Positions 1 through 64,000 of a stretch of 64,000 bases of DNA are shown here, piece by piece. Every line of letters starts with the position of its first letter. Position 1 is the first letter of the stretch. This DNA comes from Epithemia pelagica (Eukaryota; Protista; Bacillariophyta). The stretch spans positions 2,294,001 through 2,358,000 of the forward strand of contig OX337234.1 of the NCBI GenBank assembly GCA_946965045.2, written 5' to 3'. Position numbers and translations under genes: made by a program. The notes under the pieces are model-generated. The model was not told where the DNA came from, ran no database searches, and saw only the letters and a list, made by a program, of their open reading frames with translations.

Positions 1-684
1 CGACTACTACGACGAAAGACCAACTCGGCAGAGGACCACAACCACCAACCAACAACATCAACCAGAGCTCGCAACACTCCACCAGGCACACCGCCTCCGA
101 CAAAAAGAACCGCCACCCACTTTTCAGACGACGGCAATGACGACGACGAAGATCCTTACAACGACGGCACAGACTGGACACAGGTCGCGACAAACATGGA
201 CCACAGCCACCAATACAATCGGCTCGCACACAAACCTGCGCAAAACGACGACCGCAAACCACCGGCACAACAAAACAGCTTTTCCGCCCTCGCAGAAGAT
301 GAACACTCCCACAACAACAAACGCCACCACGACGAGGACGACGTGGACAGAATGGAGACGGAAGAAGACAACGACGACGCACACTCCCAGTCTCTCATCC
401 CCCCGGACGATCTCGACGACAACGAGGCCCATCCGCAATACTCCGCACCAACAGGACACGAAATAGCACTGATCATGCAGTACGTCCGAAACAACAAACC
501 GTCCCGCACCGCAGAGATGCGAAAATACCTGCAACAAACAAAATCATTCGCGAATGATACCGACGCGGAAGACGCCTGGCGCTATGCTCAGTCTCTGGTT
601 CAGACTAGCAGCTCCAGCGTCGCCGGCTCCCGCACCGGCCATGTGGTCCCGCATGCAACATGGGCCAAAGAGCAAAATGAGTAA
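1..684 (+). CDS. ORF1 of the non-LTR element (5'-partial, acidic/low complexity, no recognisable domain)
   Basis: Frame +1 is open from base 1 to TAA 682-684 (track ORF 196..684 extends upstream without a stop). Same AC-rich composition as ORF2. Confidence 0.6.
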   Translation, partial: RLLRRKTNSAEDHNHQPTTSTRARNTPPGTPPPTKRTATHFSDDGNDDDEDPYNDGTDWTQVATNMDHSHQYNRLAHKPAQNDDRKPPAQQNSFSALAEDEHSHNNKRHHDEDDVDRMETEEDNDDAHSQSLIPPDDLDDNEAHPQYSAPTGHEIALIMQYVRNNKPSRTAEMRKYLQQTKSFANDTDAEDAWRYAQSLVQTSSSSVAGSRTGHVVPHATWAKEQNE

Positions 685-3600
685 CCAAGAAATCCTTCCT
701 CCGAGACACTGCCCGGTGCCCGACTGCCCATGGCAAGTGCCTCCACAATCCAACAAACCACATGCGTCCCTCAAGGAGCATCTCATCACCACCCACGGGG
801 AAACAAACCCCTCCGACTACATGACCACCAAATACTGCAGCCAACATGGGTTCCACTTGTGTCAAGAATGCGACACACCGACGACAATATTCACAACACA
901 AGGACACCTAAGAACACACATAACAAAAAAACATACTAGAAGTAAAACAAACATGCAACTAGTCCTTACAACCTACCGGAATACAACGCCAGAGATCGAA
1001 AACAACTGGAAGCAAAGCCTTGCCTTCCTGAACCAACTTCGCCCAAGCCCGCCCCCGTTCAGACGGTCCATATGGCACAAGACCAAACCCCCACTCAGGT
1101 CAGAATTTTATGTCACGTATAACAACGTGATAAAATGGGTCCTCGAATCAACGCCGACGTTGGCCCCAGCAATCCTCCGTGATCACACACTACCCAAACA
1201 CGACACCGACTCCAGCCCCCTCTGGAAGCTATTGCTCCTCCTGGAACCATTACTGTTGGCCCCCATCCAAAACACCGTCCACTTGACATACTCCAACGCT
1301 TTCCGTGCCAGACTTTCCCTGCTCAAAACAGGAAGAATCGAGGAACTCTACAACACAATTTGGCACCCAACACCACTGCCGCTCCAACCACAAAACAGAC
1401 AGCACAAGAAAAAACGACAACAGAAACAACGACTGAACACCCACAGCGACGGTCCAAACCTTCCACAGTGGAGACTCACCGCGGCCCAACACACCGCCGA
1501 CCTGGGAAACTACCGAGCAGCACTCAAAAGGCTGACGACGAATACTCCAACAGCAACCTTAACCCCACCAAGAATTGCAAGATGTCAGACAGAACTTTTC
1601 CCAAAACGACGACAACCACCACCTGGTACACGAGCACAAGGCCACACCAACTTACCGCCACCAACAAACCAATACCTGAAGCTAGAAGACAACATGACCG
1701 AACTAGCACTCCGACAAATGAAACCCGGAACGGCATCGGGACCGTTCGCCACATGCACCGACATACTAGCCGCAATGGCATTACATCGAACAACACGAGC
1801 GAAAGACGCCACCAAGCCATACTTCGGAAACATAAAAGCTCTCCTCCAACTGGTGGTGACCGCTCAGGTACCTCCACCGATACAAACATTGCTTGCCAGC
1901 AATTATTTCTTGGCGCTGCACAAAGACATCACCAACCCAGAAAAATTACGACCGATCGGAATTGGAACGGCGATTCGAAGAGTTGCCGCCAAAACAGCTC
2001 TCGTCCATATGACGGACGACATCACGCCACTTCTCCTCAAGGGCGGACAATATGGGATCCAAATCCCAGGCGGGGTCGACTTTGTCGCCCAGACAACCGC
2101 CATGGCGGTCCGGGAATACATCGACAAACACACAGACAACCAAAACACACCAACAGACGACCACAATGACGACCAAAACAACACAAAAACAGCAACAAAC
2201 TCCCCAAGCCGAGCTCTGATTTTGCTTGACTTGACCAACATGTTCAATAACGTGTCGCGCACCGAAGCACGACGAATTCTCTTGTCAGAGGACGCGACTT
2301 GCCCCCTAGTCCCGATCTTTGACCTTCTTTCCAACCATCCTTGCGACTCGTGGTACTTCAACGAAAACCACGAACCACATACACTGCAACAAGAAGAGGG
2401 ATTCCCACAAGGGTGCCCACTTAGCCCATTGTTCTCGTGCTTAGTCCTTCTAGCACTCACGAACCAGTTAAACAAAGAACAAGCAAAACGTGCATCAACA
2501 AGAAAACAGTCAGGAGACATCGGAGACGATAACAAAGGTGGTGTCGCTCATACGGCCTCGATAATGGACGACACATCCGTTTGTCTACCTCATTGTGACC
2601 TACCTTGGTTCCTCTCCCGCTTCCAAGAGCTTGGAGCTCCGCTCGGGATCATCCTCAATCACTCCAAAACCAAAATATTAACAACGACCACCGGCAACAC
2701 GGCCTGCGACACATTGCCCCGCCAAGCACAACAAAAAGTCCAGGAAGCACTATCCTTCCTCTGCCCCGATGAACCAGAACGGGCCGAAATCACCACAGGA
2801 GTCCGTTTCCTCGGACAGCCCATCGGCTCCCACGTATTTGCCAAACAATACATCAGAGAACGGTTAGACAAAATGGTCGACACAATGGATCGTATCAGCC
2901 AACTCCAAAACTTACAGACACAACACACGCTGTACAAATTCTCTTTGGTTGCATCAATCATGCATTTGCTCCCATCCGACATCACCCTTGCCAATCCCGC
3001 AGGCGATCAACGATCAACAATGTGGGACAGCGACACCACGAGACGAACCGACAAACTGACAGCACGCTTCCTCGCCCGTCTCACCTCCACCAGAGACACG
3101 GACGTCAACGAAACAGCGATAATTATTGCGTCACTCCCTCAACGCCTAGGAGGCCTTGGTTACCAAATGGCCTCCTCCGCAGCATACCCGCGATTTCTCA
3201 CTCAGACCGTGAGAGCAATCAAACTTGCGTCGTCCACAGACACACCTATTCCACACGTCCACAGCCGGCCCTTCCTCAACTGGGAAGACTCCACCACATC
3301 AACCATGACCAAATTCCGTAAAGGCCTCTCGCTTTTTGCCCACGAACTGGCAGACAAAGCTCTTTATACCCCATCTCGGTATGACAAAAACACACACAAC
3401 AGTATGATGAACCACATCATGAGAGAACACGCAATCGAAAGACTGTTCACGATAACAGACGCCAACCAACGCATCTTCTTACCTTCACTGCTCTCCCCAC
3501 TCACAAGCATGGTCTTTTCTCTGCCGTTGACAGCCTCCGAATTCCGACTTGAGAACGCGGTCTTCAAAACGGCAATGAAGAGAAAATTACGTCTACCAGT

Positions 3601-4591
3601 TTTCTCCCAAGACCCCAACCAACCGGCTCCTCATTCTTGCAAATGTGCCAAGAAAACCATACTCGACGCACACGGGGACCACTTGTTTTCGTGCAGCGCC
3701 GCCTCAAAGACTCCCCTATCGAACGCGATCAGAGACACCCTTTTTGATGTCCTGCGCCAAATAGCACCAGCAGCAAAAACAGTGGACACAAGTCTGGATG
3801 TCCATATAGAACCGCCTGGATTGGCTCCTCAGCACAACCGAAACATCCGGCCGGCGGACGTCGGTATGCTCCTTCGACAACCACACCGAAACCAGCACTT
3901 TCGATACGCCGCTATCGATATAACAGTCCCCCCTCCACAGAAACCACTGCCCATCCTGGACCCGTCTGACCACGAAAACATTGCCTGTATGGCCTCCAAG
4001 ACGCACCAGGACGCAGCGCGTGACAAATTCTGCCGAGACCCCACCACTGCACAACACCTCTACGACAACGGGGTATACCTCCTCCCCTTTACGGTCGATC
4101 ACCTCGGAGGCTTAGGTTCTTTCGCTGAACACCTGCTTTTCCCCAGTGAACACCAACCACACCTCTTTCATCCGGGCAAACCTCCAACGTGGGACGACCC
4201 ACACTTCGGAAAAAACAGTCTTCGCAGCAGTGCACACCCACAAGCCTTCGCACTCTTTCAGGAAACCACTCACGCCCCGGCCAATCTTCTCACCGCAGCC
4301 AACAAAGAGACAAAAAGATTTTGCTACCCAGAAGCCCATATATACTCGATGGGTCACTTTGCCAAGGCATCCCTCAGCCACGCCATCGTCACAAGCTTGG
4401 CAATCCATGTCAACAACCACATGACAGCCATCCACCAATATCACACCGCCCGACAGAAACGAACGACCCAATTGCAAAATCTTTCACGGCCATTTTTTGC
4501 ACCTATAACTCCAATATACTCCCCGGCCAGCATGGCACACTACCTGCCCACCGCGGCAACCGCCCCACTTCTCTGCGAACTCGCCGCTTAG
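554..4591 (+). CDS. ORF2: zinc finger + reverse transcriptase + restriction-like endonuclease (start at ATG 554 or 677)
   Basis: CPVPDC..HLITTH and CQEC..HITKKH fingers; RT motifs LRPIGIG, LDLTNMFN, GFPQGCPLSP, IMDD; RLE region CKC..HGDHLFSC, RPADV, AIDITV. Confidence 0.9.
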   Translation: MIPTRKTPGAMLSLWFRLAAPASPAPAPAMWSRMQHGPKSKMSNQEILPPRHCPVPDCPWQVPPQSNKPHASLKEHLITTHGETNPSDYMTTKYCSQHGFHLCQECDTPTTIFTTQGHLRTHITKKHTRSKTNMQLVLTTYRNTTPEIENNWKQSLAFLNQLRPSPPPFRRSIWHKTKPPLRSEFYVTYNNVIKWVLESTPTLAPAILRDHTLPKHDTDSSPLWKLLLLLEPLLLAPIQNTVHLTYSNAFRARLSLLKTGRIEELYNTIWHPTPLPLQPQNRQHKKKRQQKQRLNTHSDGPNLPQWRLTAAQHTADLGNYRAALKRLTTNTPTATLTPPRIARCQTELFPKRRQPPPGTRAQGHTNLPPPTNQYLKLEDNMTELALRQMKPGTASGPFATCTDILAAMALHRTTRAKDATKPYFGNIKALLQLVVTAQVPPPIQTLLASNYFLALHKDITNPEKLRPIGIGTAIRRVAAKTALVHMTDDITPLLLKGGQYGIQIPGGVDFVAQTTAMAVREYIDKHTDNQNTPTDDHNDDQNNTKTATNSPSRALILLDLTNMFNNVSRTEARRILLSEDATCPLVPIFDLLSNHPCDSWYFNENHEPHTLQQEEGFPQGCPLSPLFSCLVLLALTNQLNKEQAKRASTRKQSGDIGDDNKGGVAHTASIMDDTSVCLPHCDLPWFLSRFQELGAPLGIILNHSKTKILTTTTGNTACDTLPRQAQQKVQEALSFLCPDEPERAEITTGVRFLGQPIGSHVFAKQYIRERLDKMVDTMDRISQLQNLQTQHTLYKFSLVASIMHLLPSDITLANPAGDQRSTMWDSDTTRRTDKLTARFLARLTSTRDTDVNETAIIIASLPQRLGGLGYQMASSAAYPRFLTQTVRAIKLASSTDTPIPHVHSRPFLNWEDSTTSTMTKFRKGLSLFAHELADKALYTPSRYDKNTHNSMMNHIMREHAIERLFTITDANQRIFLPSLLSPLTSMVFSLPLTASEFRLENAVFKTAMKRKLRLPVFSQDPNQPAPHSCKCAKKTILDAHGDHLFSCSAASKTPLSNAIRDTLFDVLRQIAPAAKTVDTSLDVHIEPPGLAPQHNRNIRPADVGMLLRQPHRNQHFRYAAIDITVPPPQKPLPILDPSDHENIACMASKTHQDAARDKFCRDPTTAQHLYDNGVYLLPFTVDHLGGLGSFAEHLLFPSEHQPHLFHPGKPPTWDDPHFGKNSLRSSAHPQAFALFQETTHAPANLLTAANKETKRFCYPEAHIYSMGHFAKASLSHAIVTSLAIHVNNHMTAIHQYHTARQKRTTQLQNLSRPFFAPITPIYSPASMAHYLPTAATAPLLCELAA

Positions 4592-4614
4592 AAGTTCCCC
4601 CAAACACTAGAGCG

Positions 4615-4633
4615 TAAAATAAAATAAAAAAAA
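4615..4633 (+). repeat. (TAAAA)n/poly(A) 3' tail of the non-LTR element
   Basis: TAAAATAAAATAAAAAAAA, 23 nt after the ORF2 stop. Confidence 0.8.
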
Positions 4634-4640
4634 GAGACTA

Positions 4641-5459
4641 ATGGCATTATCCATATTCCCACCGATGATCTCACTGCGAAGATCATCTCCATTCTTTCTC
4701 AATCTCCTTTTGTCACTTTCTCGTGATGTTCTGTTATCTGTGCCCGATGACAACTCATGGTCAGCATCAGATACTCAACAATTCTTGCAAAGTGCCAAGG
4801 TCTCAGGGGTGTCGAAGGTGGGATTTTTGCGACATGGAAAAACTGGGCCAACTCCTGAAAATGGAGCTGATTTCGACCGACAGTTGACGGAAGAAGGCCG
4901 AGAACAAGCGACGGCCGCTGGACAAGCGTTTGGGAAAAGTCTTCTTCCTTTTCATAGTACTCTGCTTGCTTCTCCCGCTCCAAGAACTATGGATACTGCA
5001 AAGCTTTTCCTGGACTCTTCTGGTGGGTTGGAAAACATTCGAATTGAGCCAGTGCAATGGCTCTATGACGGAGCAATGCAACCAGAGGGAAGTGCGCTAT
5101 TTCGGAAACTTGGATATGCTCCTTTGGATGATTACGTGAACAGCGCAGACAAAGATGACCGTGAATCATCTCGAAAGGTATTGGGCAGCTACGCGTATTC
5201 TGCAATGAGGAGCATTTTGGAGACACTTCTTGCTGCTGAACGTGAATCTGCTGAAGGAGAAAATACTGGAGGAAAGGTTCTTTGGGTTGTAGGTCATGCG
5301 ATTTATCTGCCTTCTGTTGCACTGCAGGTTGCTCTACTGGCAAATTGCGATGAATCTTCCACAGATCTGATACTTTCCACTTCGACAAGAGAAGCGGAAG
5401 GTTTCCTTGTCGATTTAGAAGAGGCTAGCGTTAAGTCTTTGTCACGAGAAATGGTATAG
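4641..5459 (+). CDS. Histidine phosphatase / phosphoglycerate mutase-like protein (true start uncertain)
   Basis: FLRHGKT catalytic motif, LTEEGREQA, ASPAPRTMDTA, VVGHA. Confidence 0.75.
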   Translation: MALSIFPPMISLRRSSPFFLNLLLSLSRDVLLSVPDDNSWSASDTQQFLQSAKVSGVSKVGFLRHGKTGPTPENGADFDRQLTEEGREQATAAGQAFGKSLLPFHSTLLASPAPRTMDTAKLFLDSSGGLENIRIEPVQWLYDGAMQPEGSALFRKLGYAPLDDYVNSADKDDRESSRKVLGSYAYSAMRSILETLLAAERESAEGENTGGKVLWVVGHAIYLPSVALQVALLANCDESSTDLILSTSTREAEGFLVDLEEASVKSLSREMV

Positions 5460-5609
5460 ATCAATTTAGTGGTGCTACATGTGAATGCTTTTACTAGCTG
5501 CTTGTCCTTACACGACCGCGTGGACAGCTAACGCAAGCTGACTCCCTTTTCCGAAGGGTCATATGAAGCCTATCTTGGGCACTTTACAGTCCTTCATTTC
5601 ATCGTTTGT

Positions 5610-6889
5610 TTAGTTTTCTAGCGCAGTTGCTCCGGCCACAATTTCAAGAATTTCCTGGGTGACAGCTGCCTGACGAGCACGGTTGTATTCCAAACTCAAC
5701 TTCTTGGCAAGATCTCCAGCGTTGTCACTTGCACTCTGCATCGATTGCATACGGGCGGCAAGCTCGGAGGCAACAGATTCTTGGAGACAACGGAGGATTT
5801 GTCCGTTCAAGTAAAGAGGGAGGATGGAGTTGACAATCTGGACAGGGTCCTGTTCGAAGATCATGTCGTTAGGGAATTCTTGTGGTTCCGCAACTTCCAA
5901 CTCCTTGCGTTCGACAGCAAAGTCGCCAGAGGCAGTGGTGAGTTCAAAGACCTCGTCACCTTTGGCGGTGATTTCAGAGGCCGAGAAGGGGACCAAAGTA
6001 CGGACACTAGGGTTGGAAGCAATCAAGGAAACAAACTTGGTGTACATCAATTCGATGGCATCAGTTTCTCCAGAGAGGAAAGTGTTAAGAAGTTCTTCAG
6101 AGATGGCAAGGGCCTCCTTGGAGTTGGGGTTTTGACCGGTCTCAAAAGTTTTTCGGATGGGGTAGTTACGGCGGGAGAAATATTGAATACCTTTCTTTCC
6201 AACAAGAACCATATCGCACTCGACTCCAGAATCTTTGAGTTCCTTGAAACGAGCCTCGGCCTTCTTGATCATGAAAGCGTTGTATCCTCCGCACAAACCA
6301 CGGTCACCAGTAATGCAGCAAATTGTAACCTTTTTGACCTCACGTTGAGTCAAAAGGGGAAGATCAATAGCTTCACCGCCAAGACGGGAGATCAAGCCTC
6401 CAAAAACTGATTGGAGGGTTTCAGAGAAAGGCCGAGTAGCAAGCACGGCATCCTGGGCACGACGCACTTTCGCGGCGGCGACAAGTTTCATTGCCATGGT
6501 AATCTTTTTCGTGTTTTTCACACTGGTAATTCGGTCACGAATGGCTGCATGAGCAAGAGAAACAGATGAGATGTAAGCCTTCCATCAGTGAGCGATTTCA
6601 ACAATTTTATGGAGGTAAGGCGCCGCGATTTCCTCTCAGCTTCGAGCGCTTCACCATGGTAACGACTGAAAAAGATGGGGTGCGTACGTGTATTGCACAC
6701 ACAAAGTACTAACAATACCATATGCAGACACGTACCGTTTGCCTTTCCGTCGTGAACAACGGTGGCTTGGCGAGTGCGATGAGAATCCGAAACATCAGCA
6801 GTATTCACGGAGATTGCCTTTCTGAAGACATTAGGAGATGTAAAGGCGGTGGCAACAGCCAAGAGAGAGGCAAAGCAGAAGACCTTCAT
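5610..6889 (-). CDS. atpC: Plastid ATP synthase gamma subunit; exons 6889-6736 and 6544-5610 (intron 6545-6735)
   Basis: Spliced junction gives DGKAN-AIRDRITSVKNTKKITMAMKLVAAAK. Also GDRGLCGGYN and C-terminal NRARQAAVTQEILEI. Signal peptide ends ATA|FTS. The cysteine redox loop of plant gamma is absent, as expected for diatoms. Confidence 0.95.
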
Positions 6890-7678
6890 GGTGGCAGAGA
6901 GTTTGAGGACTTGAAGGCGTAAAGTTGGGCACAAATTGTCTGCATTTTCGGGGTTCAAATAGAGCCTCCATAGGGTTATCGATATAAGGTAAGTACGTCA
7001 CCGCGTACTACGTACTAGCACACGGAGGATCGACAAAGACCCCCATGAACACGGTGGCAGCAGATGTGCTATCGCGACAAAAAACAACTGGGAGCGAGCT
7101 CGGAGTGCGTGCTGGAGCGTTCTCGTGGACATACAAACGTGGGAGAGATAGGATTGGCTAGGTAGTGTTTATCCTGTCGCTGAACTCAACATCAAGCCAA
7201 GGGACGCTTGTCCTACGTCATGGGGAAAACAGTACAACCCAGCGTAGTAAAAGGATTGCGTCAAATGCCCAGTGACATACGCTGCAAAGTACAAAAAATC
7301 GGACTGTTCTACTATTTGCTCCTATTGTACGTGTCCATACTTCTTTCTCCGTCCAGCCGAAACGCGACCGCACACGAAACAATCCTAAATGTGCAATGTG
7401 CATGTGCGAGCGAGTACACGCTAATCATGACTGGCTTGCTTTCATTCATACTATTTTGTGCGATCTTTACGCGATCTCAATAATGAGCTTCGATCTGAAT
7501 CGCTGACGTGTCCATCGTCATTCGTCTTGTCAGTTTTCTCAGAGCCATCACAAAAAATACTACGAGTAATCACATTAATCGCATCTGAAGAACAGATACT
7601 CCTTGGAGTACTTGAGACGTAGATATTCGGAAAGCTGCCACCTACTCGACCAATAATTTGTAAAATCAAAGGACAACC

Positions 7679-8093
7679 ATGGTGAAGGTATCTGTGATTG
7701 CCGTGATGCTTTTGGCTATGAGCTTCTTCGATGGCTCGATTGCCTTCACCCTGGCCCCTCAGAGTCTTGTCCGAAAACCAGTTTCCTTGGATATGACTGT
7801 TTTGGCATACGGATCAAAGAAGAAGGATTTTAAGGAAGGCAGCCCCATGAGTACCGCTGTGAAGCAACTGGGCGTCCCAGTGAAGTATTCATGCAAAAAG
7901 TAAGGCTTCGCGGTTGATATCCTTTTATGGCATGACTGCTTTCTCACCTTTTGTGTATTCATTCCATAGAGGTGACTGTGCTACTTGTCAAATTTCACTT
8001 GCTGGACGGTACTGCAAACCTTGCGTTGCAAAGGTCCCAACAGCACCAAGACTTAAGTCTCTGCAGGAGAAAGGCCTGGAAATCCGAGTTTAG
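7679..8093 (+). CDS. Small plastid-targeted 2Fe-2S ferredoxin-like protein; exons 7679-7899 and 7970-8093
   Basis: Signal peptide + SIA|FTL. Splicing of GTAAGG..CATAG yields YSCKKGDCATC and a later CKPC, a Cx4Cx2C..C cluster motif. Confidence 0.8.
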
Positions 8094-8342
8094 AAAGCGC
8101 CTTTAGACATTTGATCCAGCAGATGAGAGACTGCGTTTTCTTTCAACACCAAGGAGAAACATCACCAAGACAACTTATTCTATTCGATTGACGTTATAGC
8201 AGAGAGTTGAGTAATCTCGGAAGTGTGACAGGATACGCAGTTTTCTTTGAGTTAGTTTTATCTTCACCACTGTTACATATCTTCGCATGACAGATAATCA
8301 CCAAGCATATTTGTAGCCATCAAACATTTGCAACAACGAAAT

Positions 8343-9586
8343 TTAGCGTTCACAGTTCATTTCTCTATCGGAGCTTGTATCCGCACAGAAGAATCTATCT
8401 CTTCCTTCGTCATCATATAATACACGAACTGCACCACCGACAACGATAGTACTTGGAGGCTTGACTTTATACTGGTCAGCCAATTCTGCAATATTCGACA
8501 TTTCACCCACAACTGTGCGTTGATTGGGACACCCTGCCCGCTCCACAATCGCCACTGGTGTGTCAGATGGATACCCTGCCAGTGACATCAATCGTTGGGA
8601 GAGTTCCTTCAACCGTCCCACGGCCATTAAGAAGACAATTGTTTGTTCCTTAAAGAGGGGTAAGTAGTAGTATCAGCATTTTCTCTCCAACGGATTATCA
8701 ACTAACCTTGTGATACTTGATCAGATCGGGTGATGTGCCGTCCCGACCGTACCCGGTGCACATGACAACCTGATTCGAGACACCTCTATGGGTGACTGGT
8801 ATGTTACCCAAGAGAGGTGCGGAGAATGCTGCCGATACGCCCTACCCAGAGCAGAGAACAAAGAAAAGAGTATTCAGAGCTTCTGCAACAGGAGCAATTG
8901 AGGAAACGATGTGTTTCTGTCTGTAGACCTACCGGTATGACAGTGGGTTCCACCCCGAATTCTCGAAACTTTAAGACTTCTTCTCCCCCTCTACCAAACA
9001 CAAAAGGATCACCAATTTTAAGTCGAATGACATGACGTCCTTGATTCAGCCCTTGATAGCACCACCAATAAATTTCTTCTTGGGCCAAATCGGCACATCC
9101 AGGAAGCTTTCGGGCCACCTTGATTTCAGGTGCCTCTATCAGATCCAATATTTCTTGTGAGACAAGGCGATCGACAACAACCAATGCATTTTCTTTCGTA
9201 GCGGTGTCGGTCAAAAGGCGATAAGCCGACACTGTTAACAGGTTTGGATCACCTGGGCCGGATCCAAGTAAGGTGATCTTTCCACCATTCGGCAGCTGGT
9301 TGGGAAGAGGCCGCTCCCTCGATTCACTGAGAGGTGGAAGGTCTGAACTTAAAGGCACGCCCCACTCGTTTTCTTCCACGGAGGATTTTAATTTTGCCCA
9401 TTGTCGACTATCTGCTCTCGACCAGAAAAATGATGTTTCATGGACAGGTCTTCTTGAAAGCTCAGGCCGCACGGAGCTCTTTCTGCGACACAAGAAGCTT
9501 GTCAATGCTCCAACTGGCGAGATAGATGCCAATAGGAGCAGTATAACTCGATTGAATCTGCATATCCACCGTATCTTGAGAGTCAT
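8343..9586 (-). CDS. UPM1: Uroporphyrinogen-III C-methyltransferase (siroheme synthesis); exons 9586-8933, 8841-8707, 8648-8343
   Basis: LLGSGPGDPNLLTV, RLKIGDPFVFGRGGEE, spliced IPGVSAAFSAP..IPVTHRG, FLMAVGRL, PVAIVERAGCP. Confidence 0.9.
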
Positions 9587-10029
9587 GGTGGGATGGATTC
9601 TTTTGGGCACAGACCTGTTCGGCTTTTTCTTGGCTTTTTTTTTTTGGCTTCAGCCAACCAAGAAAAGAACGCCTGGTGTGGGTCTGAAGCAGAACGAACA
9701 GATGGTCACGGCGCCCTGTAGTCTTGTCTCACATTTTAGTCGCTTGTGAATTCATCAAAGTTGGTCGCATTTGTAATCTCACAAAGCACCCCCATAGTTT
9801 TGTGGTTGCTATAGTAGACAGGGTAGTACTTGTTCCTTCTCTAATTCATCTCGAAGCAGACTACTGGGTTGTTGTGGGTTTCTTGGCCTCACTGATCCGT
9901 CTCAAGCAAGCAATGTCGATTAGATGAAGTCATCGGACTTGGCAGTGAAAAGGAAATGATGGAGAGGAAAACATCATTTAACTCAAGCTATGAATACTCC
10001 TATTCTGCAGGTTTCCAGAATAATTGAAT

Positions 10030-12010
10030 TTAGTATACCTCGACGTGCCACTGCTTCTTGGATTTCAACCCCTTCAACCAATCATCAAAGACAAGGCCCT
10101 TCTTTTCCGCAACTGCCTTCAACATGTCCAAGATTCCAGGCATCATTCCCTTCAGACCGCAAAAGTAAATATGAGCTCCATTCTCAAGTTTCTCGAAAAC
10201 TTCATCAGCATATTCTTCAACCTTGTCCTGAATGTACATCTTTCCACCCTTCGAATTGGTCTGTTCTCGCGAAAGCGCATAATCAAGTCGGAACTGCTCA
10301 GGATACTTTTCCTTGACTTCTTGCCACTCATCGTCGTAAAGGAGAGCATCAGAGTTAGCTACACCAAGGAACAACCATGCTTGTCCCTTGTAGGCTTCAG
10401 CGGCAGGAGTCTGTTCGACAAAAAGACGTCGAATGAAACCACGGTACGGCGCGATTCCTGTACCAGTGGCAACCATGATGTAATCAGTTTTGGGGTCCTC
10501 TTCAGGCAAAAGCATGACTTTTCCGGCGGGTCCCGTCATTACGACATCATCTCCAGGTTGGGTGTCACAGAGGAAATTGGAACAGATTCCCTTCTTGGCA
10601 GGGTCTTCTGCCTGCATTTCCGGGTCCCAGTACGTTGCGCGACGTACACAAAGGGATCCCGTCTTTCCAGACATATCGTCACCATACCGGGAGGACGCAA
10701 TCGAATAGAGACGAACAGAATGCGGCTTCCCATCTTTTTCGCGAACACCAGGAGGAATCACACCCCATGACTGACCCTCCCAATAAGGGAAGTCTCCTTT
10801 GTGGTCAATGATAATGTGGCACGTTTCCCCAGTCGCTTTGGGACCGACAATGCGCTTAGTGGACACAATCTTGCCTGTGAACGGTGCTTTGTTTTTGTAA
10901 ACATTTACAGGAACTGACGATTGATCCCAGTACGGATCGGCTTCCAAGAAATCTTGCTTCTTTTTTCCTTTGAAGAATTCAAGGCCGGTGAGGACAAACA
11001 GAGCAGCCAATGCAATAAGCCCTCCTTTACGACCCGCTAGAGTAATCGCGGACACAATGCCACCAGCAGCCACGACACCCGCAAAAATGGACGACAGAGC
11101 AACAAGAGTGGGCATTCCAAGTAGAAAGGCCCCCATGGCCCCCGTCCAAGCACCGGTTCCTGGAAGAGGGATTCCGACAAAAGCGGCAAGGGATGCCCAC
11201 TGACGTTCAAGTGATCCGATTCCCAAGTCCTTGGTCTTCTTCTCGGCTCGAGTCAAGATCGGGGACATGAGCTTTTTCAGGCTCTCATTGCGAAGCAACA
11301 GGAGAATGGGAAGGATGGGGGCCATGTTACCGAGTACACAAATGGGCAAAACAGTTGACAAAGGGAGTCCCATCCAAATACCTACTGGTACAGCTCCACG
11401 AAGCTCAACAACAGGAAGAGCTGAAATGATGGCCAACACACCCAAATCTGGGATACCAAAAGATCGAAAGAAGTTGGCAATCTTTTGACCAGTATGCAAT
11501 GTCTCTGGTACAGCTGCTGCCTTTCGAGCAGCGTGGGCTGCAGGGACGGTAGTCAGCTGAACAAGAAGCAAGGCCGCGACTCCCATAAGAGCTCTTGACG
11601 TGACCTGATCCACATGTAAGAGAAAATGTGAACAAATTTATTGACACTATGGTTTCTCAGTAGCTACGAGCTCGCAAAAACATACCTTTTTGAGCATCGA
11701 GCGTTTGGGGGTGGTGGCAATAGAGCTGTCGACGCTGCTAGGCATGGCAGCCCTTTCACCAAGAGAAACCACATTTTGAATCTTTGGTTGGAACGGAAAA
11801 GGCGACTTCGGGAGTGCTCGAGTCAAACTGAGTATATAATATGTGGGAGCGACGAACCAACAGCAACGTCGAGTGTGAGATGACACCTTTTCAATGGTTG
11901 GAGTTGAAAGCCAGCTATGACATCACCAACCTTGGAATACTGAAAGCATTTGATGACACGGCGCAGAGTGCAACAAGTGCACCCGAGAAGAGTCTCCCGA
12001 AAGAAACCAT
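10030..12010 (-). CDS. Plastid-targeted fusion: COG2426/small multi-drug export-like membrane domain + ferredoxin-NADP+ reductase; exons 12010-11931, 11827-11686, 11604-10030
   Basis: Exon 1 [22 protein letters not shown]|FSIP (signal + F). Membrane domain with VVELRGAVP and [17 protein letters not shown] motifs [33 protein letters not shown] and terminal EVY, all in one open frame. Confidence 0.88.
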
Positions 12011-12306
12011 GGTTTTTCTTCAGCAACCTTGCAGATGAAATAGATGATGTCCTCCCTCTCTCTCAAGGCTACTTGAAAGATCTGCAACTTGACGTGCCGA
12101 TTTGCGGCGGAGAAGGCTATATTCGTCGAGCGTTTTGCGTTTTGCTCAAACGTCAGTCACAGTCACCACGTGAGGTCGCGTTTATATTAGTCGCATATCA
12201 GTAGTCTTCCGCAGCAGAAAGATCATTGTCAGATGTCAGATCCAGTATCATTGCACCGAAGGTGACGAAGACCTTGCTGCTGCGAAATCTGAAACACAAC
12301 AATCTC

Positions 12307-12855
12307 ATGATAAATAGGAACCTGATGATGAGATCCTTGGTGAGCATTACGCGAAGTTGGTCTCACGCGGGAAATGTTACGAAGGTATCTCAACGACGTT
12401 CTTTGACATACGTGACAACGGCAAGAGCGTCGACACTACCGCGATGTAACGTTCGCCGACGCAATGCCTTGCGGCATTCAACTGTCAGCACCCCAAATGC
12501 TTCTTCGACAGTTTCGACTGATGGATCTGTGAAACTTCCCTATGGATTGCGGCGGGTGGATTATTCCAAAGGCCCTGGTCGTACGTGGCCACTTCCTCCT
12601 GACCCACCTGACACGAGATCTTCGTTTATCAAAGTCCTTCCCTACCTCCAACTTGGCATTTTCATCTTTCTTTGTGGCGTTGTTTACGTTCAATGGGACG
12701 AAAGCGTCTTGGACTATTGGAGGGCTGTCGAGAGAGGAGACGTACCAATCGACGGCGTGGATGATGATGACGACGAAGACGATGATCTCTTGGATGATAA
12801 TGAAGATGAGTGGGAGGAAGTGGGGGAAAAAGACAACAACTATCGACAGAACTGA
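12307..12855 (+). CDS. Hypothetical single-pass membrane protein with acidic tail (possibly mitochondrial)
   Basis: Arg/Ser-rich N-terminus, one hydrophobic segment (VLPYLQLGIFIFLCGVVY), D/E-rich C-terminus. Confidence 0.6.
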   Translation: MINRNLMMRSLVSITRSWSHAGNVTKVSQRRSLTYVTTARASTLPRCNVRRRNALRHSTVSTPNASSTVSTDGSVKLPYGLRRVDYSKGPGRTWPLPPDPPDTRSSFIKVLPYLQLGIFIFLCGVVYVQWDESVLDYWRAVERGDVPIDGVDDDDDEDDDLLDDNEDEWEEVGEKDNNYRQN

Positions 12856-13080
12856 CCAATGCGGCTACGTAAAAGTGGAATCTATTCTTGGTTGTATTAT
12901 AAATATAAATGTTGGATGTTGGTGCAGAAAACATGCGCCCACACAATTGCAAAACGTGTTGGCTCAGCTTACATGTAGTCAATTCAAATCCTGTTCATAG
13001 CCCCTGCTTCCAGGCGAGCAACCCTGTATCCTCGGTTCCGAAAGTGATCTTCACTTCCATCTTGCAAGGTTTCATCGCCA

Positions 13081-14041
13081 TTACTCGCCTTCACTAGCGC
13101 TACTTGACATTGGCTCCTCACTCAGATTGTTAGCAAGTTGAGTCATAACATACGCCAATTGTTCCTGACGAGCCAAGTGGTTCATCGATTTTGTCACTTC
13201 TTTGCCCATGCGGAGACACTGCGCATAGTAGAGCTGTCCTGTGCCCGGTTGCTCCCAGAGCTTTTCTAGCCAGACGTATGCTATGGGAAGCAAAACCACG
13301 TTGGCACGTCCATCGTCAAAAATTTCACACGAAAGAACTTGTACCAATGTCGCTGGGGTTGTAGGTGCGAGGGGACCTCTGTTGGCGTGAATGAAGACTG
13401 CCGAATCCCCCACAATGCGACCGCCACGTTTAGCTTCCTCTGGTTGATGCTTCATCACTTCCGCAATCAATACACGGTATCGAGGCTCAAAAAAATGTAA
13501 GGAATATGGTTGTCCCAAGGCCACTACAGTCATGTGAAATGAAAAAGGAGAAGTTAGAATATGCAACACCAGAAGACGAATCCAAAACTGATGCTAAAGA
13601 TTTCCGAAGCTTACCTTGGCCACACATATAAAAGACAGGACCAACGAAGCGCAGATGATTCTTCACAATATCACGGTACATGTCCTTATACTTTGAAAAC
13701 TGTTTTCGATCGTAAGCCATCTTGACCAAGTTTGATGCTGCTTTGACATCTTCGCATTGGGTGAGTGGAGAATCGATCATCCTATGGAGAGCTCGCTTCC
13801 ACAAGAAAGGTTCTGCGATGATTTGTCGAACAATGGCATCCTTCCAATAGTGTTCCGTGTCACAAAGTTCTCGAAATTTACGTGATACTTGGGGTAACGT
13901 ATGTGTCAAGGACGATTTCGGCAAAGTGATGTTCCGACTTTCAAAAGGTGCATCGGCAACGAAGCTTAGCACCGTCATTTTTAGATCGTCGTGCAAATAG
14001 TTGAACAACGAGAATGATTCACACCGGGAGTTCGTCGACAT
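13081..14041 (-). CDS. F-box-like + Lon protease N-terminal (substrate-binding)-like domain protein; intron 13524-13614
   Basis: N-terminal FSLFNYLHDDLKMTVLSF..LPQVSRKFRELC. Spliced second exon VALGQPYSLHFFEPRYRVLI matches the Lon-N LHIFEPRY motif. Confidence 0.7.
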
Positions 14042-15051
14042 GGTGTGTGTTAATGGCGAAATATTCGTTCAGGACGTTCGAGTTTGATAGAATAGATTGG
14101 ACTGTTTCCATGCAAATGAAGAGAGACGTACGACAAAATGTTGATGTGTAATGTTGTGAGAAATGATCGCTTTGGGTTTCATATTCGCCATTTGACCATG
14201 ATTGTTTTGGTTCTTGGTGTTGGTGTTGGTGTCTTGTGTCTTGGGGTTGGCACTACGTGGTAACGCGTGACGGTGTTTTCTGGTGCGGAGATTCGCCTAC
14301 TCAACTGTGCAGTTTAAAGTACAGATCTTCGTCCCCCACGTTGCACGCCCTGTTTCTTCCGATTCCAACACGTTCGTTTGGGGGTACAGTAAACCCCGAT
14401 TTTGTACTTTAGTAGTATTTTTCACTTCTCTCGAAGCATCATAACCTATTAAGGGCTGGTCATTGCACGTTTTATTTTTCACTAGGGTTAAAGTTATGAA
14501 TTGGAAAATCACCACCGCACCATGACGCTCTGTTTTTGATGCCGCCGTTCATAGATCAAGACTCTGATAGAGGTCGAAGCCTCTTGAGTGTCGAAACAAG
14601 TAAGCATTAAATACGATGTGTGAGTTTCGTGCGAAAAATTGAAGGATTGGTAGAGATGAAGTCATTCATCGGAGATGCTATGTGTTTTTTTGCCATTTTG
14701 CTTGTGTTGCTCCGTTTACATTGTTATTTGTCTATTTCACTTTCTCACAACCTGGTACTTCTTCATTTGTAATCAAAGCGATATGGAGTGCTGGTGTAGT
14801 GGGGAATACAGCTTTAGATAGCTTACCACTCAAAAACAGCTCTGTTTGGCACGATGGCAAACAACAATCAACGAACAAACGAGGAAACAGAGGCTGTTTT
14901 GGCTGGTGTAGAGCACTGGTAAGCCTACATTCTATGGTTTATTCTTTGCATAGTATCTGTGTCGAACTCTCATCCCTTTTTTTCCAGGACGACTGCCCTG
15001 GAGACAACAAGCCAGAATACAACAACAACCACAACAATTGAGACAAACCCA

Positions 15052-15621
15052 GTCGAAGCACTCCTTCTCCACAGTCCATGTCGACCGTTCCTAGTAATTC
15101 CTCGATACAAAGGGAAACAGTACCGGTTTTTATTTTTGCCCTGTACTGCGAACTGCGATGGAAGCCGCGGATGCAAACTCGAACACTACGGGCGGATCAA
15201 AATCATCCTCTCACCAACCACTGCTGTCGCCTCCATTGTGCTTTTCCGATGCACAATGCACTGTCATGTGATTTCGTGGAGGATTTCTATGCCATGATTG
15301 GGCCCCAGTACATTTCCAAATCTGTGGAGCGGAGATTCGAAGTCGTTGGCAAACCTATGCAACACACTCCCCTGACTCGCGCCCTACTACCTAGAACGAG
15401 TCAAGGAACGAGCTCGCTTGTTGGTGTCGCCTCACGTGAAGACGCGTCCTGTGGTCAACAATGCGGCATCCTTATTGGATCCGAAACGCCTCGAGTTTTA
15501 TCAAGCCACGACATTGTTGGCCAACGCAACTCGATTTATGTCGTGGATGATTTTGACTGGTTTGGTGTGGGCTACGCAGTGTGGGTCGAACCACTCCTTC
15601 TCCACAGTCCATGTTGACCGT
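15052..15621 (+). repeat. Pair of 37-bp direct repeats (15052-15088 and 15585-15621, 2 mismatches)
   Basis: gtcgaagcactccttctccacagtccatgtcgaccgt vs gtcgaaccactccttctccacagtccatgttgaccgt. Confidence 0.75.
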
Positions 15622-16665
15622 GCTGACCGTTCAGGGATGACAACACTCCACCTCTTCTGCCTGGACGACTTTAGATTTTGAAATCCACTCACTCACAGTC
15701 ATCCCCATTATCAGGCACAACACACAACCTGTCCATACCCACCACCGATGACCCATCCATTGGTGTACGGCATTGTGGAAGTACACACAACAACGTTGGG
15801 ACAACGCAATCCCTATGGCGCACGATGCAGTGCATATCAATCGCTAGTCTACTAGGTAGTATGAAGAGGCTATCGCATTAAAATCTAAGCACATACTCAT
15901 GATCTGGATCATCGATCATCGTCTTCTGTTGTCTTCTACTAGAGAGAGCTACGTAGGAGTAGGAGTATTTCGATTCTCATGAGATAGCACAAATCCGACA
16001 GTGTCGAAAGCCGACAGCGATGATCATGATCGGAGTTGTTGGAGGCTACTACTTGAGCGGAAGATGGCAAAAACAGTGCAATCGCGAACACTTTCGAGGA
16101 GATTATGGACGACTATCATCTGAATACAGCTGTGCAAAGTGTTCGCGATTGGAGAACTACATCCCGCGGTATCACCAATCACCATCGTCGATAGATGCAA
16201 ATCAGACGAGTTCAGCACTTCAAAAAATGCGACGAACAGAGGAGGGTCGGCCGGCGAAGCCCTACAACCTAGCTAGAGACCAAGACTAAGTGCATACTGT
16301 ACCCATAATATTACAATACAAAATCGGCTCCGAAGCGAACGTGCAACTTCCACAGACATTGTATGGATGGTCACGCGTGCAGTATTTTGTATTGTACGAG
16401 TACCAGTTACCAGTACAGTTAAATTTCAACCGTCAACCAATTTCATGTCAGAACAGTGCCACATCTATTCGGTTGACGAAATTACCAAGACCAAAACGTC
16501 ATCGGCCTTTCTTCAGACGCACCTTCTTATGAGCGATTGTTCTGCGGCTGATAGTTGTGTGGTGCCGCCAAAAAACTTTGTTGGGGCGTTCCATGGCCAT
16601 CTTTCGAAATCAAAGACTGTTGCAACTGTTATCAGGAGTCAGGAGTGAGTGGAGAGAAGCAAGCC

Positions 16666-17379
16666 ATGGCGTCAGTTTTCACACTCTCCCGTCGTCTAGC
16701 CCAGAATTCAAGAGCATATGGCTTCAACTGGAAGAGAGGGGTGGATCTTCGCTTTCACAGACTCAACCAGGAAATGCCCATTCATACGTTTGCGAGCCGT
16801 TCCCCGTTTGATGACGACAGAAAAGAGAGGCATCGAAAATCCGCGCACTCACGTATACAAGTGTCGGAATATCATATGTCTACAGCTGATGGAAGGGCGG
16901 CAACGATCATACTCGGATTTGGGGCTCTGGCTGCAGTTTCCTACGCAGGAGCACAAGGAGTCAAGGCTTACCAGTCGTTCAAGTCCAGTATGGCGGAAGC
17001 CACTACTGAAGAAAAGAGCACGAAGGACGACATGGAGACAGAACATAAAGAAGAAGTCAAAGATGATGCATCTAGTCAAGAAGAAGAGAATCAATCGTCT
17101 TCATCTGCTACGGGGTCTTCAGCTGACAAGAGAGAGAATGTTTTCAAGGAATGGTTTGGTGTTGGCGTTGGATCGAAGTACTATGAAGGCGGATTCGAAG
17201 ATACCATGACTCGTAGAGAAGCTGCGCTGATTTTAGGAGTGCGCGAGTCCAGTTCAGCGGCGCGCATCAAAGAGGCCCACCGTAAATTGCTCATTTTGAA
17301 TCATCCAGATACAGGTGGATCAACTTACATGTCCGGGAAGATTAATGAGGCGAAAGAGCTTTTGATGAAAGGGAAGTGA
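16666..17379 (+). CDS. PAM18: Mitochondrial import motor J-protein Tim14/Pam18
   Basis: [46 protein letters not shown], preceded by a TM segment and a presequence-like N-terminus. Confidence 0.88.
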
Positions 17380-18036
17380 TGCAGCGCTTGGGCGTCCTCT
17401 GAGTAGATCCACCGTCTTTGTTCAAAAGCTGGGACCTGACTGAATTCTTGTTGCGATCAAAGGCTCGTGTCATTGCCGTTTTGTCGCGAAAAGCAAAAGA
17501 TATTCTATCCTTGCCCCGCAAAACGTTCCGAGGAGATGCTTACAAAACACATCGATAGTTGGACTCATCGGAGTGAAGGTACTCCTAGGTTTGTCATTTT
17601 TAGACCCCATCTCCTGTACCTATACTACCCAGGACTACCTACAGTGAAGTAGAGGAGTTAGTACTCCTATTCTATCGACTTGATCACGGGCGACGACCAG
17701 ACGATATCATATATCCTTTTCCTCTGTTGAGACTTGAGACACAAAAACAGATGTGCATGAATACTGAGCAGTCAACGTCTCTTGAGAATGGAGATATTAT
17801 TCCAAATTATTCATTTTAGTAGCGATGAGGAGTGTGTGAAGGTTGATGTCTCCCTTTGTCCATATCGTTCATGTTGATGGATTTGGGCTTCATTTGAGAA
17901 AACAAATCCAACACAAAACGAGAGAACGAAACGCAAGAAGCGTTGCATCTGCTTCCATCAGGCCCATCCATAAGGCGAAAGCGAAACACCGTTGATCAAA
18001 TCTTCATCTTTCGAGGGGCGGATATAACGGAATAAG

Positions 18037-18849
18037 ATGAGGTTCTGTACATTTCCCTTTTTCGCTGCGTTAATGGCGTTGCGACCGTCAACGTGCGGTA
18101 GTTTCTCCTTGCCACGAGGCTTTAAATTACGATCTCCAACGGTGGCTCTGCATGCAACCCACGAAGTTGCTGATGATGAATCAGATGCTTACACACACTT
18201 ATCCGAGTTTCTGGCTCATTTCAAACCCACACGAGAGATTCGAAGGATGCCACTGTCTAAGCTAGCACAATGGCTTGACGACGATTTGAGCGAAACACAA
18301 TGGTTCGTCACAGGAGATGTTCGTCCAGAATACTTTTGTGAGGACTTCCTGCATGGTAACCCCAAGACCAAGTTGTCGACGCTAGAGGAGTACGTTTCAA
18401 TGGTTCAGTCTGTATTTGATCAGGAAGCATCCAAAGCCGAAATTGTGTCCACAGATGTTGATCCCAGCCAGTTCAACACTATCACTTGTACATGGCGAGT
18501 CTCAGGAAAAGTTAATGTTCTTCTGTGGAGTGTGGATTTCAAATCATTCATTGTTTACTCCGACTTCTACATCAACGCAACGAATGGACTCATTCAAAGA
18601 CAAGAAGATCGCCTGGATATTCCTCTCTGGGATATTGTGTTGAGTTCGATTTTTCCTTTCTTGAATGGATTTGTCACAGCTCCAGAGGCCCCAGCTTTAA
18701 TTCCTCGTATTCGGACAATATCGAAGAACAAGGTTTTGCCCGTCGAGGCCTGGGTGGCTAGAGCAGGTATTTGGGGGTATCTTTTGCCAGTCCGATCTCG
18801 ACGACTGTTTCTTAATGGCACTGGCAGAATGGGAAGAGGAAGATCTTGA
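18037..18849 (+). CDS. Secreted/plastid-type hypothetical protein, NTF2/SnoaL (DUF2358-like) fold candidate
   Basis: Signal-like N-terminus; WFVTGDVRPEYFCEDF, ITCTWRVSGKVN, LIQRQED. The 3' end overlaps a second frame (18815-19321). Confidence 0.55.
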   Translation: MRFCTFPFFAALMALRPSTCGSFSLPRGFKLRSPTVALHATHEVADDESDAYTHLSEFLAHFKPTREIRRMPLSKLAQWLDDDLSETQWFVTGDVRPEYFCEDFLHGNPKTKLSTLEEYVSMVQSVFDQEASKAEIVSTDVDPSQFNTITCTWRVSGKVNVLLWSVDFKSFIVYSDFYINATNGLIQRQEDRLDIPLWDIVLSSIFPFLNGFVTAPEAPALIPRIRTISKNKVLPVEAWVARAGIWGYLLPVRSRRLFLNGTGRMGRGRS

Positions 18850-19321
18850 TGATCTCGAGGCAGACGTGGTGGAAGTGGAAGGTATCTCTGGTCCCGCGGA
18901 ACTCCTACCATATGGTGATTTTGGGACAGATCACGATGACGTGACAGGAACGCGCCAAGTTACCAAAGAGGAAGCTGATTTGATGATCCAGCACGATCAG
19001 CTACATTCTTTTTCAAACGGTTTTGTGGATTCATTCGATCACATAAGGTCGGATGATCTTCTTTGGCACACCGTGGTGACTTCTGCCTCTGAACCAACAG
19101 ATTCAAGGATTCGGGCAGTCCTTGATGATGGTACCCCAGTACCAGCTATTCGGGCTCCTAGTCTGCTGGACAAGGCCAGGCTTTATATTCCTGATCGAGC
19201 AGAAACTCGTGCAAACCTCAACGAAGCCTCACGCCGGACGTTGGACAGAAGAGCCTCCAGATATTATTTCGTTGAAGGTTCCGATGAAGAGGTGGAGAAA
19301 ATAGGGGAGTTATCTCCATAG
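18815..19321 (+). CDS. Acidic hypothetical ORF, possibly the frameshifted C-terminus of the 18037 gene
   Basis: 168-aa protein-like ORF whose frame is already open from about 18720. Confidence 0.4.
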   Translation: MALAEWEEEDLDDLEADVVEVEGISGPAELLPYGDFGTDHDDVTGTRQVTKEEADLMIQHDQLHSFSNGFVDSFDHIRSDDLLWHTVVTSASEPTDSRIRAVLDDGTPVPAIRAPSLLDKARLYIPDRAETRANLNEASRRTLDRRASRYYFVEGSDEEVEKIGELSP

Positions 19322-19708
19322 CTTTATATGTAAACAGACGTCTAATTCGAAGGATACATGCAGGCAAGAGTCTCCATCAAAATACATAAAGCTGGTATTC
19401 CTTCGAGCTGTTGGTACTAGAATTTTTTCCCAGTTTATGACTCATATGTTATACACAGCTTGCTTTTTTATGCCCATTTCTATGTGGAATCTATCGCGAA
19501 AATGGATTCTAATGTTCCAATGGAGATAAGCTCTAGCATACTTGAAAGACTCCTATAAGATTCTTTATCTAACAGTAGAAAGGGAGTATATCGGAAGCTG
19601 GTAAGAACCAGGGTAACCAAAACTTTTTGCCGCCTATGTTTGTTGAATCATTTTGCCCGTCGTTCTTGGAAAATGTGTTGAAGAGAGTTTGTCTCGATTC
19701 TGGTTATG

Positions 19709-20347
19709 TTAACCAGATTTAGCAGCAGCTGCTGCCGGTGTTGCGGTCCCTGCTTTCATGGCAAAGCTTTCAGTAAATTCTTTTGCCCGTCGGATTGCTT
19801 CCGGCTCATTCGTCTTCCAAAGTTCAGCTACGTTGTTATCCAGAGGGTCATCTGGGTTGGGGGCACTCAAAAGAGCTTGAATACTGAGCAAGACCGTTCG
19901 GATCTGAAGGGCCGGACTCCATTTGTCTTTCAGAATGTCTAAGCAGATTCGTCCCAATTTGTCCACATTGGGATGGTATATTTTGGTCAAGAAACGAACT
20001 TTTGGTGGTGCCATTGGGTAATCCGAAGGAAGAAAAAGTTCCAGCTGAAAGACTCCCTTTTCATATGGACTGTCAGTTGGTCCTTCTATCGCCACGGCAA
20101 AGTATCGCAAATTGTCCTGATATGGCGTTGCACTGATGCCTTGTACCGGCTCCGCAATGAGTCGTTGCGTCTCCTGCAGAAGGAAGGAAGCGTAAAACAT
20201 GGAGAGGTGAGCAGAAAGAACAAAGAATCCTCTACCATGGGATAGCAACCACAGATGCCTTGGAAAAGAAAACAAGGGCTGTTGAGAAACAACGATTACA
20301 TGGCGTACCTTGACAATACGTCTTGGCAATTGTGAACTATCCGACAT
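19709..20347 (-). CDS. UBC13: Ubiquitin-conjugating enzyme E2 N (Ubc13); intron 20174-20308
   Basis: [13 protein letters not shown]|ETQRL after splicing; [51 protein letters not shown]. Confidence 0.95.
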
Positions 20348-20778
20348 CGTCCGTGTAAATTGATTTGTAAAGCGTAAAGCTCGAAAGTTGCTTATCTTAT
20401 GGACGGACCGAGCGAAAAACTAAACGTTGCTTCGAGGGAAAACTCTGTTGTCGGAATGATTACTTGGGGAATGTCCTCGTCGCGATCAGGAAACACCGTG
20501 AATGCCACCAACCACCAAGGTCAAGCTGGTTCAGGATTCCCTGAACGGCGTCTCCGCAGCGGTCTCTCGCCACTCGCCACACAAAAATGCCGCGCACCGA
20601 AAAGCCAAAGAAGGAAAGTGGTCGCGTCTGCAGATGACCACACTACCCAGAAGGAAAGCGGTGAGAAAGCTCGCACAGTACTCATCTGAACACAGTACCT
20701 TTACCAAACAGCCGACCATCACCGCTGCCCACAAGCCCAAGCCCCAAGCCCAAGCGTCCAAAGAAGAAGTCTCACAAA

Positions 20779-21924
20779 ATGGAAGCTGCCGTTTACGATA
20801 TCTTTGGAGGTCCGATCCACATACGAAGGATCCCTATTCCGGTCTGTCCCACAGATGGGGTCATCGTTCATGTAAAGGCTTCTGGCGTATGTCGAAGTGA
20901 CTGGCATGGTTGGAAAGGCCACGATGATGATATAGTACAACATGGTCTCCCCTTCACTCCTGGCCACGAATTCAGTGGCGTTGTTGTGCAGTTGGGGGCC
21001 AATCTACGCATGATGAATGGGCATCAAGACCATTCTGGTTTGAACGTTGGAGATCGCGTTGTGGTTCCCTTCATTCTGAGCTGTGGATCGTGTCGCTACT
21101 GCAGTGTGGGTCGTCCCACAGTGTGCCGCCATCAACAACAGCCTGGTTTCACGTATCCAGGATCCTTTGCCGAATATGTTGCTGTACCCCGGGCGACCCG
21201 GAATGTTCGCAAACTTCCTAATCAGGTATCTTTTGTGCAAGCAGCTGTCTTGGGTTGTCGTTTCACCACGGCGTATAGAGCAGTGATTCAACAGGGTCGA
21301 CTGGAAGCTGGAGAGTGCGTGGCCGTATTTGGCAGTGGAGGGCTAGGTCTCTCCTGCATCATGATTGCCAAGGCCCAAGGTGCGAGCCGAATTGTCGCAG
21401 TGGATATATCCGAAAAAGCGCTTGAAAAAGCTCGTCAGCTGGGGGCGACCCATACCATATTGGTCCAGAAACAAACATTGCGCGGGTCTCGAGATCAGGA
21501 TGAGTTTATTCAGAATCAAGTTATTCGTTTCTGTGAAGATGAAGGTGCACATTTATCGATTAATTGCACAGCGGGAGTAAATTCACAATGTGCGAATGCC
21601 GTTTACTCTGCACGGCGTACAGGGAGGATAGTTCAGGTAGGATTGCCGGTTGGTGAAACCACATCGTCCTCCTCGATAGCGACGTTAGGAATACCCATGG
21701 ATCGGGCGGTGGCCTTCGAATTGGAAATTCTTGGATCACACGGCTTTGATGCCCATGATCTACCCGCATTGTTGGAAATGATAGCATCTCAGTCTCTTGA
21801 TCCTAGTTTGTTGGTAGAAAGAGAGGTATCCTTATCTGAAGGCGCTCGGGCTCTGGAAGACATGGATCATGGTAGTCCGTTGGGAGTGACGATGATAACC
21901 AGTTTTCGTGAAAGCAAGCTATAG
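20779..21924 (+). CDS. Zinc-dependent alcohol dehydrogenase (MDR family), intronless
   Basis: GVCRSDWH, PGHEFSG, structural Zn CGSCRYC..C, GCRFTTAYRA, Rossmann GSGGLG. Confidence 0.9.
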   Translation: MEAAVYDIFGGPIHIRRIPIPVCPTDGVIVHVKASGVCRSDWHGWKGHDDDIVQHGLPFTPGHEFSGVVVQLGANLRMMNGHQDHSGLNVGDRVVVPFILSCGSCRYCSVGRPTVCRHQQQPGFTYPGSFAEYVAVPRATRNVRKLPNQVSFVQAAVLGCRFTTAYRAVIQQGRLEAGECVAVFGSGGLGLSCIMIAKAQGASRIVAVDISEKALEKARQLGATHTILVQKQTLRGSRDQDEFIQNQVIRFCEDEGAHLSINCTAGVNSQCANAVYSARRTGRIVQVGLPVGETTSSSSIATLGIPMDRAVAFELEILGSHGFDAHDLPALLEMIASQSLDPSLLVEREVSLSEGARALEDMDHGSPLGVTMITSFRESKL

Positions 21925-22105
21925 CTGAATTGTGCAGTATTCTAATCGAACATCATGTACATCAGATAGGATGGTGCTTGTGTCATTGAGTTGATTGTGG
22001 TTATACCTTTGATAAAACCCATCATGTCTCTAGGTGAAAGAGTGAGCATGGGCTCACTCAATGATAAGTTTTAAGTTCATTTTACCAGAATCAAACTATA
22101 TATTA

Positions 22106-24022
22106 CTACATGAGAGCCTCCAAGTCCAACTCCACACATGAGCTCGGGTATTGTATATCAAAGGTAGCAAGCACTTCCGGATGCAACATGCCGAACGTTC
22201 CAATAGGCCTGGGTTCCGGTGCCTCCGGTGTCGAAAGCATGATTGCGGCTGCGCGTCCCGGAAAGTAGGTCCTCGCGTTGGGGTCTTTTTCTCCATCCAC
22301 TGCTTCGATCTTGTACATCCATCCTTCACGGCTAACTCGATACAGTTCTTCCCCCGACCGAAGCACGTCTGTCCCCGCATAGTCAGGATCAGGAGCAATC
22401 TCGGTCAAGGTCATGATACGATCCACCAAGCCATGGATGATTTCAAAACCCGAAGTTGGCCCAGCATATACGGCACACAGGCGTCGGGCATTGCGTGCAC
22501 CGACAATGGTTTCTGCCACCTTGTGCTCACTATCAGGAAGAACTACTTCACTTATTTCAAACACCTTGAAACCAGACGAGAAGGAGGCCGATTTATTGTG
22601 CTGTAGAGTCTTGAGCAAACCGGGCAACAGAGTCGTCCGAACGACTTGGTATTCAACGTTCGCTGGGTTGGAAAGACTGACCGCTTTTGAGATGGGTCGT
22701 TTCAATGCCGTAAAGTTATCATGGATGCTACACAGTCCATGTGTCAGTACTTCAATATACCCTGCACGACCAATCTCTTCGCGCAACAAATCCCCAAACT
22801 GGTTGAGAGTAAACTCGCCACCCACCGTGCTCGTGGTTGGAATCTTTTTGACAATTTTGTTGTACCCGTACGCAATCCCAATATCTTCAGCAATATCGAC
22901 TGGGTGGAGAATGTCACTGCGAGTAGGAGGAACCGTGACGCGCAGAATAGTGTCTCCCTCCAAAAGTTCTGCAGGACCCAGCTGAACCTTGTTACATAGA
23001 GTCTTCATTTCTTCCGCTGAAAGGTTGATTCCAATCAAAGAGTTGCAAAATTCTACCGAGGCTTTCTCTTGACGAGTGGATAGAACTGGCGTTACGTACG
23101 ATGATTCAATCGATCCCGAGGCATCCTCGTACTGGACAGTAACGGGTTCCATAACAAAAGGCTTTTCACAATATTCGCTGAACATGGTAACCATGGTGTC
23201 GAGAACAATGTTTGCCTTGGTTAGATCCGTAGCAGTGCACTCTATAAACACATTTTTAGTGTCGAGCGTAATTTTGCTGTGATTGCCATTGATAATGGGA
23301 GGAAGACTCAGCACAGTATCATTGGAATCGAGAATGACAGGGTATACCGGGCTTTCCTTGATGATTGCAACATACGGCTTGAGGTGCTTGGCAGTAGGAT
23401 CCGTCTCGTAGAATTCCAGTAAATCGTTGGAAACAAATTCTCGATCATCTGGAGTGAGTGGCACAAACTTGATGGTCTTTGGGTCGCGTGCATCGTAGAC
23501 AAAGGGTGGCTTTGTGGAATCTAGATCATGCGTCCCAATGGCCACCAAAGTGCGCTGACGACACAAGTTGCGATGAAGTTGATCCTGCAAATCAATGAAA
23601 GAATTGTAACGTTCTTGGTTGAAGGTGACATTTCGTAGAACCGCGCAAACGACAAAAGGACGGATTTGGTCCGTATTGGGTTTCTTGACCGTCATTGTGT
23701 ACACTGGTTCGCCCGATAGATGATACGTCGGAGCTTCAATGTCGCCGAGAAAAACCCGAAGAGCTCGGCTCAGTCCTTCAACACACAAAAGATCGTATCG
23801 ATTGGCGGGTACATCGATTTTGTATACAACGGCATCAGAATAGGCCTCTAGTTGTTTGGCGGACAAGGTGGATCCACTGCTTTTCTCTGCTTCTTCGCGA
23901 TCTGATGTAATCTCATCTAGCTCCACGCCAAACTCAAAGCAAAGCTCGTCAAACTCTTCGTCTGTATATGTTCGCCCAACATGAGCGAACAAGATTTCCT
24001 TTTCTACGGATAGGGTCGGCAT
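22106..24022 (-). CDS. FARSB: Phenylalanyl-tRNA synthetase beta subunit (cytosolic)
   Basis: MPTLSV, FDELCFEFGVELD, IDVPANRYDLLCVEG, AIGTHDLD, VPPTRSDILHPVDIAED, RTTLLPGLLKT. Confidence 0.95.
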   Translation of the reverse strand: MPTLSVEKEILFAHVGRTYTDEEFDELCFEFGVELDEITSDREEAEKSSGSTLSAKQLEAYSDAVVYKIDVPANRYDLLCVEGLSRALRVFLGDIEAPTYHLSGEPVYTMTVKKPNTDQIRPFVVCAVLRNVTFNQERYNSFIDLQDQLHRNLCRQRTLVAIGTHDLDSTKPPFVYDARDPKTIKFVPLTPDDREFVSNDLLEFYETDPTAKHLKPYVAIIKESPVYPVILDSNDTVLSLPPIINGNHSKITLDTKNVFIECTATDLTKANIVLDTMVTMFSEYCEKPFVMEPVTVQYEDASGSIESSYVTPVLSTRQEKASVEFCNSLIGINLSAEEMKTLCNKVQLGPAELLEGDTILRVTVPPTRSDILHPVDIAEDIGIAYGYNKIVKKIPTTSTVGGEFTLNQFGDLLREEIGRAGYIEVLTHGLCSIHDNFTALKRPISKAVSLSNPANVEYQVVRTTLLPGLLKTLQHNKSASFSSGFKVFEISEVVLPDSEHKVAETIVGARNARRLCAVYAGPTSGFEIIHGLVDRIMTLTEIAPDPDYAGTDVLRSGEELYRVSREGWMYKIEAVDGEKDPNARTYFPGRAAAIMLSTPEAPEPRPIGTFGMLHPEVLATFDIQYPSSCVELDLEALM

Positions 24023-24190
24023 GGTCTACCAGATCAACAACGCTGTATACCTGGATGACAAACGACACACGACACCACACAAAAGAGCAAAAGTGCAAGT
24101 CCGCGTTTGGGCCCAAAGATACGCACTGCAGTCCTCCGGTTCTGTCTTCGTCCGTCAGACGTGTCGGGCGTCGTACAGACGACATCAGAC

Positions 24191-24218
24191 CTCGCAACTC
24201 GCAACTCGCAACTCGCAA
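24191..24218 (+). repeat. Tandem heptamer (CTCGCAA)4
   Basis: ctcgcaactcgcaactcgcaactcgcaa, about 170 bp upstream of the FARSB start. Confidence 0.85.
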
Positions 24219-24692
24219 TGGTGAAGAGTTGCCGTCCATCAGGTCGAGATCCATGCTGCATTGTATTCACCTATCCAGACAGAACTCTGTTCAAACGTGC
24301 ACTACGCCCAGTGCAACTACAGCTCGTAGGAGTGCAGATTCTCCTCACACTCTGCAAACAAAAGAGGGTTGTGCAGATCCGTGTCTACCCAGCTCATCTT
24401 TATCTCGGAACACCTGTTTTGAGAGCAAACGTAGTCTCATGCAGACGACTCTAGATATCGTCAAAGTCATCATCATCGTCCTCATCAGCCCCGTTGTCAT
24501 AGAAGAAATTATTCCCGGCTTTCTTCTGCTCTGAATCCTTTTGAGAGCCTTTTTCTACAGGTTTACATGAAAATCGACAAAACAACAACAGTCAGGCAAG
24601 AAGTGGAAACCTAATTTAACGTATTTGCAAATTGGACAAAACCAACATCAGCAAGGGAGGCGACAAAACCGCAACGAAGAAGAGGAAAAGCC

Positions 24693-25598
24693 ATGAATGT
24701 CGCGACTCTTTCACATTTTGAGAGTGTGAAAGGGACTGAGGCAAAAAAAGAAGACGAGGACTCCGCCACTGTCTACTCTATCTATTCCAACGCAACGACA
24801 GTGAAAATGAACAATCGTTCAGGGATTTTTTCTGGGCCGACAGTACCCAATGACGATCAACGTCGTCGTATCATTGCACGAGAAATCCAGCGTGTGATGG
24901 TCGATCAACAGCTCTCCGATCTCCGTCGCTCACTTGGAGATGACACATCGATAATGAACTTTTTCACAGACCGGGATGCACGATTTCCATCCAATGCCAA
25001 CAACAACGAAATCGTAAGCCTTGTATTTGAGTATTGTTTCGAGAGTACTGTTCCCGCTGCTACTGCCGTGGAGAATGCTCCTACCGCAGGTGCAGAGGCA
25101 GCTTCCCCTGGTAATGATATTGACAGCGAATCTTCCAAAACCACAAGCACATTGAGCTCGAAGTTTGCCAACGTCCCCACTGGAAATCTTGTTGACACGA
25201 CACCCGGGAACTTTTCCGTTTCGGCTTCGGTTGCTCGCCGTGCTGACGAATCCGCAGCTTCTGTTCCTGTGATCGATCCTGGTGAGACACCTACTCGACA
25301 AACTGTCGTTGAGCAAGTTCGATCCGGGGTTGCCGTGCTTGGTTTGAACACAAACAACAACCCTCCATCAATTTCAACAGCTGCTGCTGCAGCTGCTGCT
25401 CCTCCTGCCTTGGCGGAAGAAACTTTGGACGGTGGCGACTGCCGCACTTCCCTTAGACGTCCCATCGATATATATCCACGTGATGGTGATGGCGGTGACT
25501 CGTTGCGCACGGAAGACCTGACGTCAACGCAGGCACTCACTGATTCTGGAACTACTACTACTTGTAGCAAAAATGAAGGAGACGACGAGTCCAAATGA
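24693..25598 (+). CDS. Hypothetical low-complexity protein
   Basis: 301-aa ORF, S/T/A-rich, no recognisable domain. Confidence 0.5.
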   Translation: MNVATLSHFESVKGTEAKKEDEDSATVYSIYSNATTVKMNNRSGIFSGPTVPNDDQRRRIIAREIQRVMVDQQLSDLRRSLGDDTSIMNFFTDRDARFPSNANNNEIVSLVFEYCFESTVPAATAVENAPTAGAEAASPGNDIDSESSKTTSTLSSKFANVPTGNLVDTTPGNFSVSASVARRADESAASVPVIDPGETPTRQTVVEQVRSGVAVLGLNTNNNPPSISTAAAAAAAPPALAEETLDGGDCRTSLRRPIDIYPRDGDGGDSLRTEDLTSTQALTDSGTTTTCSKNEGDDESK

Positions 25599-26603
25599 AA
25601 ACAACTAAACACATGAGGAGTACTTTTTGAGTCTCATTAGGAAGAACTCATGGTCGTGGTAATCTGAGTGTAAGAAGGATCATCTACTCTACCCGCCTTA
25701 TGAACAAATTCGTTCTCAAAAGAAAAGATCGACATCACGAAATTATTATGTGCAACTCTAGCCATCTTTCTGAGGTGAAAGGAACATGAACTTTGGTTCA
25801 AGAAGAACGGAAGCAACCTCAATTTTCGGTCTCTGCAGTATCCTTCTAAGTCGACGGCACGATGGCATGTCCAGGGCCGTCGCATTATTCGAGTCGTTTT
25901 TTGTAGTTTTGCCATTTGCTGCGTGGACTGGTCGTGTCACTTGAGAACAGAGACCATGGGCAGCTGATAACACTCCCCACTGACCGTCCGTCTCAAGCAG
26001 AATCCTGGTTCATGTCAAGCGTCGAGCAAAGCGATTATTCGATGACGGATTACACATGGAATATTCAAAACTGTTGAAAATTCAGGTTCCTCTGACCGTC
26101 CGTTCGACTTTCATCAGAGGACGCATTATTATGTTGATCATCGAAGGTATTCGTGTTTGCTTGGTTTGTCCAAGGCCACAAACTCCCGCCGTGGGGCCGT
26201 CCGTGAATCTTGAATCTTCAAAAGATTCAGGGGTTTTCGACTATTGCCCTGTCAGATGTCGCAGAAGTATAATATAAGATTCTGAAATGCGACGTAAACA
26301 AATAAGCCCTTCGAATTGGACTTCTCCTTCAAGGAGCTTAGTGTACGATTATTATTATTGCTGAGGAGAGAGTGTCCATTTCGCTCTTTGCCAGCTGTGG
26401 CCAGTGGACAATGGGCAGTATATCAGCAAGCGGGGCAATCGACACACTTGGCTTCGGATTCACCGTACAATATAGTCTGTTGATTGAGACCAACAAAAAT
26501 CCCGGTTGCGAGTTGTGAGTGACTACAAAGGAAAAGTGCTGCTTCTGCAAATCTTTGTCGCCACCACCAAAGAGCAGATCGTAAGATCGGGTTGCTATCA
26601 ACC

Positions 26604-28356
26604 ATGGGATGTACAACCTCACAGGATGCTGTGGCTACCAAACGCCCAGTTACGGCGGTTGGTCAAACTGAGCGAATGGTAACGCGAGCCAAGAGAGCAA
26701 AGGCGAAAGAAAGCAGGCTTAGTGATTCTGTGCGCTCAAATACATCTCGTCTATCCAATGGATCGCGCCCTTTCAAGAAAGAAGCACCCGATCCCCCAAA
26801 GCCACCACCGAAGTTAGATGAAAGTGGTCACTTAATGCCAGACGAAGTCGTCAGAAGATCCATGTCGTCGGTTACTTCAAAGAGACTAGAACTGGGGACA
26901 CCAGAGCATCCAATATTCATTGAAGTGAGTCCATCGTCGGTCTCTCGTGTCGCCTGATTTTGGAATGCGTTCTGATATAAACTTTATTTCTTTATTGTTC
27001 CTCCAATTTTCCAGTACGCTCACTGGACACAACGTGGATACTACCCGGACGACCCACACAAAGAGAATCAGGATGAATTTTCAATTTCAACGGAGTTTGC
27101 GGGTGGAGATCGTGATGCCATGTTCGCTGTGTATGACGGTCACGGTAAAAAAGGTCATGATTGCGCTAGCTTTGCGAAAAAGAAGCTACCATCTACCGTA
27201 GCCAAGGAGATTCGCCAGGCCAGAGTGAACAAGTACAAGGCTGCTCTGAAACGAGACAAAGTTCCCCTCAAAGGCGTCAAACTTTTTTATCCCCCGAAAT
27301 GGCCTAAACTGAATGCAGACGAGTACAAAATATGCTGCGTAAAGGGCTTCATTGAAACCAACAGAAATCTTCACAAATCTGAGGTAAGGTTCGTTGCTCC
27401 TTCTCTAGATATGATGGATCTTGTCTTGACTAAGCACAGGTACTTTTCGTTAATGCACCTAATTCGTGATTACGTGCGGTCTTTTCCAGGTCGAGGACAA
27501 CATTAGTGGGACGACGGCAATCACAGCGAGTTTTCATGACTCACTACTCACCGTTTGTAATGTTGGAGACAGTCGCGCTGTTCTGGGACACGAGGTTGGG
27601 TTCCATGTAAATGGCACCACTAATGGGGTTGCAAATAGCGCTGGTGAAGAATCAAAGCAAGAGATCGGGGACGAAGAAGTAAAAACAACCCCATCTAAGA
27701 AGCAAAAAGAATTTCCTAAAGAGGGATCTCTGTTGGCCATCCCTCTCTCTCGTGATCAGACGCCTTACCGCAAAGACGAAAGAGAACGCGTAAAGTTAAA
27801 AGGCGCCGCTATCATGTCCATAGATCAAATTGAAGGTAAAGAAGAAATGCACGAGAACTGGGGCGATATGGTTCTCGGAGAAGACGTGGACATTCGCGGA
27901 GATCCCCCTCGAGTATGGGTAGAGGGAAAAGACTATCCAGGTACAGCTTTTACTCGATCGATTGGAGATTCGATGGCAGAGTCAATTGGTGTCACGGCGG
28001 AACCTGAAACATTGACACGGACAGTTACCTGCAATGACCATTTGCTTGTTATTGCGTCCGATGGTATTTTTGAGTTCTTGACCAACCAGGAGGTTATTGA
28101 TCTTTGTGCCAAATGTTCATCGCCAATTATTGCTTGTGAAAAGCTTGTTAAGGAGGCGTATAACAAATGGTTGGTCTACGAAGATCGCACGGACGATATA
28201 ACAGTTATTGTTTGTTTTCTGACCGTTGATATGAGGCCGGATGGACGAGAAGGCACGACAGAGGATCTGGTCGAGTTGGCTCAATCAATGTATGGAAACA
28301 AACCGGTACGAAAATCTCGCGGAGCGCAAGACAACCTTACAGCCGCTGCTGAATGA
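26604..28356 (+). CDS. PP2C/PPM protein phosphatase, probably N-myristoylated; exons 26604-26924, 27015-27383, 27490-28356
   Basis: MGCTTS start; RGYYPDDPHKENQD, FAVYDGHG, NVGDSRAV, FTRSIGD, IASDGIFEF, RTDDIT. Confidence 0.92.
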
Positions 28357-28999
28357 GACCAAACCGTATATTTCCGCAAGGAAAGCATCTGGCAGCTGGG
28401 TGGTCTGTGTCAAATCACTTACAATCTACGAGCCGATTCATTTCATTCCATTGAATCCTTTGGGCAGTGTAATACTTGTGTTTGGACGTAGGTGCGGTGT
28501 GCTTTTGTTCCTTTCAGTGTCAATTTATAAAGCGTACGATGTATGGTTTTATAGCCTCGTGAACACACGATTTCCAAAGAGTATGAATATCACGGACACC
28601 TCTCCCTCTCCCCATCGATACTACCTAGTTGCACTACGAGTCATGATGAACGAAAATGTGGGATCTTTAATTTAATCGGGATCATTGCCGGAAGAAGTAT
28701 TTGTGGATGCCACCGCCGTAGGGCTTCTGGACAAAGCGTGGATGTATTAGCATCTGTACAAACTTTGAAAAGGGTGTGCGTATAGTTTCCGCTACCTTGC
28801 ATTACGAGAGGGTTACTACTCTACTAGAGGAGTAAAAGCGTGGGGTAGAGGTGCGGTGCAATATCGGAGTCCCGGATTACAATAACGCGCATTCAGTCCC
28901 TCGTAAACGCGACTGCGCATGGGCAGAATACGTACTGACTTCATCCATCCATCACCATCAGATTTCAGATTTCAGAAGAACTGTCGAACACAACACATC

Positions 29000-30330
29000 A
29001 TGAGGGAAATAAGATTGACATGTACTCTGTTGACACTGATCTCGACACTAGCCCATGCTTTATTGCATCCACTAGTGCAGCATGGGTCAAGGATTTTGAT
29101 TTCGAATGAGGCTTCTCTCCGTACTGCCCGTCGAAATGGTTGTTCGGCACTTTCCATGGCGCTCGACGACTCCATGATGTCTCGGCTGGAAAATATCCGG
29201 CGTTCTTACATGGCGTTGACTGAGCGTCTGGCTGATCCAGACGTTTTTGCTGATTCCAACTTGCTGATGAAGGTCATGTCTGACCGATCGCAATCAGAGG
29301 AAGTTGTCAACACGTACGAAACGTACAAGAAACTTCTTGACGAGTTGGAGGAAGCCAAAGTGTTGTTTCAAGACGCTGGTGACGATCAAGAACTAAAAGA
29401 AATGGCCCGAGAGGAAATTAAAACGATTGAGCCACAACTGGAGGACCTTGAGGACAAAATCAAGATCTTGTTGTTGCCAAAGGACCCCAACGACAATCGT
29501 AATATCATGTTGGAAATCAGGGCAGGAACTGGTGGCTCGGAAGCCAGTATTTTTGCCGGAGATCTGCTGGATGTTTACCGGAAATATATCAATACTCTCG
29601 GATGGCAAGCGTCTGTGATCGACTCATCTGCTGGTGACGACGGGGGATACAAAAATGTGGTAATGGAAGTGAAAGGCGATAGTGTATACTCTCGAATGAA
29701 ATGGGAAGCCGGTGTACATCGAGTTCAAAGGGTAAGATTCGATCTCTCAACCAAAAGTAAACAAAATGAATGGTCGTTTACTCAATGCTTGTTCTTTTGC
29801 AGGTTCCAGCGACGGAATCGCAGGGTCGTGTACACACATCCACGGCCACGGTAGCCATTATGCCCGAATGTGACGAGGTCGATGTGAAAATCGACCAAAA
29901 GGACTTGGAAATATCAACAATGAGATCCGGTGGTGCAGGAGGGCAGAACGTCAACAAAGTAGAAACAGCAGTGGATCTTTTGCACAAACCAACCGGAATC
30001 CGAATCAAATGTACGCAGGAGCGATCTCAATTGAAAAATAAAGAATTGGCAATGAAAATGCTCATGTCAAAGCTCTACGACATTGAAAATGAGAAACGGG
30101 AGATGGAAGAACGTGCACGTCGCGGGTCTCAGGTTGGTACCGGGGGGAGATCGGAGAAAATTCGAACCTACAATTGGAAAGATTCCAGATGCAGTGATCA
30201 TAGACTGGGACAAAACTATCCTCTCCAACAGTTCTTGAATGGAGATCTTGCAAATATGCACGATGAAATGATTGCCAAAGATCAAGAGGAATTGCTCAGG
30301 GAACTCAGCGAAGAGAAAACGGCAGTTTAG
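29000..30330 (+). CDS. prfA: Organellar (plastid-type) peptide chain release factor 1; intron 29732-29802
   Basis: [20 protein letters not shown]|[16 protein letters not shown], catalytic GGQ in [27 protein letters not shown]; signal-like N-terminus. Confidence 0.92.
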
Positions 30331-30478
30331 AGAAAACGTCAGAGACGCACCCACGAGAGGCTTCCGCTACATCAGCTTCCGCTCTTTTGCGTTCCGTTTA
30401 AGCTAGGTATGATTTATATGTTCTCTTGGCTTTGCATCAACGTAATAATGAAAGAACACAATTGTGTTTCATGCAAGT

Positions 30479-30975
30479 CTAGTTCGTCGCCATAGCCGAA
30501 CCCAGGTTTACAGCATCACCACCAAAGTAATCTTTGAACTTGGGGTTGTGTTGAACTTGAATCATTTGATTGTATATCCCCATATCCATGTCAGCAGACA
30601 ACTCCCTGGCAACAAATAACTATGATCAAGCAACACGAAACAAATAGGATCAGAAGACAGGACCCGTGCGGGGACACTTGAGCTTTCAATCCGCGTTGAA
30701 CTAGGAACACCCACCTGAAAGTCCCCAGTCTCTGTAACTTGTCCGATCGACTCGAAGCACATATCAGGTCGATCAACCAAGTTTTCAGGAGGCTCTGCCT
30801 GTTCCAATGATACCTTGACGCGTCCTTGGTCACAGCAAACAAAGTCTATGCAGCCATCTTCGGCGGGTGATGTCGAAGCAAACTTTCCAACCAGACTCAC
30901 GATCATGCTGTTGAACTTTCCAGATTTCATCATAGAAGCGTTCAAGCGGGGGTATCCACCGTCTGGTTGCGTCAT
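30479..30975 (-). CDS. RPA3: Replication protein A 14-kDa subunit; intron 30620-30713
   Basis: YPRLNASMM..IVSLVGKF..CDQGRVKV..FESIGQV; spliced exon 2 LFVARELSADMDMGIYNQMI. Confidence 0.8.
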
Positions 30976-31126
30976 GGTGAAGAAGGTATTAAAGGCGGAT
31001 GGAATTTCTCTGATTCTGCGATTTATCGACAACAAAAGAAGGACCAAACTTTCCCGCCAAAAATGATGGGTCGCGTATTAGACGCGTAACGTTTTACACC
31101 AATTTGCTACGATCACACAGTTCACC

Positions 31127-32902
31127 ATGGAGATGCAGGGCAAAGCAAGCAACAATGGAGGGAGAAAGGGAAGCATGATAAGCCGAGAAGAAATGACGGC
31201 CATGTTGGGAGGTGGATTTTCGGAAGCTTTGTTGCGTTCGACAACGACAAACTCATCCAAGACGACTTCCAAGTTGACCGGTCGCAATGGGAAACCAGAC
31301 TTCTCCTCCATGACAACACAAGAAACGGCCGCCTTTCTCAAACAACAACAAGAAAAGAATCATGCATCTGGATCACAGTCAACGAAAGGTTTAGCGCCCC
31401 ACAGACATCGTCAGCACCGGTCAAACAAAGTGAGAGAATATCAGTTGTTGGCCCATGAGTCATCCACCGCTACTGGCCAATCAAACGAATCAGTTTCACG
31501 GCGAGATGATGCGGACCACAAGGTTTTGCCTTCCAAGCAAGAAAATTTGGAGAATGAGAAAGGGAGAGCATCGGATGATAGTTCGACATCGAGCAACGAA
31601 TGGGAATCGTCGAAGCGCAGGCATCGAAACGAGCGCCACCGCCCAAGAGAACAGGAGACGGCTATGCAGCGTCGGAGACCTCGAGTAGACAGCAGTAGCA
31701 GTGAAAGCAGCAATAGTGATGTCGATAGTCTTGGAAATCACCGCCAGAATCGGAACGATGTCACTGCGCAAGGACGGAGGCAATATCATGATTCAAGTGA
31801 TGGTGACAGCGAGAGCGATACGGAGACTGATCAACGACGACAACGCATACTACAGCAACGACGACTCAAGCAAAACCAGAATCTGAATGACTCTAAATTT
31901 GGGCATGCAGAGTCTCATGCTGTTGAAAAGAAGGAAGCCGTGTCTGAAATTGAAAAACCGTCAGATGCGCCTTTACCCTCAACTCTATCCCCAAAGAGAA
32001 TAGATAAGGAGGAAAACGAAGCCAGGGTTGGAGCTAGTGCCGAAAGTAGCAGCAGTGACAATGGGAGTAGCGAAAGCAGTAGTAGTAGTGACAGCAGCAG
32101 TGAGGAAGAAGAGGTTCCGGTTAAAGCAAAAAGACCGGTTTTCGTGCCTCGCCACTTACGCGGCCTTCGGAACACCATTGAGAAAGAAGAGCATGATGAA
32201 GAGGAGCGTTGGAAGAAAGAACAGGAACGCCAAGCCAAACGAGTACAAGAATCTCGAGCATTGGTCCAGCAGGTTGTGTCAGCCAAAGCACCGTTGTCAG
32301 GTGACAACAACGCCCCACGCGACATTGACCAGACGGAGACCGTTGTAACTGACGATGAAGAAGAACTGAACAGCAAAGAAGCCATTGATGCTTGGGAAGT
32401 TCGAGAACTCGTTCGGTTACTTCAGGACTGGGAACTGGAACAAGAGATGAAACAGCAAGAACGTGAGTTGAGACGTCGGCGTAACATGACTGAAGAAGAG
32501 AAGTTTCAGGAAGATGTTGCGACAGGACGGTACCAGCAACCTGGTCAAAATAGGAAACGACCATTGAATGGTGAGGGGACACAAAGCAACTCAATCTCGC
32601 AGCAACACGGAAAGCGCTATTATCACCGCGGAGCGTTTTATATGGACGATGAAGAATGGCAAGGAGCGGATGATGTTCGACATCGTGCGGGCGATTACGC
32701 CAGGGCCGCAACGGAAAGCGACCGTGCCGCAACCGCAAATATGCCGCAAATCATGAAACAGTCAAAAGCAGGACAATTTGGACGAGCGAATCAATCAAAA
32801 TGGCGTGGTTTGAAGGCAGAGGATACGACAGATCGGTCTTCTCACATGCTTTTGCTACCTCAGCAACAAAAGCATCGACAAAGGCGCGACAATCAAGGAT
32901 GA
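31127..32902 (+). CDS. MFAP1: Microfibrillar-associated protein 1 / Spp381-like splicing factor
   Basis: KRPVFVPRHLR, WEVRELVRL, RRNMTEEE, RYYHRGAFYMD, MPQIM..FGRANQSKW. Confidence 0.85.
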   Translation: MEMQGKASNNGGRKGSMISREEMTAMLGGGFSEALLRSTTTNSSKTTSKLTGRNGKPDFSSMTTQETAAFLKQQQEKNHASGSQSTKGLAPHRHRQHRSNKVREYQLLAHESSTATGQSNESVSRRDDADHKVLPSKQENLENEKGRASDDSSTSSNEWESSKRRHRNERHRPREQETAMQRRRPRVDSSSSESSNSDVDSLGNHRQNRNDVTAQGRRQYHDSSDGDSESDTETDQRRQRILQQRRLKQNQNLNDSKFGHAESHAVEKKEAVSEIEKPSDAPLPSTLSPKRIDKEENEARVGASAESSSSDNGSSESSSSSDSSSEEEEVPVKAKRPVFVPRHLRGLRNTIEKEEHDEEERWKKEQERQAKRVQESRALVQQVVSAKAPLSGDNNAPRDIDQTETVVTDDEEELNSKEAIDAWEVRELVRLLQDWELEQEMKQQERELRRRRNMTEEEKFQEDVATGRYQQPGQNRKRPLNGEGTQSNSISQQHGKRYYHRGAFYMDDEEWQGADDVRHRAGDYARAATESDRAATANMPQIMKQSKAGQFGRANQSKWRGLKAEDTTDRSSHMLLLPQQQKHRQRRDNQG

Positions 32903-33129
32903 ACTATCCGTTTAGTTTTCCGGGTGATTCTGGTTTACTTTGACTGTCAAGATAGATTCGTCATGAATGAGATTGTCACCTATAACGATATGTTACAGCA
33001 GCCTCCGCATTCGCTGAGTCATCACACAGGCGAGCAGAGACTTGACAATGGGTCGACAGTCTTATCGCGAAAAAAAGGTAGAGAGGTGACAGCTCTCACG
33101 CCATAAAGACTAAGTAAATAAAACTGGCT

Positions 33130-36100
33130 CTAGTTTTCGCTGAGTATTGCACCCTCTTCTCGGTCGAAGACAAAGAAGCTTCCTGCGTTGATGATCGATC
33201 CATCATAATCAGCAGTCGGTGCACCCCCTACAACCCGAATGGTCGTCTCAGCACTTGCATCATTGCCATTGTTGCTCAAAGAGGATACTGAAAGTGCAAC
33301 AGATGATCCCATATTTGACCCCAGAGGTCCACCAATTTTGCTACCTTCTTGAACCCATTGAGAGGAATCCTCATTGTACATCCACACTTGAATGTGACCA
33401 CTGCCTGTCCCGAACTCAGAGCTCTCTGGTGCACCAATCGCCAAAGTGTTCCCATCCTTGGACAGAGTGACCGATGCGCCCAAGCCATCACCTGCGCTAT
33501 CTCCTACAAAGATTTGGTCATCACTCGTCCATGATTCCTGTCCATCTGCTTCGACTTGATGACGGAAGACTTTTACAAATCCAGGATCAAAAGCCGTCCC
33601 TCGTGCTCCTACTGCCAGGATTGTTCCGTCATCCGAAAGGGCAACAGATTCTCCAAATCTCTGCAGTATTTCAGTCCCTGAAAGTTCTGGACCAACTTGC
33701 CGCCATTGCTGATCCGACGGCGTCCATTCAAAGACACGAGCTAATCCTCGGTCCGTGTCAAAGGACGGTGATCCAACTGCTACTCGATTGTTTCGAAGTG
33801 AGACAGACCAACCAAACAGCTCATTTGAATGAGTACCTTTCAAAACATGGTTTTCGTCATCGTTGCTTGAGCCCAAACGAACCCACGAAGGGGACTCTGC
33901 AGGATCGGTCTTTGGAATCTGCTGGTATACATGGACAAATCCCGTCACCGATGCTTGTTGAGATTCAAATAGCGGGGCTCCCACTGCCAACATCATTCCG
34001 TCCGGTGAGAGATCTATCGCATGTCCGAAACCAGTCAAACTCTCGTCACTGCTCTGAAGACCAGTTGTGTTGTCTAATTGATGGTCATATGACAGTGAAA
34101 CAGAAGACTGCCATCCTCTGGCTTCGTTGAATATTTGAACAATACCGCCTTGTACGTAGAAAGGATACCCCACAGCAACAAGGCTGGCGTCATCTGAAAT
34201 GGACAAGGAACTTACTGGGTTTAGGTTGGCCCCAACCCCCGGCAATGTGTACATGACCTGCCATTCGTTGGTCGTAATAGTGGTTCCATTGACTTCTCTG
34301 TCGACGGTTCTTTCTTCGAGTATAGTTGTTTCGCCAACATTCACTTGGTCGCCTTGTTCTGCTCCAGGTGTAGAAACAACTACCCGAGCACCGTTGCTGG
34401 AAATTGCCACTGCACTTCCAAAGAGTAAGAGATCTTGTTTTTCACCAGCCGCAAATGTTTGGCTCCCCACCAAATTCCATCCGGTGATGATGGGGATTTC
34501 GGGTGGTCCATTGTTATTACCTGCACCAAATCCGGAAATGGCACTCATAATAACCGAAACAATACCAACAATCGAGAAGCAAAGTGCCATTGCTTGAACC
34601 AACCGCAAGCGACGCACCAATTTCGGATCGACCTCATATTCATACTCATCATCTTCGACAATATTACCTTCGAAAACTTCTCTTTCGTAGATTTCTGCTT
34701 GCAAAGCACCCCCTTGGAGGATGATGGCGGCTTGCTCTAGATCATACTCATCAGGATCCTCGTCTTCGTCCTCTCCCCCATTTAACCCCTGTGGTCCGTC
34801 GACCAGGAACTCGCTACTAGGATCAAGAAATGTGGACGCCGCGGACCGAAGCTCTTGCGGACCTTCCGCATTGTAGTTGTTTTCTTCAAGATCATCATTA
34901 TAGTTCATAACGGTGGAAGCGGAATCTTCATTGGCATCCATGCCTTGAATGGCAAAGGCTCCTGGTCGGACTTGAATCCCTGCATCGGCTTCCAAATCGA
35001 CCTCATCGTCCTGCTCTTGCCGCGAAGGTTCCAGGGCCCGGGCAGGCGTAGGGGGAACAAAGGCGGCCCAATTGGTACCTTGTACATTGCCATTTTCGTT
35101 CAACGTACGTGGTCCAAGTGCCATCTCCCGAAGCTGACGTTCAGCGGCTTCCAGGCTACCGAGACCTTCCGAGGGTGCCGCAGACACGTTCGATTGACCG
35201 CCACTGAAGTGTCGAGCGGGCGCCATGGCCAATGCAGGTGCATCTCCTTGCCGTTGATTTTCTCGAGCCAATTTGGCTTGGACGCGATCTTCGCCCATGG
35301 ATGTCGCTTGCATTGGATACGCTCTTGAGCTCGATGGCTGTAGGGCTGGAGATGGTGCGGCACCAGCATTCACAACACCATCGGAACTTGCCAGCCTATT
35401 GTCACCTACAACCATGTCAGTATCCAGGTTCGTCCATGCCGTGTTTCGAACCATGGTGTTGGAGGTTCCGCAAGCCAAGGAAGGACCCGAATCTTCTTGC
35501 ACCTTGCTTCGTGTTCGACTTTGTTCTTGAACAGCGGCTTCTCCTCGGACGGAGAATCGACTGGATCGTGGTACAGCTCTTGCCAACTGGACGGTTTCAT
35601 CTCCACCCTCATTGTCCTGCGTCGACAGTTGTCGCAGAAGGGAGGTAGTGGAAGCAAAGCTCTGAGAAAAGGAAGACGGAGGTGTCGTCGTTGAATCTCC
35701 AACGGCTTGTAAGGCAGTGTCTGGCATTGGGTTCTGTGAAGAAGAACCATCTTGTCCTTCTTCTTGTGCCTCTTCTTGGTTACCTCGCGAGTCACCTTGA
35801 CTCATCTCTTGTTGTCGGCGAGCCATGTACGAGGATCGCCGACGTGCCACCATCATGGCGGCCGCCGATTCCGTGGCCGATGGTTTCCGGTCCTCTACGA
35901 GATCGGATACCGTCCTCCCCTGCACCGCTGCATCGGAAGAAGCCCTGGAATCCACCCACTCCTCGGCTCGTGGCGAAACCATGGGAAGAGGTGTTGCTGT
36001 ATCCTTGGAGGAATCCACGTTTCGGGACCAGGAGGCACGGCGAGGAGACATGCGAGGCGACGCAGAACCGGACATGGACAATCGCTGTTTCTGTTTCATA

Positions 36101-36978
36101 TTGTGTTCCTTCTCGGCCAGTGTTTCCGCCACAGCCTGTGAGACGGCCAACGACGTCGCTTCTTGTTCGTTGCGTGGAGGAGGAGGTGTAGCGTCTGGGG
36201 TTTCAGCTTCATGGTCTGCTGGAGCACTCCTGTTACCTATTTTGTTCTTGTCCGTTTGCTTGTCTTGAAGAATTCCAATGGCAATGACACCTCCATCGGT
36301 TTCTTCTTCCTCGTCGTCCTCCTCGTGGGCTGGGTGAAACTTGGTTGCTTTGACACGATGGTGGTCGTTCTCACTATCACTGCTGTCCACACTCTCGTCA
36401 TCCTCGTTTCCTCCTTCTTGGTCATCATGTTTCTTTCCTCTTTGTTGTTGCCCTTGTCGTCGAAAGAGGGGATTCAAACGCAACATGCCACTCCCTCGAT
36501 TCGCTTTTCTGGGTGGTGAATCGTGACCTGCTACAACATCCAGAACACAAACAACACGGCATAAAAATGAGGACAGAGTGAAAAAGAGAAACCAAAGAAA
36601 AGAACGAGACGATTTTCACATACCGTGTGCCGCGGGCTCGTTTGTCCCAGCCGAACGCAATGGGGAGGAATGAGGATCGCGCAATGCAGCCCGCTTTGCC
36701 ACTGGCGAATGGGTTCTGGCATCTTTATCGGGCGAAGATGATGATGTAGGAAGAGGAGAAGTCTTGGTCAGGTTGTTCTTGTGTTTGTTGTGATGGTCGT
36801 TGTTGTTGGAAGAAGAAGAAGAGGAGACGGTCGCCGGGGAACTGGCCCCTGTCGAATTGGATCGAGCCTGCGAATCCTCATGAGTGCCAGTCTGATTCGG
36901 AGTCTTTTGTTGGTGTTGGTGGTTGTTGCCACCCGTCTGTTGGTGTGAGGAGTCTTTGGTCGAGAATGGTGTATTCAT
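33130..36978 (-). CDS. Single-pass membrane protein with C-terminal FG-GAP-like beta-propeller; upstream exon 36978-36624, intron 36528-36623
   Basis: Long disordered N-terminus with a PGAFA motif, TM (ALCFSIVGIVSVIMSAI), and repeats FGSAVAIS, FGHAIDLS, FGWSVSL, FGESVALS, GASVTLS, GSSVALS. A phase-1 intron joins the upstream ORF in frame. Confidence 0.8.
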
Positions 36979-38339
36979 CCTTCTTGTTTGCGTCGTCTTG
37001 GATGCAATGGGTATTCGTCGTGAAAGCCAAGACTGCCGCAATACAAGAACGTCAAGTTTGTTTTATGAGAGAGAAGAAAACCGTTGGATCGACACTCGAG
37101 GAAATCGGCAGCACAGGAAGACTCTAGAGCATTTATGATCTTGAAGAAACAAGGAGTAGTACGAATGACAAATGACTCTGGCGTTGGTTCCACGAACAGG
37201 CCATTACACCAACTGAGACTACAAGCAAGGGAGAAGGTTTTTGTGTGAGAGAGAATCGGCCCCTTCGAACCTGACACATGTTTGTGGGATTCATAGTTCC
37301 AATGACCTTTGTAGTCTTGCTCATTGCTCACAATTTATAGCGTCTTTTCAATGAGATGGTAGTAGAGCAGCAAGGGATGATAGGAGGCGCTTTTCCAGCA
37401 AATTACATGGCACGAGAGAACACACTCTGCTATCATCCACACAGTAGGCTGATGGTGAAGAGGTGTAACTCCCACAAACTACTGAAGGAGGAGGCGGATA
37501 CTGGTTGCGGTTGGCAGTGGGAGTCTATTCGTGTTTTCGTGGGGGGACGAGACTTGTTGGAGTCTGCTGGAGGATTGATTGATTGATCGAGCGATGACGA
37601 CTTACCAGCAGAGTGGGCAGATGGTTACAACCACAAAGCACTACTGTGGTGGTGTTGGTTCTTCAAGAAGCCAGGAGGAGGCGGGGGATTAGATTCCAAA
37701 AAAACAGACTGTATCTCTCCAGGAACTGGCAACACGCACACAACCTGAGAACGGACGACGAGTACACCACGTTCGACGACGGCAAGGGACATTTTTTTCT
37801 GTTGTTCTCGTTTGGTTCTGCCAACCAGAATACGCGCATGTGTGTAAGCTTAGGCGTTGGTGGACTTGATCCCGCCGCGTTACATCGTGAACACCACATG
37901 TGCGTAATCTACTCTGTTGTGGAGTGAGGTGTCCGTTCCACAAATAATGTTTCTCCATGTTGTACTTCTTGATTGCAACAAACATCGGCCGGTCAAAAGT
38001 GTGTGTGAAAGAGAAGAAGAAGATGTGAAAGAGGCGGAAGACAACGACAACACACACCAAGCGTCATTCGCCCCATCGTAGAGGTCCATCATGTCCACTG
38101 ACCAATCAAATCCAAGAAATGGGTCGCCGCAACAAGCAAAAAAATGGGTATCAAAATGAGCCAATCAGAAATACGGGAAGACCTGGAACTGGAACCCGCG
38201 CTGTTGAGCGACTCAGATACGATTAATATTATTTATGCCCCTAACCCGGACTCCAACTCCAGCCATTTTCAAATTTTAAAACTTTATGCATCGCTTTTCG
38301 CCCCCAAAATTTGTTGATTTCTGTTGTGGTGTGGTCACC

Positions 38340-39311
38340 ATGGTGAGGAAAAGCAAGCAAGCGTCAGGAAATGCGACCTTGACACATTATGAGCGTCGTC
38401 ACAAGTTGACAGCCGACCATGGTACATTGGAACGTCGATTGGCGGGCCATGCGCAGTACCAACTCGGGGATTGTGGTTTGTCTCTGACTGCTCTCAGCGA
38501 CAAGTCGCGTGTCCTGTGTTCTCCGTCGGGATATTTGTACGAAGATCAAGCCATTTTGGAATACCTCATTACACAAACGCAAGAAATCAAAGAAAAAATG
38601 AACAAAGAGGCTGTTGAGAGGGCGACCAAAGAATCCGCTGTAAAGGATGAAGAGGAAGTCACCAGAGCCAAACGAAAGGCGGCCTTTGACTCGTCCCAAC
38701 AATGGATGAAAAAGAACAAGTCGTCGACCTCGTCCAACGATGCATCATCGATTATTGTGGATACAGAGGCAGCCAAGACGGATCTGCGACGAACCTCCTA
38801 TTGGTTGGCGGAAGCACAGCCAGTCTTGACCGAGTCGCAGTCGACTAAGGTTGCTTCCACTCGTCCACTCTCTCCCCATTCTCAACAACCCTTGAGACGC
38901 AAAGATTTATGGCCCGTCCAGCTGGAATTTGAAAAGAGTGCTAGTTCCACAGCTGCCTCGTCGTCACATGACAAGTCCTTGGTCCTATGTAGTTTGACGG
39001 GAAAGCTCATTCGAACACAAGCGGCTGTGGCGTATTGGACGACCAATCGATGTACTGAGGAACCAGGCCAAGTGGTTTTGCAAGAAGAAGGTTTTGAGCA
39101 ACTCATTGTCAAGGGTGGAGTTTCAACAAAGGATAGCACAAAAACGGATGGAAAACCAAGCAAAAAGAAACCAGACAAGAAACAAGTGCTGTATTGTCCG
39201 CGGACAAACCTGCGTATCAAACATACGCGTGTCTTGCAACGAAGTGGATCTAGTTTTGCCACGTCCGGACAAGCTACCGTCGTCCAAACTTATAGACCTA
39301 CCATGACATGA
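38340..39311 (+). CDS. NOSIP: Nitric oxide synthase-interacting protein-like E3 ligase
   Basis: MVRKSK..LTHYER, DCGLSL, CSPSGYLYEDQAILEYL, RTSYWL, LQRSGSSFA. Confidence 0.85.
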   Translation: MVRKSKQASGNATLTHYERRHKLTADHGTLERRLAGHAQYQLGDCGLSLTALSDKSRVLCSPSGYLYEDQAILEYLITQTQEIKEKMNKEAVERATKESAVKDEEEVTRAKRKAAFDSSQQWMKKNKSSTSSNDASSIIVDTEAAKTDLRRTSYWLAEAQPVLTESQSTKVASTRPLSPHSQQPLRRKDLWPVQLEFEKSASSTAASSSHDKSLVLCSLTGKLIRTQAAVAYWTTNRCTEEPGQVVLQEEGFEQLIVKGGVSTKDSTKTDGKPSKKKPDKKQVLYCPRTNLRIKHTRVLQRSGSSFATSGQATVVQTYRPTMT

Positions 39312-39999
39312 ACGAAAGACAAGATCATTGTTTGTTTGGTTGCAACCGCTCGCTGGCAGAAAAGATGGGTGGTATCTTTCGAGAAACGATTTTTTGATGT
39401 CATTGTTCCCCGAAATAGTGGACTTTGAAATATTCAAAAATCAGTACACCTCTGTGAAAGAGCACACTACCGATAAACTGAATGGTGCTTTCAGAGATGA
39501 ATTGAACAAACGGATAGAAAGAAGTGCACTACACACTGTAGTGCGTCTTGTTGAGGATATTTTGTGACGTCATTACCGTTTTAGTTCTCTAACGGACTCA
39601 GTCAAGGATGGTGGGATCGACCATGTCAAAGGATTTTGACCATTGCCAATGTCGATTTCTGGCGATGGAAGTGGTTGCTTACGGTTGCATATCCTCCCTA
39701 GCTTGTACTTTGTTGTCGCAGTTTCTGCCTCCTTTTGCTCGTTTGGGACTGTGTCTCGAACGTAAACCAAGCGAATCAGGGACAGGCAGGTTTGATAAGA
39801 TAATCGGGCCAAGTAGATGCTTCATTTACTCAGAGTACCAGGAAGGAGGATCTTACACCATAGGGGAGTACTCCTAGTGCGGAGCATCGGCTACCGGTAG
39901 CTGGTAGTGCAAAGCGGTACATAGTTTTTTGACAGGATAGTTGGTCGGTCGCGTTGGGGGCTTGGGCTTGGGGTCTTGTGAAACGATTTTCTGCCATTT

Positions 40000-40153
40000 T
40001 AAGAAAGTATGTATGTCGTACGTATGAAAATCGAGAAGATAGGGAGTAGTGACTCTGTAACCTATATTTTAGTTCACTTCTTTGTTTTGGAATGACTTTT
40101 GTACCCGTGCACCCATGACGGTGCTCCGTATGCCCAACGGACGGGTTTTCTTA
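40000..40153 (+). repeat. 5' LTR of element A (TAAGAAA...TTTCTTA)
   Basis: Exact copy at 63335-63488. Confidence 0.92.
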
Positions 40154-40167
40154 GTTTATCAGACCCA
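40154..40167 (+). other. Putative primer-binding site of A (complement of an Ile-type anticodon stem-loop)
   Basis: GTTTATCAGACCCA; reverse complement GGGT-CTGATAA-AC. Confidence 0.5.
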
Positions 40168-41025
40168 AACTGGCCGACAACATGGAAGTAGACGGTCCAA
40201 TGCCTGGACAGATGGCTGCGATCGTTGGCGTAATGCCCCAAGCCGGTAAGGCAAACCGACAGATATAACCCAAATGTCGGGGCTCATTGGTTGACCTATT
40301 GCACCTGTGAATGGGCTCGTGCAGGCACAATGATAATGGTACGTTACTATCGTTTGGCGCTACCGTTGTCTGCGAAAAGGTGCGCATTTTGGGGGGAATG
40401 GCGACGGCCTTCCCTACTGGATCCATCCCAGTGAACCAGATCCGCCATGGTTGCGGAATTCGAAATCAGAACGCATCCCAAAACCAGTTATATGTGTGAT
40501 TCGCATTTTACCCTGGGAAAATGGTCCAGAGAATATTCCTGGGACCACTTTTCATGTGGATGAAATGGGGGCATGTGTCCGAAACAGCCTTCTCAACGGA
40601 GGGGGGGGGGGGTACTCATTGTTGCACAGTGCTGAATTTTGGAATAAGTACAGTGTCGCACCGCAACCGTTTGGGACTTGTCTCACATTTTGCGGTTTGT
40701 TATCCCTCTGGCCGAGAGCACATGAGCTTAGCTCTATGTGAGGCCTTCCACTGCAGTACAAAATATACCTAGACGTGGTTCGGGTGTCTTGTGGAACCGA
40801 CGAAAAGACTTTTCCGGGCTCCTATGTGGATCTAGCCAATTAGGGCCAAGATCATGTGGGTTAGGTCTGGCACGACCGATTTTGAGCAACAATCAAGGAT
40901 TGTGTGCAACCCAGTAGTGGTTCTACGTAGGTAATGGATTAAAATCATGGCAAAACTTGTCTTGGAAAGCTCACTTTTGAGGAAGTGTTTCAAGAAGTTA
41001 CGAGTTGATTGTTGTTTTGACTACC

Positions 41026-42517
41026 ATGGCCGCTCCAGCTGCAATGCGTCAGGCGTTCATCCGCCTCCAGTTCTCCAACCCGGCATCCCAGTACCTTGTG
41101 GACCGCCAAGGACTCTCCTCGATCGAAGATCTCCGCGACTTGGACGACGACGGCGTCACCAATCTCTGCAAGGCCGTCCGTCGCCCCGGTGGTGTCCAAG
41201 CTCCTCCTGCCGCTGCGGCAGGAGTTGCAGCTCCGCCGCCTGTCCCTAATCCAGGCTTTGAGGTTTCTATCCTAGCCGAGACGAATCTCAAGTTGGCATG
41301 TTACTTTGTCCGCCACCGTATCCGCATCGATCGGGCCACCACGCCGAACGATTTGACGATGGCGAACATTCGCCCTATGCGAGACCTCAAGGAATATGAG
41401 ACCATGCACGATGATCCGGAAGCACCCGAGCTCGACAATTGTGACTGGCCGCGGAACATCGAGTTGATCAAGGAGTATTTCGCCGAGTGCCGAGGCACGT
41501 CCGGTGATCCGGACGGACGAATTCCCCGGAGCTGACCCGCAAGGTGGATTTGAGTCCGACGAGGCCGAGATGATTGCACGCGCTCGTCACCGTGTTGGAA
41601 ACGGACCGAACGACGGTTTTACCCGTCAGTACTTGCAGGATCGGGCCAAGGTTTGGATCCGTTTGTCCGCTATGTGTGAACGGATGGATTGCTCGACCTA
41701 CATCCGCAAGGCGAGCCGAAATCGCGACGGGCGAGCGGCTTATCAAGCCTTGTTTGACCATTACTTAGGGCCGAACAACGCGAACAATTTGGCCAACGAA
41801 GCTGAACGGAAACTTATGAACACGAGTTACAACGGTGAACATAAACGGTTCAACTTCGAGAAATACTGTAAGACCCACGTGAATCATCACGCGATCTTAG
41901 AAGGATTACGCCAGCAGGGCGTTCATCCTGGCATCGATGACCGTTCTAAGGTTCGGCATCTGATGGACGGAATCAAGACCGACCAATTTCAAGCAGTGAA
42001 GACGCGAATCATGTTGGACGATTCCCTACAAGCCGATTTCACTCGTGCCGTCTCCTTGTTTAAGGATTTCTTAGCACAGCGTCCATCGGCTAGTCAGTCT
42101 CAAGTATCGAGTATCAGTACCAAGACTGATTCTAATTCTGGTAAGACTAAGTCTGGGGGGAAGGCTAGTGGCGGCGTAGAAGACCGATATTATAAGAAAG
42201 ACAAATATCAGAAGCTTTCTCACGCCCAGCGCAAGAAGTTGAAGGAAATGCGGGAGAATCGCACGGGCAAGGGCGATTCCAGCAAGCCCAAAGAGATGAA
42301 GTTCTTTTCCAAGAAGTTTCAGAGGAACATCGCTGCCCTGTCCGTTCTCGCGAAGAATTCAATGAGCTTGCCCCCATTGCGCGATCCACCTCGAGCCAGC
42401 GGCAATGACTCATCGTCCGATAGTTCCGATGATGATGCCAAGCCTGCGGCAAAGCGCAAGTCCGAGTCGAATCGCGACAATCCGGCGCTAACCCGCCAGA
42501 AGAAGTCACGGAAATGA
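41026..42517 (+). pseudogene. gag of element A, frameshifted by a small deletion near 41510
   Basis: Frame change at GTSG|VIRT, where the usual IPLAY-like residues appear missing; EMIARA, LFDHYLG, YNGEHKRFNFEKY, NRDNPALTRQ. Confidence 0.8.
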
Positions 42518-43937
42518 GCGGTGGTCCGCTCAGTGCGTGTCGGTGCGGTCGACACGTCCGACGAGGGCGAGTCTCGTACTGAGCTTGATAGTCATGCGGA
42601 CACGTGTGTTGTTGGAAGGTCTGCGATGGTTGTACAGGACTACGGCCGCCCTGTGGATGTCAAGGGATATGATTCTTCTCAGGGTGTGGTTCACAAGAGT
42701 TGCAAGACGATAAGTGCAGCTCTAGCTTACGATTGCCCCGATACCGGTGAAGTATTGATCCTAATCGTGAACCAGGCCATTTATATACCATTGCTTACTC
42801 ACAACCTCCTATGTCCTATGCAGTTGTGGATGAATGACGTGCAAGTTTCGGACCAACCGAAATTCTTGACCGATAATCCCGACGATAAGACACACGCACT
42901 GGTCCTGAAAGACCAGGACGATGAGGATTTTGTGATACCCCTTGATTTATGTGGTGTCACTTCCTATTTCCCTACAAGGACCCCCACTTCCGACAAATAT
43001 GCTTCATGTCGTCGCTTTGATTTGACTAGTCCCGACCCGCCGTGGGACCCCCGAGATGACTCTTTCGCTCGGGATGAAATGTCGGCCCGAGCGGCCCTCC
43101 AACGATCGATTTCCACCGTTCGCTCAAGGGGACCCAATGACCCTTTCACGACTTTGCTTTCCGATTCGCGACCGTTGGAAACCGCATGCTTCGCGACTGC
43201 TCTGCAAGCACGCGTGGCGACTCTTTCCGTTACACAAACTACCTCTTCTGGAAAAGCTATCGATGCCAAGACTTTGGCACGTCGATGGGGATGTGGATTG
43301 GAACGTGCTGCGGATACCCTTCGAGTGACGACGCAACGTGGTCTACGTACCACATTGAACCCTCTGACCAAGAGGTTCACGACGAACGACCGGTTCCACC
43401 GATACCGGCCATTGCCTCATGCCTTATTCACGGACACTATGTTTTCGAAGGTGAAGTCTAGGCTGGGTAATACTTGTGCTCAAGTCTTCACGGCAAGGAA
43501 TGGATGGACTAGAGCGTACCCTCTGGCCTCGAAAGGCGATGCACACGAAGCTTTGTCGCTGTTGCTCCAGAGGGAAGGCCGTCCACCGGAACTAATCATG
43601 GATGGTGCCGCGGAACAGGTCAAGGGCAAGTTCAGGAAGAAGTCTAGAGAGGCTGGTTGTCGAGTGAAACAGTTGGAGCCCTATACTCCATGGGCAAATG
43701 CGGCTGAGAGTGCAATTAGGGAGTTGAAGCGTGGTACCGGACGGAAAATGGTCTCTACTAAATCTCCCAAGGTATTGTGGGATCATTGCCTCGAGTTGGA
43801 AGCCTATATCAGATCGACTACATGTCATAGTAATTTCGAGCTGTCAAGTCAAGTCCCGGAAACGGCAATGTACGTTGAGACCTTTGACATTTCACTCTTG
43901 GCTGGATATGGGTGGTACGACTGGGTTTACTACTACG
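42518..43937 (+). CDS. pol of A, 5' part (protease + integrase), cut by B at 43937
   Basis: ELDSHADTC protease; FTDTMF, IMDGA, ANAAESAIRELK integrase triad. Confidence 0.85.
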
Positions 43938-44745
43938 TGTTAGAATTCTCACCGTCTATGGTGGTTAGATTCTACATCTCATCGATTCCCCATGTCACAT
44001 AGCCTCGTGCTATCGCATCATGCCATCTAGCTTCGAGCTATGTTCCCTAGCTTCGCGCTATATCGACCTATATTTCTTCGCAAATCATGAAAAGTGAGAA
44101 TAGATTGACGAACTCACTCTCAAGACTAAACTGGGTCGTGCGGTATTACAACGGACGTAAATTTGGCCGTTGCTCGGACATTATACTAACGCCCTAAGCG
44201 TACGCGCCCGAAATCATCGAGCGCGCCCAAGCGACATCCGAGCGCTGTCGGCATCTATCCGACCCAACGGTCTAAGTATCCCAAGCACGACACACGATCA
44301 CGCGAGACCATATTTCCATTCCCACAATCTCCAAATTGTCAACAAGCTGCGCGCCATGAAAACAACTATGCCAATCCAAAGCAAGAGCTGTTGACCCTGT
44401 ATATGTTATCCGTCCACTAATACATGTCATATACATCACATGAATCGACTCCAACTATTCCAAACCTGTTGCCGCCAAGAACCTATGACACATGACCCTT
44501 GGCAGGACCGAACATTTCACGTAGACCTATCGTAGTAATCAACACACAATCGAACAATATCACCATTTATCACATCCTCTTTTGTGTCCCGACTATCCTT
44601 TTGATAGACTACGACTTGCTTTCCTCTCTTACCCGTGGAGAGGTTTGTATCGGTTGGTGACTACCTGATTGTCTGCTCTACCGAGCATCAACGCCACTGC
44701 AATTCCAAGAGAATTATCCCCCATGAGTTTGAAAGAATTGTAACA
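43938..44745 (+). repeat. 5' LTR of element B
   Basis: Copy at 59745-60552. Confidence 0.95.
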
Positions 44746-44756
44746 GATTAACAGTC
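44746..44756 (+). other. Putative primer-binding site of B (complement of tRNA-Asn anticodon stem-loop)
   Basis: GATTAACAGTC; reverse complement GA-CTGTTAA-TC. Confidence 0.6.
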
Positions 44757-44781
44757 TCAAAGCTTATTTCCTTGTGGTTTC

Positions 44782-45561
44782 ATGGATACTAACGAGCTTA
44801 TCACTCCTGTACGACAGATCTATCGAGCCAACCTGCATTCCGGGCAGCCCGATACCCTGGTGCAGCAGGAACTGGTGCCGACGCCGAAGGCAGCCAACAC
44901 ATTGGTCAACATCTCCGTCGACAGTTCCAACAGCAACCCATTCGAGACTCCAACCCAGCCTCACACTCCGATCCCTGCGCCGTTGCTTCGGCCCCCGAGT
45001 CCGCCTCGTCGGCTCGTCCCTTCTCGATCCCGTTGTACTACCCGGTTGATTGCTGATCATATCAAGTACTTCCGTCAACCAACTTCTTCGACCTTCGATC
45101 CCGAGATCGTCCGTGGGGAGACCCAGATCGAACGCCAGTTCCAATCGGTGACCCATATCGTCGACCAAGAAGACATTGAACGTCTGAGCGACCAACTTCA
45201 TCGCTCTCCGAGGCGTCGCCTCATCTTGGCCGCCCTCTCGGGCAACCCCATCCGTACTGTCCACCTCCGCTTCCTAACCTTCGAGCGCCCAACTGGATAC
45301 TACAATACCATCTACGTCGTGAACGCGACGACTTGCCCTCTGCCTCCTAACGTTGTACGCCTAGAAAACTACGTTGCCTACATCCACGAGGTCCATACCA
45401 TCGAGGACCATCGTGCAACTATCTTCCCTTTGCGTGCCGAGGCCGAGAACCACTTGGCTGAAGGTGATACCCCTTCTTCTGTTGCTTGTGCTGCCCCATC
45501 TGAGCCTGGAAACGACTCTAATTATTCGGAAGAGAGTGGAGATTCGGAAACCGAAGCTTAA
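44782..45561 (+). CDS. Extra sense ORF upstream of gag in element B, unknown function
   Basis: Intact 259-aa ATG-initiated ORF between PBS and gag; Pro-rich N-part, globular-looking core, acidic tail. Confidence 0.7.
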   Translation: MDTNELITPVRQIYRANLHSGQPDTLVQQELVPTPKAANTLVNISVDSSNSNPFETPTQPHTPIPAPLLRPPSPPRRLVPSRSRCTTRLIADHIKYFRQPTSSTFDPEIVRGETQIERQFQSVTHIVDQEDIERLSDQLHRSPRRRLILAALSGNPIRTVHLRFLTFERPTGYYNTIYVVNATTCPLPPNVVRLENYVAYIHEVHTIEDHRATIFPLRAEAENHLAEGDTPSSVACAAPSEPGNDSNYSEESGDSETEA

Positions 45562-45616
45562 TTACTCATAGTTAACTCCCGTCCTCTCAGAACCTTTCCA
45601 AGACTTAAACTCAACG

Positions 45617-45881
45617 CACATCCGGGTACCCTTGGTCGCACAACACGCCACACATTCCCGTCAAATCGCGAAAATTCGGTGAAAATTTGTTGAAACTCGG
45701 CGAAAATTTGTCGGAATCAACGGAAATTTCCAGGAGTCGCACATCACAACACACATCCGGGTATCACATACGTGGTACATACGTGGCACACGTGGTACAT
45801 CCGGGTTTAGATCACATCACACATTAAATAAACCACATCACACCGCACATTAAATAAACATCGAACCAACCAAATAACACC
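45617..45881 (+). promoter_or_regulatory. Repeat-rich spacer / candidate internal promoter before gag of B
   Basis: ACATCCGGGT x3; ACGTGG x3 at 45770, 45781 and 45790; CACATTAAATAAAC x2 at 45820 and 45846. Confidence 0.45.
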
Positions 45882-46843
45882 ATGGATCCTCAATCACCCA
45901 AGACACCTACGACTCCTAAGGGAGAAGATAACCAAGACAATGTCTCGAACACAGACCTATTCGACCACATCATATTATTTACTGTCTGCCAATTCTTTAC
46001 CAAGGAAAGGGCCGACTACTTAATGAAGTGGATGAAATACCATGGTTTTGAGAACATTACCCATGTTATCTCGTATATGCAAACTAATACCAAGGAATCC
46101 ATGAACGAACTGACACAATACAAGGTCAACAAACAGACACATGATCTACAAGGCCCCACAAGACAGCAGATCAAGCTCTTGGCTTATTGGGCCATATACA
46201 AGACCAATGAAATTCAAGACGAGCTATCCAATAGCGACTGGATGAACCTAACGAGGAAAGAGTTCAACACTTGGAGGATCAACACAGATTTCTCTAAGGG
46301 ACCACCTAGCCAAGTTCCAGTCTCGCCAATGAAGTCACCGTCATCTGTGAAATCTGTCAGCACAGTTACTGCCGCATCCCAATCTCAACAAGACCTTACA
46401 GCATTCAGAAAGGGAACTAAGCGCGACGCAACTGCGTATGAGGTATTCAAGGATGAACGATACTACGGTTCATTCTGGCGTGTATTCAAGACTACAGCTA
46501 AGGCTCAAGGCCTATCCAACGTTCTGAATTTCAAATACACACCACCCCATGATGATGAGTATGCCGAAGAACTTTTTCAAGAGCAACAAGTATTTCTTTA
46601 CTCCGTTCTTGTCCGTATCATTCAGACTGACCAAGGTCGAGCCTATGTACGTGAACATGAACATGATGAAGATGCGCGTGCCGTATTGCAGAAGTTACAC
46701 TCTTTGCATACCGAATCCGACCTAGCAAAACGAGAAGTCCTCCGTTTAACCAACTACATTTCCAATCAACGTCTTGACAACACATGGCGCAGAACAACAC
46801 GTCAATTTCTTCTACACTTTCAAGAGCAGCTACGTTTGCTAGA
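45882..46843 (+). CDS. gag of B, 5' part, cut by element C
   Basis: FRKGTKRDATAYEVFKDERYY, AKAQGL. Removing C restores QLRLL-DNLVTL. Confidence 0.85.
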
Positions 46844-47231
46844 AGTTGAGGAATCTTGTGAATCTAACCGGTCACAATGTGCATGTGTAACACATAATGT
46901 GGAACACATTATGTGGGTTGAACGTTCAGTCACAAGCACATTATGTGGTAGCAAATTTGGCAGTCGGTTAGACTATGTGCTACTCATGTGCTTGTCATGT
47001 GATTCTCATGTGCTACATGTACTAACCATGTGTGTGAATTTCCAAATTGGAAATTCACAAGATCATGTCGACAGATCAATTTACTTTAATGCTCACAATC
47101 TTAGAAATTGTCCTATTGAGTTACAACTGATCTAGATCCGTCCTACTGGCTTGCCCTCAAGAGCTTGATCACCTCGAGAGTCCAAGCTAGTCCTACTGTA
47201 AGTGATACCGCTGTCTAAGTATTCCTTCGCT
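46844..47231 (+). repeat. 5' LTR of element C
   Basis: Copy at 54629-55016. Confidence 0.95.
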
Positions 47232-47244
47232 GGTTATGAGCCCA
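47232..47244 (+). other. Primer-binding site of C (complement of tRNA-iMet anticodon stem-loop, copia/Ty5 type)
   Basis: GGTTATGAGCCCA; reverse complement TGGG-CTCATAA-CC. Confidence 0.8.
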
Positions 47245-47670
47245 AGTTAGTGCCTAGCCAAGCCGACGCCTCTCTGCCCGTTTGAGTGAAACGTTTCCAC
47301 CATCGAAGATATCTCTCCCACCAGTTCTGGAAGTGCCTTCAGCTTTCTTGATCTGTGGGGTACCGACCAAGATCCAGCCGACCCCAACGAAGGTCCCACT
47401 GATCTACCAAGTCCGTCCGACCCTTCTGCTCCTACTGAACCGTCTCACGTTCCCACCGAGCCTCCTACCGACTCGACTTCTCGTCCAACTGGATTATCTA
47501 TATCGTTAGATACTACTCAAGGTCCTACCGACAGTGATCCAACTGATCCTCCGAGTGAGCCTCCAACCGATCCGACACGTCCCACCGACCAGTCTACCAA
47601 CCAAGGAACCAACCAACCTCCGAATCCTCCAAACGACGACTCTGCCAAGAAGAAGAAAACAACCAAGAAG

Positions 47671-50600
47671 ATGTCCGAGTACACGCCATTCAAGCCTACT
47701 CCACCCCGAATGGGTGGTCTCGTGCAAGTCAAGCACGACCTGTTTACCGCCTGGACAGGCGGAAAGCCCGATGCAACATGGACCAAGCTCGTCAACGGTG
47801 ACACGACCGATCCCACCAAGGGATATGAACAAACTTCCCAGCAGCGTCCATCTTATGAAGATAAAGGCTTCACGACTCGCTGCACTGGGTTTGAGACCAA
47901 GTTTTCCAAGTCCGACAGCTTGCATCTCTTCTCCCGTAACTTGTTGGATCGTTTCGTGACCCACGGCATGGACACAATCACGTATCTCCAAGACCCAGGT
48001 GATGACACTTCCATGGTGTGCATTCTCACCCATCACACCCGTTTCACTGTTGACGCCGCCAAGACATTGGGTCCCAAGCAAGCCGTATCCTACGACCAGT
48101 ACGACAAGTCGAATGACCACGCCGCTCGTCTCGCACTCCTGGACAGTTTGGATGCCCCTCTCCGTCAAGAACTCGAAGAGCGCATGCCCGATGAGCCTCT
48201 CTTTCCCATCTTGTGGATGATGCTCATCCAGATCATCCAGAGCGATCGACTCGAAGCAGAACTCAAGACCTTAACCCCGCAGCAGTTTTCTGGTCAGAAC
48301 ATTGCGGAGATGGCCTTGTCCATTACCACTCGCGCCTCGGCTCTGCACACCGCTGGATTGTTCAACCACCAGTTGAACTCTCTCATCCTCAAGTCGTTTC
48401 TTGCTGCAGATGGCAATGATGCCTACAAGTTTGAGTTGATGAAGGTCCAGTCGGAGTTGACCGCTGCGTTGAAAGAAGAGCGTTTTATGTCCGACAAGAC
48501 TGCCGCCGGCGTCTTCCTTGCCTCCAAGCGCCTCGATTTCCGCTCCATTTGTCAGTTGGCTGAAGACAAATACCGTGAGGCCATTGGAGATGGTGTTTGG
48601 CCCCCGTCCCGCCACAACAAAGACTCGAAGGCTCCGCCCGCTGGCTACTATTTGTCGGCCCAACTCAACGCTCTGGTTCAAACCTTCTCCCAGGACTCTG
48701 GTGGCAAGAAGTCCAAGCCGTCCGGTGTGTGCTACAAGTGTGGCAAACCCGGCCACTGGGCTCGTGATTGTCCCACCAACCGTGGTCGTTCTGACGGACA
48801 CGGTGGTTCCCGTCGTCCCTTCCTTCGTCGTTCTCCGTCTCGTCGTCCCTCTGGTGGTGGCCGTGGTGGTCGCTATGGTGGTCGTGGTGGTGGAGGGAGA
48901 GGATCTGGCCCTTCCACCCGCAACCGTCGCGAATTGGCCCCTTGGCGTTTGGTTCCTCCTCCTTCCGGCTCTTCTGAAACCAAGGACTACAACGGTCGCA
49001 CATTCTACTGGTGCGCCAAGTGCTCTCCACCCTGTTGGAACACCACGCACTCCACCAGCTCCCACCGTGGTTCCACCAATGGCTCCACTCCATCTCCTCC
49101 AACCAACCATCAAGCCAACAACCTGATGACTGATCCGTCGGTCTGGATGGTTGATTGTGATATGGAAGCATGGGAAGGTTGGACATCGGTGACCAATGGA
49201 TCGACCCGTCGTCCTCCTCCTTCCACTACTCCAGTTCCAGTCAGCAACTCCTTTGCCATGCTGCACTTTTCGGTGGAAGATGGTCCGGCACCGTCAACCG
49301 ATGACGACCGCAAGCCAGCCGCAAAGAAGAAACCGCCTGTCTCCGTCGTCACTGTCCACCATGATGACGACAACACGCCTCCTTCTTCCGGTTCCGTCGC
49401 ACAGTTTGATAACCATGCCTTGCGCATGGCCGTCACTCCGTTCACTGTCGACACCACCAAGGACGATATTCTTCTCGAATCCGCTTCTCAACCCGACAAG
49501 AAGCGCCGCCGTCCGTTGCCTCCCAGTCCCTTTGTCCTCCGTTCTACCAAGAAAACCAAGAGCAATACCTTCTCGCCCAAGAAGTCTCCAAAGTCGAAAT
49601 CCAAATTCACCAAGCATCACTTTGTGAGTGGCAAACAGAAGAATCACCCAGTTACGAAGCGTCCACCCGCCGTTGTCACTCCTGACGACAAAGATCCGCC
49701 TGTGATTGTGACACCTACCCCAAAGAAATCTTTTGCGCAATCTTTCTCAACTGCTCGTTTCTCCGCGCTGCCCCAAGTCAATGTCGCATCGCCACGTCAT
49801 ACAGGCCCAACCAGAGTCCCTCGTGTCTCACGTCGTTCTCGCGCCTCTCGTGGTCGCACAACGCGTGGCTACTCTTCGTGTCACAGTTCTGTCGACCCGT
49901 CGACACCTTCACGATCTTTTGTTTCAATGAGTATTGGTATCTTCTTGTGGACACTTCTCTCCCTTTGGCTGTTTCCTTCAACGATGATGAGTTTCCTTAT
50001 GGTGGTCCCTTGTTTTGTTTCTTGGTTTATTTGCGGTTTGATTGTTGGTGTCCTATGTCCCAAGTTGGAGAACGTTGCGTCATCCTTTGGCAACTCGCGC
50101 TTGGATCGAAATGTCCGCTCCTTCGCCGACTACCATCCGTCGCGTCGTCCCGCCCACTATTTTCATCGCCGCTCTCCAAGTGGTCGCCCATTTCCTCGGT
50201 CTTTACCCCTTCGGCTTCGTGCCGACCGCTGCCGTCTCGCTCTCCAAGCTCCAGCTGTGCTTCCCTATTTGGCTACTCCCATTTCCGATGTGTTGACTGA
50301 TGGTTTCTTCATGTTCTTCTCTCGTCGTTGGATTGTTTGGTGTCTCCGCCTCGTCACTTCGTCGCTCTTTTCTCTTCTCTGCCGCCTCACGTCCGTCGCC
50401 AATGCCGTGATCGAGGGAGACACAACCTATCCGTCTCGCCCCACTCGATTTGGATCACGACATCGTCACCGTTGTTCTCGTCGTCGTTGCCGTCTCACTC
50501 ATCGCCGTCCTTCGACAATCCGTCGATCCCGTCGCCGATCTAACCCAAACAATAACAGACAACGCCAAACCAACCCAAACAATACAAATGACACAGTGCC

Positions 50601-53600
50601 CCGTTGGCCAAACAACGTTCACCGGTTCGACTTTGACTTACAACCACCCAACGACACCTCAACCTTTTGTCAACCATGTCAAACGACCAAGAACGTCAAA
50701 CCACCTTTCGGTTCACCCTTGCGTCCTGCACAATGCCAAACCATCCGTGCATGCACTCTGGAAATGTCTCAAGAAGCCGTGAGTCTCCTCAAAGCAAGTC
50801 TTCAAGCTCCGTTGAAACTGCAATCCGAACTGCCAGACGATGGATGTTACCCCATTGTGTGGGATTCTGGCGCAAGCGTCTCCATGAGCTTCTGTGAGAA
50901 GGATTTCAATGGAGATTTGGACACTTCCATCCATACAGCGCAACATTTGCGCGTCAACGGTATCTCCACTGGAGTCGAAGTGGCTGGACGTGGCACAGTG
51001 GTATGGCATGTATTGGATACGACTGGAATGTTGCGCACAATCAAGGTTCCTGCTCTCTACATTCCGGACGCCAACATTCGCCTTCTCAGCACGTCAAGCT
51101 TGTTGCAAGTCTACCCGGACGAAACTATTGCTATTCATCCAAATGGGTTGACTCTCAGTGGTGCCGACGGAGACCATACAAGACGATCCATCGAAGTTCT
51201 CCTGAATCCACAAAACAATTTACCTACTTCACTTGGATTCGACCTGGAAGGACTCAAAACTGCAACAACTACTCTGGCTAACACAATCTCAACCGTCCAC
51301 AACAACAACATAAACATGTCACCTCCACAGAAAGAGTTCGCCAAGTGGCACAACCGTCTCGGCCATCCTGGTTTCAAGCGAGTTCAATTCTTGATGCACA
51401 CTGGTGTCTTGGCAACCTCCGAAAGTCAACGCAAATTGCATGTGGCTGCATGTAAACTTGTCAATCCACCCATGTGTGCTGCCTGCCAATTTGGCAAGCA
51501 ACGGCAACGTTCGGCTCCTGGACGAACCACCAAAGTTCAATCGGCACGTGATGGAGTGTTGAAGAAGGACGTCCTCCATCCAGGACAATCTGTTGCAGTT
51601 GACCATTTTATCTGCAGCACCAAAGGCCGTCTATTCTCCTCCAAAGGAAAGAGCAAAGAATCCAAAATGTTTGCTGGAGGTGCAATCTTCGTTGACATTG
51701 CCAGTGGCCGAGTAGATTGTGTGTTCCAAAGCCATCTGAGTTCCCACGAAACTCTCAAGGCGAAAGAAGAGTTTGAGTTACGATGCCGTGATTGTGGAGT
51801 GGTTCCTCAACAGTATGTGTCCGACAATGGGTCAGCCTTTACATCGAAAGGATACACTGCCCATTTGCAACAGTTCCACCAAATTCAACGCTTCGCTGCT
51901 GGAGTTGGTGCCCTCCACCACAACGGCATTGCTGAACGAAGTATTCAAACCATCATGAGCATTGCTCGTACGATGATGCTTCACTCAGCAACTCACTGGC
52001 CGGACATGGCGGATTCTAGTTTGTGGCCGATGGCGGTACAACACGCGGTGTACTTATCCCTAACCCCACAACTGGACTGAGTCCTAATGACATTTTTACC
52101 CGCACCCGCTTCGAACATAACAAATTCCATGATCTCCACGTCTGGGGATGTCCAGTATACGTTCTGGATAAGAGAATTTCTGATGGAGGTAAGCTCCCAC
52201 GATGGAAACCTCGTTCTCATCGTTGCATGTTCATGGGACTGAGCCCGAATCATGCGAGCTCCGTTCCCCTTGTCCTCAATCCGGAGACTGGCGCTATCAC
52301 GCCACAGTTTCATGTCGTCTTCGACGACTGGTTCGAAACCATTAGCGTGGACCCAACAACCTTGCCCGACCTCTCCACTCCAGAATGGACCCAACTGTTC
52401 GGCGACTCTCTTGACCATTTTCACCATACCGACGATGAAGATCCACACGACAACTCCGCTCCCAACATCACTGACACAACAACTGCTCTGGACACACTCA
52501 ATTCCCAGCAACGTGTTTTTGATTCCATGGCAACTCATCGTCCTCCCATGCCATTGCCCGTGCCTCCACCCATTTTTCCTTCGTCTGAGGGAGCCCCTCC
52601 TTCGTCTGAGGGAGCCATCCCTTCGTCTGAGGGAGCAACTGTCGTGCCCCACGCAGCCACCACTCCGTCCCCTCCCACCCCTCCGTCTCCTCCTTCTCCT
52701 CCCGCTGTCTCCCCTTCGGTTGTTTCGCCCCGTGTCGAGGTTTCTGTCCCTTCTGTCTCCGGTCCATCGCCTCGTCAGAGGGAGAATTCTACCAAACCAC
52801 CCAAACAACCTGCTCCGTCGAGTTCACCCAAACAATCACAGCCTTCCCTCTCTGCCTCTTCTTCTCCTCTTCGTCGCTCCACTCGTACTCGTCGTGCCCC
52901 ACTTCGACTCATCTCCTCCATGGATGCCAGTCACACGACATACGACTCCAACTGTATGAACTACCATCTTTATCATACAATGCTGCAACAGTCCAACCTT
53001 TGTGACTTGGCCATTTGCAAAGCCGCTGCATCGGATCCTGATACGTTGAGCTTTGACCAAATTCTCTTGGAGCCTAACCTCGACCAATGGAGGGCTGCTG
53101 CCCAACGAGAGATTGAAGCATTGGAAGCAAAAGGCACATGGGAAGAGGTCCCTGTCGAAGATGCAACAACAAGGATCCTTCCTGGCACATGGGTGTTCAA
53201 ACGGAAGAGATCACCAACAGGAGAAATCAAGAAATACAAGGGCAGGTACTGTGTGCGCGGAGATCTCCAAGAAGGAGAATTTGAGACGTTTGCACCCGTC
53301 GTCTCTTGGAGTACCATTCGACTGGTCCTTATCTTCGCCATGATTCAAGACTGGATCATTATTTGTGTCGACTTCTCGAATGCATTTGTGCAAGCGACAC
53401 TCAAGGAGCCAATTTGGATCCATCTTCCAAGAGGCTATCAATCCCAACGACCAACGCGAACCTGCCTTCGTCTCAAGAAGAGTTTGTATGGATTGGCCAT
53501 AGCCCCAAGGTTGTGGTATGAACATTTGCGTGATGCTTTGTTGGAGGACGGATTCAAACAGAGTGACCACGACATCTGTCTCTTTCTCAAGCCAGATATG

Positions 53601-54608
53601 ATTGTGTTCCTCTATGTCGATGATTATGGTGTTGCTTCTCCGACTCAACAAGCCATCGACGAGTTCGTGAACAGACTCAACAAAAAGGGATTCGAATTGA
53701 CGCAGGATGGAGACTTTGCCGAGTACCTTGGTATCAAGTTAGTGGTTGACAAGTCATCCAACACCATCACAATGACTCAACCAGGCTTGATCAACAAGAT
53801 CATCAAAGCCACTGGACTTGAAAACTGCAACGCCAACAAAACACCAGCCTCCACTGCAGCCCTTGGTTCTGACCCTGACGGGCTCCCAATGAAAGAGTCC
53901 TGGTCCTACTCGTCGGTTGTTGGGATGCTCCTTTATCTCTCAACCAACACGAGACCGGACATCACCTACGCTGTGAGCCAAGTCGCTCGCTTCGGAGCTA
54001 ACCCCAAACAATCCCATGCCTCTGCAATAAAGATGATTGTCAGGTATCTCTCCGGTACTGTGAACCAAGGTACCATCTTTACTCCCAACACCAACTACAA
54101 GATCGACTGTTACGTCGATGCCGACTTCGCCGGCCTCCATGGCTGCGAACAACAAGACAATCCGGCAAGCACCAAGTCTCGCACCGGGTACATCTTGTTC
54201 TTCTGTGGGAGCCCTCTGTTGTGGAAGTCTCAGCTTCAGTCTGAAACTGCTCTCTCCACCTTTCATGCGGAGTACGTTGCCTTATCCGCCGCAATGAGAC
54301 AGTTGATTGTTGTGCAACGAGTTTTACAAGATATGGTCGACTGCTTGAAGTTTGAAACTGAGACACCCAAGATCCATGCCGAAGTATTTGAAGACAATAA
54401 CTCCGCGTTCCTCCTAGCGAACAACCAACGTTTGACTGAACGATCCAAGTGGTTGAATTGCAAACTCCACTTCTTTTGGGAGTACATCAACAATGGCACA
54501 GCAACTGTTTCCAAGATCAGCACCCACGATCAGCGCGCCGATTATCTCACGAAAGGACTTGTGTTGGAAAAGTTCACCGCCAATCGTTTGCAAAATCAAG
54601 GATGGTGA
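47671..54608 (+). pseudogene. gag-pol of element C with one frameshift near 52050
   Basis: CYKCGKPGHWARDC knuckle; WDSGAS protease; WHNRLGHP, VAVDHF/SDNG/GIAERS integrase. Frame change at AVYL|IPNPTTGLSP. RT LYVDD; RH YVDADFAG, FEDN, RADYLTK. Confidence 0.9.
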
Positions 54609-54628
54609 TGTCACATTGTGAGAGGGAG

Positions 54629-55016
54629 AGTTGAGGAATCTTGTGAATCTAACCGGTCACAATGTGCATGTGTAACACATAATGTGGAACACATTATGTG
54701 GGTTGAACGTTCAGTCACAAGCACATTATGTGGTAGCAAATTTGGCAGTCGGTTAGACTATGTGCTACTCATGTGCTTGTCATGTGATTCTCATGTGCTA
54801 CATGTACTAACCATGTGTGTGAATTTCCAAATTGGAAATTCACAAGATCATGTCGACAGATCAATTTAGTTTAATGCTCACAATCTTAGAAATTGTCCTA
54901 TTGAGTTACAACTGATCTAGATCCGTCCTACTGGCTTGCCCTCAAGAGCTTGATCACCTCGAGAGTCCAAGCTAGTCCTACTGTAAGTGATACCGCTGTC
55001 TAAGTATTCCTTCGCT
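54629..55016 (+). repeat. 3' LTR of element C
   Basis: Matches 46844-47231. Confidence 0.95.
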
Positions 55017-58000
55017 CTAGACAATCTAGTGACATTGTCTGATCGCATCCCTGATCATACCAGGATGACCTTCCTCATGCAAGCTGTAGAAAAGGTACCT
55101 GATCTCCGCCGAGTCAAGATCTTGGATAATGTGGTGAACACCAAATCCGGTGCAAAATCCCTTTGCTATCAATCATACTTCCGTCTCCTTCTAGACGCAG
55201 CTTATGACCATGATCAAGCAACCCAGTCATCTGTTCATAGTCGCCGTCGACATGTCAAACAACATGAATCACTATATGGCCAAGATACAGATGCTGACAT
55301 AACCTCATAAGATGATATGGAGTATCATGTCCACAACACCAAAGTGACATCTGAATCTCCATCCTCTTCGTCCAAGGTTAGTCTACCGCGTGACCTATGG
55401 TCCAAACTTTCTGAAGAAGATCGCAAGTTGATCATTGAGTATAACAAGATGATTCAAGCACCTTCATCAACAACACCGAGGAAAGTGCAAACACATGCCC
55501 TCGACATTGATCCGGAACCTGATCCTGACCCCAACCAAGTTGCATCTGATGACGACTCACCTGGCGCAGTCCCTGAGCATCCAGATGATTCAGATCCGGT
55601 TACACAATTTATCAACCAAGCCATGACGACTGATATCAATCACCCGGCAACTGACCTGACTAGTGTTCTTTCTAACGCCAAGTCCAAGACGAGCAAGAAG
55701 GTTACTTTCAAAGCCAACATGCATAAACAAGCAGGACATGTTCCACGCTATTTGTTTTCCAGGAAATCTACTTTACCAGGAAATCAATTGATTGACCGTG
55801 GTGCTAATGGAGGACTTGCTGGTTCTGACATGCGCATCCTTTCTAAGACTGGCCGCCATATCACTATTGTGGGTATTGATAACCATGAACTTACTGGACT
55901 TCCTGTCTTCACATGTGCCGCAAAGTTTGAGACCAATGATGGACCTATTGTCGGCATCTTCAATGAATATGCTTATTATGGAAAAGGCTTATCTATCCAT
56001 GCTCCTGTTCAATTTGAGTATTTCGGACTTGCTGTTGATGAACGATCTGTTAAAGTTGATGGTAAACAACGCATCACTACATTTGATGGTCGTGCTATAC
56101 CCCTTCACATCAAGGATGGGTTAGCCTACATCCACTCCTTGGGTATCCCCAGCGACGATGACATGAATACCTTACCTCAGATCATCTTCACGTCACCCGA
56201 CACATGGGATCCTGGTGTTCTGGACCATTCGCATTCTCCCACACCCTCTGACAATGATCCTGATTGGAAACACGTCAAGACTGATGGTAGTATGTCGAAC
56301 CATCCATATGACAACTATGGGGAGTACACTGATCGTGTTGTTTGTAACCTCAATCTCCTTTTGGATCTCCCATACGATCATGGACCTGACGACGCACCCT
56401 TCTTTTCTGTCTATGCTGACGCAGAAGGTAATGATCCTACACTTCATGCCTCTGTCCACCGTCGTTACCAGGAAGCGTATGTCTGGAAGAAGTTCCGTCC
56501 ATTCTTTGGTTGGCAATCTGAAGATGTTATTGCCGATACGTTCAAGCACACTACACGTAATGGTAGCATTACTTTTGACCACGACACCCTCAAGAAACAT
56601 TTCAAGGCTCGCAATCCGGTCCTTAATATACCTCGACGTCATGAACCCGTTGCTACTGACTCGGTTTTCTCCGACACCCCTGCTGTTGACCATGGCGGTA
56701 AAGTTGCACAAATCTTTGTTGGTCGCAATACTCTGGTAACTGATATCTATGGGATCAAGTCGACCAAACAGTTTGTCAATACTCTTCAGGACAACATCCG
56801 GTTTCGTGGTGCCATGGAGACTCTTATCAGTGATGGTGGTTCATCTCTCATCTCTCAAAAGGTCAAAGACATTCTTCGCACTTTGCTTATTGGGGAGTAT
56901 CGATCCGAACCTTATCATCAACACCAGAATAAGGCTGAAAACCGTTACCAGACCGTCAAACGTATGACCAACGCTCTCATGAATGCCACTGGTTGCCCTG
57001 CCAACACCTGGCTTCTTTGCCTTGAGTATGTCTGTGACTTATTGAACCATACATCATCACCCACCCATTCCGGTCGCACTCCTCTTGAGGCTCTCTCCGG
57101 ACGCCCACCCGACATTACTCATCTCTTGTTCTTTCCTTTCTGGCATGAGGTTTACTACCGTGTCGACCCCGCTGAACCCAATTCTGGTTCATATCCCTCT
57201 TCTTCTGATGAGAAACTTGGCCACTGGGTTGGTTTTGCTCACAACGTTGGTGATTCTTTTACTTGGAAGATTCTCACCCAGGATAACCAGATAATCTACC
57301 GTTCTGCCGTTCGCCGTGTTGAATCCACTACACCTAACCTACGTGTGGATCGACCTTCAGGGGAGGATTTGTCTGAGAAGGATGACAATGATAAGCAAGC
57401 TGACACTGTCTTCATTCGCAGTGATAGTGAAGATCCATCCAAACCAATGCCCACGATCGATTTTGACGACATGATAGGACGCACATTCCTATGCGACACA
57501 GAAGAAAATGGGGAGCGACACCGTGCACGTGTCATCAAACGAGTCATTGATCTTAATGAAGAAGCAACGAAACAGGAAGAACGTGTCAAGTACATCTACC
57601 GAAAGACAAATTCTGATGTTGATGAGATGATATCCTATAATCAACTCATGGAGTATATCGAACGAGATAACCAAGCTCAAACCTCTGGAGATAATCTTTT
57701 CAGGTTCAGGGACGTCATTGCCCATCAAGGCCCACTGAACACAACTGATCCAGATTACAAGGGGAGCAAATATAATTTGCTTGTTGATTGGGAAACTGGG
57801 GAGACTACCTATGAACCTTTATCACTTATTGCCAATGATGATCCGATCACTGTAGCAATTTATGGAAAGAAACATGGTTTACTCAACGAACCTGGATGGA
57901 AGCATTTGAAACGTTATGTCAAAACAAGCAAACGTCTCATTCGAGCAGCCAAACAGTCAAGGATTAAACAAGTTCACCATTCCGTCAAGTATAAGTTTGG

Positions 58001-59750
58001 ATTCCAAGTACCACGCAATTATGAGGAAGCTGTCGCTCTTGATAAACAACATGGCAACACAAAGTGGCAGGATGCAACAGAATTAGAATTGTCACAGATC
58101 CAGTCCTACAAGACATTCAAGGATTTTGGGAAAGCCATCTTCATTAAAGGGAAAGTATCCAATGCACCTGAAGGATATCATAAGATACGTGTACATCTTG
58201 TCTTTGACGTAAAACATGATGGACGACATAAAGCAAGACTTGTCGCAGATGGACATCTCACAAAAGAACCTGTTGAGACAATCTATTCAGGTGTTGTTTC
58301 CATTCACAACCTCCGCATTGCCTTATTCCTGGGTACTTTGAATGACTTGGAAATATGGGGAGCAGATATTGGAAACGCATATCTGGAAGCCTTGACAGGG
58401 GAGAAAATCTTCATTGTCGCAGGACCTGAATTCAAGGAATTAGAAGGTCACATCCTGATTATATACAAGGCACTTTATGGATTGAAGTCATCAGGCGCAC
58501 GCTGGCATGATGTCTTATTCAATGTTTTGACAGACATGGGATTTTCACCAAGCAAAGCAGATCCGGATATCTGGATGAGGAAAGCACCTGGAGAAGACTG
58601 TTACAAATACATTGCCGTATACGTTGATGACTTAGCCATTATTTCTACTGATCCTGGGAATATCTGCAAGATCCTGAAGGAGAAATACAACTTCAAACTC
58701 AAAGGAGATGGACCTATTGATTTCCACTTGGGATGTTGTTACACCAAGGATTCTGATGGGACATTAGTAGCAGATCCAAGACGCTACATTGGTAAGATGA
58801 TGGACACTTTCGAACGAATCTTCAAGGAGAAACCCAAGAAAGCCAAAACACCTCTTATTGGTGGAGACCATCCTGAATTGGATGATTCTGAGCTCCTTGA
58901 TGAAGAAGGTACTAGCCATTTCCAAACTCTGATTGGACAACTCCAATGGGTGATCACTATTGGTCGTTTTGACGTCTTCACCGCTACAATGACGCTATCA
59001 CGCTTTCGTGCTGCTCCGAGGAAAGGACATCTTGATAGAGCCAAGCGTATCTATGGATACCTTGCACATCTCCCAGAAGGCGCAATCAGATTTAGGATTG
59101 GAGAGCCTGATTATTCAAGTCTTCCTACCCAAGAATTTGATTGGACTTGCACTGTCTATTCGAATGCAAGTGAACGTATTCCTGAAGACTGCCCAACACC
59201 TCTTGGCCGCTATGTTACCACAACTCATTATGTTGATGCCAATCTCATGCATGACATAGTCACTGGTAAATCCGTCACTGCTGTTCTACATTTGTTGAAC
59301 GGAACACCTATTGACTGGTACAGCAAGAGACAGAGCACGGTGGAAACTGCTACCTATGGATCCGAGTTTGTGGCTGCAAGGACAGCAATAGATCAGATTA
59401 CAGAATTACGACATTCTCTCCGCTACCTTGGAGTACCTATCCGAGAGCGAAGTTACATGTACGGAGATAACAGATCTGTTGTGCTCAATGCAACCGTTCC
59501 TCATTCCATACTATCCAAGAGACACCATCTTCTGTCATACCACCGAGTTCGTGAAGCCATCGCAGCAAAGTATGTTGCATTCAACTGGAAAGATGGAAAG
59601 ACCAACCCTGCCGATATCCTTAGCAAACATTGGGATTTCGTATCTATTTGGCCCATGCTCAAGCCATTGTTGTTTTGGAAAGGCGAAGTTCAAGACCTCA
59701 ACAAATCCAATGATGACAAGGCTGAAACGACGAGTTGTGGGGAGTGTTAG
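55017..59750 (+). pseudogene. Rest of gag-pol of B, with an in-frame TAA at 55308-55310; the ORF ends 6 nt inside the 3' LTR
   Basis: LIDRGANGG protease; ATDSVF/ISDGG/KAENRY integrase; AVYVDD RT; YVDANL, GDNRSV, PADILSK RNase H. Confidence 0.9.
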
Positions 59751-60552
59751 AATTCTCACCGTCTATGGTGGTTAGATTCTACATCTCATCGATTCCCCAT
59801 GTCACATAGCCTCGTGCTATCGCATCATGCCATCTAGCTTCGAGCTATGTTCCCTAGCTTCGCGCTATATCGACCTATATTTCTTCGCAAATCATGAAAA
59901 GTGAGAATAGATTGACGAACTCACTCTCAAGACTAAACTGGGTCGTGCGGTATTACAACGGACGTAAATTTGGCCGTTGCTCGGACATTATACTAACGCC
60001 CTAAGCGTACGCGCCCGAAATCATCGAGCGCGCCCAAGCGACATCCGAGCGCTGTCGGCATCTATCCGACCCAACGGTCTAAGTATCCCAAGCACGACAC
60101 ACGATCACGCGAGACCATATTTCCATTCCCACAATCTCCAAATTGTCAACAAGCTGCGCGCCATGAAAACAACTATGCCAATCCAAAGCAAGAGCTGTTG
60201 ACCCTGTATATGTTATCCGTCCACTAATACATGTCATATACATCACATGAATCGACTCCAACTATTCCAAACCTGTTGCCGCCAAGAACCTATGACACAT
60301 GACCCTTGGCAGGACCGAACATTTCACGTAGACCTATCGTAGTAATCAACACACAATCGAACAATATCACCATTTATCACATCCTCTTTTGTGTCCCGAC
60401 TATCCTTTTGATAGACTACGACTTGCTTTCCTCTCTTACCCGTGGAGAGGTTTGTATCGGTTGGTGACTACCTGATTGTCTGCTCTACCGAGCATCAACG
60501 CCACTGCAATTCCAAGAGAATTATCCCCCATGAGTTTGAAAGAATTGTAACA
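59745..60552 (+). repeat. 3' LTR of element B
   Basis: Matches 43938-44745. Confidence 0.95.
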
Positions 60553-63205
60553 CTACGACTCAGCGGCCAACTACCCGGAAGACAAGGAGAAATTGGGTAG
60601 GTACCTAGGTCCTGCGACGGACATGGGACCCGCACATGCAATCAAGATTTTAGCCGAGTCAGGAATGATCAAGATTCGCTCGACCTACCGACATCTGACG
60701 GACGACGAAATCCGTGACCCGACTGAAATAGAGAAGAGAAAAGACTACACGAGCAAGGTCAACGAGAAGTTAGGCAGTGTAGCTAAAGTCGAAGACTACG
60801 ATGGTCTAGTTGATGTGGAAACGCCGACCTACGAGGCGTATGAAGACGATGATGACCCCAAGCCACCGATTGCACCCGACATTGACGACATCACACCAGA
60901 CACCTACGACAACTACGTTGGAGCTGACGTCTTGTTGCCGAAGGGTGATGCAATGGTGACGGGCAAGGTGAAAAGACGGTCCAAGACCAGCGATGGCCGT
61001 CTCAAGGGGACGTCGTCCCACAACCCGATTCTAGACTCGAGAGTTTATATTGTTGAGTTTCCAGACGGCGAGACGTCTGAGTATGCCGCGAATGTCATCG
61101 CGGAAAATATGTATGCGCAGTGCGATGCCGAAGGAAACCAATTCTTGCTGTTGGACAGCATTGTTGATCATCGCAAGACCAAAGCCGCTGTCGACCACGA
61201 TAACCGCCATGTTGTTGTCCGAGGACGGAAGCACAAGAAGAAGACGACGAAAGGGTGGGAGTTGTGCGTCCAGTGGCGCGACGGATCAACGTCCTGGGAG
61301 CGCTTGGCCGGACTGAAGGAATCAAATCCGATTGAAGTGGCGGAGTACGCCGTCGCAAAGCAGATTGAAAACGAGCCAGCGTTTGATTGGTGGGTGAGTA
61401 AGTTCCTCCGACGACGAGACCGGATACTCGCCGCCGTCAACAGCCGTTATCACAAGCGGACGCACAAGTTTGGGATCGAAATCCCCAAGACTGTTGCCGA
61501 AGCATATGAACTGGACAGAAGGAACGGCAACGACTTGTGGCGAAAGGCCATCGAAAAAGAGATGGAAGCTGTTCGAGTGGCGTTCAAGTTGATGGAAGAC
61601 GACGAGAAACCAGCTCCTGGCTTCCAGGAGATCCGATGCCACATGGTTTTCGACGTAAAAATGGAAGATTTCAGGAGAAAAGCACGGTTTGTAGCGGGTG
61701 GACACACAACAGAGGCACCAGCAACATTGACTTATGCCAGTGTTGTATCCCGAGAAAGTGTTCGTATTGCCCTCACTATTGCCGCTCTCAACGACCTAGA
61801 GGTCAAAACGTCCGACATCAAGAATGCTTATTTAACTGCGCCGAACAGTGAGAAAATCTGGACTGTACTGGGCCCCGAGTTCGGGTCCAACGCTGGGAAG
61901 CGTGCATATATTGTACGAGCACTGTATGGGTTAAAGAGTGCCGGTGCGAGTTTCCGCAACCACCTTGCGAGTTGTATGAGAACTCTTGGGTACGATCCGT
62001 GCTTGGGTGCTGATCGAGACTTGTGGATGAAGCCTATGACACGTCCGAGTGACGGTCACAAGTACTACGCCTATGTATTGCTGTACGTAGACGATGTCTT
62101 GGCCATATCGCACGATGCGACTGCGATGTTACACGAGTTAGATCATTTCTTCCCTATGAAGCCGGGCTCGATCGGAAATCCTGACATGTACCTTGGAGCG
62201 AAGCTTAAGCCCATGACCATGCCCAATTCCGTTGTCAGTTGGGCCATGAGTTCGAGCAAGTATGTACAAGAAGCTGTTTCGAATGTTGAGACGTATTTGG
62301 AACGCGAGTGTGGCGGCCGTAAGCTTGCGAAACGCGCGGCGACTCCGTTCCCATCAGAATATGACCCAGTTCTGGACGTGACGCATCAACTGAATGAAGA
62401 CGAGGTGTCGTTCTACCAGTCCCAGATTGGCGTCCTCAGATGGATGGTCGAACTGGAAAGGGTGGATATCATGACCGAAACATCATTGTTAGCATCCCAA
62501 GTGGCATGTCCACGACAAGGACATTTGGAAGCAGTGTTCCATATGTATTCCTATTTGAAAAACAAGCACAATGCCAGAATGGCATTTGATCCGACCTATC
62601 CCGAGATAGACCTTCGAGAATTTCGTGAAGATTGCAATTGGAAGGAGTTCTACGGTGATGTAAAGGAGGCAGTTCCACCGAATGCACCAAAGGCACGTGG
62701 TAAAGAAGTGGATCTGCGGCTGTATGTTGACTCGGATCATGCGGGTGACAAGATGGTACGGTGATCTAGAACTGGATTCTTTGTCTTTATGAACATGGCA
62801 CCTATCATGTGGTATACCAAGCGACAAGCGACCATCGAAACATCCGTTTTTGGAGCTGAGTTTGTTGCAATGAAGACGGGCATGGAGGCCGTCAGGGGAC
62901 TACGCTACAAATTACGGATGATGGGAGTGCCGTTGTCTGGTCCTACCTATGTTTATGGCGATAATATGTCCGTGATTCATAACACATCGAAGCCAGAATC
63001 ATCGCTGAAGAAGAAGTCCAATTCTATTTGCTATCATGCTGTCAGAGAAGCCGTTGCCATGGGTGAATTGTTGACTACACATATTCCCACGCAGCATAAT
63101 CCAGCCGATTTGGCCACCAAGGTGATTCCTGGAGGGCAGAAACGCAACCATTTGTTGAGTCTGGTTCTTTGGGATATTACTGATGATCATGGATCCCCAG
63201 AGTGA
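60553..63205 (+). pseudogene. pol of A, 3' part (IN C-terminus, RT, RNase H), with a premature TGA at 62762-62764
   Basis: KARFVAGG, DIKNAYL, KALYG-like RALYGL, LYVDD, YVDSDHAG, KMVR*SRTG, GDNMSV, NPADLATK. Confidence 0.9.
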
Positions 63206-63334
63206 GTCCTCTCCTCATCTCCGTATATGAGGTTTTGTGCAGGTCTTGAGGTTTCCTGGGCTAGTTGGCCCGAATACACTTACTACTGGGATGGCAAACA
63301 GTTCTCAATGGGATCGAGTACTGTTTGAGGGGAC

Positions 63335-63488
63335 TAAGAAAGTATGTATGTCGTACGTATGAAAATCGAGAAGATAGGGAGTAGTGACTCTGTAACCTAT
63401 ATTTTAGTTCACTTCTTTGTTTTGGAATGACTTTTGTACCCGTGCACCCATGACGGTGCTCCGTATGCCCAACGGACGGGTTTTCTTA
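63335..63488 (+). repeat. 3' LTR of element A
   Basis: Matches 40000-40153. Confidence 0.92.
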
Positions 63489-63563
63489 ATTTTTCTGACG
63501 AGACGACGAAAACCTTACATCGACAATAAGGAAGGACAAGGGCCCAACAGCGACGATAAAGAT

Positions 63564-64000
63564 ATGGAAGACGAAGGAAATTTGACTCCCCGAACCGAAG
63601 TGATGGATGTAGATGGGGATATCCATCCAGAGGAATCTTATGATGAGAAGTCACTTTCGATTTCTGAAAGTGGCATGTTGGATAAAATGCCTCCAGAAAA
63701 ACACACCGATGACGAGAAGGATGGCGACTTGTTCAAACGAATGTCGAAGAATCGGTGCTCGGGGGAAGTGTTGAAGAAGTTTCCTCGATGTTGCATTTTC
63801 TTGGTGGGTGTGGTCATTCCACTTTTTGTTCTCATTTTCCTGAGCTTGTTCTTCGGCATTATTCTCGCTGGATTGGAGGCAGAAGGCGAAGTCGAGTCGA
63901 ACGACGACATTCTTGCGACACGCTTTCTAGCAAGACGAGCGCAAGATTGGGTCACAAATTTGACGGTATCGGCTCCGAGAGTTTGCCTCCACGGCTACTT
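63564..64000 (+). CDS. Membrane protein, 3'-partial (possibly a K2P-like ion channel)
   Basis: Frame is open from ATG 63564 to the window end (absent from the ORF track because there is no stop). TM IFLVGVVIPLFVLIFLSLFFGIILAGLE followed by a helical AEGEVESND segment; no pore motif visible in the window. Confidence 0.55.
   Translation, partial: MEDEGNLTPRTEVMDVDGDIHPEESYDEKSLSISESGMLDKMPPEKHTDDEKDGDLFKRMSKNRCSGEVLKKFPRCCIFLVGVVIPLFVLIFLSLFFGIILAGLEAEGEVESNDDILATRFLARRAQDWVTNLTVSAPRVCLHGY

Follow-up and report, generated by a model that had tools for sequence, protein, structure and literature searches.

Where ferredoxin-NADP+ reductase (FNR, EC 1.18.1.2) resides, in the stroma or bound to a membrane, is a long-standing question with consequences for the division of electrons between NADPH production and cyclic flow. 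At the locus described here, within a window of 64,000 nucleotides of Epithemia pelagica contig OX337234.1, a single reading frame seemed to join a complete FNR to a multi-pass membrane domain, which led to the original prediction that the diatom plastid contains an FNR isoform covalently anchored in a membrane. We ask here whether the join is real, whether it is particular to this genome, and what the membrane part may contribute beside the enzyme.

The fusion gene runs from 12010 to 10030 on the minus strand and comprises 598 codons in three exons (Table 1). The predicted in-frame joining of FNR and a membrane domain holds, with an unbroken open frame and with both Pfam and NCBIfam profile matches. 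The RNA contigs (X6) behave as RNA of the same organism, with introns removed. At intron 1, where the first exon closes on the split codon AG/T (Ser), the open reading frame at 11915..12010 terminates inside the intron, while X6 record 18 stops at 11829 and then carries exon-1 letters, and a third X6 contig continues from exon 2 into exon 1. Excision of intron 2 is seen as a joint that skips 81 bases, from 11602 to 11684 (cut +2), at a depth of 164, vs. a depth of only 4–9 for the X6 contigs that retain it. X6 record 12 is unbroken over 9878..11606 and so spans both domains on one RNA contig, in agreement with the claim that neither a stop nor a splice signal separates them in the continuous third exon; no split transcripts were found. 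Two DNA contigs from independent assemblies (X3 and X5) are likewise continuous over 10940-11000, which answers the concern about a misassembly. The PF06695-FNR architecture is expressed as a single mRNA.

Table 1. Features of the fusion gene in window coordinates, listed in the direction of transcription.
Feature	Positions	Strand	Description and basis
Exon 1	11931..12010	-	Start codon at 12010; translation; loose end of an RNA contig links exon 2 here
Intron 1	11828..11930	-	103 nt, GT..AG; in-frame stop when retained
Exon 2	11686..11827	-	Translation; collinear with Epithemia clementina P0002 (...APKRGILSKV)
Intron 2	11605..11685	-	81 nt, GTATG..CAG
Exon 3	10030..11604	-	One open frame; PF06695 module, linker and FNR
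h0 hydrophobic segment	11530..11586	-	19 residues, AxA end (AHA/A); orthologue comparison
PF06695/DedA core	11035..11502	-	Pfam, AF2 model, orthologue alignment
GRKGG turn and fifth hydrophobic helix (TM5)	10972..11034	-	AF2 helix break at G191
Linker KGKKKQ	10954..10971	-	Orthologue alignment columns 365-408
Plant-type FNR, complete (DFLEADPYW...VEVY)	10033..10953	-	Profile and sequence matches
Stop codon	10030..10032	-	Open reading frame
3' UTR	9878..10029	-	Extends at least to the RNA contig end (X6 record 12)

The same two domains are joined well beyond this genome. The best 120 matches to the exon-3 protein all carry PF06695 together with PF00175, come from pennate and centric diatoms and from the bolidophyte Triparma, and include complete MMETSP transcripts; an ESM Atlas cluster holds 54 proteins with the same pair of domains, mostly from Bacillariophyta. 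The fusion is an inherited arrangement and not the oddity of one genome. Databases label these proteins simply as FNR, and no description of the fusion was found in the searchable full-text literature, a provisional result that has subscription-only papers outside its scope.

The two parts also occur apart. A PF06695 protein without FNR is present in a raphidophyte, a brown alga, a dictyochophyte, a dinoflagellate and a red alga, and among diatoms in Thalassiosirales and in the non-photosynthetic Nitzschia Nitz4. The stand-alone proteins of the latter two were accepted on the basis of complete transcripts, genome annotations and a consistent acidic tail, and the tree places the separation in Nitz4 as secondary, the module having been kept and the FNR lost. 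Two further diatom candidates (P0226 and P0227) were rejected as fragments, since their contigs barely exceed the open reading frames and P0226 ends in the first FNR residues. As Thalassiosirales and Nitz4 have the membrane protein and no FNR joined to it, the fusion is dispensable and the module does its work independently of photosynthetic electron flow.

A third arrangement is found in diatom FNRs of approximately 385–460 residues (Nitzschia inconspicua P0164, Chaetoceros tenuissimus P0189 and P0190, and Seminavis P0223), in which parts align to h0 and to TM5 plus the linker of the fusion, with the PF06695 core absent. These helix-only FNRs appear to have been derived from the fusion, which would place the anchoring itself under selection. 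In C. tenuissimus the FNR domain is identical between the helix-only and the fused copies; alternative first exons of one gene were considered as a source of this identity and rejected, as no other FNR lies within 10 kb of the fused gene. The helix-only class is absent from the E. pelagica genome.

The enzyme half of the protein is predicted to be catalytically intact. PF00175 matches the exon-3 protein with an E value of 3.8e-26 (Pfam), and the NCBIfam model for PetH-type FNR (NF045929) matches its last 299 residues at 8e-110, a score below an equivalog cut-off that is set for cyanobacterial three-domain PetH. Compared with solved plant FNRs, the domain aligns over residues 12-306 of 306 (453 bits, E value of 5e-135). 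The FAD-binding RLYSIAS, the NADP-binding GTGIAP, SRE, CGLKGM and the C-terminal VEVY are invariant in 34 orthologues and align with the RxYS, GTGxAP, SRE plus K/Y 2'-phosphate site, catalytic Cys/Glu and C-terminal Tyr of the solved enzyme. The closest solved FNRs in sequence are of the plant root type, a resemblance from which the direction of electron flow is not readable. The fused FNR carries no CpcD domain, there being no Pfam CpcD match and a match to NF058510 at profile positions 110-405 only. On a different chromosome E. pelagica encodes a soluble plastid FNR paralogue, 91% identical, with an ASAFAP-type presequence of its own.

The membrane family tested was Pfam PF06695 (Sm_multidrug_ex), of the DedA superfamily, which matches over its full profile (positions 1-121 of 121) with an E value of 2.6e-29 and 102.7 bits against a cut-off of 30.7. 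The core reads in order as amphipathic helix 1, re-entrant loop 1 (ELRGAVP), a TM helix, the basic amphipathic helix 2, re-entrant loop 2 and a TM helix. An AF2 model of the membrane module (pLDDT 88, pTM 0.80) places helices at H38-47, H53-62/H67-77 and H82-104 and again at H107-127, H132-144/H152-161 and H166-190; that the loops are re-entrant is adopted from published DedA models (PMC7818093) and would apply here by analogy. Neither a Foldseek search of the PDB with the module model at E ≤ 0.001 nor a sequence search of PDB chains gave a match beyond, in the latter, chance ones.

Conservation argues that this module is more than a hydrophobic handle for the enzyme. Thirteen residues invariant in 60 diverse members of the family (P64, E67, L68, R69, P73, G92, N93, F142, P146, P148, T150, G151 and G176) are all kept here. 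Mean pairwise identity among the fused orthologues is 75.5% for the core and 85% for its RL2-TM4 portion, equal to the 85% of the FNR, with 55% for TM5 and 37% for the linker. A genome-wide profile scan of the 60.5-Mb assembly finds the fusion gene to be the sole PF06695 locus. Since the only copy of the family resides in the fusion, is conserved nearly as well as the enzyme and retains every family-invariant residue, the module most likely keeps a function of its own rather than being degenerate or a mere anchor, and what it most likely performs is the putative transporter- or scramblase-like job of the PF06695 family. The fifth helix, which would bring the chain back to the stromal side, and a basic tail are found in bacterial and algal stand-alone homologues as well. 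The linker that follows is basic and varies from 6 to approximately 45 residues across orthologues, with up to approximately 40 extra residues that are mostly acidic.

The original prediction also described a tripartite targeting leader, and all three elements are present. Exon 1 encodes, as judged by eye, an ER-type signal peptide of 22 residues ending in SSNA and followed by FSIP, with Phe at +1, which appears to match the diatom plastid-import (ASAFAP-type) pattern; exon 2 encodes a transit-like region rich in Ser, Pro, Thr and Lys with the basic end TPKRSMLKK (also by eye). The E. clementina orthologue P0002 has the same N-terminus as exon 1, and other orthologues have equivalents of the leader. 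The third element, h0, bears the marks of a Sec-type signal (a basic n-region, a hydrophobic core and AxA at −3/−1). The AxA is found at its end in 6 of the 6 orthologue leaders compared (AHA, ANA, ALA, AFA, ASA), and the Ala at −1 is invariant in 34 of 34 aligned sequences, although the mean identity of h0 among orthologues is 40%. A counterpart of h0 is present in stand-alone algal PF06695 homologues too, and in the bacterial ones it corresponds to a Sec-type signal peptide. Judged from these alignments, h0 is the native signal peptide or first TM helix of the PF06695 protein and not a novelty of the fusion, which refines the earlier description of this element as thylakoid-signal-like.

As the family's own signal, h0 would translocate the start of the core and imply an N-out topology across its membrane; whether that membrane is the thylakoid or the inner envelope is not told by h0 alone. 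The AH2 loop has 8 lysine and arginine residues and the linker has 4, vs. 4 and 2 for the loops placed on the lumenal side. Bacterial PF06695 homologues begin with a Sec-type signal peptide, and a basic C-terminal tail follows their fifth helix. The DedA topology as published consists of four TM helices and two re-entrant loops with both termini inside (PMC7818093), and the AF2 module model, with the AH-RL-TM unit twice, the break at G191 and the fifth helix, agrees with it. From the charge distribution, the homologues and the model, the C-terminal FNR probably faces the stroma. For the complete exon-3 protein AF2 gave a model of only moderate quality (pLDDT 68.8), too weak to show the relative packing of the two modules.

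Given one exon and one transcript, a conserved fusion, a soluble 91%-identical paralogue and a stromal topology, the anchored isoform that had been predicted for the diatom plastid is supported, and we consider it probable that the protein is a covalently membrane-anchored FNR on the stromal face whose anchor keeps its own function. The bipartite presequence (ER signal and transit peptide with Phe at +1) would import this nuclear-encoded protein into the plastid. [quoted passage not shown] The short, flexible, basic linker would hold the complete FNR at the stromal surface, so that the enzyme would always reside at a membrane of the plastid. The thylakoid, the site of ferredoxin reduction by photosystem I, is the likeliest candidate for this membrane. 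Such an arrangement may be the covalent equivalent of the non-covalent tethering by Tic62/TROL in plants and of CpcD in cyanobacteria. The topology, the identity of the membrane and the tethering function are inferred, whereas the architecture, the expression as a single mRNA, the conservation with its phyletic pattern and the intact motifs are observed.

Proteins that are fused in one lineage and separate elsewhere are often functional partners. With this in mind, we considered whether transport or redox chemistry of a PF06695 substrate (a quinone, a polyprenyl lipid or an ion) could be driven or gated by electrons from FNR, a coupling that the original prediction also raised, as a redox-coupled transporter or sensor, and that we regard as unlikely. 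The distribution fits it, with the domains separate in the raphidophyte, brown alga, dictyochophyte, dinoflagellate, red alga and Thalassiosirales and fused in bolidophytes and most diatoms, as do the near-enzyme conservation of the core and a re-entrant-loop architecture that is typical of transporters (PMC7818093). Against this, none of the 80 bacterial and archaeal loci listed has an FNR-like gene within 5 kb of PF06695, and no redox gene is prominent by eye among the recurrent neighbours, which look like UvrA, small membrane ORFs and RecD-like helicases; the 80 loci come mostly from related Clostridia, include no cyanobacterial one and offer no clue to function. Non-photosynthetic anaerobes commonly have members of the family, the core showed neither a conserved cluster of Cys or His nor a cofactor motif in the alignments of 34 orthologues and 60 members, and the variable, poorly conserved linker suits a tether better than a fixed interface for electron transfer. 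Derived FNRs that keep a helix with the core deleted also speak against coupling, as does Nitz4, which lost the FNR and retained the module. A ferredoxin/NADPH-linked membrane oxidoreductase or a redox-regulated transporter, in place of a tethered enzyme, is correspondingly of small likelihood, and a single machine in which FNR and the DedA-type module hand ferredoxin/NADPH reducing power to a membrane substrate, for instance plastoquinone or a polyprenyl lipid, or sense it on that substrate's behalf, seems to us quite improbable.

The same architecture and stromal orientation could instead be housed in the plastid inner envelope, like the Tic62-bound FNR of plants, and to this we assign a minor chance. 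A paper on the solute transporters of plastids (PMC2246286) lists an Arabidopsis PF06695 homologue, At2g02590. The h0/AxA element, being a family-wide Sec-type signal and not a thylakoid-specific one, is in keeping with an envelope location. Two considerations favor the thylakoid and neither is decisive: the helix-only FNRs, with a cleavable-signal-like leader, one helix and a stromal domain, have the layout of small thylakoid proteins, and the main substrate of FNR arises at photosystem I.

It is very improbable, in our estimation, that the fusion is a polyprotein-like precursor cut at its linker in the plastid into a free, soluble FNR and an independent membrane protein, the join being only a device for co-expression and co-import. 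In its favor are the exposed, basic and unstructured character of the linker (residues 213-238 have a pLDDT below 50 in the whole-protein AF2 model) and the detection of the T. pseudonana FNR among soluble proteins (PMC5299434), but the order to which that species belongs has separate genes. The orthologue alignment contains no conserved cleavage motif in a linker of such variable length, a dedicated soluble FNR gene is already in the genome, and the derived isoforms retain a membrane helix directly before the FNR. An artefact in which adjacent genes or a misassembly were read as one has a negligible probability, given that no stop, start context or splice signal lies between the domains, that a single RNA contig bridges both and neither of the two independent DNA assemblies is interrupted, and that the same fusion recurs in complete transcripts from many species.

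The anchored-isoform reading can be placed beside systems in which FNR is held at a membrane or complex by other means. Cyanobacterial FNR-L (PetH with a CpcD-like domain) is similar in that a covalent N-terminal extension fixes FNR to the photosynthetic apparatus and a short soluble isoform coexists with it. Both cyanobacterial isoforms arise from a single petH gene, whereas the anchored and soluble FNRs of the diatom are separate genes on different chromosomes, and where FNR-L is extended by a soluble phycobilisome-linker domain, the diatom protein has an integral membrane part that contains re-entrant loops. In the Tic62/TROL system FNR is held on the stroma side of the thylakoid or envelope, and TROL is an integral membrane protein; a Ser/Pro-rich motif binds the enzyme there non-covalently and dynamically, in a pH-dependent manner (PMC10604066, PMC5723097), in place of the peptide bond of the diatom protein, whose membrane part belongs to an unrelated family. 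The diatom tether is neither known system in its plant or cyanobacterial form, a comparison that in E. pelagica covered CpcD only.

By its Pfam match, its invariant loops (ELR/P and PLPGTGAW), its inverted repeat of AH-RL-TM units and the additional helix at its C-terminal end, the module is an ordinary member of its family. The members compared from bacteria, archaea, plants and other algae are nevertheless stand-alone proteins of approximately 150–330 residues, and the DedA-family literature checked (including PMC7818093) describes no C-terminal enzyme fusion to PF06695. The helix-only diatom FNRs share the catalytic domain, the h0/AxA leader and TM5 with the linker, and differ in having no PF06695 core; E. 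pelagica has a fully soluble paralogue in place of that class.

Diatoms carry out a large share of the photosynthesis of the ocean, and many of them appear to hard-wire FNR to an integral membrane protein, with soluble and/or helix-anchored copies alongside, in an arrangement that has been split again in some lineages. This amounts to a natural series for the membrane attachment of FNR, in which the enzyme has the full anchor, a single helix or no anchor at all, or the anchor occurs without it. The locus also flags PF06695 as a widespread plastid and prokaryotic membrane family that is retained even in a non-photosynthetic diatom. If the two modules did work as one machine, the protein would be a candidate ferredoxin/NADPH-plastoquinone link in cyclic electron flow, and would provide a first functional handle on the PF06695 family.

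The gene that joins a PF06695 membrane module to a complete ferredoxin-NADP+ reductase (FNR) comprises 598 codons over three exons, as read from the sequence and its list of open frames, with the coordinates collected in the table below. The protein of exon 3 matches PF06695 (Sm_multidrug_ex) with an E value of 2.6e-29 and the FNR NAD-binding domain with one of 3.8e-26 (both Pfam), and its last 299 residues match PetH-type FNR (NCBIfam, E 8e-110). Between the two domains the exon 3 sequence contains neither a stop nor a start context nor a splice site. The Epithemia clementina orthologue (P0002, 606 aa) is 89% identical over exon 3 and collinear with the fusion from the first Met.

Coordinates of the fusion gene and associated features (window positions unless a locus is named; L002 and L003 are extracted loci, G000 is the Epithemia pelagica genome)
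Feature	Position	Strand	Remark
Exon 1	12010..11931	-	translated; ends in split codon
Intron 1	11930..11828	-	GT..AG; in-frame stop when retained
Exon 2	11827..11686	-	translated
Intron 2	11685..11605	-	GTATG..CAG
Exon 3	11604..10030	-	524 codons + stop
FNR domain compared with PDB	10033-10950	-	
X6 RNA contig	9878..11606		3' UTR and whole of exon 3
Region compared with X4, X5, X6	9864-11977		
Adjoining open frame	8804-9610	-	PF00590
Contig 8 FNR gene	L002:1498-2711; G000:C8, about 2714537-2715750		
Contig 16 FNR-like gene	L003:892-2355; G000:C16, about 747054-747905		

The three-exon model and its in-frame fusion, as originally predicted, are borne out by the open exon 3 and by X6, a public run from this organism that behaves as an RNA assembly and in which a single contig carries both domains unbroken rather than split between transcripts. 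A joint in X6 leaves out precisely the 81-base intron 2, at a depth of 164 (intron-retaining contigs have depths of 4-9), and another contig passes from exon 2 to letters matching exon 1, so that intron 1 is spliced out as predicted. At the DNA level no misassembly is seen at the domain junction, which is spanned without a gap by contigs from both DNA samples, X3 (probably the source assembly) and X5 (another allele). Contigs by themselves are no proof of a single molecule; yet, as a single exon encodes both domains in one frame and lacks an internal start, a split product would require a mechanism of which there is no sign. Relative to the window, the X4, X5 and X6 sequences vary at about 0.5-1% of positions (12 differences in a 1729-base RNA contig) and show no coding-region indels, which looks like allelic or strain variation. 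The adjoining open frame matches the tetrapyrrole methylase profile over its first half only (E 1.7e-16) and probably represents a single exon from a gene that resembles those for uroporphyrinogen-III methyltransferase and has a plastid-type leader.

The FNR is complete, as had been claimed: all signature motifs are present and invariant in the alignment of orthologues, and the domain aligns with solved plant FNRs from end to end. The best PDB scores (453 bits) fall to 3lo8 and 1jb9, which we take to be maize root-type FNRs, with weaker matches to leaf FNR (304 bits) and cyanobacterial FNR (about 290 bits); we draw no functional conclusion from this nearness.

PF06695 has been placed in the DedA superfamily along with TMEM41B and VMP1. 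We modelled the membrane module with AF2 on the basis of 60 diverse homologues. [quoted passage not shown] A profile scan of the 60.5-Mb Epithemia pelagica genome finds one PF06695 locus only, the fusion gene, which retains 13 of the 13 residues invariant among 60 diverse family members. Across 34 fused orthologues mean identity is 75.5% in the core (85% in the second re-entrant loop and helix) and 85% in the FNR domain, compared with 40% in h0 (the hydrophobic segment ending AHA/A before the core), 55% in the fifth helix and 37% in the linker. The parts that would suffice for anchoring diverge far faster than the core. Taken together, the sole locus, the invariant residues and a core conserved nearly as well as the enzyme argue that the membrane module still has a working role of its own. 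The linker ranges from 6 to about 45 residues among orthologues, which fits a flexible tether.

Bacterial PF06695 homologues start with Sec-type signal peptides (one ends AHA/G), and their fifth helix is followed by a terminal tail rich in basic residues; this places the core's N-terminus outside and its C-terminus inside. In the window's protein Lys and Arg number 8 in the central amphipathic loop and 4 in the linker, against 4 and 2 in the segments assigned to the opposite side. From these homologue ends and charges, h0 is predicted to run in-to-out, followed by a lumenal first re-entrant loop and a helix out-to-in; the basic loop and second re-entrant loop would be stromal, with one helix in-to-out and the fifth out-to-in, so that the linker and FNR are predicted to lie in the stroma. 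This layout, deduced from sequence and model, is the same as that of TMEM41B, for which four helices, two re-entrant loops and both ends inside have been shown biochemically. The hydrophobic AxA segment described as a thylakoid-signal-like third leader element is indeed present, but given the bacterial signal peptides and a segment likewise ending AxA in stand-alone algal homologues, h0 is the family's own signal or first helix. It supports the orientation and gives no distinction of thylakoid versus inner envelope. The Arabidopsis homologue At2g02590 appears in the list of a plastid solute transporter study (PMC2246286).

A word search with the exon 3 protein returned 2461 relatives, and all of the best 120 carry both PF06695 and PF00175, in keeping with a fusion conserved across diatoms and bolidophytes. 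These 120 include pennate diatoms (Seminavis, Fistulifera, Nitzschia inconspicua, Pseudo-nitzschia), centric diatoms (Chaetoceros, Ditylum, Leptocylindrus, Dactyliosolen, Corethron) and the bolidophyte Triparma strigata, and several are MMETSP transcripts labelled complete. An ESM Atlas cluster holds 54 fused proteins, for the most part from Bacillariophyta. Searching 1.84 billion representatives with the module only gave one fused cluster and many proteins 200-330 residues long, in which the leader takes up about 100 residues. Stand-alone modules occur in the raphidophyte Fibrocapsa, the brown alga Choristocarpus, the dictyochophyte Octactis, the dinoflagellate Symbiodinium and the red alga Galdieria; a 590-residue Triparma-like metagenomic protein is fused. 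A word search with the module showed that Thalassiosirales (Skeletonema, Thalassiosira exigua, Cyclostephanos, Cyclotella, Detonula, Conticribra) too have genuine stand-alone proteins, 296-314 residues long, which finish in an acidic tail soon after the fifth helix and several of which come from complete transcripts; another, of 338 residues (P0462), belongs to the non-photosynthetic Nitzschia sp. Nitz4. The latter and Thalassiosirales P0402, P0426, P0398, P0455 and P0418 are 72-78% identical to the window's module and have a short acidic tail.

In the module tree bolidophytes and diatoms form one clade (99/95), with the Thalassiosirales proteins in an unresolved diatom group. Since Nitz4 is nested among fused Nitzschia inconspicua and Pseudo-nitzschia proteins (98/97), it has lost the FNR part secondarily. 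The simplest history would start in the red lineage, with a plastid PF06695 protein that stood alone; an FNR would then have been fused to it in the ancestor shared by bolidophytes and diatoms. The fusion would have been kept in many diatoms, Epithemia pelagica included, and its FNR part lost in Nitz4 and probably in Thalassiosirales.

Two further FNR genes lie on contigs 8 and 16 of the Epithemia pelagica genome. The contig 8 FNR is 91% identical to the fusion in the catalytic domain; its exon 1 encodes MKIAALSFCVASAAA followed by FAPSGKPAFG, and after its one intron exon 2 begins TSMSAKQDFLEAEPYW. With this type of first exon and no membrane segment in the translated gene, it is a fully soluble plastid FNR. 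The contig 16 FNR is 52% identical, inside a 487-residue open frame whose long N-terminal extension contains no Pfam domain. Other diatoms have an FNR class of 385-460 residues (P0164, P0165, P0189, P0190, P0223, P0159 and many metagenomic relatives), not present in the Epithemia pelagica genome, with a presequence, h0/AxA leader, short loop (AKKAVEVVE...), one Gly/Ala-rich helix, KKQDFLEA and FNR. In one species its leader aligns to the fusion's h0 (E 0.011), and its helix and linker to the fusion's fifth helix and linker (E 7e-8). As h0 and the fifth helix are both native to stand-alone PF06695 proteins, this class is best read as a fusion copy that lost the core. In the FNR-domain tree paralogues group by species in Chaetoceros tenuissimus, Pseudo-nitzschia and Seminavis, and do not in Nitzschia inconspicua or Epithemia pelagica. 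The fused and one single-helix FNR domain of Chaetoceros tenuissimus (P0031/P0189/P0190) are identical in protein and the third nearly so, with no other FNR within 10 kb of the fused gene; such grouping suggests gene conversion or recent duplication.

True redox coupling of the two modules seems unlikely to us. The strongly conserved core and the pattern of fusion in some lineages and separation in others speak for it; however, a survey of 80 prokaryotic PF06695 loci turned up no FNR-like gene within 5 kb, the linker is variable, and anchored FNRs without the core exist. Among the matches listed, the closest prokaryotic loci belong to gut Clostridia, WOR-3, Cloacimonadota and Thermoplasmata, with no phototrophs, and a UvrA-like ORF adjoins about a quarter of them. 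Residence in the inner envelope, between which and the thylakoid h0 does not discriminate, is similarly doubtful, and release of a soluble enzyme by linker cleavage is more improbable still. We give practically no credence to an artefact.

No description of a PF06695-FNR fusion was found in the openly full-text-searchable literature; a paper that counts a protein of Thalassiosira oceanica among the members of PF06695 never mentions ferredoxin. Fused relatives are labelled only "ferredoxin-NADP+ reductase" in databases, and the architecture is already visible in precomputed Pfam annotations, so what is new is the recognition of the fusion and its context, not the sequences. With its domains intact and the predicted stromal-side topology, the covalently membrane-anchored FNR isoform first proposed is the best reading, and we favor it with some confidence: a membrane protein retaining its own function would fix the FNR permanently to the stromal face of a plastid membrane, probably that of the thylakoid. 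We rank the fusion as a variant of FNR tethering, and Nitz4 shows that the module is retained without photosynthesis.
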